A stretch of DNA of 62,974 nt, filler included, from Globobulimina sp. (taxonomy: Eukaryota), in NCBI GenBank assembly GCA_003354225.1. It is 35 parts of 35 records of this genome, joined end to end, with 100 filler letters (N's around TTAATTAATTAA, not from the genome) between each part and the next. Parts side by side here need not be neighbours in the genome. Positions count along the whole stretch, not along the records: positions 7,213 to 8,915 come from PIVH01012930.1; 34 more parts are not named here. One strand, given 5' to 3'. The position numbers were made by a program, and so were the translations under genes. This document shows, in pieces, positions 1-62,974 of this stretch. The notes under the pieces were generated by a model. It ran no database searches, was not told the DNA's origin, and saw only the letters and a program-made list of their open reading frames with translations. Position 1 is the first letter of the stretch, and each line of letters begins with the position of its first letter.

Positions 1-1703
1 AATGGCAAATCCTCTCCCCTCCAATTCCCGTGTCACAACGTAGATTTATTATCCTTTCTACCACTCCACGAATTAGGCGCAAATCTCAATGCGTCAGGCA
101 ACGATTTGTGGGGCTGGACACAATATAATGACAACAATATGGCGGTTGGTTACTATGCGTTGGCCGGCGTATCCGATGGAACCTCAATTGTTGACATCAC
201 AGATGCATTAAACCCGAATGTGTTGGCATTCATTGAATCCAATGTGAATCCGTTACGAAATATTATCTGGAGAGATATAAAAACATTCGCTGATTTTGTT
301 TTTGTTGTTGCGGATACGGGCTCCAAAAACGATCATTCTATGCAAATATTCAATATTACGCAAATAATTGCAAATGCCAGACAGCATCAAAACACTTACG
401 GAATGCAGTCAATTTACAATGCAAATCCTGCAGATATTGGCATTTATACTCAATTTGGAAAATGTCACAATATTTTTATCAATGAAGACTCAGCTTTTTT
501 ATATGCAGTGGGAACAAATAAATGTAATGGAGGATTGCATATTGTTGACATTGGCGATCCAACCAATCCAGTGTTTGTTAAATGTTTTAGAGCTTCTGGC
601 TACATTCACGATGTTCAATGCGTAATATATCATGGCAGTGATTCACAATATGATGGGCATGAAATATGTTTTGCCTTTGCTCCCGATATCGATTCTTTAT
701 CCATCATCGATGTCACAGACAAAGAAAATATGAATGAATTGTCGCGGCAAACTTATGTTTCTTCGTCCTATGTCCACCAAGGTTGGCTTACTGGCAATCA
801 CGACTGGCTGCTCATGGACGACGAGCTCGATGAAAACCAAGGCAGCGTTGCTACTCAAACCACATATATTTGGAATGTCAAAAATTTAGACAATCCGAAA
901 ATGTTTAGTGTGTATGACAGCGGGCTGAATATAATTGATCATAATCAATATATAATTGACAATGGCAGGAAAGCTCAGGACGGGTATAAAGGATTTACGT
1001 TTCAATCAAATTACAATGGCGGACTGCGGGTATTGAACATTGACGATGTAGCCAGTGGGACTTTGGCAGAGATTGCATATTTTGATACGTATGTATGGTC
1101 TCAAAATACTATGAATTTCAGAGGATCTTGGTCCGTTTTCCCGTATTATAAATTACACCGAGATGGAAATGAATATTCTGATATCATTGTTTCGCAAAAT
1201 ACAAATGTTGGATTATTTGTATTAAAATTAAATATCGGATTAAATGATATTTTTACTGCTGCACCAACTATTAATCCTACATATGAACCAACCAGCGTTC
1301 CAACCCAAAATCCAACAGTCGTTCCTAGTGCACCTCCGACCCACAATCCATCTCAAACACCAACCAGTTCTCCGTCATATATACCAACGATTACACCTTC
1401 TTTGCCACCTACCAATATGCCTAGTTCTACACCAACCAATATGCCCAGTGTTGCACCAACAAATGTTCCATCTCTGTTGCCGTCCCAGACACCTTCACTG
1501 ATACCGTCTATGTCACCTTCTTTGGTGCCAACATTGTTTCCAACAAATGAGCCAACCATACAACCAACGACAGGTAAGTCAATGCTTTCATATTTGATAA
1601 AAATACTTATCGGATATCATGTAGATCCCACCAACAATCCAACCATTTTACCGACAATATATCCCTCAAATCACCCAACTGCAAATCCAACGTTAGAACC
1701 AAC
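1..1703 (+). CDS. Choice-of-anchor-B / LVIVD-repeat beta-propeller protein with Pro/Thr/Ser-rich tail (partial at both ends)
   Basis: Frame open from base 1 (FPCHNVDLLSFLPL...GNDLWGW); WRDIKT, YIHDVQCVIY, HQGWLT, MDDELDE, IDHNQY and GSWSVFPY motifs; PT/PS repeats; probable 51-nt intron 1574-1624 (GTAAGT..GTAG) restoring PTTDPTN. Confidence 0.8.
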
Positions 1704-1803
1704 NNNNNNNNNNNNNNNNNNNNNNNNNNNNNNNNNNNNNNNNNNNNTTAATTAATTAANNNNNNNNNNNNNNNNNNNNNNNNNNNNNNNNNNNNNNNNN
1801 NNN
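1704..1803. other. Artificial contig spacer N44-TTAATTAATTAA-N44 (first of 34, recurring every ~1801-1803 bp)
   Basis: Identical 100-bp spacer with a stop-rich core; flanking contigs are 1703/1702/1701 bp in descending order. Confidence 0.98.
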
Positions 1804-3614
1804 AATAATTTTCAGCGTGTTTGCAATAGGGACAAAATCGACTTAGCTATTATAGTAGTAAAATAGGATATTTCTATGTTGTTACAGACATAATTATTCT
1901 AACAAACTCACACTTTCAAATATCAGACTTACCAAATTGTTCAGAAGATGAACTGATAATCTATCACAAAATTAAAACAATGCAAGACTTGACACGCCTT
2001 TGCTGCAACCGATCAACTCAGAGATACAAAACCAAACTAATATCCAGAGAAGGCAAACACAACAAAATCCTTTTGTGATTGTTTTGACGAGACTGGAAAA
2101 CCTACAAATTACATAACATTTGATTACGGTTGAAATATAGAGATTTATGTTTTGAGGTAAACGTCTAGTATATAATATACACCTAACCATTAAACACCAT
2201 ATGGAAAAATACTTTCAGCTTTATCCCAATTGGGACAAAGCACACGTTCTAAACCCTAAAAGCCCTGGTAGTCACTGTTGTGTTAAACTCAGTTTAGCGT
2301 GACTAGAGAGAGACTCTACTAATTGGTTAAATGTGTAAACAAAATACAAATTCGGAAGACTCTGACTGTGAGATATTTTTATATTTGTGGCAAAGATACT
2401 CAAACTTTGTGGTTCGACCAATTTAAAGACTATGTACTATAGGATTATGGACGAATAGAGATTTTGCCTTAAAAATGTTTGGTTAGTGACTATTAAAAAG
2501 CCACACCAAAGAAACACTTTCATTTTGATCACTGTCAGGACATAATCTTTGTTGTTGCATCATTATTCTAACAAACTTGTATTATCAAAATGTATGGAAC
2601 TTACCCAAGATGGTAGACAGTTGTTGAATATGAGAAGAATATTCAGAGAAGAGAAGAGATGAGCTGGTGGGCTGTTGAGAGTTCTCTTAAAAGTAAGTTG
2701 TGATAAAGTCAGTAAAGGACGAGTAGGGAGAGATGTTCTAGTCGAATGTGGTGATTGACAAACACAATCAAGTAATGTTGAAGTAAATGTGTGCGATAAA
2801 GACTCACCTAACTATCAAAACGCCTCAGGCTTTCAGTTTGATCTCAGTCAGGTCAAAGACTTATTAACGCTTTTACTACCGGGAGAGAAAGAAAATATGT
2901 GTTACTGGCTAGAGCTGTTACCAGCTGCTTGAATAAGTGGTTGATGTTTAAAAGTTTCAAAAACTGTTCGAAGGAGTTAAACCACATTATTCCCTAGTTT
3001 TTCCTGATAGAAATTTTTGAGAATCTATCGAGAAATAGTTTACCTTCTGGCCCCCGGTTGTTGATATATGGGTTTTAGAACCGACACAAAAAAGTTTGCA
3101 GTTGTTTCAAAAGAAACATCAACGGTCGTCTGGCCTAGCCCAAAACATCCGTCGGTTCTGTAACCACTACGGTTTGTGTACTCTCTGCTGATTTGATTGC
3201 TTGTGGTTTTCACGGTCTCCAGATATTCAATCCAACCAGGTAGGTCCTATAAACGACTGCTTATTAGGATATACATTCGTAACCCATAGAAAATCATAAA
3301 ATCAGCGCAGTAACAGTAGTTTTGTCATGGAAATCATACCAAACTCAGTTCTGAGGTTGAAACTGAATTCTTAGATGGCATCAGCGATGTAGGATATGGC
3401 CTGATCAAATTTAGATATCGGTGTTTCTATGATTTTATCCAAAACTTGTTCTCTAAGATTGGCAAATAATACTAGATGCCGTTTTTTCAGCAGGGCCAGA
3501 ACGGTANNNNNNNNNNNNNNNNNNNNNNNNNNNNNNNNNNNNNNNNNNNNTTAATTAATTAANNNNNNNNNNNNNNNNNNNNNNNNNNNNNNNNNNNNNN
3601 NNNNNNATTTATAT

Positions 3615-5309
3615 TTGTTACAATGCATTTATTGTTTCTTACGTACTCTATCGATTGCAAACTTATTCAATGATAAAACCATTCAAAATTCGCCAAAAAT
3701 GCAGTGTGAGTTTACGTCCATTGGTGAGAAATACAAATATTATTATTTGCAGTACAAAGATCATTGTTTGGATTGGTTGCAAATTATTATAAAAAAAATC
3801 AAAATGGATGCAATAATAATTATTTATCAACAGTACGCATCAAAGCAATGGATAAATAATAATATAGATTTACAAATTGGTGATACGGTCACACTAAAAA
3901 CCGGACATGTCGGTAAAATTGTGTTTATTCAAGAAATGCATGCGTTTGGCACAAAATGTAGGTGTGAATTGCATCAATTGTGTATACATGAAAATACATT
4001 ATTTGTAGGACTCATTTTAAATGAATGTGATTATTATTACGGGCATGATGGAGGTATTGGATGCAACAAATATTTCCAAGCACCGCCAGGCAAAGGATTG
4101 TTAATACCGGCACTGTTTATGGAGCATGATCCTAATTCATTGGGCATTGGTGATCGAGTTAGGACAAAACATGGTAAATGTGGTTATGTTAAATATATTG
4201 GTATGATAGCCAATAATACAGAGCTTATTATGTATGGCTTGGAATTGGATCTCGACACTATGATATTTCCCGGTAATGATGGCTCCTTTAATGGGGTTAA
4301 ATACTTTGACACAACATTAGGCCGCGGATATTTTAGTATGAAAGAGGATATTACGAAAATGAATCAACAGAGATGTGCAAGTTTCAATATTTTTGTTACA
4401 AACTTATCAGATAATACAGCGTATAGAGATTTATTACAATGGTTCAAACAAAGAAACAGAATGAAACACATCAAAAGTATAAATGTGTACAGACACAACG
4501 GATTGATTGAAGGTATGATTGAGGTCAAAGATGTGAGTCAACAGCAATATATATTGGATAACTTAAATGATGAGAAGATTGGCAATAAACACGTAGCTGT
4601 ATTTGATGAGCAACAATTTAGAAATACAGTCATGTGCTTAAACTGTTGCAAAAAAGGGCATTTTATTAAAGATTGTCCAAATAGTATTGTATTATCAGAC
4701 ACTGTCGATGGAGAAACGTATATCGCTGAGTGTAAGAGTGAGAGCGTGTATCTGCATGAAAGATTGTTAAGTGATGAGGATGAGGATGATGATGAAAAAT
4801 TGATAATGAATAATGAACAACAAGTAATTATAAAAATGTATCCCATTGGCGTTGGTATGGTGTTAAATATTAAAAAAATTGGCGGTTTTAAAAGTATAAA
4901 TGTAAGGAATATGAAGATAATGTTAAGCACACAATTAGGGATTGATATAAATCAACAAATGATTAGTCATGAAAATAAACAAGAAATATTGAACGATAAT
5001 TATATAATAACTGATGAGAAAAGGATATTATACTTAAAGATGCCAAATTTATATAAATATGGAATGGATTATAAGGAAGACGATGAAATAGTAAAAATGT
5101 GGAAAATAACCACAGTGAGTGGTGGTATTGAACTGAATGTGGCATTAACAGAGCAAGAGCAACGTGGATTTTATTTTGTGAGTGATTTAAAAAGAAAAAT
5201 ATTTGCTACTTTTAATATACCAATAACAAAACAAGAATTATATTTAGAAAATGTAATATTAAAACACCAACAAACATTAAAAGAGTTAGAAACACATAAC
5301 ACTTCAATA
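3615..5309 (+). CDS. Multidomain protein: 2x CAP-Gly, RRM, CCHC zinc knuckle, 2x ubiquitin-like (3' partial; start uncertain)
   Basis: IGDTV..G.I.FI..GLIL..HDG..KYF..PGKGLL; IGDRV..GYVKYIG..YGLELD..NDGS..GVKYF; IFVTNLS (RNP2-like); CLNCCKKGHFIKDC; two x-LK..I....GI....Q.L ubiquitin-like patterns. Confidence 0.7.
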
Positions 5310-5417
5310 NNNNNNNNNNNNNNNNNNNNNNNNNNNNNNNNNNNNNNNNNNNNTTAATTAATTAANNNNNNNNNNNNNNNNNNNNNNNNNNNNNNNNNNN
5401 NNNNNNNNNCAAAGGAA

Positions 5418-5945
5418 ATGAAAGTTGGAATTTGTAAAAAAATGAAGAAATTGAAAGTAAATTATGAGAAGAATAAGAATAAGAATAAGAATAAGAATAA
5501 GCAAGAAAAATTAGAAAATGATAGTGATAGTGATAGTGATATGGATTATTGCAAGAATATAAAGCATGAGAATAAGAATAATCAACATATAAAGTATGAG
5601 AATAAGAAGCAATTTGCAAAAACAAATGTTGCTAATAATGAGATCAAGAATGAGAATGACAAAAAAGAAGAGACAATTTTATTAGTAAAATCATTGGAAG
5701 TATCGTTGAAAAATGAATTTGAAAAAGGTTTTAAATTACTGTCAAATATGAGAATACCAAACGATGAAAACCTTCAAACTGCGTATACTGTTTTATTGGA
5801 AAAACAGCTGTCAGGTATTACAAAATGCGTCACTGCGCTGCATAAACATCAAAATACGAATAGCAGAGCTCGCTATGGTGACATAGTGAGAGCAAGAAAT
5901 TGTCGCGGTCATATCAGAAAAAAATTGACTGTGGATAATATATGA
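5418..5945 (+). CDS. Hypothetical Lys/Asn/Glu-rich low-complexity protein (probably 5' partial)
   Basis: 175-aa ORF with (KN)n and (DS)n microsatellite-encoded tracts. Confidence 0.4.
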   Translation: MKVGICKKMKKLKVNYEKNKNKNKNKNKQEKLENDSDSDSDMDYCKNIKHENKNNQHIKYENKKQFAKTNVANNEIKNENDKKEETILLVKSLEVSLKNEFEKGFKLLSNMRIPNDENLQTAYTVLLEKQLSGITKCVTALHKHQNTNSRARYGDIVRARNCRGHIRKKLTVDNI

Positions 5946-6075
5946 TTCAGTTGTGGATTGCTCAATTTTACATTTTTATAATTTTTTATTAATTTATCAT
6001 AGCTGGTTCACTGGTTTTTATTTGTTCTTCGAATTGAACGTACTTACTATATATTACGATCATCTTACTGACATA

Positions 6076-7112
6076 ATGGCACTTTCTTCAATACGCAACA
6101 AGTTACTTGATTTCAATTTGCATTAATTAAACATTGATAATATTTACTCACCAAATAAAGATACATCTATTTACTTGCATTGACTGCAGCAATTGTCATA
6201 TTTGCATTCAATATTGTTTTCAATTTTAAATCAACTCATCAGCACATAACCACAATTACAACATACATGGTTCATAATCCAATACAACAAAACCAATACA
6301 CTCAACGGAATATTACAATACACAAATCTCAATCTAAGTTATCTAACCATAACCATAATAACAATCACGGCAACATCAATAACAGCAAACGCATAATACG
6401 CACAATAAACAATAAACTGAAACAACACCGCAATGATCTAAACAATGACTACAATTTGCTATTTTGTGACAAATATAAATTTGATTTAATGGTATCATAC
6501 TACACATCAATGTCATCCATAAAGTATCCATTATCATGGATTGAATTAAATGATCAGTTGTTTTGTCCGATAAAATATTCCTCATTATACAGCACACCAA
6601 ACCAAATATCATTGGCTGGTGAAAGGTTATTAAAATATATTTATTCAAATCAATTTAAATCAGATTGCAATGACCCAAAGCATAAGTTTTTATTTTATGA
6701 TACAAAGGGATGGTTTACTGGCTTGGGCGCAACAACAAATGGAGGAATTGTTAAATATTTTACTCGCGCATTGATGAGCAATAGAACATTTATAATGGTC
6801 GGAGATTGGCCGTGGAGTCATACAAAACATTGTCATGATCTGCTGCAAAATGGGTTGGATAGAAATGGATTTAGATGCTATTTTTTACCAAACTCAAACT
6901 GTAAATATCATGATTTAATTAAAAATATCGATATGAATGATCGGAGGCAATTCCTGCGGACTAAAGGTGTTCCAAAACATTGCAGCATCGGTGACTTCGC
7001 AGATAAACCATGGTGTACGGAGAGGATTTTATATATTGACAATCATGGCGCTGGATGGTATCCACAAAACGCAGATATTGACACATGGATAAATAATTTG
7101 CTATTTGCAAAC
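6076..7112 (+). CDS. Type II membrane GT23 / alpha-1,6-fucosyltransferase (FUT8)-like glycosyltransferase (3' partial)
   Basis: ATG 6076; 59-nt intron 6102-6160 (GTTACT..AAAG) joins in frame to a TM anchor; IYSNQFKSDC..K.L......GLGA....A...NRTFI....W.W..CYFLP.SNC resembles the FUT8 N-terminal catalytic region. Confidence 0.6.
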
Positions 7113-7443
7113 NNNNNNNNNNNNNNNNNNNNNNNNNNNNNNNNNNNNNNNNNNNNTTAATTAATTAANNNNNNNNNNNNNNNNNNNNNNNNNNNNNNNN
7201 NNNNNNNNNNNNTGACCCTCTGCCACAAAATGTCACACAGTTGCAATATCTCACCATGTATTTGCAAAAGTATGCTCAGCAACAGTACCTATACTCCCAA
7301 CAATATTACCATCAGATCAATATGAATTGCAATCGATATAATAACAATCACATTCAAACAGAACAAAAGATCAAAAAAATCAGTAAACGCCTAAAACAGG
7401 TGGGGGGAACTGTGGTAACCATTATGAATAATCATATACAATA

Positions 7444-8061
7444 TTGCGAAATGATATCGATAATGTGGCGCGAAATACGATTAAAATTGCAGCAAAAATG
7501 AAGAAATTGAAGACAATGACAGTGAAAGGTTTACAACAGCTTTTGTTGGTGAAGTCACACGTGATTATAAATCTGAAAAAGATTAAAGAAACTGACAACA
7601 AATTTGTGAATCATTATTTGAGACTTCACGAAATCAACGCAGAAATTATTGAGAGAGTGGATAGATTGGACACTGTCGTGGATACAATGAACATCGACGA
7701 CGAACTGCTTATCGCATCAAATTGTAAGGATGTGAGTCTGAATGGTGGAGAGGTCGGTTTATGGGATTGGAAACAGGGCGCGTCATTTCTGTTGGGTGTC
7801 ATTAAATATATGAATCGACGAAGATGGTGGGTTGGAGAGAACAAAGATACACTGTCATTGATTGTGACTTTCGCAAATAATTTCGTTTCCAATTCGGAAC
7901 CTGTGATAATGATATACGATTCCAGAGTCAACTGCGAATCAAAATTGCAATTTGAAATCTCATATAATCGAAAATACTCGCATAATATCAAAGTATTATA
8001 CATTGCCGATTTTAAAAAGCAAAATATGGGGCAAATAATATTCAGTGACACTGTGGGCTGA
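7444..8061 (+). pseudogene. Hypothetical coding remnant, probably part of a decayed gene extending to ~8330
   Basis: 205-aa ORF with a TTG start; in-frame TAA stops upstream; short Cys-rich continuations in other frames downstream. Confidence 0.3.
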
Positions 8062-8380
8062 AAATGAATGGATCACATGCTTGTGGCTCAGTGGGAATAA
8101 GAAATGGAAAAAACATTCGTATGACTATGCTGACCGCGACGATGTAATGATACATAAGAAAAACATGATTTGGATCCATACCGCAAACCGTCCCGGTGCA
8201 TGTTCGAAATATGATTGTACAACACATTAAACCAGCTCTGACATGCAAATGTAAAACACAATTGCAACAAATCCAGGGATCAGGAAAAATAACAGGAATG
8301 AAATGTATTTGGTGTAATGATATTTTTAATTAAAAGAAATGTTGTGTACACAACTGACTTGAGTAAGTGATTTTATAAAT

Positions 8381-8915
8381 TTATTGATCTACCAAAAAGT
8401 CCTTCAACACAGTTACCAAATGGTAACTGACCTCCTTGACGACACACCCACACTCTAACCACATTTTGAATGCCAATTTGTTTCCAATCTTTTTTGTTTT
8501 CCTTTGAAAACTCTTTAAAATCTCGCCAAACAAAATAAGTTTCTTATCTGCACCATTGTGAGTTAATATACTATTGATTGACTTAAAATGATCGATGTCG
8601 ATCAAATATAACATATAATTGTCAATGTAACCAGAGGCACAAATCTCTTTCAAGAGAGACATGAGTGCTTCTCTGTCCTTCATATCGCATAAAGTGTCCA
8701 CTGATATAGACGTATTACTCCTAAGCGTCGCTAATATACGTTTTTCGATTGTTTTATTACTTCTCAATTTTATGCCAATACTGCTATGCAAAAATCCAAT
8801 CCATTTATCCTTGGCCTCACACTGCAGAGAGTATATATTGTATTATAGTATCAGCATCCATTCCTAGCAGAGATATTTTATGCATTCATTTGTAGATTGA
8901 GCATTGCAATGATCA
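8381..8915 (-). pseudogene. Degenerate GGDEF (diguanylate cyclase-like) domain fragment
   Basis: DTLCDMKDREAL..LYLIDIDHFKSINSILTHNGADKKLILFGEIL matches the GGDEF N-terminal half; a 1-nt frameshift at the A-run 8495-8490 gives VVRVWVCRQGG; in-frame TAG and TAA upstream. Confidence 0.7.
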
Positions 8916-9114
8916 NNNNNNNNNNNNNNNNNNNNNNNNNNNNNNNNNNNNNNNNNNNNTTAATTAATTAANNNNNNNNNNNNNNNNNNNNNNNNNNNNN
9001 NNNNNNNNNNNNNNNTCAATACAAATACAACGGTTTGCAATGAACAGTACATCATTGCCATTTTATTGTCGTGTCAAAAATCAAAAAAAAAACTTGTTGT
9101 GTAGCAACATCAGA

Positions 9115-10718
9115 ATGAATGCACCAGTCAACGCAAGCGGACAGCCGCAAGTAGAGGGACATAGTATGCTGTTCAATATACATTTAATACAATGGATAAA
9201 TAATAGCATTTACTTACATTCAGATCTGCTTTTACAGCAACAAACAGAGGAAAATCGATGGTTAAAGAATGAACTGAAACATAAAAGGAATACTATTAAC
9301 TGTTTATTGATCATAATAATAATGATGATCTGCATAATCGTTAAAAAGGAATATCAAAGTAATCCAGCCGTTGCTTCTGTTGTTCCCGTGACCTCTTGTG
9401 ATATAACTGATATTGAAGAAAATACCCAGTCAAATACTGCAGAGGTTTATAGATCCTTTGAAAATACGATTCTAAAACAACAAGATCCAGATCCTACCAC
9501 ACAACAAACACAACCTCAACCTCAAGGACAAACACAACAAGATCCAGATCCTACACAACCTACCACAAACACAGAAGATATAAATGTTGGAGATGATCTT
9601 TATGAATCTTCCAATGAACAATGGAATGTATATGCAGCGTCTAAAGATCTCACAATTACAAAACGTACCGTCAACCATACGGGTTTTGAATATAATGTTA
9701 GCTCAGCATTTTTAACGAATGTTGTCTTTCAAGGTGCTCATCATTGGCAATTTAAGGTGGAGATGGCGCCGAATTCTTCAGTTGATTTGTTTTTAGGAAA
9801 TGTATCAAATTCAAATTTATATTTTGGAATTTGTATAGATGATAATCATGAATGGAAGAATGGTCACATTCATACAATATTAGGATCCATAGCCAACACT
9901 TGTTACGTATTTAATTGTTGGGCAGCAATGATAAACAAACATTCTATGGATAATGAATGGACATCGCCGTGGTCATATGGTAAAGTATGCGAATATGGCG
10001 ATGTTATTGATATGTTTTTAAATTTTGATCCATTGTTGTTGTCATTCAGTATAAATGGAGCACATTATGGAATTGCACATAATATCAAACCAAACCATAA
10101 ATATATCGCAGCGATCAGTAGCTGCGCACAGTACAATTACATTGAACTTACCACTTATGATCATGAACAAGATAAAGAATTACAAGAATGGGATATATTG
10201 GAAGGGTGGGACAAAAATGCGATAACATTGGGGATTGCTATAAATAATCACATTGTAAAACATGACAAAGCGATCTTTGGTGTTGGAACTGCATTTTTAG
10301 TGAATGTCGTTGAGAGTGGACAGCATCATTGGAAGTTTAAAATAATAGGACGTCATCACCTAATTTACAACGACACAAAAGGTCCATGGATACTGTTTGG
10401 AATTTGGAATGTTGAGAATGAGGCACAAACCTGGGACAGGCTTGGGAAAGAGGCAAACACTGCATATGTGTTTGACAGTTTTGCCCAACGACTCAATATA
10501 CACGAATCAGGGGAGTGGACAGATTTGTGGTCGTATGGTAGCTTATGTTGGAATAATGATGTGGTGGATATGTGGTTAGATTTTGATGAATTGTCGTTAT
10601 CCTTCAGTATAAATGATACATATTATGGTAAATCACATACAATCAAAGCTAAAAGATATATAGCAGCCATATCGAGTATGACTAACCATAGCGATGTTGA
10701 GTTGTTATTATATGATAA
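9115..10718 (+). CDS. Single-pass membrane protein with two SPRY/B30.2-like domains (3' partial)
   Basis: TM segment LLIIIIMMICIIV; duplicated AFL.NVV..G.HHW.FK...YG..C...DV.DM.L.FD.L.LSFSIN..YG; probable 60-nt intron 9164-9223. Confidence 0.7.
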
Positions 10719-10818
10719 NNNNNNNNNNNNNNNNNNNNNNNNNNNNNNNNNNNNNNNNNNNNTTAATTAATTAANNNNNNNNNNNNNNNNNNNNNNNNNN
10801 NNNNNNNNNNNNNNNNNN

Positions 10819-11070
10819 CACATAAAGATGCAATACATTCTTCGGGATCAATACCGATTATTAACAATCCAATTAAAAATGGCGATATTCTGCATAACTT
10901 GGCTGCATCGCATAAATTATCAATGAGTCTAAATTAAGATCGATAGGACATGCATATGAACGGTGAAATAGAGTTATAAGTAACTTATCAGCGGCCACAA
11001 ATATGACGAGGTATCCTGCTAAGAATGCCAAACAAAATAATAAAATTTCCCACCATACAACACTTGCCAT
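10819..11070 (-). CDS. Ca2+/cation antiporter (CaCA, YrbG-like) N-terminus (3' partial)
   Basis: 56-nt intron 10984-10929 (GTTACT..TTAG) gives LVIFVAADKLIDNLCDAAKLCRISPFLIGLLIIGIDPEECIASL, the TM1/alpha-1 repeat pattern. Confidence 0.65.
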
Positions 11071-11109
11071 GTTTAAAAGTGGTTTTCCGTAATTGAACTT
11101 TTTTTGTTG

Positions 11110-11129
11110 TTAGTTGCATGTGCAACTAA
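11110..11129. promoter_or_regulatory. Perfect 9-bp inverted repeat TTAGTTGCA-TG-TGCAACTAA between divergent genes
   Basis: Centred in the 82-bp gap between ATG 11070(-) and the putative ATG 11153(+); function inferred. Confidence 0.35.
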
Positions 11130-11152
11130 TTTCTGCTCACTCCAATCTAATC

Positions 11153-12521
11153 ATGTATGTGGTCAAGTCCTTACATTACATTTGTTAATGATATAAACAT
11201 ATTGCTATTTATTTTGATTATTGTTAGGTCTGATCATCGTCCAAGTTATCATTACACATTATTTGTATTTACATAGTATTTGTTATTTTTAATATCGTAT
11301 TTAGTGGCTAGAGATTTATCTAAAATGGGTTTCAGAAAGAACCACATTAACAGAGCGTTTAAAATATACAAAGTTCCGTTTTCCTTCGCAATTTACCCAC
11401 AAAAATACAACAAACCAAACAAACCATGCACAAATATACTAAAAATTAACAAATTTTGTACATCAAAAACAGAAAAACTACGGCAACAGATACAATCTAT
11501 CAGTTTTGACAGAATTTGTCTTACGATTACAATCAAATGCTAATAAGAAGAGACATTCAGTGGATAATGTAATTAATAACAAAAAATATAAAAATATAAA
11601 TATGGCGGCTCAAAGACCATCAATATCATATTCGCAGCCCTCCTCACAATGCTATCAAAGCCTTAAAAGCTGTCCAATCGCATCAAACCATCCATTATTT
11701 GCTAAACATGCACACTCAGTGAACCACGCAGATCAACTCTCAAACCCACGACTATCACTACATCCATATTCAAACATGAATAACCAAATCATTCCACCAT
11801 TAATGCCGCAGCCGCATCCACACAAAAATAAAAACAGAACGAGAATAACTCCGATAATATCCGATGACATAAATTTTGTAAAAACACCGCCATTGCCAGA
11901 ATCAAACAGTTTATATAATAATAATAATAATAATGAGATTATGAGCGATCATATTTTACACAAACAACGCACCGAAATACGAAATAAACTTCGTCATCGA
12001 CATAGTTTACAAAATAATACAAACACAAATCACAAAAAACCTGTTTGCAAAAAACGAAACAGTGCGACAAATATCAGTGCAAATGGTGGTAAATTACCCG
12101 ATAAAAAAAACAAGGATTATGATAACGAACAGATGATTGATAAAATCATTGGAGCGCAGCAATATAAATTATGGAATTTCAAGAATGAGAGAGTGGATAT
12201 CTATCGATATAAATGCTGCAATGTAAAATATCGGAATTTTGTGCCCAAATTATATGACATTGTATACCCCACAATATTATCATCCATGACCTTACCTCCT
12301 TCGCTTTGTAATATCAATAACAAATATAAAATTAACGTGATATTTGATACGCGAATGTTGCCAAACAACTGTACTAAGAATAGGAAGCACCGCGTGATTA
12401 AAACCGATTTTGTGTTTGATCTAAACAGCAGAACACAGCCTGTAATTGACGCTATTTTGAAGAATATTGATATTGAGTGGGATGATTATAATAATTTAAA
12501 TAAAACCTGCTTTATGTTAAA
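11153..12521 (+). CDS. Class I PI3K-like N-terminal region with a UBA-like start and Ras-binding-domain-like region (3' partial)
   Basis: Intron 11373-11472 joins LSKMGF..INRAFKIYK to the main ORF; QMIDKIIG..LWNFKNERVDIYR..IVYPTILSS..LP resembles the p110 linker before the RBD; upstream introns 11155-11227 and 11245-11304 are tentative. Confidence 0.5.
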
Positions 12522-12621
12522 NNNNNNNNNNNNNNNNNNNNNNNNNNNNNNNNNNNNNNNNNNNNTTAATTAATTAANNNNNNNNNNNNNNNNNNNNNNN
12601 NNNNNNNNNNNNNNNNNNNNN

Positions 12622-13142
12622 ATCTTTCACAATTTCAAGATTTAACTATGTTAGAATCATCTGATGATGAACCGAATGAAAATAATCCAGGAAATGATGT
12701 TGGTAGCACAATTATAGCAAATAATGAAAACGTTGTTTTTGATAGCACACAATTTCAAGATATATCAATGTTGGAATCATCTGATGATGACCAAAATGAT
12801 CAAAATGATAAACAGAATGAAAGTAATAATAACCATCAAATCAAACATATCGACATTATTAAATCAAATGAAAATGGTTTACAAATGAAAAAAGAAAAAG
12901 AAGAGCTTTTAATAACTGGATATTTGAGAGAATTACAACAAACAAACAAGGAATATGTATGTGTATCATCTGAAATTATTCATAATGTGAATATATTTTA
13001 TGGTTCAATTAAGGAACAATATACTTATAAATTTGGTGATATTACCAAAGGCACTGTGAAAGCAGCAACCAAAGCAATCAAAAATTATAAATTTGGGGAC
13101 ATTTCAAGAAGTGTGTTCCGAAAGATAAAGAAACAGAAATAA
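12622..13142 (+). CDS. Hypothetical protein with duplicated QFQD..MLESSDD, an LLITGYLR motif and two YKFGDI repeats (5' partial)
   Basis: ORF translation and internal repeats. Confidence 0.55.
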
Positions 13143-13335
13143 TATTAAAATAATATTCATGAACTGTAAATTAAGACTCTGGTGCCAGTGCATGCAAAGG
13201 AGAAAAAAACCTAGCTAGAGTTTCCAAAAATATTTGTTTCAAACATTTTTCGAATTAATAATTCACCCAACTGCAGTGCACCAAAGCAACATTTCTATAA
13301 ACCAAAAAGAATAAACAACAACGATTGTTGACATA

Positions 13336-14324
13336 ATGGAATCGATAATACGTAGAGCACATCAGATTATTGATAAAAAGTACAATAAAGCACACCAAAT
13401 CTTTCTAATAACTGGATACATTCGACAGAATATACCAATTGCAAGTATTGATAGTTTAGAAAATATATCTGCACTTTGCTCATCATACTGGGGATCGATT
13501 AAACAACAAATCGATGAAATACAAATTATGATGCAATCAAAATCAAAACGATTATCACAGCAACGAAGATGTGCCCAAATAACGTCAGGCCAAATTGCAG
13601 AAAATGAGACGAATATATTACAGAAACGAAATGAGGCAAAGAGAATATTAACAGAGATTGAGATGGAAAGGAAACAAATCACGCAAAGAACAGAAACTGT
13701 CGAGGCATATTTGGTCGAAGCAAAACCAGCATTAGAAGCAGCACAAAAAGCTGTTTCAAAAATTGGCAGATACAAAGTTGAACTAACACATTTACGACGG
13801 GCACCAAAAAGAGTGCTAATGACATTATCCGCAGTTGCTATGTTAACCGGAGTGCGTTGTAAAAGAAGAAAAGAAGTCGATACATTGAAATCAAATGAGG
13901 AGAAACGAAATATGAATATGTTGGTTTGCGGATTTATTCGGATAACTTCGGGATTGTTTACATTAATTATACCAAATGAGTTAATTGATTTAGTTATTAT
14001 GTGGTATCCAATCAGCACACAATATAAATATTACTCTTACTGTGAATTGAAAACACTCCACAAAATGTTGGCTAATCGTAAGTTTATTCCATCGCTGTTA
14101 AGATTTGATACCAACAAAATCAAAACAAAATGTCGGAGAAAAGTAAGAAAACAATATTTAGCAAGTGAAGAATTTACATTTGAACGAGTGAATAAAGCAT
14201 CGAAAGTGTGTGGTCCATTGGTATTATGGGTGATATCACAAATAAAATTTGCGGACGAAATGGATTCTGCAGAGCCAATGAGAAAGGAAATCGAGGAAAT
14301 GAAAAAACGGACAGATAGGAAAGA
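13336..14324 (+). CDS. Protein carrying a cytoplasmic-dynein-like stalk/microtubule-binding domain without upstream AAA domains (3' partial)
   Basis: EAKPALEAAQKAVSKI...FTFERVNKASKVCGPLVLWVISQIKFA..AEPMRKEI; ATG 13336 follows a ~190-bp intergenic region. Confidence 0.7.
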
Positions 14325-14717
14325 NNNNNNNNNNNNNNNNNNNNNNNNNNNNNNNNNNNNNNNNNNNNTTAATTAATTAANNNNNNNNNNNNNNNNNNNN
14401 NNNNNNNNNNNNNNNNNNNNNNNNCCACTTGTTTATCTGACACAAGCTTAACATTGACTAATTGGCGTTTTTGGTAGGAAAACAAAAAATATCAGATTTG
14501 CACAGATAAAAACAAAAATATCATTGATCTTATTTCACAAAAACCATAATATATCCATAATATTACAAGATAACATATGAAGTGTGTATAGTCTCACAAG
14601 GAATACATTATAATGTGTCGATATGAGAACAAAGAAGAATGTGTGATTTAAATATATCGAAGATTACTGAGGCAACAATACACACACAAACACTCCATAA
14701 AACTTATTGAATTATGG

Positions 14718-16127
14718 TTAAGGAAACTCAGACCATTCAGCAAAAAACAGTAAAAACCAATTGTCATTTACATATTTGCATAAAGGAAAAGGAAAAGGAA
14801 AAAAGGAAAAAAGGAAAAGGAAAATCCTGTACGGAAACAGAAGTAATGATAATGATGGAGTATTTGTTGGAGTTTCAGATGGATTATTGGATGACGATGC
14901 AGTTGGTTGAAATGTAAATGATATAGATGGATTTGATGAAGGTATATGTGTTGGAGATTGAGTTGGTTGTGTAGTGGGGTTATTGATAGGTGATTTTGAT
15001 GGGTTATTGGATGGAGAAATTGTAGGAGGATTGCTTGTTGGAATTGTTATTGTTTGGACAGTATTGTATGGAATTGTTCCAGTTGAACATCCTGCAATGA
15101 TTGCAAATTTGGCTACGTCTAATAATTCTTCAAATGGTTGTTCACAGGTTTCAGTATTATTTGTTAGTGAACATAAATCTTTGGCACAATTATTCAACCA
15201 ATTTGTTTTGTACATTGCTTCTGAAATAACGACATTTGTCCATGGACAGAATTCTGTTTGCATCTTATTCCATAATTTTTCACAACAATCAAGTGCACGA
15301 TAAAAGCAAACAAATGCTTCTGGTGGGGCGGGACAACTTGGATCATTTGGAATTGATGCTGTAGCATCACATAAATATGAATTCGCAAATTGATTAATTA
15401 AATTAATCACATTCTGGGGAGCTATTTGTATTATATTTGTTTTATTTGTTTATTAATATGGTAAATATATGTATTTCTATTCATATAATTTGATAGATAT
15501 AGCTTAACTTGGACCAACATCAACTAATGGTATCTGAATAATTGTACCATTAGATGTAGTAAAATCATCCGTAGGATTTCCATTAGCACGACCCAATAAA
15601 CCACATGCTTTATTTGAAAAATATTCTTCACTCAAAAATATCTGTAAATTATGTGTTTGATAACTAATATGAGCATAAAAATCTGTGGAATGTGCACCTG
15701 ACAATATTTCGAATGAATGAACAGCATTCGATATGATCCCCAAATTTGAAATTTCTTTTGTATATATGAAATAATTACCAGTAGAATCATCAAAAGTATA
15801 TATTGCACCAGATGTCAACGGTGAACCTGTTAATAAATCAACTGCATCATTTGATGGTATTGATGCATCCACTTTGATTCGATATGATTGAACATTGAGT
15901 TGGTTGAAAAATTTTAAAGTAATATACCCAATGCATCTTACACTGCTGGGACAAAGCGGTCCACCTTCTGGAACACAAAGAATATGCTGAACGTCAACTC
16001 CAAATGGTAAAAACTGTGTACCTGTACAGTTTGTAATGTATTGAAAACATCCATCAGTCTGTTGATCATATGCTGTGTTATCAAATGTAATAATATGAGG
16101 ATCACCGGATCCTGTTGCATACAAACA
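14718..16127 (-). CDS. VWD domain + Cys-rich + Pro/Thr-repeat mucin-like protein (5' partial; 3' end uncertain)
   Basis: GSGDPHIITFDN...ACGLLGRANGNPTDDF; 87-nt intron 15508-15422 joins the two ORFs in frame. Confidence 0.75.
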
Positions 16128-16229
16128 NNNNNNNNNNNNNNNNNNNNNNNNNNNNNNNNNNNNNNNNNNNNTTAATTAATTAANNNNNNNNNNNNNNNNN
16201 NNNNNNNNNNNNNNNNNNNNNNNNNNNTT

Positions 16230-16508
16230 TCAGAACTTTCATCTGTTACCTCTAGTATAAATAATGATGTTAGCTTGGCTATCGTCTCTCTTCAGTTTGG
16301 CGATATAGCAGAGCAATTAACGCATGAGTTAAAGGGGCATTTTGTTCATTGGAACTCATTGCTGGACTCCACCCCAGCCTTATCAAGCTTAAGCGAGCCT
16401 ACCGTCACGCATTTATTATCAGTTGTTAGGCAGTGGAAAGCCGAAGAGAAAACGGCTAAAGCAGTCTCTCACAGTAGCGTTGAAGAAGGTGATATTTCTC
16501 TATTTTAA
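16230..16508 (+). CDS. Bacterial (proteobacterial-type) methyl-accepting chemotaxis-like protein C-terminus (5' partial)
   Basis: AIVSLQFGDIAEQL...VSHSSVEEGDISLF-stop; followed by AGGAG and a further ATG at 16591. Confidence 0.65.
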   Translation, partial: SELSSVTSSINNDVSLAIVSLQFGDIAEQLTHELKGHFVHWNSLLDSTPALSSLSEPTVTHLLSVVRQWKAEEKTAKAVSHSSVEEGDISLF

Positions 16509-16699
16509 AGATTTATTTAGTACAGCGCTCACTGGTTATTTAAGATTGAGTACGCAGTACGTTTTGTTTATATCAGGAGCGCTAGGTTATATGAGTATAT
16601 CTACAAAAGTAACACGTGCACTCATACTAATTATTATATAACATATTACGACTTTTATTATCATAATATAATTATGGACTATAGATACGTTAATTTGTA

Positions 16700-17930
16700 T
16701 TAATACTCATCATTCTCATTTTGTGCTAATTTAATGGATTCGATTGTAGCAAACAATGCATCACACAACATTTCATTATCCGTAATACCAAATGCTTCCC
16801 CAATTTCCTCTGACGATTCTAACAACACAATATCTTCACCGACACAGCCAGAATCTCTCAATTCGCATAGCAATATATTGCTATATTGCTCCTCTACATC
16901 CATACTATTTACCCAATTTATTATATCCTCATTACTCCATTCCTCAATGGGTGTCATTTGCCATCCACAATTTATAATCAATTCCTTAATACCGGCACAT
17001 AACTCAGCACACAAAGCATCATTATTTTCAATACCAAATGCTTCACCAAAATCTTGACCACATTCCAATACAACAATATCCTCTCCAATGCATCCACACT
17101 CTTTTACTTCACCAATTATTCGATAATAATCATCATCGCTGATATTCGCCATATGCGTTATCCAATGTATTATATCATCAGTGTCCCAATGCTCAACCTT
17201 TGTATTCTTCCATTTCAATCGGTTACCTCCGCCATGTCGACGTATTTTTTCATACAACTGAAATACTTCAACCTCTTCAACCTTAAAATATCCATCATCC
17301 GTCAATTGGTATCCTGGTGGAACGCCATATGAATCATCGCCCTTTTCGTCAATATAAGCATACGATTCTTCATTAACATCACAATCATCCACTAATTGAA
17401 TCATTGCATTTGGTGCGTCACTTTCAGAATCACCAAACATCAAAAAACGTTCATTTTCCTGTCGAATACAACTTTTCCACGCATTGCGCACTGGAAATAT
17501 AGTCGGCGGCAATTGCAATGAATTAGATCTAATTAAATACATAAATGCATTTGAATCGCTTTGCGTTGCGGACGATTTATCCCAAGGCGCGGCTGTAAAT
17601 GCACCAAAAACATTATTTGTTTTGCTACATTGTATTATGCAAATTGTATTTTTCTTCATACGACAACATTCATAAAACAATTCCGATCTAAATCCGTATG
17701 CCGACCCTCGATATAAAAACTTCCATTGTTTCTTATATTTGTTATTGGTTTTGTTATTTACCAATTCTTGTAATTTCCGACATTCGCTATGGCTCAAAAT
17801 ATCACTCCATCCAGCAATGGTTTTGAATGAGAGGACATCACTAAATCGATCAAACTCTGTGTATCTTACACGTATCTTATATGATTTATTACGTTGTAGG
17901 TTTGAACATAAATAAGTTGTTTTCTTTGAA
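16700..17930 (-). CDS. FN3-TLDc-2xSAM-like protein (5' partial)
   Basis: NLQRNKSYKIRVR (FN3 end); WKFLYRGS..GF..FYECC..NVFGAFT..W..AFMY..VEEVEVF (TLDc); two W..ED...W SAM-like repeats. Confidence 0.75.
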
Positions 17931-18079
17931 NNNNNNNNNNNNNNNNNNNNNNNNNNNNNNNNNNNNNNNNNNNNTTAATTAATTAANNNNNNNNNNNNNN
18001 NNNNNNNNNNNNNNNNNNNNNNNNNNNNNNGAGCTAACCATTGTTGATCAATTTTAACTTCATCTTGAATATAAAATGA

Positions 18080-18595
18080 CTACATTAGCATTATAAAATG
18101 AAGTAGCATACCCATACCATACCAAGTCATTGTCGCATATTTTAGTGTTGGACAACTGTTCATAGCTCCCATTATTATGGAGGAGGATGAAAAAAATCCA
18201 ACAGCACTGCAGCCAGATGAAAATGTTGCAAAATGCTCCATTGGAACTTTATTTTTAAAGCCAACATACCAATTTAATACATTCTCCACAAATAATAGTT
18301 GATAGCAAATTTCCTCTCTAACTTTTGGATTTTCTAAAGAGAGTTGTGCTGTGGATAAATCTTGTGAAATATTCAACAAATCTTCTTTTTTCGCACTGAA
18401 TACTGACGTAATTACAACGGTATTAAACAATTTGTGCAACACATTTATGAAGTATAAGGGAACTAAACTGTCACATTTAGTTTCTAAATCTATTAATTTA
18501 AAGTATGAATATGTTAATGAAGCTGTTCCCACCACCAATGAAGCTTCCATTATACGGACGTTTTGCATCCATCTCACAAAAAGACTGTCATTCAT
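18080..18595 (-). CDS. Hypothetical membrane protein
   Basis: ORF from ATG 18595 with hydrophobic segments. Confidence 0.45.
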   Translation of the reverse strand: MNDSLFVRWMQNVRIMEASLVVGTASLTYSYFKLIDLETKCDSLVPLYFINVLHKLFNTVVITSVFSAKKEDLLNISQDLSTAQLSLENPKVREEICYQLLFVENVLNWYVGFKNKVPMEHFATFSSGCSAVGFFSSSSIIMGAMNSCPTLKYATMTWYGMGMLLHFIMLM

Positions 18596-18706
18596 ACATA
18601 CAATACGCTCGAGTTTACTTAATTGAGGATAAAAGTGACATACTCTAGACTTTTTTTCATGCTTTCTACTGAGTTGAAATATTGCAAAAAACATTTTCAG
18701 GCATAC

Positions 18707-19315
18707 ATGTTTACCAATTTCACGAAAAGAGTATATGCCAAACGTTTAGCAAGCAAAAAATGTTTAACATTAGCAGTGTTTCTTGTTGTCACAATATTAC
18801 TTGTATTATTATGCGCTTTCAATGATGATCATATGTATTTATCATTATCCAATCGAAGGAGTTTATTATCAGCACAATATCCTGACGTGAAAGTCGGCGA
18901 AATGCCCAACGCAAAGATAGCTGAATGTTGTATTTGTTTTGATCGTGCAAATTTGACGGATTCGGATTTTAAGAGAATGATTCAATTCCATTGTTCCAAT
19001 GCATCAAAAGATATCAATATTTGTCAACGATGTGCGAGTAATTTATCACAAAATACCAGCTGTCCATTATGTAAATCACATCCGTTATTAATGCATAATA
19101 ATACAGTAAATATCCCATATGGCGGTGCATTAAGTGTTTCCGGTGCATATTCGTCAAATAGAAGTTGTTTCCGATGCATTAATATCAACGATCCGTCGGA
19201 CCAGAAATATATAACGCCGTTACAACGCCAAATAATCGGAGGTTCAGTTGCTATATTGATTGTTGGTGCGGTGTTGTTGGTTTTGTTACATTATTATGCA
19301 TCTGCTAAATTTTAA
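18707..19315 (+). CDS. Membrane protein with a RING-like zinc finger between two TM segments
   Basis: CCICFD...HC...ICQRC...CPLCK; N- and C-terminal hydrophobic helices. Confidence 0.6.
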   Translation: MFTNFTKRVYAKRLASKKCLTLAVFLVVTILLVLLCAFNDDHMYLSLSNRRSLLSAQYPDVKVGEMPNAKIAECCICFDRANLTDSDFKRMIQFHCSNASKDINICQRCASNLSQNTSCPLCKSHPLLMHNNTVNIPYGGALSVSGAYSSNRSCFRCININDPSDQKYITPLQRQIIGGSVAILIVGAVLLVLLHYYASAKF

Positions 19316-19833
19316 TATGACCCAAATTTATTCCAATCAAAAACTGAACGTCACTTACTTTTTTTTTAGATGTTTTGTTGTTTCATGTTGCATTGTAAAT
19401 AATCTTTCTTATAATATGAAATGATATGGGTGCTTTTCCTGAAAGTACGATGGGGAGAGGTGATTTGTTGCGAATATGCATATAGAAACTAAATGCAACC
19501 TGTTAATTATTTTACAGCGCACATTCAGCCACTTTGAAAGAAAAAGTAGCCTTCGATTTGAAAAAACGGAGTGTTTAACGTACAACTCATACTGTTGACA
19601 GTATCAAGGCACTGAATATAATTCAGCTATTATTATAATACTGTCTGAACTGAAAGTTTTTGGTACAGTTCCAACTCACGAGCACATGGCAAACATTACA
19701 AAAAATGTACAAGAAATGGAACATATACCGTCTNNNNNNNNNNNNNNNNNNNNNNNNNNNNNNNNNNNNNNNNNNNNTTAATTAATTAANNNNNNNNNNN
19801 NNNNNNNNNNNNNNNNNNNNNNNNNNNNNNNNN

Positions 19834-21227
19834 TATTTCTAACACAAGAATATTTGGATTCTGTTCCATCCATTCGTTGGCTTGTTTGACAGCGCCAAAT
19901 CCATAATCACTTTCTGATTCAAATGATATTATTCTTGTTATTTTGCCTGATGTGTTATATCCAATTTTCCTCTGTGAACTTAAATTGTTGTGTGTTATAC
20001 GAACATTAACGTCTTTGTTATAATTATCATTACCATTCTTAATATCATCTTTGTTATCATCTAATAGTGCATTTGATGCACTTATGATTTGTTTTTGCAA
20101 TTTATTACCACATTGAAAACAAAAATTGGATTTTTTGACATTCTCTGTGCCACATTTGACTTTTTGCTTCCTGCGAAATGGTCGATGGTAACGTACAGTT
20201 TTCTGCAGTTTTATAAAAGCTTTACTGAATATTCACCAGCATAAATCTAAATGCACGGCTAGCTCACTAATAATTAGTGACAATCGACACAATGATGAAT
20301 GCCTTGTGTGATGGATGATGATGCGCGTTGGTTGGATGGAGTGGATATATTGGATGAGAAGAGTGATAAAATATATGTTGTGTGAGAGGGATGAGTTGAA
20401 AAAGACAAAGTGAGCAATTCAAATGTGGAGGAAGTGAAGGATGAAAATGGATGATTTGGATTGTTTAAGTTGATGGAGGATTTGGATTTTTACAAAAACG
20501 TACGGTCAACAATGATGGTCAACAGCCTGTCATGTCAGGTCATAATTTTAGATCAGAAAATAAATCTGACCGATCAGAATGAAATCAGTTGATTATGACA
20601 TGAATTGTGAAGGTTGACTGGTCAGCGAAATGCAGTGATCGATGGGACAAATCTGACCGGTCAACATACGATATGCTATTCCTAACCTGACCGATCAATC
20701 AAGGTAATTATAACCTGACTGATCAGCTATCATTATGGACCGTACGTATCTGGATTTCATGTACTACGGACTTCCGATGGTCATAATATTGGGTATATGT
20801 ATGTAGTAGGTGGTGGTGATGGTGATGGTGATATGCATATGCATAAGAAAGGAGAAAGAAAGATAGGAGATATATAGAAAGGAGATAGAAAGGAGAGAAA
20901 CGGATAATGATATATAAGAAGGGATATGAAGAGAAGGAGATGGAGGTAGAGGCAGATTCAATAGATAAAGATCATAGGAGACACAAACATCACCGCAATG
21001 ATTCAGTAAATTTGTGTGTTAATTTGCGTGTGGCCATGGATTGTGTTGTATATCGATGTATTCTATGAAACATGAAATTGTAATGGTACCAGCTAGCTAT
21101 GTTAAATTAAACGGTTAAACGCTAGCCAGTCTGCAAAAACTGGAAAACTGTAAAACAGTACTAGCCACCAACCATTTCGCAGGAAGCAAAAAGTCAATTG
21201 TGTACAAAACACTGTTACCACTGACAT
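19834..21227 (-). pseudogene. Zinc-ribbon protein gene interrupted by a TIR element (3' partial)
   Basis: Removing 20157-21196 plus one ATT restores MSVVTVFCTQCGTENVKKSNFCFQCGNKLQKQ in frame. Confidence 0.85.
20157..21196. mobile_element. Non-autonomous DNA transposon (MITE-like), 1040 bp, 26-bp perfect TIRs, 3-bp ATT target duplication
   Basis: TGACTTTTTGCTTCCTGCGAAATGGT at 20157-20182 and its reverse complement at 21171-21196; ATT at 20154-20156 and 21197-21199; no transposase ORF. Confidence 0.9.
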
Positions 21228-21700
21228 TGAGTTTTTATTTTCTACTGCAGTCTGCAGTTTAGTTTTTCATTGCTGAGCACTAAACGCACCACTGAATCGA
21301 TAATCACACTCCAAAACTTAAGAAGAATGATTATTGTTTGAAAGAGTGTGGACACTTTCTCAGGGGTTTTAAAATTGTGGGTTGAACATTTGAGTAACAT
21401 GTTCAACATGTTGTCTAAGAGCTGGCTGCACCAAATCTAATATGCCAGCATATGCCTGCATGTTGAACAACATGTTTAACATGTTCCTTACCAGCATGCT
21501 GCACCAAATTGAACAGTCTGATAAAAATGCCAACATNNNNNNNNNNNNNNNNNNNNNNNNNNNNNNNNNNNNNNNNNNNNTTAATTAATTAANNNNNNNN
21601 NNNNNNNNNNNNNNNNNNNNNNNNNNNNNNNNNNNNAACTAGTACAGACAGTGTATAATATACAATAAATAAAAAGTTAACTGATATCGGCGTAGCACAG

Positions 21701-23053
21701 CTCCTAGGCGTCATTCACAACACTGGTTTCTATTACGGCATTGGTGGTTGTGATGTCATCAATCATTATTATGGTCGTGACAGTAACAGTAACAATAACA
21801 ATTTCAGCCAAGGTGCTTACACCGGACCATGGGGCTCCAGTCCACAATCACAACAAAACCAAGACCGCTACACTCAAACTATACAAAGAAACTTCAAATC
21901 ACCAGTTCAGAATTATGACCAGGTTCCCTCCGCAGTTCAAGCATATCAAGCCATGCTCACAAAGGCCGAGGACCACTCCGTAGTCATCGCCAGTATCGGA
22001 GAATTAGGCAATCTCCGAGACATTATAAATGTTTCTAAATCTTTATTCATACAGAAAGTAAAAATGATTTATTACATGGATGGTGGCTATAACTTTGGTT
22101 GTGGTGATAGTGACGGTTCCGGCTGGAGTCCATATATGGGAGACACTGATGACTGTTACGGAGCTGATCAGTATGTGATACAGAATGTGCCTAAAAGTAT
22201 AAAACAAGTATTTACTCTCAATGGCGGCAATATACTCACTGGAGGTCGTTATAACAATGGTTGCGGCCAAGGCCCTGTAAAACAGGCCTATCAGATTTGG
22301 ACAAACGACGGTGTGCGGCCGAGTTGGGATCCAATTTGTGTGTATTTAGCAGTGATGGGAGACGATTCTTTATATTCTACGTTGACCGCAGGCACTGAGT
22401 CTGTGGATTATTATGGAAACGAACAGTTTGATACAGGGAATACAGGAAATAAGCAGTTTGAAGTATGGATTGATGGCTCGCATAATGGAGATGTGACGAG
22501 GATTTTGGACAATGCATTATGTGCTGCTCCGTGTTTGGGGCCTGATGCCATACAAAGTGGGGCGTGCGCTGCTTTTCAGATGAATTCGATGAAGAATTGT
22601 TATGATGGACATGGTGCCACGAACATGGAGAAGCCGGCAGATTCGTCGGCGGGTACTATGAGTCTGTATGACTGCCAACAATTATGTGAGAACACGGATG
22701 GGTGCACTGCAGTGACGGTGAGTAATAATGAAACCTCTGTGCCGGGCTATATTAATTGTTATAGGAAAAAGGATATTAATCTCGGTCAATGTGGTGGGGA
22801 TATGTCGTATGATACGTATACGAAGATTAATGCGTTGAAAATGCAAATATTTGTAGAGTTGCGATCGTTTGAAAGTGTGCGTTTTGAGGTTGATATGTAT
22901 GCCACAATATGGAATGTTAAAAGGATGATTGAAGAGAAACTGGGAGTGAGTAAAGGTGGACAGAGGTTGATGTATAAAGGGACAGTGTTAGAGAATTATT
23001 TGACATTGTCTGACTATGGCATTGTGGATCAATATACGTTGCAGATTGTTTAA
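21701..23053 (+). CDS. Nucleoside hydrolase-like domain + PAN/Apple-like domain + C-terminal ubiquitin-like domain (5' exon missing)
   Basis: Frame open from the acceptor at 21700: INHYYGR..VVIASIGELGNL..RPSWDPICVYLAV; CQQLCENTDGCTAVT..CYRK; MQIFV..IWNVKRMIEEKLGV..QRLMYKG.VLE..TLSDYGI. Confidence 0.7.
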   Translation, partial: LLGVIHNTGFYYGIGGCDVINHYYGRDSNSNNNNFSQGAYTGPWGSSPQSQQNQDRYTQTIQRNFKSPVQNYDQVPSAVQAYQAMLTKAEDHSVVIASIGELGNLRDIINVSKSLFIQKVKMIYYMDGGYNFGCGDSDGSGWSPYMGDTDDCYGADQYVIQNVPKSIKQVFTLNGGNILTGGRYNNGCGQGPVKQAYQIWTNDGVRPSWDPICVYLAVMGDDSLYSTLTAGTESVDYYGNEQFDTGNTGNKQFEVWIDGSHNGDVTRILDNALCAAPCLGPDAIQSGACAAFQMNSMKNCYDGHGATNMEKPADSSAGTMSLYDCQQLCENTDGCTAVTVSNNETSVPGYINCYRKKDINLGQCGGDMSYDTYTKINALKMQIFVELRSFESVRFEVDMYATIWNVKRMIEEKLGVSKGGQRLMYKGTVLENYLTLSDYGIVDQYTLQIV

Positions 23054-23438
23054 TCCGCATTGTAGACACAACATTTTGTAGATTTTATGTTTCATTCATT
23101 CTTTTATTTTCATAGGTTTTGATTTTTGTGTCTGTGAAATGTTCCTACTTCTTGGAATTGCATTTTTTAAGATAATTTTTGTTTGAATTTTCTTTTTAAT
23201 TTTGAAAAAGTCGATGTCTGTTTCTCTATTAATATTAGAATTCTTTGCTAATAAACAAAAAAATACACCCAATTGCAATCGAGCAAAGACTTTATTAATT
23301 AAATAAATTAACATTGAATGACTGAGTTAATCCTTGCANNNNNNNNNNNNNNNNNNNNNNNNNNNNNNNNNNNNNNNNNNNNTTAATTAATTAANNNNNN
23401 NNNNNNNNNNNNNNNNNNNNNNNNNNNNNNNNNNNNNN

Positions 23439-25140
23439 TTATAAACTATTATTGTTTTTGTCATATTTAATGACAATGAGGTTTTTTTTGATTTTTGTTT
23501 CTTTACATTTTGTAATTGCTCCTTTTCCTCCTTATTATCTGACACAATTTTAGAATATAATCGTTTAAATAATACATTTTTATCCATTTTTTTTGTTCTT
23601 ACTTCATTTACAATTTCTTGCAATAATGGTTCATATTTAAATTTTTCAATTTTGGCTACATTTACAATGCTATCTTCTATCCGTGCTTGAATATACCGCG
23701 CGATGAGAGTGCCATTCGCATTCGAAGCATAAGCGTTACATTTCAATGCCACAATAAATGGATATTTGCATTGCGATTTTGTAAAATAAAAATTATGCGC
23801 AGAAACCGCCGAATTCGCTTCATCTGAATCCCGAAAATAACCATATTTTGCTTTTTCGTTTCTATGTCTGGTTAAAGATTGTTTCCTTGCTTTATGCTTC
23901 TTGATTTGCGTAAAAATGGCTTCTTCATTTTTAACTTCCTCGCCATCCCTCGCAAAATTATATATTTTCTCATCGAACTGCTCTTTTACTTTTTTATTCT
24001 CAGCCACAGAAACCTTAATTAACGCACAATAATATTTAAATGGTAATTTCTTAACAATGTAAAATTCAGTCCCTATGGCGGCGTTTAAATCGCGCGACGA
24101 ACATGTTTGTTTATCAAAATGATATTTATCATCGTCTACTTCTTCAGTATTTAGCCGAAGAATTGTCTCTTTTTTAAGTTTTAAAAATACAGGAATTTGA
24201 TGGTTGAAATCGTCGGGATCTATTTCAGAACAATGACCGCAACAAAAGCTACCACAACAGCTACAGCTACGGACACAACACTTTGCACAACAAAGTGCAT
24301 AATCAAAAGCTGATATTTTAATGCAGCAACAGCATAATTGATAAAATCTCCTCGTATACAAACTAAACATTAACAACATTGTAACTGATTTGATAAACAT
24401 ATCAATATCAATCAACAGGAAACCTATTTGAAATGCGTATATGTTATCGGATGGTGTTGCTGCACCAAATACTAACACATTGAAGATGACATAAGCAATA
24501 ATTGAGCATACTGCAGATATGACCGCTAATAAAGTATGTTTCTGCATCAATAAATCAATAGCATTCGGTTTGCCAGCTCTCGCACTTGATTTGATTGCGG
24601 TGGCGCAGACAAATTGGAATTCATGTAATTTGCGGTAAAAAAGCACACCGTAAAATATATTTAATGAAAAAGCAAGTATTTGGCCAATAATTAACACAGC
24701 TTTAACCGTCTTGGAACCACCGTGATATACTTCCACTATGCATCCATGGCCATTTTCTAGCGACGAATTGAATGATGTATCCACCAAATAATATTTTGTA
24801 TCCATATTGACACTCAATAATATCATTGACGACAAGACTAATATTGGTATAATGATATATATCGAACGTACGAATTTTTGTGATAACGCAAATGCGGAAA
24901 AACGAAAAACTTGATTTATTCGCACGATCCAAAATAAAAACATTATGGCTTCTAATAATATAAATGATAAAATTCTTACATACATTTCAACAAAACAATA
25001 GCCATTACGTCTGGGCAATTTTGACGAAAAATCAAATAAAATGGACCATAATTCAATGAATAATGTCATTAATATAATAATAAGTAAGGTAACAGCAAAT
25101 TGTTTGAATAATTTTACGATTTTTGATTTGTATGATTTGA
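23439..25140 (-). CDS. Multi-pass (7TM/GPCR-like) membrane protein with Cys-rich juxtamembrane tail and long cytosolic domain (partial)
   Basis: Frame open across the whole contig; about 6 hydrophobic helices, then LCCCC..LCCAKCC..CSCC. Confidence 0.55.
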
Positions 25141-25475
25141 NNNNNNNNNNNNNNNNNNNNNNNNNNNNNNNNNNNNNNNNNNNNTTAATTAATTAANNNN
25201 NNNNNNNNNNNNNNNNNNNNNNNNNNNNNNNNNNNNNNNNTGTATCTATTAACTGTTTATGAGTCATTGTTTGGTGATAACGATAATAATTCACCATCAT
25301 AGACACCTAAGCATGGTGTATTATCCATAAATCATCAGTTTCTATCAATACCTCTCCAAGTAAAACAAGTGATATATTAACAGTATTGTGGTTAAATGAC
25401 TGCAACCATTATACTCCACAGCCACTGGATGAATATGATGACAGTGACTTTGAGTTTTAGAAATATGTGTTTTTG

Positions 25476-26269
25476 TTACTCAGTCTTGCGTGCATTAAAA
25501 CTGTTTGCACAGCACATTGAGCAAACAAAAAGGAGAGAGCATCCAATTAAATGTCCACAGCAAGCTCCAATTAAACATGGTAATGGAAACTGTTGATATG
25601 GTTTAAACCAATCCAATGCTAAAATATAACATCCACAAATGCAGCCAATTATTGTTGCCCAAAATGGGAAACTAAACACTGTGTTATTTGACAAATTTGG
25701 GAGGTGTTTAACATCCATGATAACCATTCTTAAATTATTCATATCAAATGAGCACTTTATAAATAATGGCATGAATGTCAAACTTGACAAGAGATTCGAT
25801 AAAATATAAATAGAGTATGATAATTCATTCCATTTCCATGTTTTAACAAAAAACGTTCCTCCACAACAATAAATTATTAATGTAAACAAAATAATTCCGA
25901 TCAAATGGCCAATAATGCATCGGATTATCTATTTGTTTATATATTCAGTTTTATAAATCATCGATAAATGGTACGTAACTCTGATGCAAACGTTAGACGA
26001 TACAATAAAAATGACATTAATCACAGAAGCAATAATTTGAAACATGACAACGGATATCAATGCATCTGGTACGGTCATATAATCCAATGTTGTTTGATAT
26101 TTTTTATCATCATCTGTTAAGAAATTTGATTTGTGTCACTATGATTCTATGTTTGTTGATCATGTCATAAATGAAAACCGGAGAGTTGACCAACAATGGC
26201 TGAATAAAATAACAACAATGGCAACGCTGAACATAAGAAGAATAACCGCAGAAACTGGCGTGCCGGCAT
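25476..26269 (-). CDS. PIGF: GPI biosynthesis protein PIG-F/Gpi11
   Basis: ATIIGCICGCYILALDWFKPYQQFPLPC matches the PIG-F LDW..PWQ.WP.PC motif; introns 26178-26114 and 25979-25929 give a continuous frame from ATG 26269. Confidence 0.75.
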
Positions 26270-26462
26270 TGAAACCTTCAAACGTGTTTTCTAGTCTTTT
26301 TTTTATTTTGGTTTAAAGAATATGTACAATTAAAAAAGTCAAAAATCCGGACATTAGAGTAACAGTGATTTGTTTACAAAACGAATAAGAGAATTAGTAT
26401 AAATAATAAATAGTAAAATAATAATTATATAATTACAACATATATTTATTTACTTATTTATG

Positions 26463-26942
26463 TCAATTTGAGCGAATTATTTGATAAAGCTTTGAATTTA
26501 ATTCATTTTTCTTTTTTTTCATATTTTTCTGTAATAATTTTCCAATAATTACATCCATCATCTTCTCCAATATATCATTTGGTATTGTTTTAGGCAAAGA
26601 ATCCGGAATAAAATCAAACTCCAATTTACCACCAACCACTTTATCAACATCCTCTTTTATTTCTTTTTTAACCTCATCCAATAAAACAGACAAAACAGAT
26701 TTATAGACACTCTCTAAAATACATTCACAAAATATGACTAAATATTTATTTAAATGATTCGTTACACTTTCTCCCAAATCAACGGCTTGATAATAATCAT
26801 TGACTACACAACACAATAAATTACCAATTATGCCACTTACCACCGACACTTGTTCGACAATCAACGATGACGTACTTGGCGACATACTGCCTAATTCCGC
26901 CGATATCTCCGCATCTAAATCAGCCACAACATTGCCAATGTT
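26463..26942 (-). CDS. Hypothetical helical protein C-terminus (5' partial)
   Basis: ORF of at least 154 aa running from near the contig end. Confidence 0.5.
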   Translation of the reverse strand, partial: NIGNVVADLDAEISAELGSMSPSTSSLIVEQVSVVSGIIGNLLCCVVNDYYQAVDLGESVTNHLNKYLVIFCECILESVYKSVLSVLLDEVKKEIKEDVDKVVGGKLEFDFIPDSLPKTIPNDILEKMMDVIIGKLLQKNMKKKKNELNSKLYQIIRSN

Positions 26943-27042
26943 NNNNNNNNNNNNNNNNNNNNNNNNNNNNNNNNNNNNNNNNNNNNTTAATTAATTAANN
27001 NNNNNNNNNNNNNNNNNNNNNNNNNNNNNNNNNNNNNNNNNN

Positions 27043-28744
27043 CAAACAGCATAGATCCTCAATTGCAACAAGAAATACCTGAAGATGAGCAACAATCGCC
27101 TTCGCATACCCTGCCTTCGCATATTATTGATGTTAATACGAAACAAATTGAAGACCAAAAAGTAAATTTAATCAATGACAACGATGACAATCAACCCCAA
27201 GCCCCACAGAAAGAACACAAACAAAACGGTAACACCAACACCAACGCCAACGCAGAGTTGGATGACTTAGCCAATCATCACAATCATAACGATCACCATC
27301 ATCATAACCATAGCAATAACCACAACCATAAGGTCGATGATGACCAGAATTCGAATCAGCCCAACAACCAAAATGAAACTGCTAATAACGACAATGACAA
27401 TGCTAAACCGCCGGAAATATCCTTACCGCAACCAAACGGTCAAAAAGAGCCAACCCCGCCGAGCAAAATAGTCACCTTCAACGACACGCAATTATTTGGC
27501 AACGTTACCACTCCATCCTCGCAAGCACAGTCCCAACGAGCACTGCGTAGCCATCTACCACGCAAAAAATGGCCACGCGAACTGAATCTATCCCGCCTCA
27601 ATTTCCACAAACAACAAGCCGTAGTCTGCATCAATGAGAGCGACCACACCATACTGCCCAGCTCCACTGACAAGAAAACCTCATTATTGTGGTTTGTGCA
27701 TGAAAAATTGGACGAACATCTACTTGACCGATACAACTACCACACCTTTGCCATCACGGCGCAATTGATCGCCTACCCACTCTCTCACAACTCGTCGCAG
27801 CTCCGTGTCATGGACCGCTTTTACCACCGCTTCGCGCACCATTTCCACAACGCGTATCTCAATCAGTTGAAAAAGCAGACCTTACACCACGCCAAAGCCA
27901 GCATCTCCGACGACTCCTTTTATAACGCCATTGGCGGCAAAGACGTGTCGCGCCGCTCTCTGATCATCCCGCCGGAGGACAATGAGAGCAATAACAGCTG
28001 GATCGATTTGGACGGTTCGCAGTTAATGCCGTCGGCCATTGCGGGCATACAGACCAACGGCATCGCCACTATTTTCTTCATCGGCATCCCGGACAACAAA
28101 ACAGACGATTTGCAGTTGAAGGTACAGTTGAAAATCACGGACAATTTGTGTAATAATTCTGCTTTGTACTCATCGATTCGGTGGCACCCCACCAGTGCTC
28201 ACACGCTGTTGATCATTGATAAGAATATGGTGAAATTCTATGGCGTGGACCACTCGTTTCAGGCCACCTCGCCTTTGCTGAACATCAATATTTACAATGA
28301 GTGGGGGTCCAATGTGATGATTGGACATAAGATCTCGAATATGATCATCAGTTATCACTATTCCTTCGATAGCTATTTGTTGATGATTTTGAACGGAGCG
28401 CAGAATAAATCGTACGGATTGATACAGAAAGATGCGCAGAAAACGGACATGCAAATCAACGATTGGGTGAAGCAGAAATATAAAACGGAGCTGAGTGAGA
28501 TCAATTTTCTCAACATTTACAAGTTCAAAAAGTATGAGTCGACGGATCCGCGCCGGATAAAAGCCAAACATTTGCAGGATATCACGGATTATGCACAGGA
28601 TCCGGTATTAATCGCACATTTAACACATGCGTTTTTGTCGCAATGTGTGCGCCAATTCGATGGCAACAATGGACGCGATGTGGAGTACACGGAGATATTT
28701 ATACATTGCATCATGTTACAGACGTCCATTGACAACAAATCGAG
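27043..28744 (+). CDS. Large hypothetical protein with an Asn/His-rich disordered region (partial)
   Basis: Frame open across essentially the whole contig; higher GC than neighbours. Confidence 0.6.
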
Positions 28745-28844
28745 NNNNNNNNNNNNNNNNNNNNNNNNNNNNNNNNNNNNNNNNNNNNTTAATTAATTAA
28801 NNNNNNNNNNNNNNNNNNNNNNNNNNNNNNNNNNNNNNNNNNNN

Positions 28845-29978
28845 ATCCGTTGGAAAATGGCATTGTTCGCAACTGGACCGACATGAAAATAATATGGGAT
28901 TATACCTTTGGTGAATGCCTAAAAATCAACCCGCCCGAACATAAAATATTATTAACTGAGCCGCCTGCAAATCCCTTTGATAACAGACTAAAAATGTATG
29001 TATATTCCCATTCTATTCTGTTTCTTATTTGTATGCGAATTTGCGTATTATAACAGGTATCAACATATGTTTGAGACTTATGGCTTTAGCTCAGTGATGG
29101 TGGCCATCCAAGCCGTATTAGTGTTATATGCGCAGGGATTGTTGACCGGTGTGGTGATGGATTCTGGTGACGGCGTATCGCATGTGATCCCCGTGTATGA
29201 AGGCTATGGATTACCGAACTTAATTAAGCGCTTAAACGTGGCCGGAAGACATGTGACCAAACAGTTGATCCATTTATTGCAGTTAAGAGGCTATTCGCTG
29301 AACAGATCGGCAGATTTCGACACGGCGAGGCAAATAAAAGAGAGATTGTGTTATGTCGGCTACGACTTGGACGTGGAACGAACGTTGGCGATGGAGACTA
29401 CTACGCTCGTACAACCCTTTCAGTTACCGGACGGGAGGATTATTAAAGTGGGACGCGAGAGATTTGAGGCGTCAGAGGTCCTATTTGACCCCGCCAAGGC
29501 TGGTGTGGAAGGTATGTGTGTTGTTACACTCTCTGCACTGTGTCATGCGCCATGCTCAAGGCCATGATGTTTGGAAAATGCTTACTTCACTGTGACTTAC
29601 TTAAAAAATGAAGGTGATGGCTTGCATCAATTATTGTTTAATTCGGTGATGAAGGCGGATATTGATTTGCGATCAGAATTTTTTAAACATATTGTATTGT
29701 CGGGCGGCACCACCATGTTTCAAGGGTTACCGTCGAGATTGGACAAGGATATCAAGGAATTGTGGATAGCAAATGTAGCAAAAGGTGATAGATCGAGGAT
29801 TGGCAAATTTAAATTAAAGATTGAAGATCCGCCAAGACGAAAGAATATGGTTTTTTTGGGTGGCAGTGTGTTGGCGGATATTATGAAGGATCAACAGGAA
29901 TTTTGGTTAACTCGACAGGATTATAATGAGCAAGGCGCGGCGAGAGCTATCAAAAAACATCACGGCATTCGGAGATAA
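28845..29978 (+). CDS. ARP2: Actin-related protein 2 (5' partial)
   Basis: [57 protein letters not shown]; introns 28996-29056 and 29512-29613. Confidence 0.95.
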
Positions 29979-30712
29979 AACAACTTAATGTGTATCATAA
30001 ACAATATCATTAATATGTCGCTAATTTTTTAAGTTGTATTGTATGTAATTATACTAATTTTCATAATCATTGTCGTTCATGTTTTAGGATCCATATACTT
30101 TTGGGATTTTGGAACTCTGCTATTCTTTTGTCCTGTTGCAGACTGAAACGTTTCTCAAGGTTTTGAACATGGTTTTCTGTTTATCAGCAACGAATTTGTT
30201 ACCCTATAACGTTTTTGACACCCTGCAATTCATTTGTATATAGACGCAAAGTTCTAAAAGTCCTGGAATTCCTAAAAACGACAATGATTATGAAAAGAAA
30301 CTGAGCGACAATGATTTTGAAAATTAGTTTAATTATTCTGTTTCTCACTTTGATATCATTCAGAAATTGGATAGTCAATAGAGGCTCGACCAAAATTTGT
30401 GCCCAAGATATATATAGGTTCAAGCATCTCAAACACTCAAAAGAACGGTGAGTCCCAGAGAATCACGATTGACCATCAGATGAGCTACCCAGAATGACGG
30501 AATATATCGTTAAACAATATATAATATTCCAAAAGATAACCCCTGTNNNNNNNNNNNNNNNNNNNNNNNNNNNNNNNNNNNNNNNNNNNNTTAATTAATT
30601 AANNNNNNNNNNNNNNNNNNNNNNNNNNNNNNNNNNNNNNNNNNNNGGTGTGGTTAAAAACAGCTTAGCGTTTAATAATGTGACCAAAATAGCTAAAGTT
30701 CATTGTAAAAAT

Positions 30713-31648
30713 ATGTCAACAATCCATTTATTCAAGCAAGCGCAAAAAAATCCGCAAATATTAACTTTAAAAGATGGCAGAAAGCTATTTTTCAGTGAAT
30801 TTGGTGCATCAAATGGATATCCAATCATTCATTTCCATGGTCATGGCAGTTCTAGAATTGAGGGAGCTATTTTTGATTCAATTGCAAAGGAGAAACAATT
30901 TCGTATTATCTCACATTCCAGACCTGGAACAGAGCAATCTAGCATGAATAAGCATTTTACGTTTAAATCTCATGCCTTTGATACGTACCAACTGATCAAA
31001 TATTTAAATATTAAACAATTTGGAGTTAGTGGCTGGAGTGGAGGTGGTCCATTTGTAATGAGTACATGCCATTATTTAGGAAATCAATACGAAGATATAA
31101 ATATCTCATTTGGTGGTTTAATGGGATCATTTGCCCCATTAACTGAACTTACTTTTAATTCCATGGTATTACGAGATCGTATATTTACTAAATTAATTCA
31201 AAAATATCCAGGTCCGATCTATCAAAATGCATTAAAATTAATGAAATATATTTTCAATAATTATCCTAAATCGTTTTGGAAATATTTGAATGCAAATATG
31301 GGAAATGATGATAAAGCATTATTTCAAAACATACCTGATTCTGAAGAAATATTCATGGAAATGATGGGTATAACATGGAGATATGATATAATTGGCTTAT
31401 GCCAAGAGTTAGAATTTCAAATGGAAGCCAATTGGGAGTTCAATATTAATGATATCAAACAAGATATTAAAATGCTTATTTTCCACGGAAAAACTGATCA
31501 GTTTGTCCCTGTTGAATTGGCTAACGATGTGGAGAGTAAATTGGAAAATTGTGAGGCAACGTATTTCGAACAAGGCCATATGTTCCCCATTGATACCAAA
31601 TATCAACAGATTATGTATGACAAATTCAGTGACATTGCTCAACCCTGA
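30713..31648 (+). CDS. Alpha/beta-fold hydrolase
   Basis: DGRKLFFSEFG..G.PIIHFHG..SSR, GWSGGG nucleophile elbow, HGKTDQFVP, GH. Confidence 0.85.
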   Translation: MSTIHLFKQAQKNPQILTLKDGRKLFFSEFGASNGYPIIHFHGHGSSRIEGAIFDSIAKEKQFRIISHSRPGTEQSSMNKHFTFKSHAFDTYQLIKYLNIKQFGVSGWSGGGPFVMSTCHYLGNQYEDINISFGGLMGSFAPLTELTFNSMVLRDRIFTKLIQKYPGPIYQNALKLMKYIFNNYPKSFWKYLNANMGNDDKALFQNIPDSEEIFMEMMGITWRYDIIGLCQELEFQMEANWEFNINDIKQDIKMLIFHGKTDQFVPVELANDVESKLENCEATYFEQGHMFPIDTKYQQIMYDKFSDIAQP

Positions 31649-31732
31649 ATTAGATACAAAGTTGAATAGTACTACCAATTAACTCAAAAATTAATGTACA
31701 TATACTCCAAAAGTAAAAAAAGTCAATAATTA

Positions 31733-32348
31733 TCACTGTTTTTTCATGTATGATCTATTTTTTATAACATCTTGTAAATTAACACCAAATGATGCTTGTA
31801 CAATTGCACTGAATCGACTCCGCTGATTTGATAATAATGATTCAGGTGAATCAAATTCGAGTACTTTCCCGTTATCCATAATTAATATTCTATCATAATC
31901 TAAAATAGTATCTATCCTGTGTGCAATGGTCAAAATTGTGTTTGTTTTAAAAACATTACGAATGGTTTCCTGTAATAATTGGTCCGTCGATGGATCCACA
32001 GCTGAGGTAGGTTCGTCAAGTAATAATATTTTCGATTTACGCACAATGGCTCGCGACAAGCATAATAATTGGCGTTGACCCACCGAAAAATTCGAACCAT
32101 CCTCTTCCACATAAATATCCAACGGGTTTAAATCTCGATATTTTGGATGAATATCCATAAACTGAGCAACATCAAATGACACTGATGCTTCCTCATTATG
32201 TTTATTTTCCTCTTGAATATCCTTTTCTTTTTTGATTGTAATTTCAATAATCATTTTCTTCAATGCGTCATAGCAATGTGCTAACTTTAACGCTTCAACC
32301 AATTCGACATCACTTCTTTCTTGAAACGGATCTAAATTAAAGCGGACT
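31733..32348 (-). CDS. ABCC/MRP transporter C-terminal nucleotide-binding domain (5' partial)
   Basis: RFNLDPF..NFSVGQRQLLCLSRA..LLLDEPTSAVD..TIAHRIDTILDYDRILIMD. Confidence 0.9.
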
Positions 32349-32683
32349 NNNNNNNNNNNNNNNNNNNNNNNNNNNNNNNNNNNNNNNNNNNNTTAATTAA
32401 TTAANNNNNNNNNNNNNNNNNNNNNNNNNNNNNNNNNNNNNNNNNNNNATAATTTGTAGTCTCACTCGGCACTGTAAATTCTTTTTGTTTTTCCGTATTA
32501 AAATCATGCACTGCCTCACCAGTGATTTCCTGAGTGATCCTCCCGTCATTGGATGTACTATTTACGATGGGGATTTTCATTCGCAGTAAATTGTAATTCA
32601 GCATAAACAAATAAACATATGTACAATTAATATAAACCATAAAACTAAAGAAAAAACATATGTACAATACATCATTCAATCAA

Positions 32684-34150
32684 TTATTTCATAGGATAAG
32701 CAGCAAAGTTATATGCATTGCTGTCTTTTGATAGCGACACTTGAACAGCACCAACACCTTTTGGTGGATACGTATATTTTGCATCGCCATTGTTTACAAG
32801 ACGTCCTATTCTAAAATATTCCTCTTTTATATCACCAGAAAATTCTTGTTTGGTTACAATTTTTCTCCATTGTTTATGTGTTGTATCATCACTTACATTC
32901 AACATAATTTGTTGCTTCTTGACATCAAATTTAATTCCTAACACCCATTGATGTGCATATTTAGGTTTGGCTGCAGATGGCATTGTTGCTTTAGGTTTAG
33001 GTTTAGGTTTAGCTGCATCATAACCAAAGGGACTCTTATTACTGTTCCCAGCGGCTGGCTGACCAAACGGTGAATTATTTTGCGCTGTCATTGCTTTCCC
33101 GAGCGGACTGCGATTTGTATTCGATCTTATTTGGTGCTCTACCAAATGGGCTGCCATTTGCATTGTAATTATTTGCGAATATATTCACCCCAAATGCTTT
33201 GGCATCACTATTATTTGGATTATATTCCGATTCATTCACTTTATTAATATTACCACTAAAAACAGGCGCATTATCTCTTTGATTATATGGTACAAAGCCT
33301 GAATTTGCACGTCTTTCATTACTATTATTTATTACCATTTGTGGCTGATTATTATCATAAACTGCAGCTTGATACGCCGCCACATCCTCATTTATTGGGC
33401 TCCCAGATGCTGTTACATGTTCTTCCTGTTTCTCTTCAGCATCAACTGAATCATCAAATGGATCTACAAATTACAGAACAAAAAACGTTTTCATTCAAAT
33501 CGTAGAATATCATGTTATTGTAATAATTGTATACAAATTAAAAATTAACTGTTTGCAGCATCAATATCGGTGTGTCGCTGCTGTAAAATCTGCAGTTTTA
33601 ATTCTTCAAATTCATGTTCATCCAATTTCCCATCACCATCCTTATCATATTGAGCAATAATATTTTGTGCTGCTACCAATGATATATTACAAGCAGTGGC
33701 GAGTTCATTTGCATCGATCCTGCCATCATTATCGGCATCCAATGCATTATGTTCCTCATTGATACTCATATTATGTGCCATTTGTTGTCTTTGTTGCGCT
33801 AATATTTGTTGTTTCAGTTCCTCGAATTCATTCTCATCCAATGTGCCATCACCATTGGCATCATATTGAGATATTATATTTTGAGCTTCCTGTCGAGAGA
33901 TATTGCATGCATTTGCAAACTCTGCTGCATCGATTCTACCATCGTTATTGGCATCAATTGAGTCATATCTGTCATTGGCGTTGATGTTATTTGTCAAATG
34001 TGCTGTTTGTTGCGCTAATATTTGTTGTTTTAGTTCCTCGAATTCATTCTCATCCAATGTACCATCACCGTTTGTATCATATTGATATATAATATTTTGA
34101 GCTTCCTGCTCAGAGATATTACATGCGAGTGCGAATTCTTTTGCATCTAA
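32684..34150 (-). CDS. Tandem EF-hand-pair repeat protein with SPFG-rich linker and C-terminal domain; one internal frameshift (5' partial)
   Basis: ~72-aa repeats with DANNDGRID / DANGDGTLDENEF loops; intron 33549-33464 links to the 33383 frame; frameshift near 33127 into the 33163 frame. Confidence 0.7.
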
Positions 34151-34383
34151 NNNNNNNNNNNNNNNNNNNNNNNNNNNNNNNNNNNNNNNNNNNNTTAATT
34201 AATTAANNNNNNNNNNNNNNNNNNNNNNNNNNNNNNNNNNNNNNNNNNNNTATGGTGAAAATAAACATGTACACATTCACCTTTTTTAAACTGCTGAACA
34301 ACTTCCGAACATTCCAACCTCGCAACGCCTAAACTTCCGAACCTCTCAACCTGCATTTCTTTCATTGGCTGAAAAATACTTAA

Positions 34384-35952
34384 TTAACACTGTATGTCCT
34401 TTTCCTGCAGAAACTGCATGGAGAGCGTGAATGGAACAATGCAACATCCAAACACGATGTAAGCAAATGCAATTTTCCTTTTTATTTCATAATGTTGCTG
34501 ATATTTTAATTTTGGAGTTGTCATTTTATAGTAAAACAATCCCGGCAAAATAAACGATATTATTGGCGAACCAATGGAGCCCACACACTCTAAAACCACC
34601 GATAAGTCTTTGACCAGCATCGATATCATAAACGAACCAAAGAAAATGCCATAAGTCAACAGATAGAATAGTTTATAATCAATTTTATTAATATTCTTAT
34701 CCCAAATTAACGAACACAGACTCTTGCGGCATGGATGGCATTGCAACGGATACGACCACGCCACGGCCAGTGACAAAGCAATGCGTACAATCGCCACCGA
34801 CATTGACTTAGGATATGATTTTAGTACATCACTTGCTACACATTGTCCATATGTAAAATATCCACAATATCCAACAATGCAATACATCAAAACAGACAAA
34901 GTCAACGAATTTGTAATCACCACATTCAACCTACGCAGTGTATTATTTTTCAGCTCATTCGTAACTGAAAAACTATTCTGATGGCAGGTAAATGCAAAGA
35001 TATATATTGGTATTACTTTTAAAAACGAGATCATCCCTCCCTTTGGAGGAAAAGCAGTCCATTCAATCCCCGCATCGTTATCTGAATGCAATGCATCGCT
35101 CGCATATAACACCATAATTAAGCTCACGTAAACAAAGCATAAAATTGCTATAATTGAGGTAAAACGCAAAGAGTCCATTTTTTTCAAGCGTATTACAGGA
35201 AATATAAAAAGCAGCGAAAATATGGTGATCCATAGCTGTCTGCGCGTCCATACAGACTTTTCTGTGTATTTTGCAACGTGGTTTTTATGCATTGACTGAT
35301 TATTAATGGAACGCCAACAAATTGCCAACATGTACATTTAAGATACTAAACAGAGTCATGAATGGTACCTAAATGTGCGGGTAAGAATTCTTTCAAAACG
35401 TCAGGCAATAAATCGCCGATTATCACAAAATACGAAGTGCCGACACCAAAACATTTGATCACAACCGCAAAATCAACCAATTTTTTAGCACAAGGCACGG
35501 AGTGCTCAGCTAATGTATAATAGGACGCATTTGGAGAGCAGATTTTTGCTGCAGAACATGAGAGGTTTAAGCCAATAAAAGATAATATCGCCATAATTAT
35601 GAACAATATGATGGATAATAAGTAGCCTGTTTTACTGATAGCATATGGCAAACCTAATAACCCCGCTCCTATGATGGTGTTCGATAAGTTCATAACTGAG
35701 GAAAATATGGTTGCTTCGCTTTGGACTACGAATTGCAACAAAGATAAACTACGCTGAGTGCCGTGAACTGGTTTGACGATTTGCGATGATGTTAATGAGT
35801 CTGCTTCGTAGTAATTGCCTTGGTTTGTGTGTAATGGTGATTTGGTTCTTAATAACGATGCACTAAGACTCTCGTCATTGTTTGATGGTGCATCAATTAC
35901 TTCAGTTTCAAAGGCCTCAAATGTTGATTTTTTAACATCATTATGTTCTTTA
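34384..35952 (-). CDS. AAAP/SLC38 (Avt-like) amino acid transporter (5' partial)
   Basis: SSVMNLSNTIIGAGLLGLPYA, IFAFTCHQN, SYPLQCHPCR, ISFILPGLFY; probable intron 35368-35262. Confidence 0.9.
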
Positions 35953-36052
35953 NNNNNNNNNNNNNNNNNNNNNNNNNNNNNNNNNNNNNNNNNNNNTTAA
36001 TTAATTAANNNNNNNNNNNNNNNNNNNNNNNNNNNNNNNNNNNNNNNNNNNN

Positions 36053-37754
36053 AAAAGAAAAGAGGCAACAACGGCCGCAGCAATCAACACATTCTCCACG
36101 ACTCCAAACAAAACAAGGCATCATTAGCTCGGGGAAGAAGCATCGGACAAAAATTTCTAAAATCAACCATTTATAGCAAAAAAATGAATTATACCGAAAT
36201 CACAATGAATTTATACACGTATAAACTGAATCAAATCCCCGGCATAATTGATGAAATAATACGTTGTGTGGTGACTGACGCACCGAACCTCAAACGCATT
36301 TGCTTCGAAACGGGATATGGAAAACCTAAAAAAGCCATTGATATTCGAAAGTGTGCCAGTCATTTTTTACTAAATACTTTGGGTTACACCTCCGACAAAA
36401 GTGGCAGTCCCAAGACCTTCAAAGTTATCCTATCCATCCATTCATTTTATACACACTTTCCACACAACATCAAATATACAAAAAAATAGTTTCTCAACGA
36501 CCACTCAAATCGAATTGTCATTTTCCCGCAGGAATACATTGATTTTTTGCGAGAAGAGACCGAACGGCAAGAAAAAGAACGAGAGATCCTCGCAGCCAAA
36601 AAGGCTAAAAACAAGAAAAAGTCCGTGAAAAAAATGAAACGCGATTTCGTTCATAATAAATGGAAAAAAAACCTCAAATACCCAGCTCCAAAGAAAAAGC
36701 GCCAACCCATTCTCGACAAAGAAGGCCAAGTTCTCGACCCTCGCTTTTTTACTCCGGGCGGCGACGACGATGACGACATCGTAGAGTCAGAGGATGAAAG
36801 CGCTGCGGATTCGAGCGGTAAGGAAATAGAAGAGACTGAGTCGACTTTTTTGCGCAACTTCGCCAATTTGCAAGTTATGATGCAAGAATCGTCGAATATG
36901 AACTCCAAAGTCGCCAAATCAAACAGACGCAGTGGGAACAGACAGAAACATAAAAAGAAAAAAGCAGTTGACATTTTTGAAGGTGTGGCTGACGACAAAG
37001 AGAAGTTCGAATATGTTGCGCCCGATGCATGGCGCTATAAACGCAGCGCAAACACAGAGCCGATGTATGAACCTGACATTGGTCGCTCTAAGACACTGGC
37101 ATCTGGACAGTGGGAATGCGAATTTTGCTCATTTACCAACGACAAACATGTGGCAATTTGCAGTATGTGTTTCAATGAAAGTTTTGCGAAGCGGTCTGCC
37201 GCGTTTTTGAATGTGTTGGCTGACAATAACCAGCAAAACGAGCAGAGTACGAAAAGGAAGAAGGTTTGTCGCGACCGCTGGCATTGTGAGATTTGTACTT
37301 TTCTCAATTCGAACGAAAGTGAGCTGTGTGATATGTGCGGCGGTGTCAATGCAGAACGGGAGAGATATTTTGATGCTCAACATGAGAATTATGGTGACGG
37401 CTTTTTCCAGGATGCGAAGCCTAAAAGGAAGCAGGTTGGGAATGTCAGGAAGCAGAGGGAGAATGAGGAGAAAATGGAGAGGTTGGAAGTGGCAAATCGT
37501 GTGATTGTGAGCAAGAAATTGAAGCCGCTGAATGTGAAAAAGAGTGTGGCGGTGTTGGACCAGAATGAGTTGCATAAAAATGGCATGCGTTCAGTGCATG
37601 GACAGATAGCGAGTATAAACCGGGAGTGGCAGGCTACGGTTTGGAAGGCGCACAATGATAAACAGAAACGCATTGACATGTTGCAGAGGAATGGAGGTGG
37701 CCATCAACAACATGGACAACCTCCAGCACCTCAACAAAAATATGTAAATCGTGG
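36053..37754 (+). CDS. Protein with a possible Smr-like domain and two RanBP2-type zinc fingers (partial)
   Basis: WECEFCSFTN..CSMC and WHCEICTFLN..CDMCG; intron 36424-36489; RICFETGYG is only weakly Smr-like. Confidence 0.65.
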
Positions 37755-37867
37755 NNNNNNNNNNNNNNNNNNNNNNNNNNNNNNNNNNNNNNNNNNNNTT
37801 AATTAATTAANNNNNNNNNNNNNNNNNNNNNNNNNNNNNNNNNNNNNNNNNNNNGAGGACTGAGGAG

Positions 37868-38485
37868 ATGATGCATAAACATGAAGAAAATAAAGAGATT
37901 ATGGCAAATAATATGAACGAAATGCAAATACATGTACAAAAAGAAAATATTAATTCGTGGAAATATAAGAAAATGAAGAAGTGGAGAAACAAGGAATTGT
38001 TGAATTGGATAAAAAGTATGCATTTAGAAAGAAAATGTGCGGATAAAATATTGAGTGATATAAAAAGTAGTAAGATTGAAGGAGCTGACATTCGTTTGCT
38101 AAAATGTGCAGAGGAAGTTGCGGAATCATTTGATATTACGGATAACTCTGAATTATGCAAGGATTTATGCGCAAAAATTGTAAATTTCAAACCAGAAACA
38201 ATGGAAACTGCTGAGACAGAGAATAACAATCCGGTGCCGTTTAAAATTAATATTTTTGCTAAACAGGAATATTTGATGTTGGATGAAATGGTGGATAGAA
38301 ATGACACGGTGCAATATGTCAAAACTTTGTACAAAATACAATCGGGAGTACTTTCTGCTGTTAATGACATACATTTATATTCTAAAAAAAAATTATTATC
38401 ATCAAGCAAAAAATTGAAAGAAGTTGGTATTGTTGATGGCAAACATTGCATCAGCGTCAAATTTGGAACAGATGGAGCTGTGTAA
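37868..38485 (+). CDS. SAM-like + ubiquitin-like domain protein
   Basis: KWRNKELLNWIKSM..IEGADI..FDITDNSELC (similar to the SAM-like repeats at 16720-17200); DTVQYVKTLY..IHLY..KKL....KLKEVGI. Confidence 0.6.
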   Translation: MMHKHEENKEIMANNMNEMQIHVQKENINSWKYKKMKKWRNKELLNWIKSMHLERKCADKILSDIKSSKIEGADIRLLKCAEEVAESFDITDNSELCKDLCAKIVNFKPETMETAETENNNPVPFKINIFAKQEYLMLDEMVDRNDTVQYVKTLYKIQSGVLSAVNDIHLYSKKKLLSSSKKLKEVGIVDGKHCISVKFGTDGAV

Positions 38486-38703
38486 TCTGTACTATATTAA
38501 CTGTATTTTTCTATTTTTTTATGTTGATGAATGGTTAAGATCAACATTCTTAGATTATTACGATTTTAGCATTTCTAATGCAAATATTAATGTTAAAATG
38601 TATCATTTTTGGCCGAACAGAAAGATTTATTTAAGCTTGCTTTAATCTTATCTGTTTTCCTTCCGAGTTTAAATATAAAAAAGAAACCACTGAAATCAGT
38701 GAA

Positions 38704-39474
38704 ATGTCGGACAATAGCAACGAAAATATGCCGTTGCAATCATCTGGAACATGGAATTACGGATCATCTGAGAATCAAGCTTCAAAAGATGAAAGCATAC
38801 CGGTCGAATACATTGAAGTCGATAATTATAATATAGATCTTGATGAAAGAGCAAGATTCACCATTTTAGCATTTTTAATGCAAATATTAATAATCATATT
38901 ATATGGATTAGCGATTGAGTATCCATCACCACTCTCACCTCCGGATGCCGAAGATGTTTCTAATTATCTATATTTCCAGCAAGTCAATGTTATGATGTTC
39001 ATAGGGTTTGGTTATTTAATGACATTTTTACGCCGTTATGGTTATGGTGCAGTTACATTTAATATGATGTTAACTGTATTATGTATCGAGTGGGGGATAT
39101 TTATGGTAGGTTTAGTTGATGTTATCTTTGGTGTACCATCGCATAAACTAAATATTGGAGTCGACAATTTAGCTCAAGGAGATATTGCTGCTGCTGTTAT
39201 TTTAATTAGTTTCGGCGCCGTTAAGTTCTATACATACATATTTTTCAGCAAAGTAAAAGAAATACCAAACATTATGTTAATTATTAAGCTTTTGGGTCGA
39301 GCATCGCCAACACAATTATTAGTGATGGGTTTTATTGAAATTATATTTTATTCAATAAACAATTATGTCGTAACAGAAATATTGTATGTGACAGATGTTG
39401 GTGGCTCAATTGTTGTGCATACATTTGGCTGTTATTTTGGTTTGGCAGTATCATATATTTTGGGCCCGCTATAG
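38704..39474 (+). CDS. Rh-type ammonium transporter, truncated
   Basis: YFQQVNVMMFIGFGYLMTFLRRYGY, ILISFGA|LLGR (69-nt intron 39220-39288), DVGGSIVVHTFGCYFGL; homology stops abruptly near 39470. Confidence 0.85.
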   Translation: MSDNSNENMPLQSSGTWNYGSSENQASKDESIPVEYIEVDNYNIDLDERARFTILAFLMQILIIILYGLAIEYPSPLSPPDAEDVSNYLYFQQVNVMMFIGFGYLMTFLRRYGYGAVTFNMMLTVLCIEWGIFMVGLVDVIFGVPSHKLNIGVDNLAQGDIAAAVILISFGAVKFYTYIFFSKVKEIPNIMLIIKLLGRASPTQLLVMGFIEIIFYSINNYVVTEILYVTDVGGSIVVHTFGCYFGLAVSYILGPL

Positions 39475-39956
39475 AGTTACTATACGGACTTTAGGAGTAA
39501 AGGCTGGTTTAGGACTTTAGTAAAGGTTTTTAAGTGAATAATAACTCAAGGTTTAANNNNNNNNNNNNNNNNNNNNNNNNNNNNNNNNNNNNNNNNNNNN
39601 TTAATTAATTAANNNNNNNNNNNNNNNNNNNNNNNNNNNNNNNNNNNNNNNNNNNNCTGTTTGGAACACATTGTTTTTAAAATTACAGTTTGAATTCAAA
39701 ACATTTCGTTTTTGAAACACTGCCCGTTTATAGCCTATGGGCGTATGAATGTAATATTCTATACATCACGAATTTAAAACATAACGAGTTTAGAATAAGC
39801 TCTTTAAATCAAAAATTTCCAAAAGGCAATATTCTAAACACGTCCTATTCTAAAGTAGTTGTTTAGTGTTTCGTAGTTTAGTGTTTAGTCGTTTAGTGGT
39901 TTAGTGTTTTAGTGTTTTTATATATATATAAATAAATTTTCAACTTGCAGTACACA

Positions 39957-41358
39957 ATGCGCACATCCTCCTCAGCACATACCAGAAATACAGCCACAAC
40001 AAAAATAAGTAAAATCTCAACATTCCAGCAAAGTTTGGCATATGCGAGCCATTTAGCAACTACATTGCAGTCATATTCGCCGCCTGGATCGCCGCCTATA
40101 TCTCATTATACCCATCATAGCCGTAATTACTCGGCGTACACAAAATTATTCTCCCAAATTCGATGCAAAACTGGCGACAGAGTACGTATTGAGGCTGAAA
40201 GCAAAACCGATTCAATGTATGGGGAAATAATTAATTTGGTTCCCAATGACACAGCGACTGTCCGTTTCGATCCGTATTATGGTTTTGTTTCTCCACAAAC
40301 CATTAATTTAAAAAACAATAAAAAAACCCGCATCATACCATTGACCAAAGCATGGTTATCTGTAGAATTTGGCGTCACTGCCTTTGATAATAAAACACAA
40401 AGTTTTACCATTACCGGATGGATCAATGTATTTTGGTTTTTACCGACAATAAACGACTATAAAAATCCAATTGAAAAATATATGGAAAAGAATCAACGAG
40501 ATATTAACCATCGACATATGGAAAATATGATATTATTTCAAAATGAAAATCAAGATATTATCATGAAAATTATTGATTTACGTAAAGAAGATAGAATTTC
40601 ACATTTTTTACCACTTAATGCACAGCGTATATTTGCCCAACAATCCCTAATATCGATCACGCACAAAACTGCGCCATATTTATTATATAATACTGTCACA
40701 AATTCAGTGCGTACACAGTATCATATCGTGGCCACATTATCTGAAGATTTTCAACTTTGGTGGTTTCCATTCGATAAACAATTTCTTAATGTAAAGCTTC
40801 GTTGGAACAGTATGTTGTATTTAGTTATAGTCAGAAATTCTGAATTACGCAGTTTCTGTGTCTGAACGTCCGATATATACAGCTTTATATTATCATATTT
40901 TGGACTGGAAGAAAGAGAAAAATGTTCCCATTAAACATCATAAAATCATTGACATTCGTTCTGAAATGCGACATTCCGCAGATATTGATATCGCTGAATT
41001 TAATGAAGTTCATTCTGAGTTAGTTCTTTTACTGACAGAATGTACAGGTTTTAAAGAGGGTATTTCTGACATTATTTTGTCATATTTAGTGCATAGAATA
41101 TGTTGGTTTGGCGATGTCGATACAAAATTATGTATGCGACGAATTGATGCTTTTTATAGCAATCCAATCAAAATCCATATTGCCAGAGAATTAACGGCTG
41201 AAATATCAATGTTGCCGCCTTTTGTTGATTTTCGAGTCAAGAAATCGTGCGATCAGCATGATAACGATGGAAATCCCTCGTTGCGGTTTGCAATGATTCG
41301 ATTACGTTTTGTGAGGAATCCCGTATATTATGTAACCTACATTTTGCTTCCTTTTTTC
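39957..41358 (+). CDS. Cys-less pentameric ligand-gated ion channel-like subunit (3' partial)
   Basis: FDNKTQSFTITGWINVFW, EDFQLWWFPFDKQFLNV, IRLRFVRNPVYYVTYILLP (pre-M1); intron 40810-40882. Confidence 0.65.
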
Positions 41359-41628
41359 NNNNNNNNNNNNNNNNNNNNNNNNNNNNNNNNNNNNNNNNNN
41401 NNTTAATTAATTAANNNNNNNNNNNNNNNNNNNNNNNNNNNNNNNNNNNNNNNNNNNNAGTATCCGTTTAATTAATACCCTTTAATTATAAATAAAATAG
41501 TTTAATTTTATGTTTCTTTCGAATAAATAGTTTGACTGAACTCGAGTATCATTTATTTACTTAAAAAACTACGCAAGGTAATTATTTGCATTACAGTCGC
41601 TACAAAGAGCCTAAAAAAAGAATATTAA

Positions 41629-42102
41629 ATGTCAGGGATTGCATTGACTCGTTTAGCAGAAGAACGTAAGTCATGGCGCAAATCGCATCCGCATGGTTTC
41701 TTTGCGCGACCTAGTAAGAATCCTGATGGTTCCACGAATTTATTGTGTTGGAAATGCGGCATCCCAGGAAAAACAAACACGGCGTGGGAGGGCGGTGTGT
41801 ATCGATTAAATATATATTTCACAGACGATTATCCCAATAAGCCACCAAAATGTCAGTTTGAAAATGCTTTGTTTCATCCCAATATTTATCCGTCGGGAAC
41901 TGTTTGTTTATCGATATTGAATGAAGAAAAAGATTGGAAGCCGGCGATTACTATCAAGCAAATATTAAAAGGCATTCAGGATTTGTTAAATGAACCAAAT
42001 AATAGCGATCCTGCTCAAAAAGAGCCATATGAGCTTTTCAAAAAAGATAAAGACGCATTTTGGAAAAAAGTGACAATGGAAGCTAGAAAATATCAAATGT
42101 AA
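41629..42102 (+). CDS. UBC9: SUMO-conjugating enzyme Ubc9
   Basis: [51 protein letters not shown]. Confidence 0.97.
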
Positions 42103-42771
42103 TATTTGTGACCAAAGGGTATTTTATTTAAATCAAAAACAAAAATCAATGTTCAATGTTCAATATCCTTACACTTTTTTTCTTCGTTGTTTTATCCTTG
42201 CACTGCATGGGGTTTTTTTATTTTATTCTCCGATCAGGTTTTCTCAAGTTTAACTTCAAAAATAGTTAGTCATTTATATGTTGCCTGGAAGCTTTTCCTC
42301 TTTATTGGTTATTTGTTTATCCGTTATTACGGATTTCGAAACGAAGCACCCTTTGTCCAAAAGCCGTAAAAGCTAAAAAATGATAAAATGTTTAAAATCG
42401 TGAAGATCCATGAAAAGTGCTAAAAAATGAAGAATATTTATTTTGTGACACAAAACCATTGATTGATGCAAATTAGAAATGTCATATAGTCAATGTAACT
42501 TAATGCGAATGATATGGTTAATTCTCATATATAAAACACGTCCTGCGATTCAAGATCATGTCATTAAAACTTACCTTGTCATTAAAACTTATGTTTCTAT
42601 AAAAATCCGAAAACAACAGGTAACTTTCCTCAGCTTCTAATGTCGTCGTAACTTCGTTTCACAATCCCCTTATATACCAAACAAAATATATAAACAGACG
42701 CACAGAAAAGAGCACGTACGGTACAGACACACAAAAAAGACACACATTATCTATCAACGACCAAAATTAGC

Positions 42772-43160
42772 ATGAATTCAATCAGTAAATTATGTGCATT
42801 AACAAGACGATCGTCGATATTATTTAGCCCAAAGTTCGCATTAAGTCGAAATCGAACACGTTTATCGTATACATGTACCCCGACGAAAGAAATCGAAACT
42901 GATCAAAATAGCAAAAAACATAAAAAAAACAAAAAAGATAATATTAGTGTTACTGGGCAATGTAATGGCTGTTATCGCAAAATTTTCCAACAGTGGAGAT
43001 CATGTAATCCGGTCTATATTTTAGGAAATAAGCAATGTACGCAATGTAATGTTGGATGTATTGAGTATGTGAATCAACAGCATGGCGATGTAGCCATTGG
43101 TCATTGTTGTAATAAGTATTGTATTTCAAATGAAGTTTATCATAAATCATTTTTCGGACA
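42772..43160 (+). CDS. Hypothetical Cys-rich protein with a possible mitochondrial presequence (3' partial)
   Basis: Arg/Ser-rich, acid-free N-terminus; CxxC pairs. Confidence 0.45.
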
Positions 43161-43315
43161 NNNNNNNNNNNNNNNNNNNNNNNNNNNNNNNNNNNNNNNN
43201 NNNNTTAATTAATTAANNNNNNNNNNNNNNNNNNNNNNNNNNNNNNNNNNNNNNNNNNNNATTAAGACAATGGCTGACATTTCCAATCTCAAATGCTAGT
43301 AAATTATGGTACAGA

Positions 43316-44962
43316 TTGGATCATATTGAATGGTTAATAAATAATGACACCAATGGCATTTTTGAGCAAATTGAAGATTTATTGCCACATATTGGCGATT
43401 TAAGAGCAAATTCATTACGAATTGTATCCTTTAAATCAAAATATAATGATTGGTGCCAATTATATAATTCATTAAAAGCAATTAATAGTTTATGCCAACT
43501 GTCCAGAATCAATACCTATGACAATAATACATCTGTACATAGCAATACATCCAATTCAACCATGCAAATGGACAAAGTACCAATTTTCCGTCGATTATTA
43601 GAGTCATATACCGATGGAATTGATGAATTAAAACAAATATTATCTGCGCATATTGATTTTCCGCAAACAAAAGTAAATAAAAAATTAACATTTAAACATG
43701 GCGTCAACGAGAATTTAGATGCTTTGAATTTAATGTTAGAAAATATTCCAGCGCAGCAACAACAAATTACATTGAATTGTAAACAAAATGGGGTCATTCC
43801 AAATAATAATGATATTGAATTTGTATTTAAACCATTTATGGGATTTTTTTTATCCGTGCCTTCCAGCTCAAATTATTGTACTTTGCTAGCGCAGAATGGG
43901 ACACTTCATCAATTTGAAGCTTCCAATTATAAATATTTCCGAAGCAATGAATGTTTGCTCATGAACCAACATTTCGGCAATGTGGAAACCAAAATCAATA
44001 CGATTGAAAATGATATTATTGTTGAGCTGGAAAAATTAGTCCTGCAAAAAGTCAGTGAACTGGAAGCGTTGTCAGAGTCCGTTGCGGAGATTGATTGTTT
44101 GTGCGCTTTGGCTGCCACCGCGTTGCAACGGAACTGGTGTAAACCACAATTATTTGATAAGAATGCGGGTAGAGATTTTTTTGAGTTTGACGATGGATGG
44201 CATCCAATACAGCCAACATTTTTAAGTGAAAATGAACAGTTTATAAATAATGATATTACATTTGGTGGTGGGGAAAGAATAAAAATATTGACCGGACCAA
44301 ACCAATCCGGTAAGTCAGTTTATTTGAAGCAATGTGGTATTATTGCATATTTGGTGCACATTGGTTCGTATGTTCCAGCACAGAGCTGCCGACTAACTGT
44401 GATGGATAAAATATTGACGCGAATTCATTGTAATGACGATTGTAATTCTTCATTGTCAACCTATACGAGAGATTGCTGTCAAATGGCACATTTATTGAAA
44501 AATAATACTTCAAATTCATTAATATTGATTGATGAGTTTGGAAAAGGAACTCTGAGTCGCGATGGTATTGCATTAATGACATCGATTATTAATAATTTTA
44601 ATGAATTAAAAGAAAACGCGCCAAAGGTATTAATTGCCACTCATTTTCATGAATTATTTCAATATGATTTAATTAAACAAACTAACTTTGTTAAATTTTA
44701 TTTTATGGAAATTGTTACACAACAAATGATTCAAAATGATGAAAATAGAAATGATAATAAAGAAAATGAAGAAAATAAAAATGAAAATGAACATAAAAAT
44801 GGAAATGAAGAAGATATTAAAATATCAGATGAGGATAATAATAATAATGAAGAAGCAATAAGGCAAGAAATCACATTTTTATATAAAGTGAAACGAGGAA
44901 TTTGTGAGTCTTCCTTCGGAATTGAATGTGCAAAATCCGCAGGACTATCAAAGGAGGTCAGA
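43316..44962 (+). CDS. MSH5: Meiotic MutS homologue MSH5 (partial)
   Basis: IKILTGPNQSGKSVYLKQ..HIGSYVPA, LILIDEFGKGT..DG, THFHEL, FLYKV..GIC.SSFG. Confidence 0.8.
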
Positions 44963-45062
44963 NNNNNNNNNNNNNNNNNNNNNNNNNNNNNNNNNNNNNN
45001 NNNNNNTTAATTAATTAANNNNNNNNNNNNNNNNNNNNNNNNNNNNNNNNNNNNNNNNNNNN

Positions 45063-45591
45063 AGGGGACGACGACAATGGCGATGACAATGATGATGATG
45101 ATAAGGGGTCAGATCTACCACCGACACCGACCACATTTGAAGAGATAAATAAGTTCAAAATGCAGCAGACTGGCTTTGAATTTTTAAAGATAAAAAATAT
45201 AAAATTGGCAGAAACAGTGCCTAGATCGCAAATTGTATTCGGTGATTGTCAGAATTGGTTTCAATCTTTATCGCAAATGATCGTCTCAATAAAACACGAA
45301 GAGACAGAATGTGAATGCAAACAATGTGTCGCTTATAATCCATATAAACAATGTGTTTTGATCTATAATAAGTACTTATCATCGAATGGTATTTTATGTG
45401 TGAATATATCAAGCGAAGTGAGGCAGAAATTTGCGAAATTATTTGAGATGAATCAGAACGATATCGAGAAGAAAGCCAAAATATATTTATTAGCAAGAAA
45501 GAGATTGATTGATATTTTTCAAGAATCACAAGAAGAAGTTTGGCATTTATTGGGTGCTTCTTTTCGGCGCTTTAAAAAGACTCCAGTTTAG
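45063..45591 (+). CDS. RGS-domain protein C-terminus (5' partial)
   Basis: IYNKYL....LCVNISSEVR..IFQESQEEVWHLL..SFRRFK. Confidence 0.75.
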
Positions 45592-46141
45592 TATATATTG
45601 TCTATGTATGAGTGCATATCAAATGCACACTGCTATTGTCCGTTTTTACAAATAGATCTTTGCAAAAATATCATCGGAGAGATAATATCAAATGTGTATC
45701 TGTTTAAAGTGTTATATTATTATACTTATATGTTTTCTGTCAAACTCGTTATATTATTATACTATAGATTTTTTTTTGTTATATTATATTTATATAATTT
45801 TATTCCCAAATCGTTTTCTGTCAAACTCGAACAGACAGTTCCATTTAAACGATATATTCCCAAAGGTAACACCTCCATTGCATACCATTCAGTTATACTT
45901 GTTCTGGATTTCCAAACCGTTTAACTAGACCAAATGTATACAACTTATCGCCAGGGGATGGGATAGGTTATCTTCACTACAAAGACTGTATACGCAAATC
46001 CAGACTCTAATTGTATACTGGAGATAACGGACAGCTATGCACAGGCATTAAAAAAATGCGGCATCTCGGATTAAAAACACAAAGTCATTGCGCAAGGATG
46101 AAACTAGAAACTAAAAATAATTTACATTGAAAAGCGTTGTC

Positions 46142-46744
46142 CTAACATTGAAAAGCGTACATCCACATTCTTTTTGGTGATACATAATGTCTGGTTCTTA
46201 GGACATGAAACAAAACACCACTGCCAACACCAACTAATCCATTGCATATTGTATATTCTATCAAATATTTATAATATTCACTTTTATCTTTGTTCTCAGT
46301 CTCAGACTCATTGGATGTATTCATGATAGATTTCAATGTTAAGAATGAGATTGAATATAATAAACCTACTGTTCCACCAAAAATACAACTATAATCAATC
46401 AACCTTTGTGTTTCACAATTAATTATTCGATACACGCGATCTTCCAAAATATCATAGTCCAATTTAATTAAGTTATAACCAGTAATCCCAAAGCTAGCAA
46501 CTGCGGCGCAAACAAGTGATTGAAACAAATGTTTCCGAAATTGAACAATGTTGAAATATTTATGTGAATCAGTTGAGTTCACCCTATATTTATTTGGTGC
46601 TGATTTTATCAGTAAGGGTGTATTTAAAATAAATGATGCTATCCCAACAATTGATGCACATTGTATTGCCTTCAGATTTATATGATATATTAGCCATAGC
46701 GTAGGTGGCAACGAATGCAAATGCCGTTCAATTAGCTTTAGCAT
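46142..46744 (-). CDS. DUF1757-like small membrane protein
   Basis: LEDRVYRII.CETQRLID..C.FGG motif between hydrophobic segments. Confidence 0.45.
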   Translation of the reverse strand: MLKLIERHLHSLPPTLWLIYHINLKAIQCASIVGIASFILNTPLLIKSAPNKYRVNSTDSHKYFNIVQFRKHLFQSLVCAAVASFGITGYNLIKLDYDILEDRVYRIINCETQRLIDYSCIFGGTVGLLYSISFLTLKSIMNTSNESETENKDKSEYYKYLIEYTICNGLVGVGSGVLFHVLRTRHYVSPKRMWMYAFQC

Positions 46745-46864
46745 GTTCTAATCCCTGGTTTTTTNNNNNNNNNNNNNNNNNNNNNNNNNNNNNNNNNNNN
46801 NNNNNNNNTTAATTAATTAANNNNNNNNNNNNNNNNNNNNNNNNNNNNNNNNNNNNNNNNNNNN

Positions 46865-47110
46865 TCTTCCAATACTAATTCTTTGTTTCTCACCACCGGA
46901 TAAACGTGCCGGTTTCCTATTTAACAGGTAATCTATTTCGAGAACATCGACTACTTCTTCAAATGTATAACGACAATATTTTCTTCTACCATATAAAAGA
47001 TTGGTTTTTACATTCAGATGAGGAAACAAATATGGTTCCTGAAGAATATATCCGACACCTCTTTTCTCGGGCTTTTCATTAATCTTATTATTCCTTCCAC
47101 AGCAAATGTA
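46865..47110 (-). CDS. modC: Bacterial molybdate ABC transporter ATPase fragment
   Basis: KINEKPEKRGVGYILQEPYLFPHLNVKTNLLYG..FEEVVDVLEIDYLLNRKPARLSGGEKQRISIGR; Walker A is missing and the upstream frame is closed by TAA runs. Confidence 0.7.
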
Positions 47111-47517
47111 TTATTATTATTATCAATCCGTAGAAAATTTATCAAAATAATTAGTGTTTTCTGCAATAATTGTTTTTCCCCCTTTTTTTCATTTTTGTTG
47201 GGTTTGTCACTTCATTTTTTTTGTGATGCATTTGTTTATTTTTGCAACCAATTTATTTTTTACAAATTTTATATTTTTTATACATTTTGACAACGCTTTT
47301 CGTTTGATCATGTGATGTTCGTTTGTTTGAACTTTTTTTTTTTTGCAAAATATTATATTTTTAATTTCTGTAACAAATAATGATTAATAATCTCATTCTC
47401 ACAATTTTTTTCTCTCTAAGACTCTTAATATATTTGTGTCCAAAGACTAAATCAAAAATTTAACTTTACTTGACAGGTTTTCACAGAATCAAAACAAAGA
47501 AACACTGTACAACAAAT

Positions 47518-48537
47518 TCATTTCATTTTAGATTTTATATAACTAACAATTGGCACATTTAACAACATAAAACCAAGCGTAATTGCAACTGTTCCAAGTA
47601 TTGCCGCAAATTGAACCTTGTAATCATAAATTATAATATCCGAAAAATACCCAACGGGCAATACAAACAAACATCCCATACTTGTAATAACTGGATTCGT
47701 CAAAATAATCGCCATCTCAAACGAAACAAAGAAAAGTATATTCAATATGACAGACAACACCAATGATATTATATCCTCGTTTCCTTCTGGAAGCTGAAAC
47801 GTTTCCTGTTCCACAGAATCAAAAATAAGCATAACCGGCCATAGTATACACAACCCGACCAAGCCAGTCATCCATTGCAACAACAATGTGTTTGCAATCT
47901 GTTGCTTTTGATGAAAATATTTGTTCGCCGTTATTTTAAATAAAACAGCATTGAAACTATAGCATAATACGGACACAATGCACTCAATAATCCCAGACAC
48001 CTCATTCTCAACGTCACCACTTTCATTTGTATCCTCCTCTTTGTAGGCTCCAAATAAAACAGTAAGCACTCCAATGCCACACAGCACCACACCGATATTC
48101 TTCTGCAGTGTGAAATGAGTATGCAACAAAAGAATGGATAATATATAAATTATGGCCACATTGCTTTGATAGATTGTGGTGTTGACAGAAACCATGGTTT
48201 TGTCCAATGATAAGACCCAAAAATAGTTACAACCAATAATCAATGCACAAAATATAAATGCTGGTAATATTAATCGTCGCCATAAAGCGACTTCTTCCTT
48301 GTATAATATTTCTTGTTTTACAAAAGTTGTTTCATTCTTGAATGCAGTCTCTGTGAATTGTTGCCGTTTGTTATATTTCTGGTAAAAATGCATACAAATC
48401 CATGGGATGACCAATGCAAATAAGCCAGCCGTAATGCAATAGGATACAAAGTATGGTTTGTCGTAATCGGATTGTATATTTTTTAAAATGTGTCCCATTG
48501 AAACCCAGCAGGTGATTGCAATGATAATGCATATCAA
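47518..48537 (-). CDS. DMT/EamA (SLC35F-like) transporter (start uncertain)
   Basis: YDKPYFVSY, NYFWVLSL.KT.VSVNT.IYQS, LTNPVITSMG..LP; about 10 TM segments. Confidence 0.85.
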   Translation of the reverse strand: MICIIIAITCWVSMGHILKNIQSDYDKPYFVSYCITAGLFALVIPWICMHFYQKYNKRQQFTETAFKNETTFVKQEILYKEEVALWRRLILPAFIFCALIIGCNYFWVLSLDKTMVSVNTTIYQSNVAIIYILSILLLHTHFTLQKNIGVVLCGIGVLTVLFGAYKEEDTNESGDVENEVSGIIECIVSVLCYSFNAVLFKITANKYFHQKQQIANTLLLQWMTGLVGLCILWPVMLIFDSVEQETFQLPEGNEDIISLVLSVILNILFFVSFEMAIILTNPVITSMGCLFVLPVGYFSDIIIYDYKVQFAAILGTVAITLGFMLLNVPIVSYIKSKMK

Positions 48538-49399
48538 TCAGCTAATTTTATGTTTTAATGGAATTTNNNNNNNNNNNNNNNNNNNNNNNNNNNNNNNNNN
48601 NNNNNNNNNNTTAATTAATTAANNNNNNNNNNNNNNNNNNNNNNNNNNNNNNNNNNNNNNNNNNNNTCAAAATTTTACCGTAAATGGTCAAAAACTCGGT
48701 TTTTTTGAAACTTTACAGAAAAATAGACCCTCCCGATGGATTCGGACCGTCATTCTACCCTAAAAATCCGTCCATTCGTCGAAAAATTTAATCCAAATGG
48801 TATCGTACTTTGTAATGTGAATTTCAACCATAAAATTGTCTTTATGACAGCAGTACATACATATCACTACAATACAATAGTTATGATCACTGTGATTTGA
48901 ATATGAAATATATACGTATTTTGCACGCTGAATCCATTGCTGGTAACCGTTTTCAGAAATTTTAAAAATTTCGCCGCGATTTCTGTGTTTTAATATTGAC
49001 GGAAATTGCTGTTGACGGAAATTTACATAAAATAGGTGAGAGACACTTTAATTTTTAAAATTTCAAAAAATAGTTAGCAGCAATGGATACAGGATGTAAA
49101 ATACGTATAAATGCCATATTTAGTTTATAATGTCAGAATATAAAATTACCCATCGTATTGCAAAGAGTACCAAATGGGATGCCAATAGATTGATGTCTAT
49201 AAGGCATTGTAGGTTTGACATTTGTCCAATACAATTGTTCAATTTACTGGTACATAGTTTTAATAAATTATTGCATTTAGGGTACATTTTTGTGCTTTAA
49301 CACGATGGGACTACTCGTTTTTCTAAATTTTTTCGTTTTGACCATTTTTATGCTTGTTTGGTACAGAGTTTGTTAGATCCAAATATATATAAAAATTGA

Positions 49400-50145
49400 C
49401 CTGTGGTGTCACTAATTATTCCAGTTTTACTTTGGGACCCCGCGAATCGTCGATTCGGTAGCGGTCGGACCAACACCAACATGTGGTTTGGGTTTGCACA
49501 TGTCCCAAGAACTCCCAGAACAAATTTCAGCTCAATCCGACCATTATTAATGGTTTTATGATGATCTAATTAGTGACATTGGGACCCCGCGAGTCATAGA
49601 TTCGGGAATCGTATGACCAAAAGCTACAAGTGCGTTGGGTTCATATATGTCCCAAGTACCCCCAAAACAAATTTCAGCTCAATTCGACCATTATTTAAGG
49701 GTTTTATGATGATCTAATTAGTGACATTATGCTAATTAGGTCACTTCCGGTCGGTTTTGAAAAAAACTAACAACAGATTCGGAAAATTGCACCCCTAAAA
49801 ACCAGGGGTAGGAAAAGTTTCAGAGCGATTCATCCTTGGAGTTTTCTGTTTCAAGGCCAAACGTTTCCACCAAGAAAGAAAGAAAGAAAGAATCACCACT
49901 AAACTTCTTTGCGATCCCATATCCCGGGAACGAATCGACCGATCGGACTAATTTTTTCTGTGGATAATTAGGGGTCAGATATTAGTGTGTGTGCCAAATG
50001 TCAACTGGATCGGATAGCTCGTTCCCGAGTTACGGGATATGCGATCCCTAATTATTGCGCCACACGGTTCTGAGTCATATAAATGGCTCTGCTCTCCAGC
50101 GTCTCGGCCCACATATGTGGGCTCGCGCTTCCGCGCTCGCCACGA
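49400..50145. mobile_element. Helentron-associated (HINE/DINE-1-like) non-autonomous repeat; boundaries uncertain
   Basis: Two ~147-bp tandem core repeats (49432, 49579) containing CAAATTTCAGCTCAAT, an (AAGA)5 microsatellite 49872-49892, palindrome GCCCACATATGTGGGC and a CTCGCGCTTCCGCGCTCGC motif; no ORFs in the contig. Confidence 0.5.
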
Positions 50146-50467
50146 TTTACCCAAAACGGAGCATTGAAAACGTCAAAATTGCTAAAATAACAGAATAAAT
50201 TCGCTTTATATCTTGAACAATAAATTTAGTAAAGTGTTTAATTTTGGCGCGGAATGCATACATGATGATGTAGTCATGATCATCATTTACTACAGTACGG
50301 CTTAAAATGACGCGCTTGCATACCGACGCATTCCGACCTTTTCTGATACAACATTTAAACGGGACATNNNNNNNNNNNNNNNNNNNNNNNNNNNNNNNNN
50401 NNNNNNNNNNNTTAATTAATTAANNNNNNNNNNNNNNNNNNNNNNNNNNNNNNNNNNNNNNNNNNNN

Positions 50468-51442
50468 ACAATAACAACATGAGATCCTATTTGGTGTTAG
50501 ACTCGTTCGGATGGTGTTTGGTAAAGAGTTTCGATTTTCTGATCGCTCCTTCCTATCAATCACAATATGTCCGGCATTGAGCAATGTGGATGGTGCTCCG
50601 GGTGATATTGACTTGACTTCTTCATGAATATTAATATTATTACTTATAAGCTCGTCAATGTTATCAATACCTTCTTCATATTTGGCGCCGGTGGGAGGTA
50701 CATAAGGCGATGGTGGCTGTAATTGTGAGTTAGGCATTGATGTGGATGGCAAGGACGGTGATCCCAATTCTTGCGATGTTTTATCTTCAGAGATTGTGTC
50801 TTTTTTATAATTTGATTTATAATAATTTTTATAGGCATAATATTTGTGCATTTTGATTAAAATCACAAAGAAAGGCAACAACAATAAATATGGTACAATC
50901 ACAGCCAGAACGTCGATGTAAATCCAATAAAAGGTTCTGGAGCGACATTGGAATATTTTACACAATGAATCGTTTGAAGGAATGAATTGATCGGTTTGTT
51001 TTTTTGTGTATAAAACTAAGATAATGACATTTATCATACATATCGGTATAAATAATATCAAATTTGGTAAATATAAAAATGGCGTGTTATGCAAAATAGA
51101 CACTAATAAAATGCCAAATGCACAGTAAGAGATTGCTACACATGTAACACCAACATAATACATTGAATGGTTCAAATACCATTTTCGATGATAATTTGCA
51201 AGATAATTCAATGTAAAACACCATGAAAAAAATAATAAAATCAATAATATACATAATTGAAGCCAAAATACATAATATTTTTTGTAAATGTATCGTTTTC
51301 GTTGTTTTCTATGTTTTAAATCTTTCGTTTTATGCGTTAAAAATAGTATTGATGACGCAAGATATTTGTGATAATGACATCGACAGTCACGATCATTAGA
51401 AAATACGTCATGCCCATCTTTTAAAACTGGAAAAGATTTCAT
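50468..51442 (-). CDS. Hypothetical 4-TM membrane protein (3' partial)
   Basis: Long ORF with four hydrophobic helices and a Pro/Ser-rich tail. Confidence 0.55.
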
Positions 51443-51481
51443 TTACCTTTCTTACTTCATTAACATTACTTCAACAACAAA

Positions 51482-52168
51482 ATGAGCACAAGAACACTTT
51501 CCACTATTTTAACATTCCAATTTGTAGCAAGCACATTTAATGTCGCAGTCGAGCCGCGAATTAAATCACAAAGCAGATATCGACCATCCATCGACAAATC
51601 CGTAACAGAAACATTAATCGCAATGATAAATTCTCTATTCCACACTACAAACATTTCATTACAAAATCAATTCAAAAGATATAAATTGATTCACAAAGCA
51701 ATGTTATTAACTTTCTTTTTCATCATATTTATATTTATTATTATTTTTATTGTTTTTGAAAATAATCGCACGTCAAATGACGCAAGATACAAAGAAATTA
51801 AATTTAACAACGATTTATATATTTCAATTACATATATTGCGTTAGCGATCTGTTTATGTTTATCATTATTTTTAATGTGGACATACAACCGACTTTATCG
51901 CAGTTTAAGGGAGCAATGGAGGAACGAATGTGTCCGCAACTTATGCCAAAGTGCGGCTGTCTGGTCCATGCAATATCCCATTCTTCAGTACGAAGTAAAA
52001 TATCCCGGATTTATGTACAAAGATTTACTAAAACAATCAATCAAAAAAGCAAAAAAAGCATTTAAACATACAAAAAAACAAAAGAAATCCAAAAAAAAAA
52101 TATTAAGATCGCCACGGAGAATAAGCAGTCCTCGAAATGGCTTCTCTGACTTTCTGTCCCCTGCAAAA
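51482..52168 (+). CDS. Hypothetical 2-TM membrane protein (3' partial)
   Basis: ORF with two TM segments and a Lys-rich tail. Confidence 0.5.
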
Positions 52169-52268
52169 NNNNNNNNNNNNNNNNNNNNNNNNNNNNNNNN
52201 NNNNNNNNNNNNTTAATTAATTAANNNNNNNNNNNNNNNNNNNNNNNNNNNNNNNNNNNNNNNNNNNN

Positions 52269-52930
52269 GCATAACAGTGTATAAATAGAAGTATACCAAA
52301 GGCAGATAAGCCGAATCCCGCAGAAAAATCGCCAGCGACTTTTTGGAACCACATAGAAAAGGCAAAGATGGAGCAGATAAATATGGAACCGGCCATGAAC
52401 ACTGTACGGATGAAGAAATTGCCAAATAAACCAACCCCATTTTGAGCGTCACTGTCGGCGTTGTCGTCAACTTTTGGTTGCGTTACTCCATAATCACCGA
52501 CATCTTCGTCGCTGTCGTCGCTTTGCTTTGCAGCGTTCATTTGTGCCACGACGTCTTCTGGTTCGTCGTCGTATTGTTGCCGGTCGTGGTTTGCGTTGTA
52601 TGTCGGTGGTGGCTGTGGATGGTCTTCACTGTACGGTGGCGGTGGTTTTTGTACGTGTTGGGGCACAATTTCATAATCTTCATTGTCTGGTTGTTCATTG
52701 TTGCCGAATGGGAGGTTGACATCGTCATCGACATCGTCATCGCCGTCGTCTTCTAACTCTTGTTGTTGGTTTTCAGGGTATTCATAATTCTCATCTTGTG
52801 GTTGCATGTCGGGCTCATCGTTGTCGTATGTACCACCTGCGTAGGATGGTGGTGCATCGCCATATATTGGGTTGGGTTGAAAATCACCGGATGCGGTTTC
52901 TACGGTCGTTTTAAGATGTTGGTCTGACAT
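52269..52930 (-). CDS. Hypothetical membrane protein with acidic, PPxY-containing N-terminus (3' partial)
   Basis: PPSY, PPPY and PPTY motifs followed by TM helices. Confidence 0.6.
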
Positions 52931-52982
52931 GATGTGTTTATTGTTTTTTTGAGATAATATTTTCTAGTACTTTAATATTATA

Positions 52983-53969
52983 ATGTCATCTACTAATAAG
53001 TACGTTTTAATTAAAACTTCCCCATATGTCGAATCGTATAGGAAGCAATTGGATGAACTAACTGCTCTTAATACACCCGACATATTGTTCAATGATATTG
53101 ATTCTATGCTATTAACATATCAGTCGCTGAAAAGGTATAATATTCGCTTGCATATACAGTATTTATATAAAATCTATAATTAAGACAATATTCTTTGGAA
53201 TGGAGCAACTGGCAAATGTATGAGAGTAAAATTAAAACGTTTTTAGGATCCAAAAATCCACAAAATAGGACCATTGCAGTCAGCATTAAAGAAACACAAA
53301 TATTTATCAAGAAAATGAGACAAATCGGGGAATCGCTCAAAGAATGGCTCAAAGACTTTGTAACAACAAATCTCAACAACGATGATTATAATTCGCAACA
53401 CACCAAAACACCTGAAACAAATATAAATATCCGACCATCCACATCCTCAAAATCGTCAAAAAATAAACACAAACGTAAAAAATCAAAACGAAATGTGAGT
53501 GTGCAAAGTGAGCCACCTATGCCCGATGGGACACCTATGATCCGTCGAAATGTCCGGTCATTCGGTGCTATATTTTCAAAGCAGTTTCAAATCGAAACTG
53601 TAAAAAATTATAAACAATCCATGTTTTTGTCAAACCCCACCAAATTATCAAATTATGTGGGAGATTTTAAAAGTGCTGAAATTGATGCAGATGATATTAA
53701 ATCTCCAATGACTCCGATGAGCCCCACCTCGAAGCAAATTAAAGTGGTGCAATATTTCCATGATAACTATTATGGACAGAATGGTATGTTATTATTTCAA
53801 AATATATACGCTACAAATTGCTGAATGAATATAATCGACAGAGGTATTTGAATCAGCATTTGGTGTTCGCCCGGTGATATATTGTGATTGGACCGCGGCT
53901 GGGAAGCCGTTAGAACGCGTGGAAATCTATTTGAGGGAAGAGACGTACACATTATATGCCGATACGCAT
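52983..53969 (+). CDS. Class V aminotransferase / cysteine-desulfurase-like protein with long N-terminal extension (3' partial)
   Basis: Introns 53135-53184 and 53784-53841 give YFHDNYYGQNEVFESAFGVRPVIYCDWTAAGKPLERVEIYLREETYTLYADTH. Confidence 0.7.
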
Positions 53970-54289
53970 NNNNNNNNNNNNNNNNNNNNNNNNNNNNNNN
54001 NNNNNNNNNNNNNTTAATTAATTAANNNNNNNNNNNNNNNNNNNNNNNNNNNNNNNNNNNNNNNNNNNNATTAAATTGCGTGTTTATCCGATGATTTGTT
54101 ATCCGAGGATTGTGTAGAGATTGTTTGCCTCGGTTGTGATTTACAGGGACGCCATTATGAGCACCATCTCTCCCTTGGTTTAGGTTGCTGCAACGTGGCA
54201 ATCACTGGACATAGACTAAATATTGATAATTAAAAAACAACTGCATTCGATGAAAAGATTTAAAAATTTGTACTTGAAAGCAAGAACAT

Positions 54290-55630
54290 TTACTGAGTGT
54301 TGTGTTGGATGATTCTAAATACTTCGTCCAATATAAATTCCCACAGATATGGTGAATGACAATAATGTGTACATTCTAAGCGATGCAGAAACCACAAAGG
54401 ATCAGTTATTTCCTTGAACGGTATAAAATACAATGAATTCCAAGATTTGCCATAAATTTGTTCATTTGGATAAACAAAGGACAGATTCAAATATTTATTT
54501 TGTTGCATTGTTTTTTGCAATCGGTTTCTCCAAAAATTTATTTCAAATGATTTATTATAAAATGATTGCGCTACACATTGAAAAGAATTGTGCATAAAAC
54601 GAAAATCCAATTTAATATCTTCCCATTTTGCATTATATTTCCATATCATATCATGTTCTTTTCCTGTCACAGTATCATAAATATCTTGATAATATCCACC
54701 AATCCGTTTAAAATGTTGACTCGTCGTTTCTCTCCAGATAAATATTTTGGATTTATTAAATTTTTTAAAATTAAGTGCAATGCAGTATGGAATCAATTCA
54801 TTCAATAAAAAACTGCCAATTTCATCATTCCAAACAAGACTTTCTTTTTCAATGTAATTTAAGCCATAATTTATGATATAAAAATCACCAAAATTACAAA
54901 ATTGATCATTATCTACAAATAACTCTTTGTTTATTCGGTAAGTTTTAAGATAAAGCATTGAAATCTGGTGGAATGAGGTGGTATTTATAAAAGTATGAAA
55001 CTCCAAATTGTGTAGCACATAATGATTAGCATAGGCATTTTTGTTATGATATTTGGCATATAATTTATTGTAAAATGCTTTAGTTTCCGTATTTGCTGCG
55101 ATTTCGATGATTTCATTGTTTGAATTTCGCCATAAATCACAAAGTAAGCCCTCAACAAATTGGTGCTGTACGCTATCACCTAATATTGCAATTGTACTGT
55201 GATTTGGTAATAAATTAAATATGTCAACCATGTTAAATGCATTTCGATCGTTTGGATATTTTAATTTTTGAAAGTAATTTGTGCCATTCACGCATTTTCT
55301 ATTCCATATTCTTGATCGTCCAATGCAACAAATATCATCGTATTCATATTCACTCGAATTAAATAATTTTATTGCTGATTTCTGCCGACATTGAGGTTCA
55401 ACCATTGTGCTTAATTCATAGTCATTGAAATACTGATCAGCAGTATTCAAAGTAAAATATGTCCATTCTGGGAACAAATAATTTCTATCATGGACATATT
55501 TGTAGTTTTTAGTAATAGCAAACAGTATATTGCTACCATCAAATCTTATTATTTTGGTTAGATAGCAAACAAATATCACAGTGAACACACAATAAGTGAT
55601 CAATCCGGAACACCAGTTTGAGGAATCCAT
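54290..55630 (-). CDS. PC-esterase (PMR5/TBL/Cas1p SGNH-like) O-acyltransferase/esterase
   Basis: N-terminal TM; IAILGDSVQHQF, NYGL, FIWRETTSQHF, ECTHYC. Confidence 0.75.
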   Translation of the reverse strand: MDSSNWCSGLITYCVFTVIFVCYLTKIIRFDGSNILFAITKNYKYVHDRNYLFPEWTYFTLNTADQYFNDYELSTMVEPQCRQKSAIKLFNSSEYEYDDICCIGRSRIWNRKCVNGTNYFQKLKYPNDRNAFNMVDIFNLLPNHSTIAILGDSVQHQFVEGLLCDLWRNSNNEIIEIAANTETKAFYNKLYAKYHNKNAYANHYVLHNLEFHTFINTTSFHQISMLYLKTYRINKELFVDNDQFCNFGDFYIINYGLNYIEKESLVWNDEIGSFLLNELIPYCIALNFKKFNKSKIFIWRETTSQHFKRIGGYYQDIYDTVTGKEHDMIWKYNAKWEDIKLDFRFMHNSFQCVAQSFYNKSFEINFWRNRLQKTMQQNKYLNLSFVYPNEQIYGKSWNSLYFIPFKEITDPLWFLHRLECTHYCHSPYLWEFILDEVFRIIQHNTQ

Positions 55631-55870
55631 TATATATTCAAATAAAAAATTCTTAAAAATTCAAAAAAAACAACTTACTTCAACTCAACGCGAGTTCAAT
55701 TAGACTATGGCCAACTAAGTTTTTTTCGAGACCGTTACATTTCATGTCTCCAATGTCTACACTTGTCTTTNNNNNNNNNNNNNNNNNNNNNNNNNNNNNN
55801 NNNNNNNNNNNNNNTTAATTAATTAANNNNNNNNNNNNNNNNNNNNNNNNNNNNNNNNNNNNNNNNNNNN

Positions 55871-56595
55871 ATATACAAATCGTAAATACGATCATCAATT
55901 TTACATTAATTAATAGGCATTTTTGTGTTATCGTAAAAATCTATTTACTAAGGGGAAAATTGATTTTTTCAGTGTAAAAACAGATTTTTACGATAAAGCA
56001 AAAATGCCTATTAGAAAAAATGATATCAGATCATTCTGTACAGCACAAAACTGCCCAAAACAACTACAAATCAATAAAATACCTAAAAAAGAGAGAAAAG
56101 GCTGCTTTGGGTTCCAAAGGATGCGGTATCTGTACCTCACAAAACAGAAACGGAACCCAACTATTATTATGTGGTGATTTTTACATTTCAAATAAACTAA
56201 ACAAGAAAATAAAAATTAGACAACACTTTACATGCAATTCGAAATGGATTATTTACATTATGTTCTGTATAAAATGTGGCATTGAATCCATTGGTTCCAC
56301 ACAAAACGATGCAAAAACCAGAATAAGCCAACACAAAAACGCTATTATTAACAATAAGGATTCATTTAACTATCCGATGGTGAGGCACTTCAACAGAATA
56401 AACAGTGTATGTTACAATGAAAACAAACTAAAAAACTGTAGATTTATGATATTGGATGGATTGAAAAATAAAAACACAATTTCATTTCAAGCGGCTGATC
56501 AAAGATTGAATAAATTAGAAATTGAATATCAAGGAAATTTTATGACACATTTCCAATCTGGTAATGACAAAAAAGATTTTAATAATCGTGGATAA
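55871..56595 (+). mobile_element. Decayed Penelope-like retroelement 3' end (GIY-YIG endonuclease)
   Basis: GCFG/SKGCGIC (frameshift ~56113), FTCNSKWIIYIMFCIKCG..SIGST..RISQH..MVRHF..LE..GND; stops upstream. Confidence 0.8.
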
Positions 56596-57809
56596 ATTCA
56601 ATAAAAATTCAATAAAAACAACAAAGAAATTAGAATTGACAGATCGAGAGGGAAATATATCTATAATCTATGGAATATTAATTGGAATCTAAACAAAGAA
56701 ACAAAAATTTACGAATTTAATAGAGATAAATTATATGTGATACATTATAATGAAACAAATAAAATAAAATACACAAAAAGATACAACAAAACACAAGAAA
56801 CAAAAAATAAAAACAAAACAAAAAGAAATCAGAGTATTATTAATCTATTTACAAAAAACAAGGAAAACGATGATGTTTGATTTGATTTTGAGACATATTC
56901 ATTAGTTCGTTATTTTTGTACAAATATTATAATTGCTATTTTATTATGGAGCAGTTATTAATTATTCCGTGTATATCATCGATTAAGTGTTTGTTTATCA
57001 ATTTATTTGTATGTTTATCACTGTTAAAATACTAAATGTCACTCAAATTATTCTGATTGACTGCTTATGGTTTGGTCTCATGTATTATTTATAATTAGTT
57101 ATTGTTTTATTACTATCCGCCACATGGAATTAATTCGTGTCGCAAACTAAGTGTATATGTTATTGTTGTGTATGAGTTGAGTTTTATGATTGATTGATTT
57201 TATAAATCTATGTACAAATTCTATATGAAATCTTTGTTTTGTTATAACATTTTCAAATATTAACGGAGATTTCTTCTCTTTTAATGTATAGATACTGTCT
57301 CTCTTTTTATTTGTGAATATTTTTGTCAAAACTTTGTTTTATAAAATTGTCCGAATTCTATTTTTTGTTTATAGGGAGTTTTATTTTTGTCTTTTATGTC
57401 GAAAGATCCCTGATTTTTATTTTTTATCTTTGTCCTGGGTTCGGACTTTTTTATATTATGCATTTCTTTAACTTTAATTGTGTGTTTGTCTATTTTTTAG
57501 TGTGGAACTTCATGTTTTTCTAATTTAATTTACAAAACTCAAACGTGTTCGTAAAGGTCATAGTTTCGACCNNNNNNNNNNNNNNNNNNNNNNNNNNNNN
57601 NNNNNNNNNNNNNNNTTAATTAATTAANNNNNNNNNNNNNNNNNNNNNNNNNNNNNNNNNNNNNNNNNNNNCCATATTTATTTCTTAAATAATGGAGAAT
57701 TTAAAGAAGGATAACAAATCCAAAAATTCTTCGAGCAAATGATAGCTATGGTTTCTCAGTCATGCTTCAAAAGAGATATATATATTATTGGATGCATAGT
57801 TATCATTTG

Positions 57810-59198
57810 CTAGAATGTTTGGGCAGTCTTATTATCTGCTATAAAATTGTATATATTATTTGATTGTAAGTACCTTACTTCATTAGCTTTCTTCAAACAT
57901 TCTTTACACAATAATACTTTATATGGATTATCGCCATATCTTTGTTTAAATAATGCGTAATAAGTTTCTTTTGGAATTAAATAATGCCACTTTAACTCTG
58001 TTATTACTATTTCTGATTGTTTTCCATTGGCATAACAATTTCGACAAATATCATATTCGCATTCTGTACATTCATAAAATTCATCTTTTTCATCATTTTT
58101 TTTGTCACATCCATCACATTCAACTTCTTCATAATCACTCATATTAACTTTACTCAATTCATGTCTACATTCATCATCTTCTGCTCTTCCACAAACAAAA
58201 CATTTATATTCAGTCATTGTCAAAACATAAATAAAATCATTTTCATTTCCATGGTACATATCAATCGGAGATATTTTGGACAACATTTTGATATTATTCG
58301 AATCCATCTTTACGGCCCATTTGTTTCTCAAAAACGTTTTGCCAGTTTTTGTGTGCAGCAACGTAATAAATTCTCCATTTTCATCGAATAGATTTATCAT
58401 TCCATTTTCCTGTTTGCTTTTCAAATAGTTATTGTGTTTGTTTTTGCTTTTGTCATCTTTTTTAATTTTATATTTAATTTTGGAGCTTGACCCGTTCATA
58501 TTTTTATCAATTCTGCCAAAACACACTTCCATTATCTGCTGATTGCCATGATGTGTTTGCATGATTTTGTTAAATGATCTGACCGCAACCAATGCATCAT
58601 CCGCAGCATAGTTTATTTGTAGCTCACTCAAATGATGATTTTCCCAGTTTTGATGATTTATTTTGTGCTTATATTTCATTGGTCGATTTAATATTTGCTG
58701 CGACATTCTTTTCAGTCCTAAATAGTCATCACACGGATTAATATCGTTTATATCTACAACTCCAAACATTTCAATGTTATAATCTTGTTTCATTTTTTTA
58801 ACATCGCCATATATTCCAACCCCACATTTCAAAACACTTACATCGCCAAGAAATGATATCAATTCAATTGGTATACTATCACAAAATAAATGGATACGAA
58901 TGAGCAAAATAATATTTTCTTCAGCTATTTGAATCAATGATATTGGATTTCTTCCTTCCCCCTTTTTCGCGTTTGATTTCCATTCACAATCAAACCCAAC
59001 AACTATTGGATTGTAACCACGTAATTTCTCAATCGCTGAAATACAGGATTTGTGGTCTCGTACAATACAGACTGGGATTTCTTCAAATTGCAATTGTTGT
59101 TTGGTTCTTCTTTGTTTCCTCCAATAAACAACAAAAATACACATGGATAACAGAAATAGAATCACTTTGATGTCTGTCAGCAAATATAATAACTGCAT
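57810..59198 (-). CDS. EXD2: EXD2-like 3'-5' exonuclease with N-terminal TM anchor and a zinc-finger insert
   Basis: VVGFDCEW..ISLIQIA..LKCGVGIYGD..NWE..LSELQINYAADDA; CFVCG..LIPK..LLCKEC; likely intron donor GTAAGG near 57878, so the true 3' end may differ. Confidence 0.7.
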   Translation of the reverse strand: MQLLYLLTDIKVILFLLSMCIFVVYWRKQRRTKQQLQFEEIPVCIVRDHKSCISAIEKLRGYNPIVVGFDCEWKSNAKKGEGRNPISLIQIAEENIILLIRIHLFCDSIPIELISFLGDVSVLKCGVGIYGDVKKMKQDYNIEMFGVVDINDINPCDDYLGLKRMSQQILNRPMKYKHKINHQNWENHHLSELQINYAADDALVAVRSFNKIMQTHHGNQQIMEVCFGRIDKNMNGSSSKIKYKIKKDDKSKNKHNNYLKSKQENGMINLFDENGEFITLLHTKTGKTFLRNKWAVKMDSNNIKMLSKISPIDMYHGNENDFIYVLTMTEYKCFVCGRAEDDECRHELSKVNMSDYEEVECDGCDKKNDEKDEFYECTECEYDICRNCYANGKQSEIVITELKWHYLIPKETYYALFKQRYGDNPYKVLLCKECLKKANEVRYLQSNNIYNFIADNKTAQTF

Positions 59199-59589
59199 CG
59201 CAAAAGAAAATGTTTCAAAAATTCTGATCTACAACCTACAAATTTAAAGTTAGCTCAAACCATGCAACAGTTAATTCGGTTCAGACGGTTAGCGGATTCG
59301 TTATTACCCGATGAATTCAATTCGTTTTTAGTACAAATATTCAATAACTTAGATAAGAAAAGTATTATTTTANNNNNNNNNNNNNNNNNNNNNNNNNNNN
59401 NNNNNNNNNNNNNNNNTTAATTAATTAANNNNNNNNNNNNNNNNNNNNNNNNNNNNNNNNNNNNNNNNNNNNTAATAACACAAAAAAACTGTAAAACTCA
59501 AGGGGGCACACAAAAAAAAACAAAAAAAAACATAAATGTGATGATGGGATTTGAACCCAAATCTTCTTTATAAGATGCTCTCTTTGAGC

Positions 59590-59905
59590 CACCACCACCT
59601 CCTCATCATCCACACCCCCATCCACATTCCCATCAACACCATCCTCCACCTCCACCTCCTCATCCCATCCCATCCACATCCCATCCACATCCCATCCCAT
59701 CCACATCGACCTCCCCATCAACCTCTTCATCACGTCCCATCCCAACCTCCACCTCCTCATCCTCCACCTCCTCATCCTCATCCTCCTCATCCTCCACATC
59801 CTCCACCTCCTCATCCACTACCTCCTCATCCAAACACCAAATCCACCGCATCATCCACTGCCAAATCCACCACCAAATTCACGGCAAAATCCACCTCCAC
59901 AATTC
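59590..59905. repeat. C/A-rich low-complexity repeat (CCTCAT/CATCC/CCA)
   Basis: Direct inspection. Confidence 0.85.
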
Positions 59906-60550
59906 ACCCTAACGCCAGCCAAATATAATTGATTGTATACATAAACAAATCAGTCCATGTCAGCATTGACTTCATAATATACGTTGCAATAAAAGTGTTT
60001 GAAACCATTTCCACAGCTTTCTTTAGTCCATAAGATGACTGAATATGTTATTGTAAAACCTATCTGATTGATACAACACACAAATACCAAAAGCACAAAG
60101 CAAGCAAAATGACGAAAGAGTTAGTGTGCTGATGCCTAGTTTGTGAGGTGATAACAGAGATTTTAAGATTTTAACGAAGTAAGCTAAGTAAGATTTTAAG
60201 ATCATAGCAGCAAGACCAAAAACGTCACAGTGTGTTTTGTTTTAGTTACGTCACATTAGTTGGAAATATGGGACGTTTAATGGTCAAAATTAGGCTAAAT
60301 TTAACGATTTTTCGCGAAAACTTCACAAAGTTCGAAGAAATTTAACTTTTGTAAATGACACTATTTTAAATTTGTATTTACGTCATTTCAATGTTTGATA
60401 TCCATATTACGTTGCTTTCAAATGTAAAAAAGAACCTTTGTCTAAATTTATCACAATTTGGTTTTCAAAAATTTTATTTTTGCAGCTGCAACGATTTTTC
60501 GCATAATCGCATAATTGTTGTATTTTTATTGAATTTTCGTATATTTTTGT

Positions 60551-60784
60551 TATAAAAGAATAAATATATTTATGGATAAGATTAAACAAACTGGGTAGTG
60601 TTTGTTGGTATAAAAGAATAAATATATTTATGGATAAGACGGAACAATCTGGGTAGTGTTTGTTGGTATAAAAGAATAAATATATTTATGGATAAGTTTG
60701 AACAAACTGGGTAGTGTTTGTTGGTATAAAAGAATAAATACATTTATGGATAAGATTAAACAAACTGGGTAGTGTTTGTTGGTA
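60551..60784. repeat. Four tandem 58-bp repeats, plus a partial diverged copy near 60910
   Basis: TATAAAAGAATAAATATATTTATGGATAAG..CTGGGTAGTGTTTGTTGG at 60551, 60609, 60667 and 60725. Confidence 0.95.
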
Positions 60785-62147
60785 GTTCTTTGGCTACATT
60801 TTTTTTATTATTTTTCTGAATTACAAAAAAAACATAGTGCTTCTATTTTTTAGATATTTTCAGAGTGTTAAAATTATAGCGAAGAATCTATAAACTTTTT
60901 TAACTTTTTTATAAAAGAATAAACATCTTTATCGATAAGATTAAACAATCTGAGTACATCTAGTATAATAATATTCCATTAATATAATAATAAATAGCAT
61001 TAATATAGCATTAATATGGCATTAATAGGGCATTAATATAGACCCAATATTATTTAGCATTAATATATATTCATATTAATGCATCATGTTAATGCTAAAA
61101 GCATTAACATATGTGGCACATTTTTTGCGGAACAGAATTGTGGAGTTTTTGCTATGTTTTATGGAACAATCATNNNNNNNNNNNNNNNNNNNNNNNNNNN
61201 NNNNNNNNNNNNNNNNNTTAATTAATTAANNNNNNNNNNNNNNNNNNNNNNNNNNNNNNNNNNNNNNNNNNNNGAGGACGATTATCGGAGTTATCTGGCA
61301 TAACGAGGATGGGTGATAACGTTGTTGTGTTTGTGACTGGAGGATGTGTCGAGGACTAAAAGCGAAAAATACGCGAAAACTTCAAGTTCACTGAGGTTTT
61401 AGTCGTATTTTGTTAAGCGCATAATTAACATAGAAACATTTGTTTGTCTACGATAAACAGTCCAGTTTTTGTTTGTAATCAACTCATATTTTTTATTCTT
61501 TCTTTTTCTTTTTTTCTCTTTTTCTTTTTTTCTTTTTTTATTAATGTGTCATCGCTCATTTAAATTTATTTTTTTCTTTTATTTTGCGGGCGGAATACCA
61601 ATTGAATTGTATACAAACAGTGGAAAATATCATATGAATTCTATCGGCCTTTTCATTGACTTTTTTGTTCATTTTTATAAATGTTTATAACAATAACAAC
61701 AGAGGAAGCAGCTCAATGTGTAATTCATTGTGTTTTGGCAGATCGGAGGCTTCCAACATTTGCTGCAGGTGGATATCATTCAAATTTTAAATCTTTTACA
61801 TTATAATCTAATATCAAAATGTATATGTTTGAATATAAAAAAAAAAAAAGTGAAACCCCTTTGTTTTTTTTTTCCAATTTACAGCAATAATTCATATACT
61901 CAATGGAGTGTCGATAATTTTGTGCCTTGAATCCTAATTTGAATATAACGGTTTGGTGATGAGAGAGAGGCTTAATGTGCTTAGGTTAAGTCATTAGCAA
62001 ATCCATTGAGTATGTGAATGGGACAAATGCTACAACATAGCACGCAAAGCGCCAGAATTCACGGATATGATACAATATACTAGCGCCAGAATTCACGAAT
62101 ATGAACACAAAAAAACTAGTAAGTAGTAGTAAGAGTATACTTTTTGC

Positions 62148-62974
62148 ATGGCTGACTTTGAAGTAATTCCACCGGTTAGTCCCATTGATACAGATGTAAT
62201 ACCTCTAAAACAGAAACCAAACGAAGTTCAAATATCATATAACGAAGAAGAAGAAGAAGAGGAAAGTAAAAGTTTCAAAGCAAATAATACTAATTTGGAA
62301 GATGCAACAAATTTATTAATAGCAAAATCAGATGCAAATTATTTGGAAGATGATTATGTTTTGGAATATTTGGACCGCAATAAACAATCGCGAGCCAAAT
62401 CATTATTTGTATTTTTTAAACCAAAAATAGTGACTATGGTACAATTAACCTCTCGCGGCTTGGCCTTAATTGATATGGTGACAGATATAAATTTATTATA
62501 TAAATCACAATTGTCTTCCAACGGCGCATTAACTGTCTGCTTATTTTTATCCATTGTCTCGCCGTATTTATTGCAATATTCGTGCGGTATCAAATTATTT
62601 ACATTAAATCGTACATTTGAAAGATTAAAAGGATTAAAAAAATTATTTGTTGTATTATTTTTATTACCATTTGGTGTTTTGTTCTTTGTTTTTTTAGATT
62701 TATTTGATATATTTTTTAATTTCTATGTGGTGGTTCAGTTATTATTTTGTTGCAGCTCTCTGGTCGATATACAAAGGACTGAGGAAGACGTTGCTGCCCA
62801 GTTGGGAATGGACAGAATGAACTGGGAAGGCATTAAGAGACAGAAAAAAGTGTCTCAACTGATGTTTGAGAGTATACCGTACGTACTTCGTTTTTGTGTT
62901 TGTATACCAATACCAATCTAAATCTAACTATGTAGTCAGGTGACGCTTCAATGTTTGCTATTTTTCGAGATACT
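62148..62974 (+). CDS. Multi-pass membrane protein, XK-related-like (3' partial)
   Basis: DMVTDINLL..; intron 62879-62935 gives QLMFESIPQVTLQ (E-S-x-P-Q motif). Confidence 0.5.

Follow-up and report, generated by a model that had tools for sequence, protein, structure and literature searches.

Contig 7213-8915 of the Globobulimina sp. assembly carries on its minus strand an exon-sized, non-functional fragment of about 390 nt, which with a probability of roughly two in three is a pseudogene or partial duplicate of a eukaryote-encoded gene of the ankyrin/zinc-ribbon/GGDEF stalk-helix type. The fragment is homologous to GGDEF proteins, it is frameshifted and truncated, and it falls within a clade distinct from the bacterial GGDEFs. 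Within the ancestral gene, it would have formed one internal exon. The copy retains the linker helix together with the catalytic palm domain's first half; it has lost one base in a run of A's and breaks off at the GG hairpin's tip. The locus is ordinary as a gene fragment, and the interesting part is the family to which it points.

Genomic setting of the fragment

The window, that is the whole stretch of 62,974 nt that was analysed, is not one locus: it is composed of 35 contigs of 1,701-1,703 nt each, between which linkers of the form N44-TTAATTAATTAA-N44 have been placed. Since the contig of the GGDEF fragment (7213-8915; 1,703 nt, 35.3% GC) is a separate contig with such linkers on both sides, the remaining window is unlinked to the fragment and is informative solely on the kind of organism behind the assembly. 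Pfam families were found in 20 of the 37 long ORFs scanned and are mostly typical of eukaryotes, including an actin-like gene, a dynein stalk, CAP-Gly together with RRM, TLDc, ubiquitin, VWD, MutS, EF-hands, and transporters. Two unambiguous GT-AG introns, some 61 and 100 nt long, interrupt the actin-like gene, and both begin with GTATGT. Given these families and introns, the assembly is eukaryotic and AT-rich. EAL, HD-GYP, PilZ, and GGDEF domains were absent from the same 37 long ORFs, a result that, coming from unlinked contigs of ~60 kb in total, is uninformative on the genome.

The contig of the fragment also holds a converging ORF of 209 codons on the plus strand (7432-8061), the codon usage of which resembles that of the confirmed genes in the window: it scores 0.173 bits per codon in frame, with the other five frames negative, compared with 0.093-0.39 for 15 confirmed genes. 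No family could be assigned to it, as neither a Pfam family nor a usable Atlas match was obtained and the PDB returned only a spurious match at E 0.14. Any 3' GGDEF exon would have to be located in the space that this ORF fills.

Reading frames and conserved residues

The original prediction described a minus-strand ORF encoding the N-terminal half of a GGDEF domain. This ORF (8381-8791) is present, and the stop-to-stop frame around it (8384-8842, minus strand, 153 codons) matches Pfam GGDEF (PF00990) at E 1e-7 with 32.3 bits, above the gathering cut-off of 23.8 bits, the match spanning profile positions 3-75 of 161 only. Sixteen cyclase or phosphodiesterase models of NCBIfam also match the stretch weakly, the diguanylate-cyclase models doing so at 3.5e-8 and weaker; TIGR00254 reaches 29.7 bits, below its cut-off of 37.4, and the model named DgcA (NF041606) attains 14.4 bits (E 0.014). 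The coding homology as a whole occupies 8430-8842 of the minus strand and consists of the linker helix followed by the GGDEF N-terminal half.

This homology is divided between two frames. The first (8489-8842, minus strand) comprises the end of a zinc ribbon, the stalk helix ISVDTLCDMKDREALMSLLKEI, and the GGDEF N-half (LIDIDHFKSIN...HNGADKKL...LKSFQRKTKK), and aligns with positions 135-233 of the family profile at 121.5 bits (E 1.3e-38), the profile having been built from 14 relatives after the window rows were left out. The frame is lost at a run of six A's (8490-8495, minus strand), where one extra A restores the reading ...RKTKK DWKQIGIQ..., the aligned counterpart of ...SKTKN EWNNMGIQ... 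in the relatives. The second frame (8430-8489, minus strand), DWKQIGIQNVVRVWVCRQGG, contains an insert specific to the family and the strand that runs up to the signature motif. Its last codons, GGA GGT, encode two Gly; the profile match of this frame scores 13.5 bits (E 8e-6 over six frames), covers positions 223-251 and finishes on FrqGG. The same two-frame pattern, 8836..8489 followed by 8516..8430, was obtained by tblastn with 15 relatives. As the relatives align residue by residue with the first frame as far as ...QRKTKK and from there with the second, DWKQ... to RQGG, the frameshift is real in the sequence as given; it amounts to one A missing from an original ACA AAA AAA GAT. The earlier proposal that the frame fails at this A-run (8495-8490) and that one added base brings back the RQGG reading was thus borne out by both the profile and tblastn.

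The shifted frame reads ...KKDWKQIGIQNVVRVWVCRQGG, then QLPFGNCVEGLFGRSINL and a stop, and homology ceases exactly after GG; the tail QLPFGNCVEGLFGRSINL with its TAA stop (8373-8429, minus strand) is non-homologous and receives no support from the profile. When the 56-aa shifted-frame piece was searched alone against Pfam, no GGDEF was returned and the sole match was DUF3575 at E 0.19, the piece being too short. A MAFFT pairing of KEVSYHL...VTVLKDF in the first frame with DEFALVV...LQKF was considered as remnant homology and rejected, since it overlaps the GG codons of the other frame and finds no support in the profile.

Residues of the N-half are well kept. The metal- and base-binding positions, to which we assign presumed roles on the basis of work on PleD and WspR, are represented by LIDIDHFKSIN (D-x-D-x-FK..N) and HNGAD (H..GAD), and the window copy retains every one of the seven N-half residues that are nearly invariant in the family (D49, L51, D82, D84, N90, H95, and A98). 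The active-site motif GG[D/E]EF is lacking: RQGG is present and is followed by QLPF.... The three minus-strand frames of 7213-8430, the 1,218 nt downstream of GG, are free of [DE]E[FYLIM] tripeptides, and family-profile positions 252-414, which cover the C-terminal half with its K..G[KR]N region, have no match in the six frames of the contig. The earlier statement that the contig holds no DEF exon therefore stands, for a contig of 1,703 nt. The reading frame of the window copy is broken twice over, by the 1-nt frameshift at 8490-8495 and by the truncation at 8430, and the GGDEF piece scores 0.049 bits per codon in frame, less than each of the 15 reference genes.

Upstream of the homology, the in-frame stretch 8843-8914 (minus strand) contains the stops TAG (8866-8864) and TAA (8845-8843); it showed no significant match to the zinc-ribbon (Cys-x2-Cys) or ankyrin part of the relatives, and the contig ends 73 nt upstream of the fragment. 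This stretch would be either intronic or decayed. The alignment to the profile begins at residue 45 and its envelope at residue 28, while MAFFT sets the window's YSLQC against the relatives' YvyCkqC. An acceptor-like tctctgcag (8822-8830, minus strand) stands in phase 0 directly before the Cys codon TGT (8821-8819) and marks a possible 5' exon boundary, in which case the fragment (8821-8432, 390 nt) would amount to about one exon's worth of coding sequence.

A eukaryote-type GGDEF family

An exhaustive HMMER search of 1.84 billion representatives yielded 80 matches at E<=1e-3, of which eight reached E<=1e-10 and none E<=1e-30; the best of these relatives are 43-53% identical to the fragment. 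The 153-aa ORF yielded seven candidates in a word-index search at near length, none of them significant. When a ten-sequence family alignment was used for the word-index search instead, 70 proteins were retrieved at E<=1e-5, four of which are at family level (309-468 bits); three of these four bear the source label 'eukprot' and one, P0088 (230 aa on a 1,066-nt contig), the label 'ncbi'. Next after the family level came a Bowmanella sensor cyclase at 86 bits. By source label, the nearest relatives, at 50-54% identity, belong to a eukaryote proteome collection.

The architectures found in the family include Ank with GGDEF (P0005, P0006, P0081, and P0087), PH with GGDEF and SPRY (P0013), and UQ_con, the E2 ubiquitin-conjugating domain, with GGDEF (P0033). 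The members have modest Pfam GGDEF scores of 34-71 bits, compared with 146-348 bits scored by the bacterial-type matches of the same lists. Their sequences read ...LK.LE.KT...W...G....IW.FRQGGDEF..., and the invariant columns include D-x-D, N, H, A-D, Q-G-G-D-E, and a C-terminal K. The search for intact relatives was successful in that GG[DE]E[FYLIM], nearly always as FRQGGDEF, is kept in 20 of 31, the other 11 being short or truncated entries.

A quick IQ-TREE phylogeny with SH-aLRT support and without bootstraps was built from 139 rows, namely the window copy (read through with X at the break) and those 138 of the 154 retrieved proteins in which at least 100 profile positions were matched. 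Subject to a bacterial sample biased to matches of these queries and to family labels assigned by profile scores, a clade of 30 rows (SH-aLRT 100, stem 1.11) contains the window copy and all 21 labelled family rows, with the other 109 rows outside. The window copy lies in a nine-row subclade (SH-aLRT 96) together with P0087, P0001, P0003, P0081, P0004, P0088, P0005, and P0006. The fragment hence both matches the family profile and takes its place in the clade among the zinc-ribbon/stalk-helix GGDEF proteins (P0003, P0081, P0087, P0088, and others). The eukaryote-labelled relatives, the eukaryotic fusion partners, and the separation of the clade from bacterial GGDEFs together support the assignment of the fragment, at the level of sequence, to a host-encoded, eukaryote-type GGDEF family rather than to a bacterial one.

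Predicted structure and activity of intact members

A structural model of P0088, computed from a 20-row alignment (pLDDT 89.5, pTM 0.79), places a 31-residue N-terminal helix before a GGDEF fold, with the GG pair in the hairpin that connects strand 124-133 to strand 136-143. Among known structures, the model comes closest to the GCN4-zipper-WspR fusion (3i5c, E 3.5e-13), SiaD, the DgcB coiled coil with GGDEF, and WspR, down to 2.4e-12. By sequence, all 21 PDB matches are diguanylate cyclases or GGDEF proteins. We infer that intact family members are active diguanylate cyclases, which would dimerise through the N-terminal stalk helix as WspR, DgcB, and SiaD do.

Placed on this model, the window fragment would stop just behind strand 124-133, where the hairpin has its tip, and would be devoid of strands 136-143, 178-184, and 212-217. 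Without DEF and the C-terminal half, including the phosphate-binding region, the fragment cannot fold or make c-di-GMP. The original prediction had likewise taken this copy to be non-functional, a view with which the frameshift, the missing DEF, and the missing C-terminal half agree.

The candidate splice donor and the family's introns

The original prediction regarded the copy as a decayed member of an intron-bearing, hence host-encoded, family, with a plausible spliceosomal donor at G|GTCAGT. Homology does end at 8430 and GTCAGT is found at 8431-8426 on the minus strand, in phase 1 within the second Gly codon, where it remains an unproven candidate. The GT in question is part of the Gly codon GGT and is already explained by homology. 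The hexamer occurs 13 times in the window against 15.8 expected, so its frequency carries no donor signal; it differs from the GTATGT that starts both verified introns (n = 2, from the actin-like gene); and a pyrimidine at +3, as in GTCAGT, is rare in splice donors. No acceptor followed by a next homologous exon was detected within the 1,218 nt downstream of 8431. Elsewhere in the window, a Pfam search of 56 short frames beside known genes disclosed no new exon pairs, and at the Aa_trans junction (35338-35348) no unique GT-AG intron could be resolved.

The relatives provide separate, indirect evidence on introns. P0023, P0034, P0035, and P0044 lose homology directly after FR and continue into unrelated tails (FVFIIF..., CVHIVL..., FEREFA..., and FVNDKY..., respectively), while P0079 ends at FR, P0002 at FRQ plus W, and P0022 at GGDE. 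The first tail residue after FR (F, C, F, F) has a T-initial codon in four of four tails, which is what read-through of an AG|GT donor within an AGG Arg codon would give. P0044, P0023, P0035, and P0079 span the profile from ~118-141 to 248 with non-homologous overhangs, and resemble single-exon ORFs for the unit seen in the window fragment. The break in the relatives lies 8 nt upstream of 8431 and not at the candidate donor. P0088 and P0004, the intact relatives that come closest, are continuous from MSNYVYC through GGDEF; should these two be plain ORF calls made on genomic contigs, they would speak against an intron at this place in their subgroup. Judging by the protein tails of the relatives, the GGDEF family is probably intron-bearing. 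The argument from introns to a host-encoded gene does not rest on G|GTCAGT: the host-encoded part of the earlier claim is supported by the eukaryote-type clade and the fusions, and the donor is still an unproven candidate, the hexamer being neither enriched, nor similar to GTATGT, nor followed by an exon downstream in the contig.

Dead copy or interrupted gene

Decay is indicated by the frameshift, the truncation, the stops at 8866-8864 and 8845-8843 (harmless if intronic), and the lowest codon score. There is no sign of long decay, as the terminal branch of the window copy (0.33) is essentially no longer than those of its neighbours (0.26-0.31) and the conserved N-half residues are intact. 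Against reading the copy as dead, the frameshift lies in a homopolymer, a classic site of sequencing or assembly error; the 1.7-kb contig is a piece of a very fragmented assembly and could be chimeric at 8430; and a long intron is possible. An intact gene would call for an error in the A-run, a real intron from G|GTCAGT (8431), and a DEF exon past an intron of >1.2 kb or on another contig, an arrangement that we consider unlikely. It would account for the loss of homology at nearly the same place in P0023, P0034, P0035, P0044, P0079, P0002, and P0022, for the T-initial codon after FR in the four tails, and for the perfect conservation of the N-half residues, and it is in keeping with an acceptor-like tctctgcag in phase before 8821. 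However, the remaining 1,218 nt offer neither a DEF codon triplet nor a C-half match, the verified introns of the window are short and start differently, GTCAGT has its unfavourable +3 base and is not enriched, the relatives break upstream of the site, and P0088 and P0004 pass through GGDEF without interruption; the long intron would moreover contain or overlap the codon-biased gene on the opposite strand downstream. Alternatively, the frame change could be programmed, as A_AAA_AAG (8495-8489) is in phase for a -1 ribosomal slip or for transcriptional slippage that would yield KTKK-DWKQ. The heptamer A_AAA_AAG is a ribosomal slippery site, and a -1 slip gives the very reading backed by the family profile, but deleting one A from ACA AAA AAA GAT creates the heptamer in this phase automatically, so that its presence is not independent evidence; no relative has a two-frame structure, and the corrected product still ends at GG. 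Such a mechanism is scarcely credible here.

Truncation would be an artefact if, at 8430 or close by, short reads of a multi-copy GGDEF family had been assembled with sequence of another origin. The uniform contig size of ~1.7 kb across all 35 contigs, which speaks of a highly fragmented assembly, the many paralogue-like members of the family, and the abrupt end of homology at a codon boundary would all fit a chimera of this kind, whereas repeat and tandem-repeat scans revealed no repeat or low-complexity tract at the 8430 break, and blastn and tblastn found no second copy of any part of contig 7213-8915 in the window; on balance a chimera is improbable. Lastly, the fragment might be bacterial, derived from a contaminant or an endosymbiont such as an ankyrin-rich intracellular bacterium. 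GGDEF genes are overwhelmingly bacterial, the contig carries no recognisable eukaryote-only gene, and PMC4931340 describes such genes as common contaminants of eukaryote assemblies. A scan of bacterial and archaeal genomes with the window ORF (185,579 species, one genome each) gave 78 loci with best-segment identities of 25-57%, but the higher values fall on segments of <45 residues and matches of at least 70 residues reach only 25-36%; near-identical bacterial genes as best matches, which would have overturned the original prediction, were not found among them. Furthermore, the eukprot label and fusions with E2, PH, SPRY, or Ank are found among the relatives of 50-54% identity, a stem of 1.11 parts their clade from the 109 bacterial-type rows, and the locus itself combines low coding density and a broken gene with a neighbouring ORF of host-like codon usage, all of which makes a bacterial origin very improbable. 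A dead, exon-sized copy of a host gene is the reading that we prefer.

Comparison with known diguanylate cyclases

The bacterial stalk-helix cyclases, among them WspR, Caulobacter DgcB, SiaD, and PleD, share their catalytic fold and motif with the intact relatives, and the P0088 model matches bacterial structures 3i5c, 7e6g, 6ttr, and 3bre at E 3.5e-13 to 2.4e-12. A long N-terminal helix before the GGDEF domain is common to both groups, as are D-x-D, N, H..GAD, GGDEF, and K..GKN; the window fragment carries the first half of these features and is without DEF and the C-half. Identity to the bacterial cyclases amounts to 17-24% structurally and to 25-36% by tblastn over long matches. Unlike the bacterial stalk-helix cyclases, the family has a specific insert with a conserved Trp before FRQGGDEF, and the RxxD I-site, which we take to lie five residues upstream of GG, is found in none of the relatives read. 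The partner domains also differ, being Ank, E2, PH/SPRY, and Cys-rich ribbons in the family as opposed to REC, PAS, GAF, and EAL in bacterial cyclases.

The dictyostelid DgcA, the established diguanylate cyclase of eukaryotes, of which Chen & Schaap 2012 is said to be the original description, is like the present family in being a GGDEF protein encoded by a eukaryote. The reviews PMC5055082 and PMC5113120 present c-di-GMP as a developmental signal in Dictyostelium and state that, before dictyostelid DgcA, diguanylate cyclases were known only from prokaryotes. In PMC4931340, DgcA is reported as a lateral transfer from bacteria with prokaryotic closest relatives, and DgcA-like genes as common bacterial contaminants of eukaryote assemblies. 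Unlike DgcA as so reported, the family described here stands as a separate, long-stemmed clade whose members have eukaryotic fusions. The window fragment resembles the contaminants of that account (PMC4931340) in being a GGDEF match on a short contig of a eukaryote assembly, and differs from them in having no close bacterial relative in the genome scan, in the eukaryote-type architectures of its family, and in its AT-rich, broken locus of low coding density.

Significance of the family

The literature covered on foraminifera, Reticulomyxa, and Rhizaria, with subscription journals largely outside it, contained no description of such a GGDEF family, and neither did the matches listed for GGDEF in protists (top 15) and for GGDEF-ankyrin in eukaryotes (top 10). 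GGDEF matches in eukaryote assemblies outside the Dictyostelia are usually dismissed as bacterial contamination (PMC4931340). The dead locus described here leads to a family that fails the contamination test, as it has no close bacterial relative in the scan of 185,579 bacterial and archaeal species (one genome each), is joined in typically eukaryotic fusions, conserves the motif, and bears signs of introns.

The family gives a hint of c-di-GMP signalling in a protist that is not a social amoeba. Tentatively, and at somewhat less than even odds, the fragment may mark an expanded, intron-bearing, and eukaryote-specific family of stalk-helix GGDEF cyclases, with ankyrin, E2 ubiquitin-conjugating or PH plus SPRY partners, by which the source protist lineage makes c-di-GMP or a related cyclic dinucleotide as an endogenous messenger; this would represent a second eukaryotic origin, older than and independent of DgcA, and wired into ubiquitin and membrane-lipid signalling. 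If its intact members are active, c-di-GMP signalling in eukaryotes would be broader than one amoebozoan lineage.

Composition of the window

The window was assembled end to end from 35 contigs, each 1,701-1,703 nt long and apparently ordered by size, which are separated by 34 linkers of the six-frame-stop type (N44-TTAATTAATTAA-N44), the first lying at 1704-1803 and the others following every ~1,803 nt. The adjacency of neighbouring contigs is without biological meaning. The most AT-rich of them (55871-57571, 26% GC) carries on the plus strand an ORF (55978-56592) with a weak match to the GIY-YIG nucleases (24 bits, E 4.9e-5), which is possibly of organellar or mobile-element origin. A tRNA was called by Rfam at 59537-59598 on the minus strand (36.4 bits against a gathering threshold of 29); ARAGORN, run over the whole window, reported no tRNA, this locus included.

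Introns and interrupted reading frames

The only introns verified in the window are the two GT-AG introns of a divergent actin-like gene (28845-30546, plus strand), located at about 28996-29056 and 29511-29610 and both opening with a GTATGT donor. An amino-acid transporter gene of the Aa_trans family, on the minus strand of contig 34251-35952, was found in two frames covering positions 3-118 and then 120-406 of the Pfam profile, separated by a short stop-containing stretch at 35338-35348. A unique GT-AG solution was looked for at this junction and none was found; the break could represent either a short intron or a further frameshift in the assembly. In contig 36053-37754, a single in-frame TAG (36487-36489, plus strand), directly 3' of an A7 run (acaaaaaaatag), splits two long ORFs of the same frame (36055-36486 and 36490-37752; 43% GC), neither of which was assigned to a Pfam family. 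This TAG could have arisen by nonsense mutation or by error, or it could be a site of read-through.

At the frameshift site of the GGDEF fragment (8489-8495, minus strand) the sequence forms the heptamer A_AAA_AAG, whose phase agrees with that of the reading frame upstream. Slippage by -1 on this heptamer would yield exactly the homologous reading; the simplest explanation is that an A7 run lost one nucleotide and that the heptamer arose as a by-product.

Domain fusions among the GGDEF relatives

The contig that follows the GGDEF contig in the window, and is unlinked to it, consists of one full-contig ORF (9016-10716, plus strand) with two SPRY-like repeats scoring 25.2 bits, just below the Pfam cut-off. 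A GGDEF relative with a SPRY domain, the database protein P0013, displayed no meaningful similarity to this ORF by tblastn (E 4.0). No description was found in the literature searched for the domain combinations of two GGDEF relatives from outside the window, namely the PH and SPRY domains fused to GGDEF in P0013 and the E2 ubiquitin-conjugating domain joined to GGDEF in P0033.
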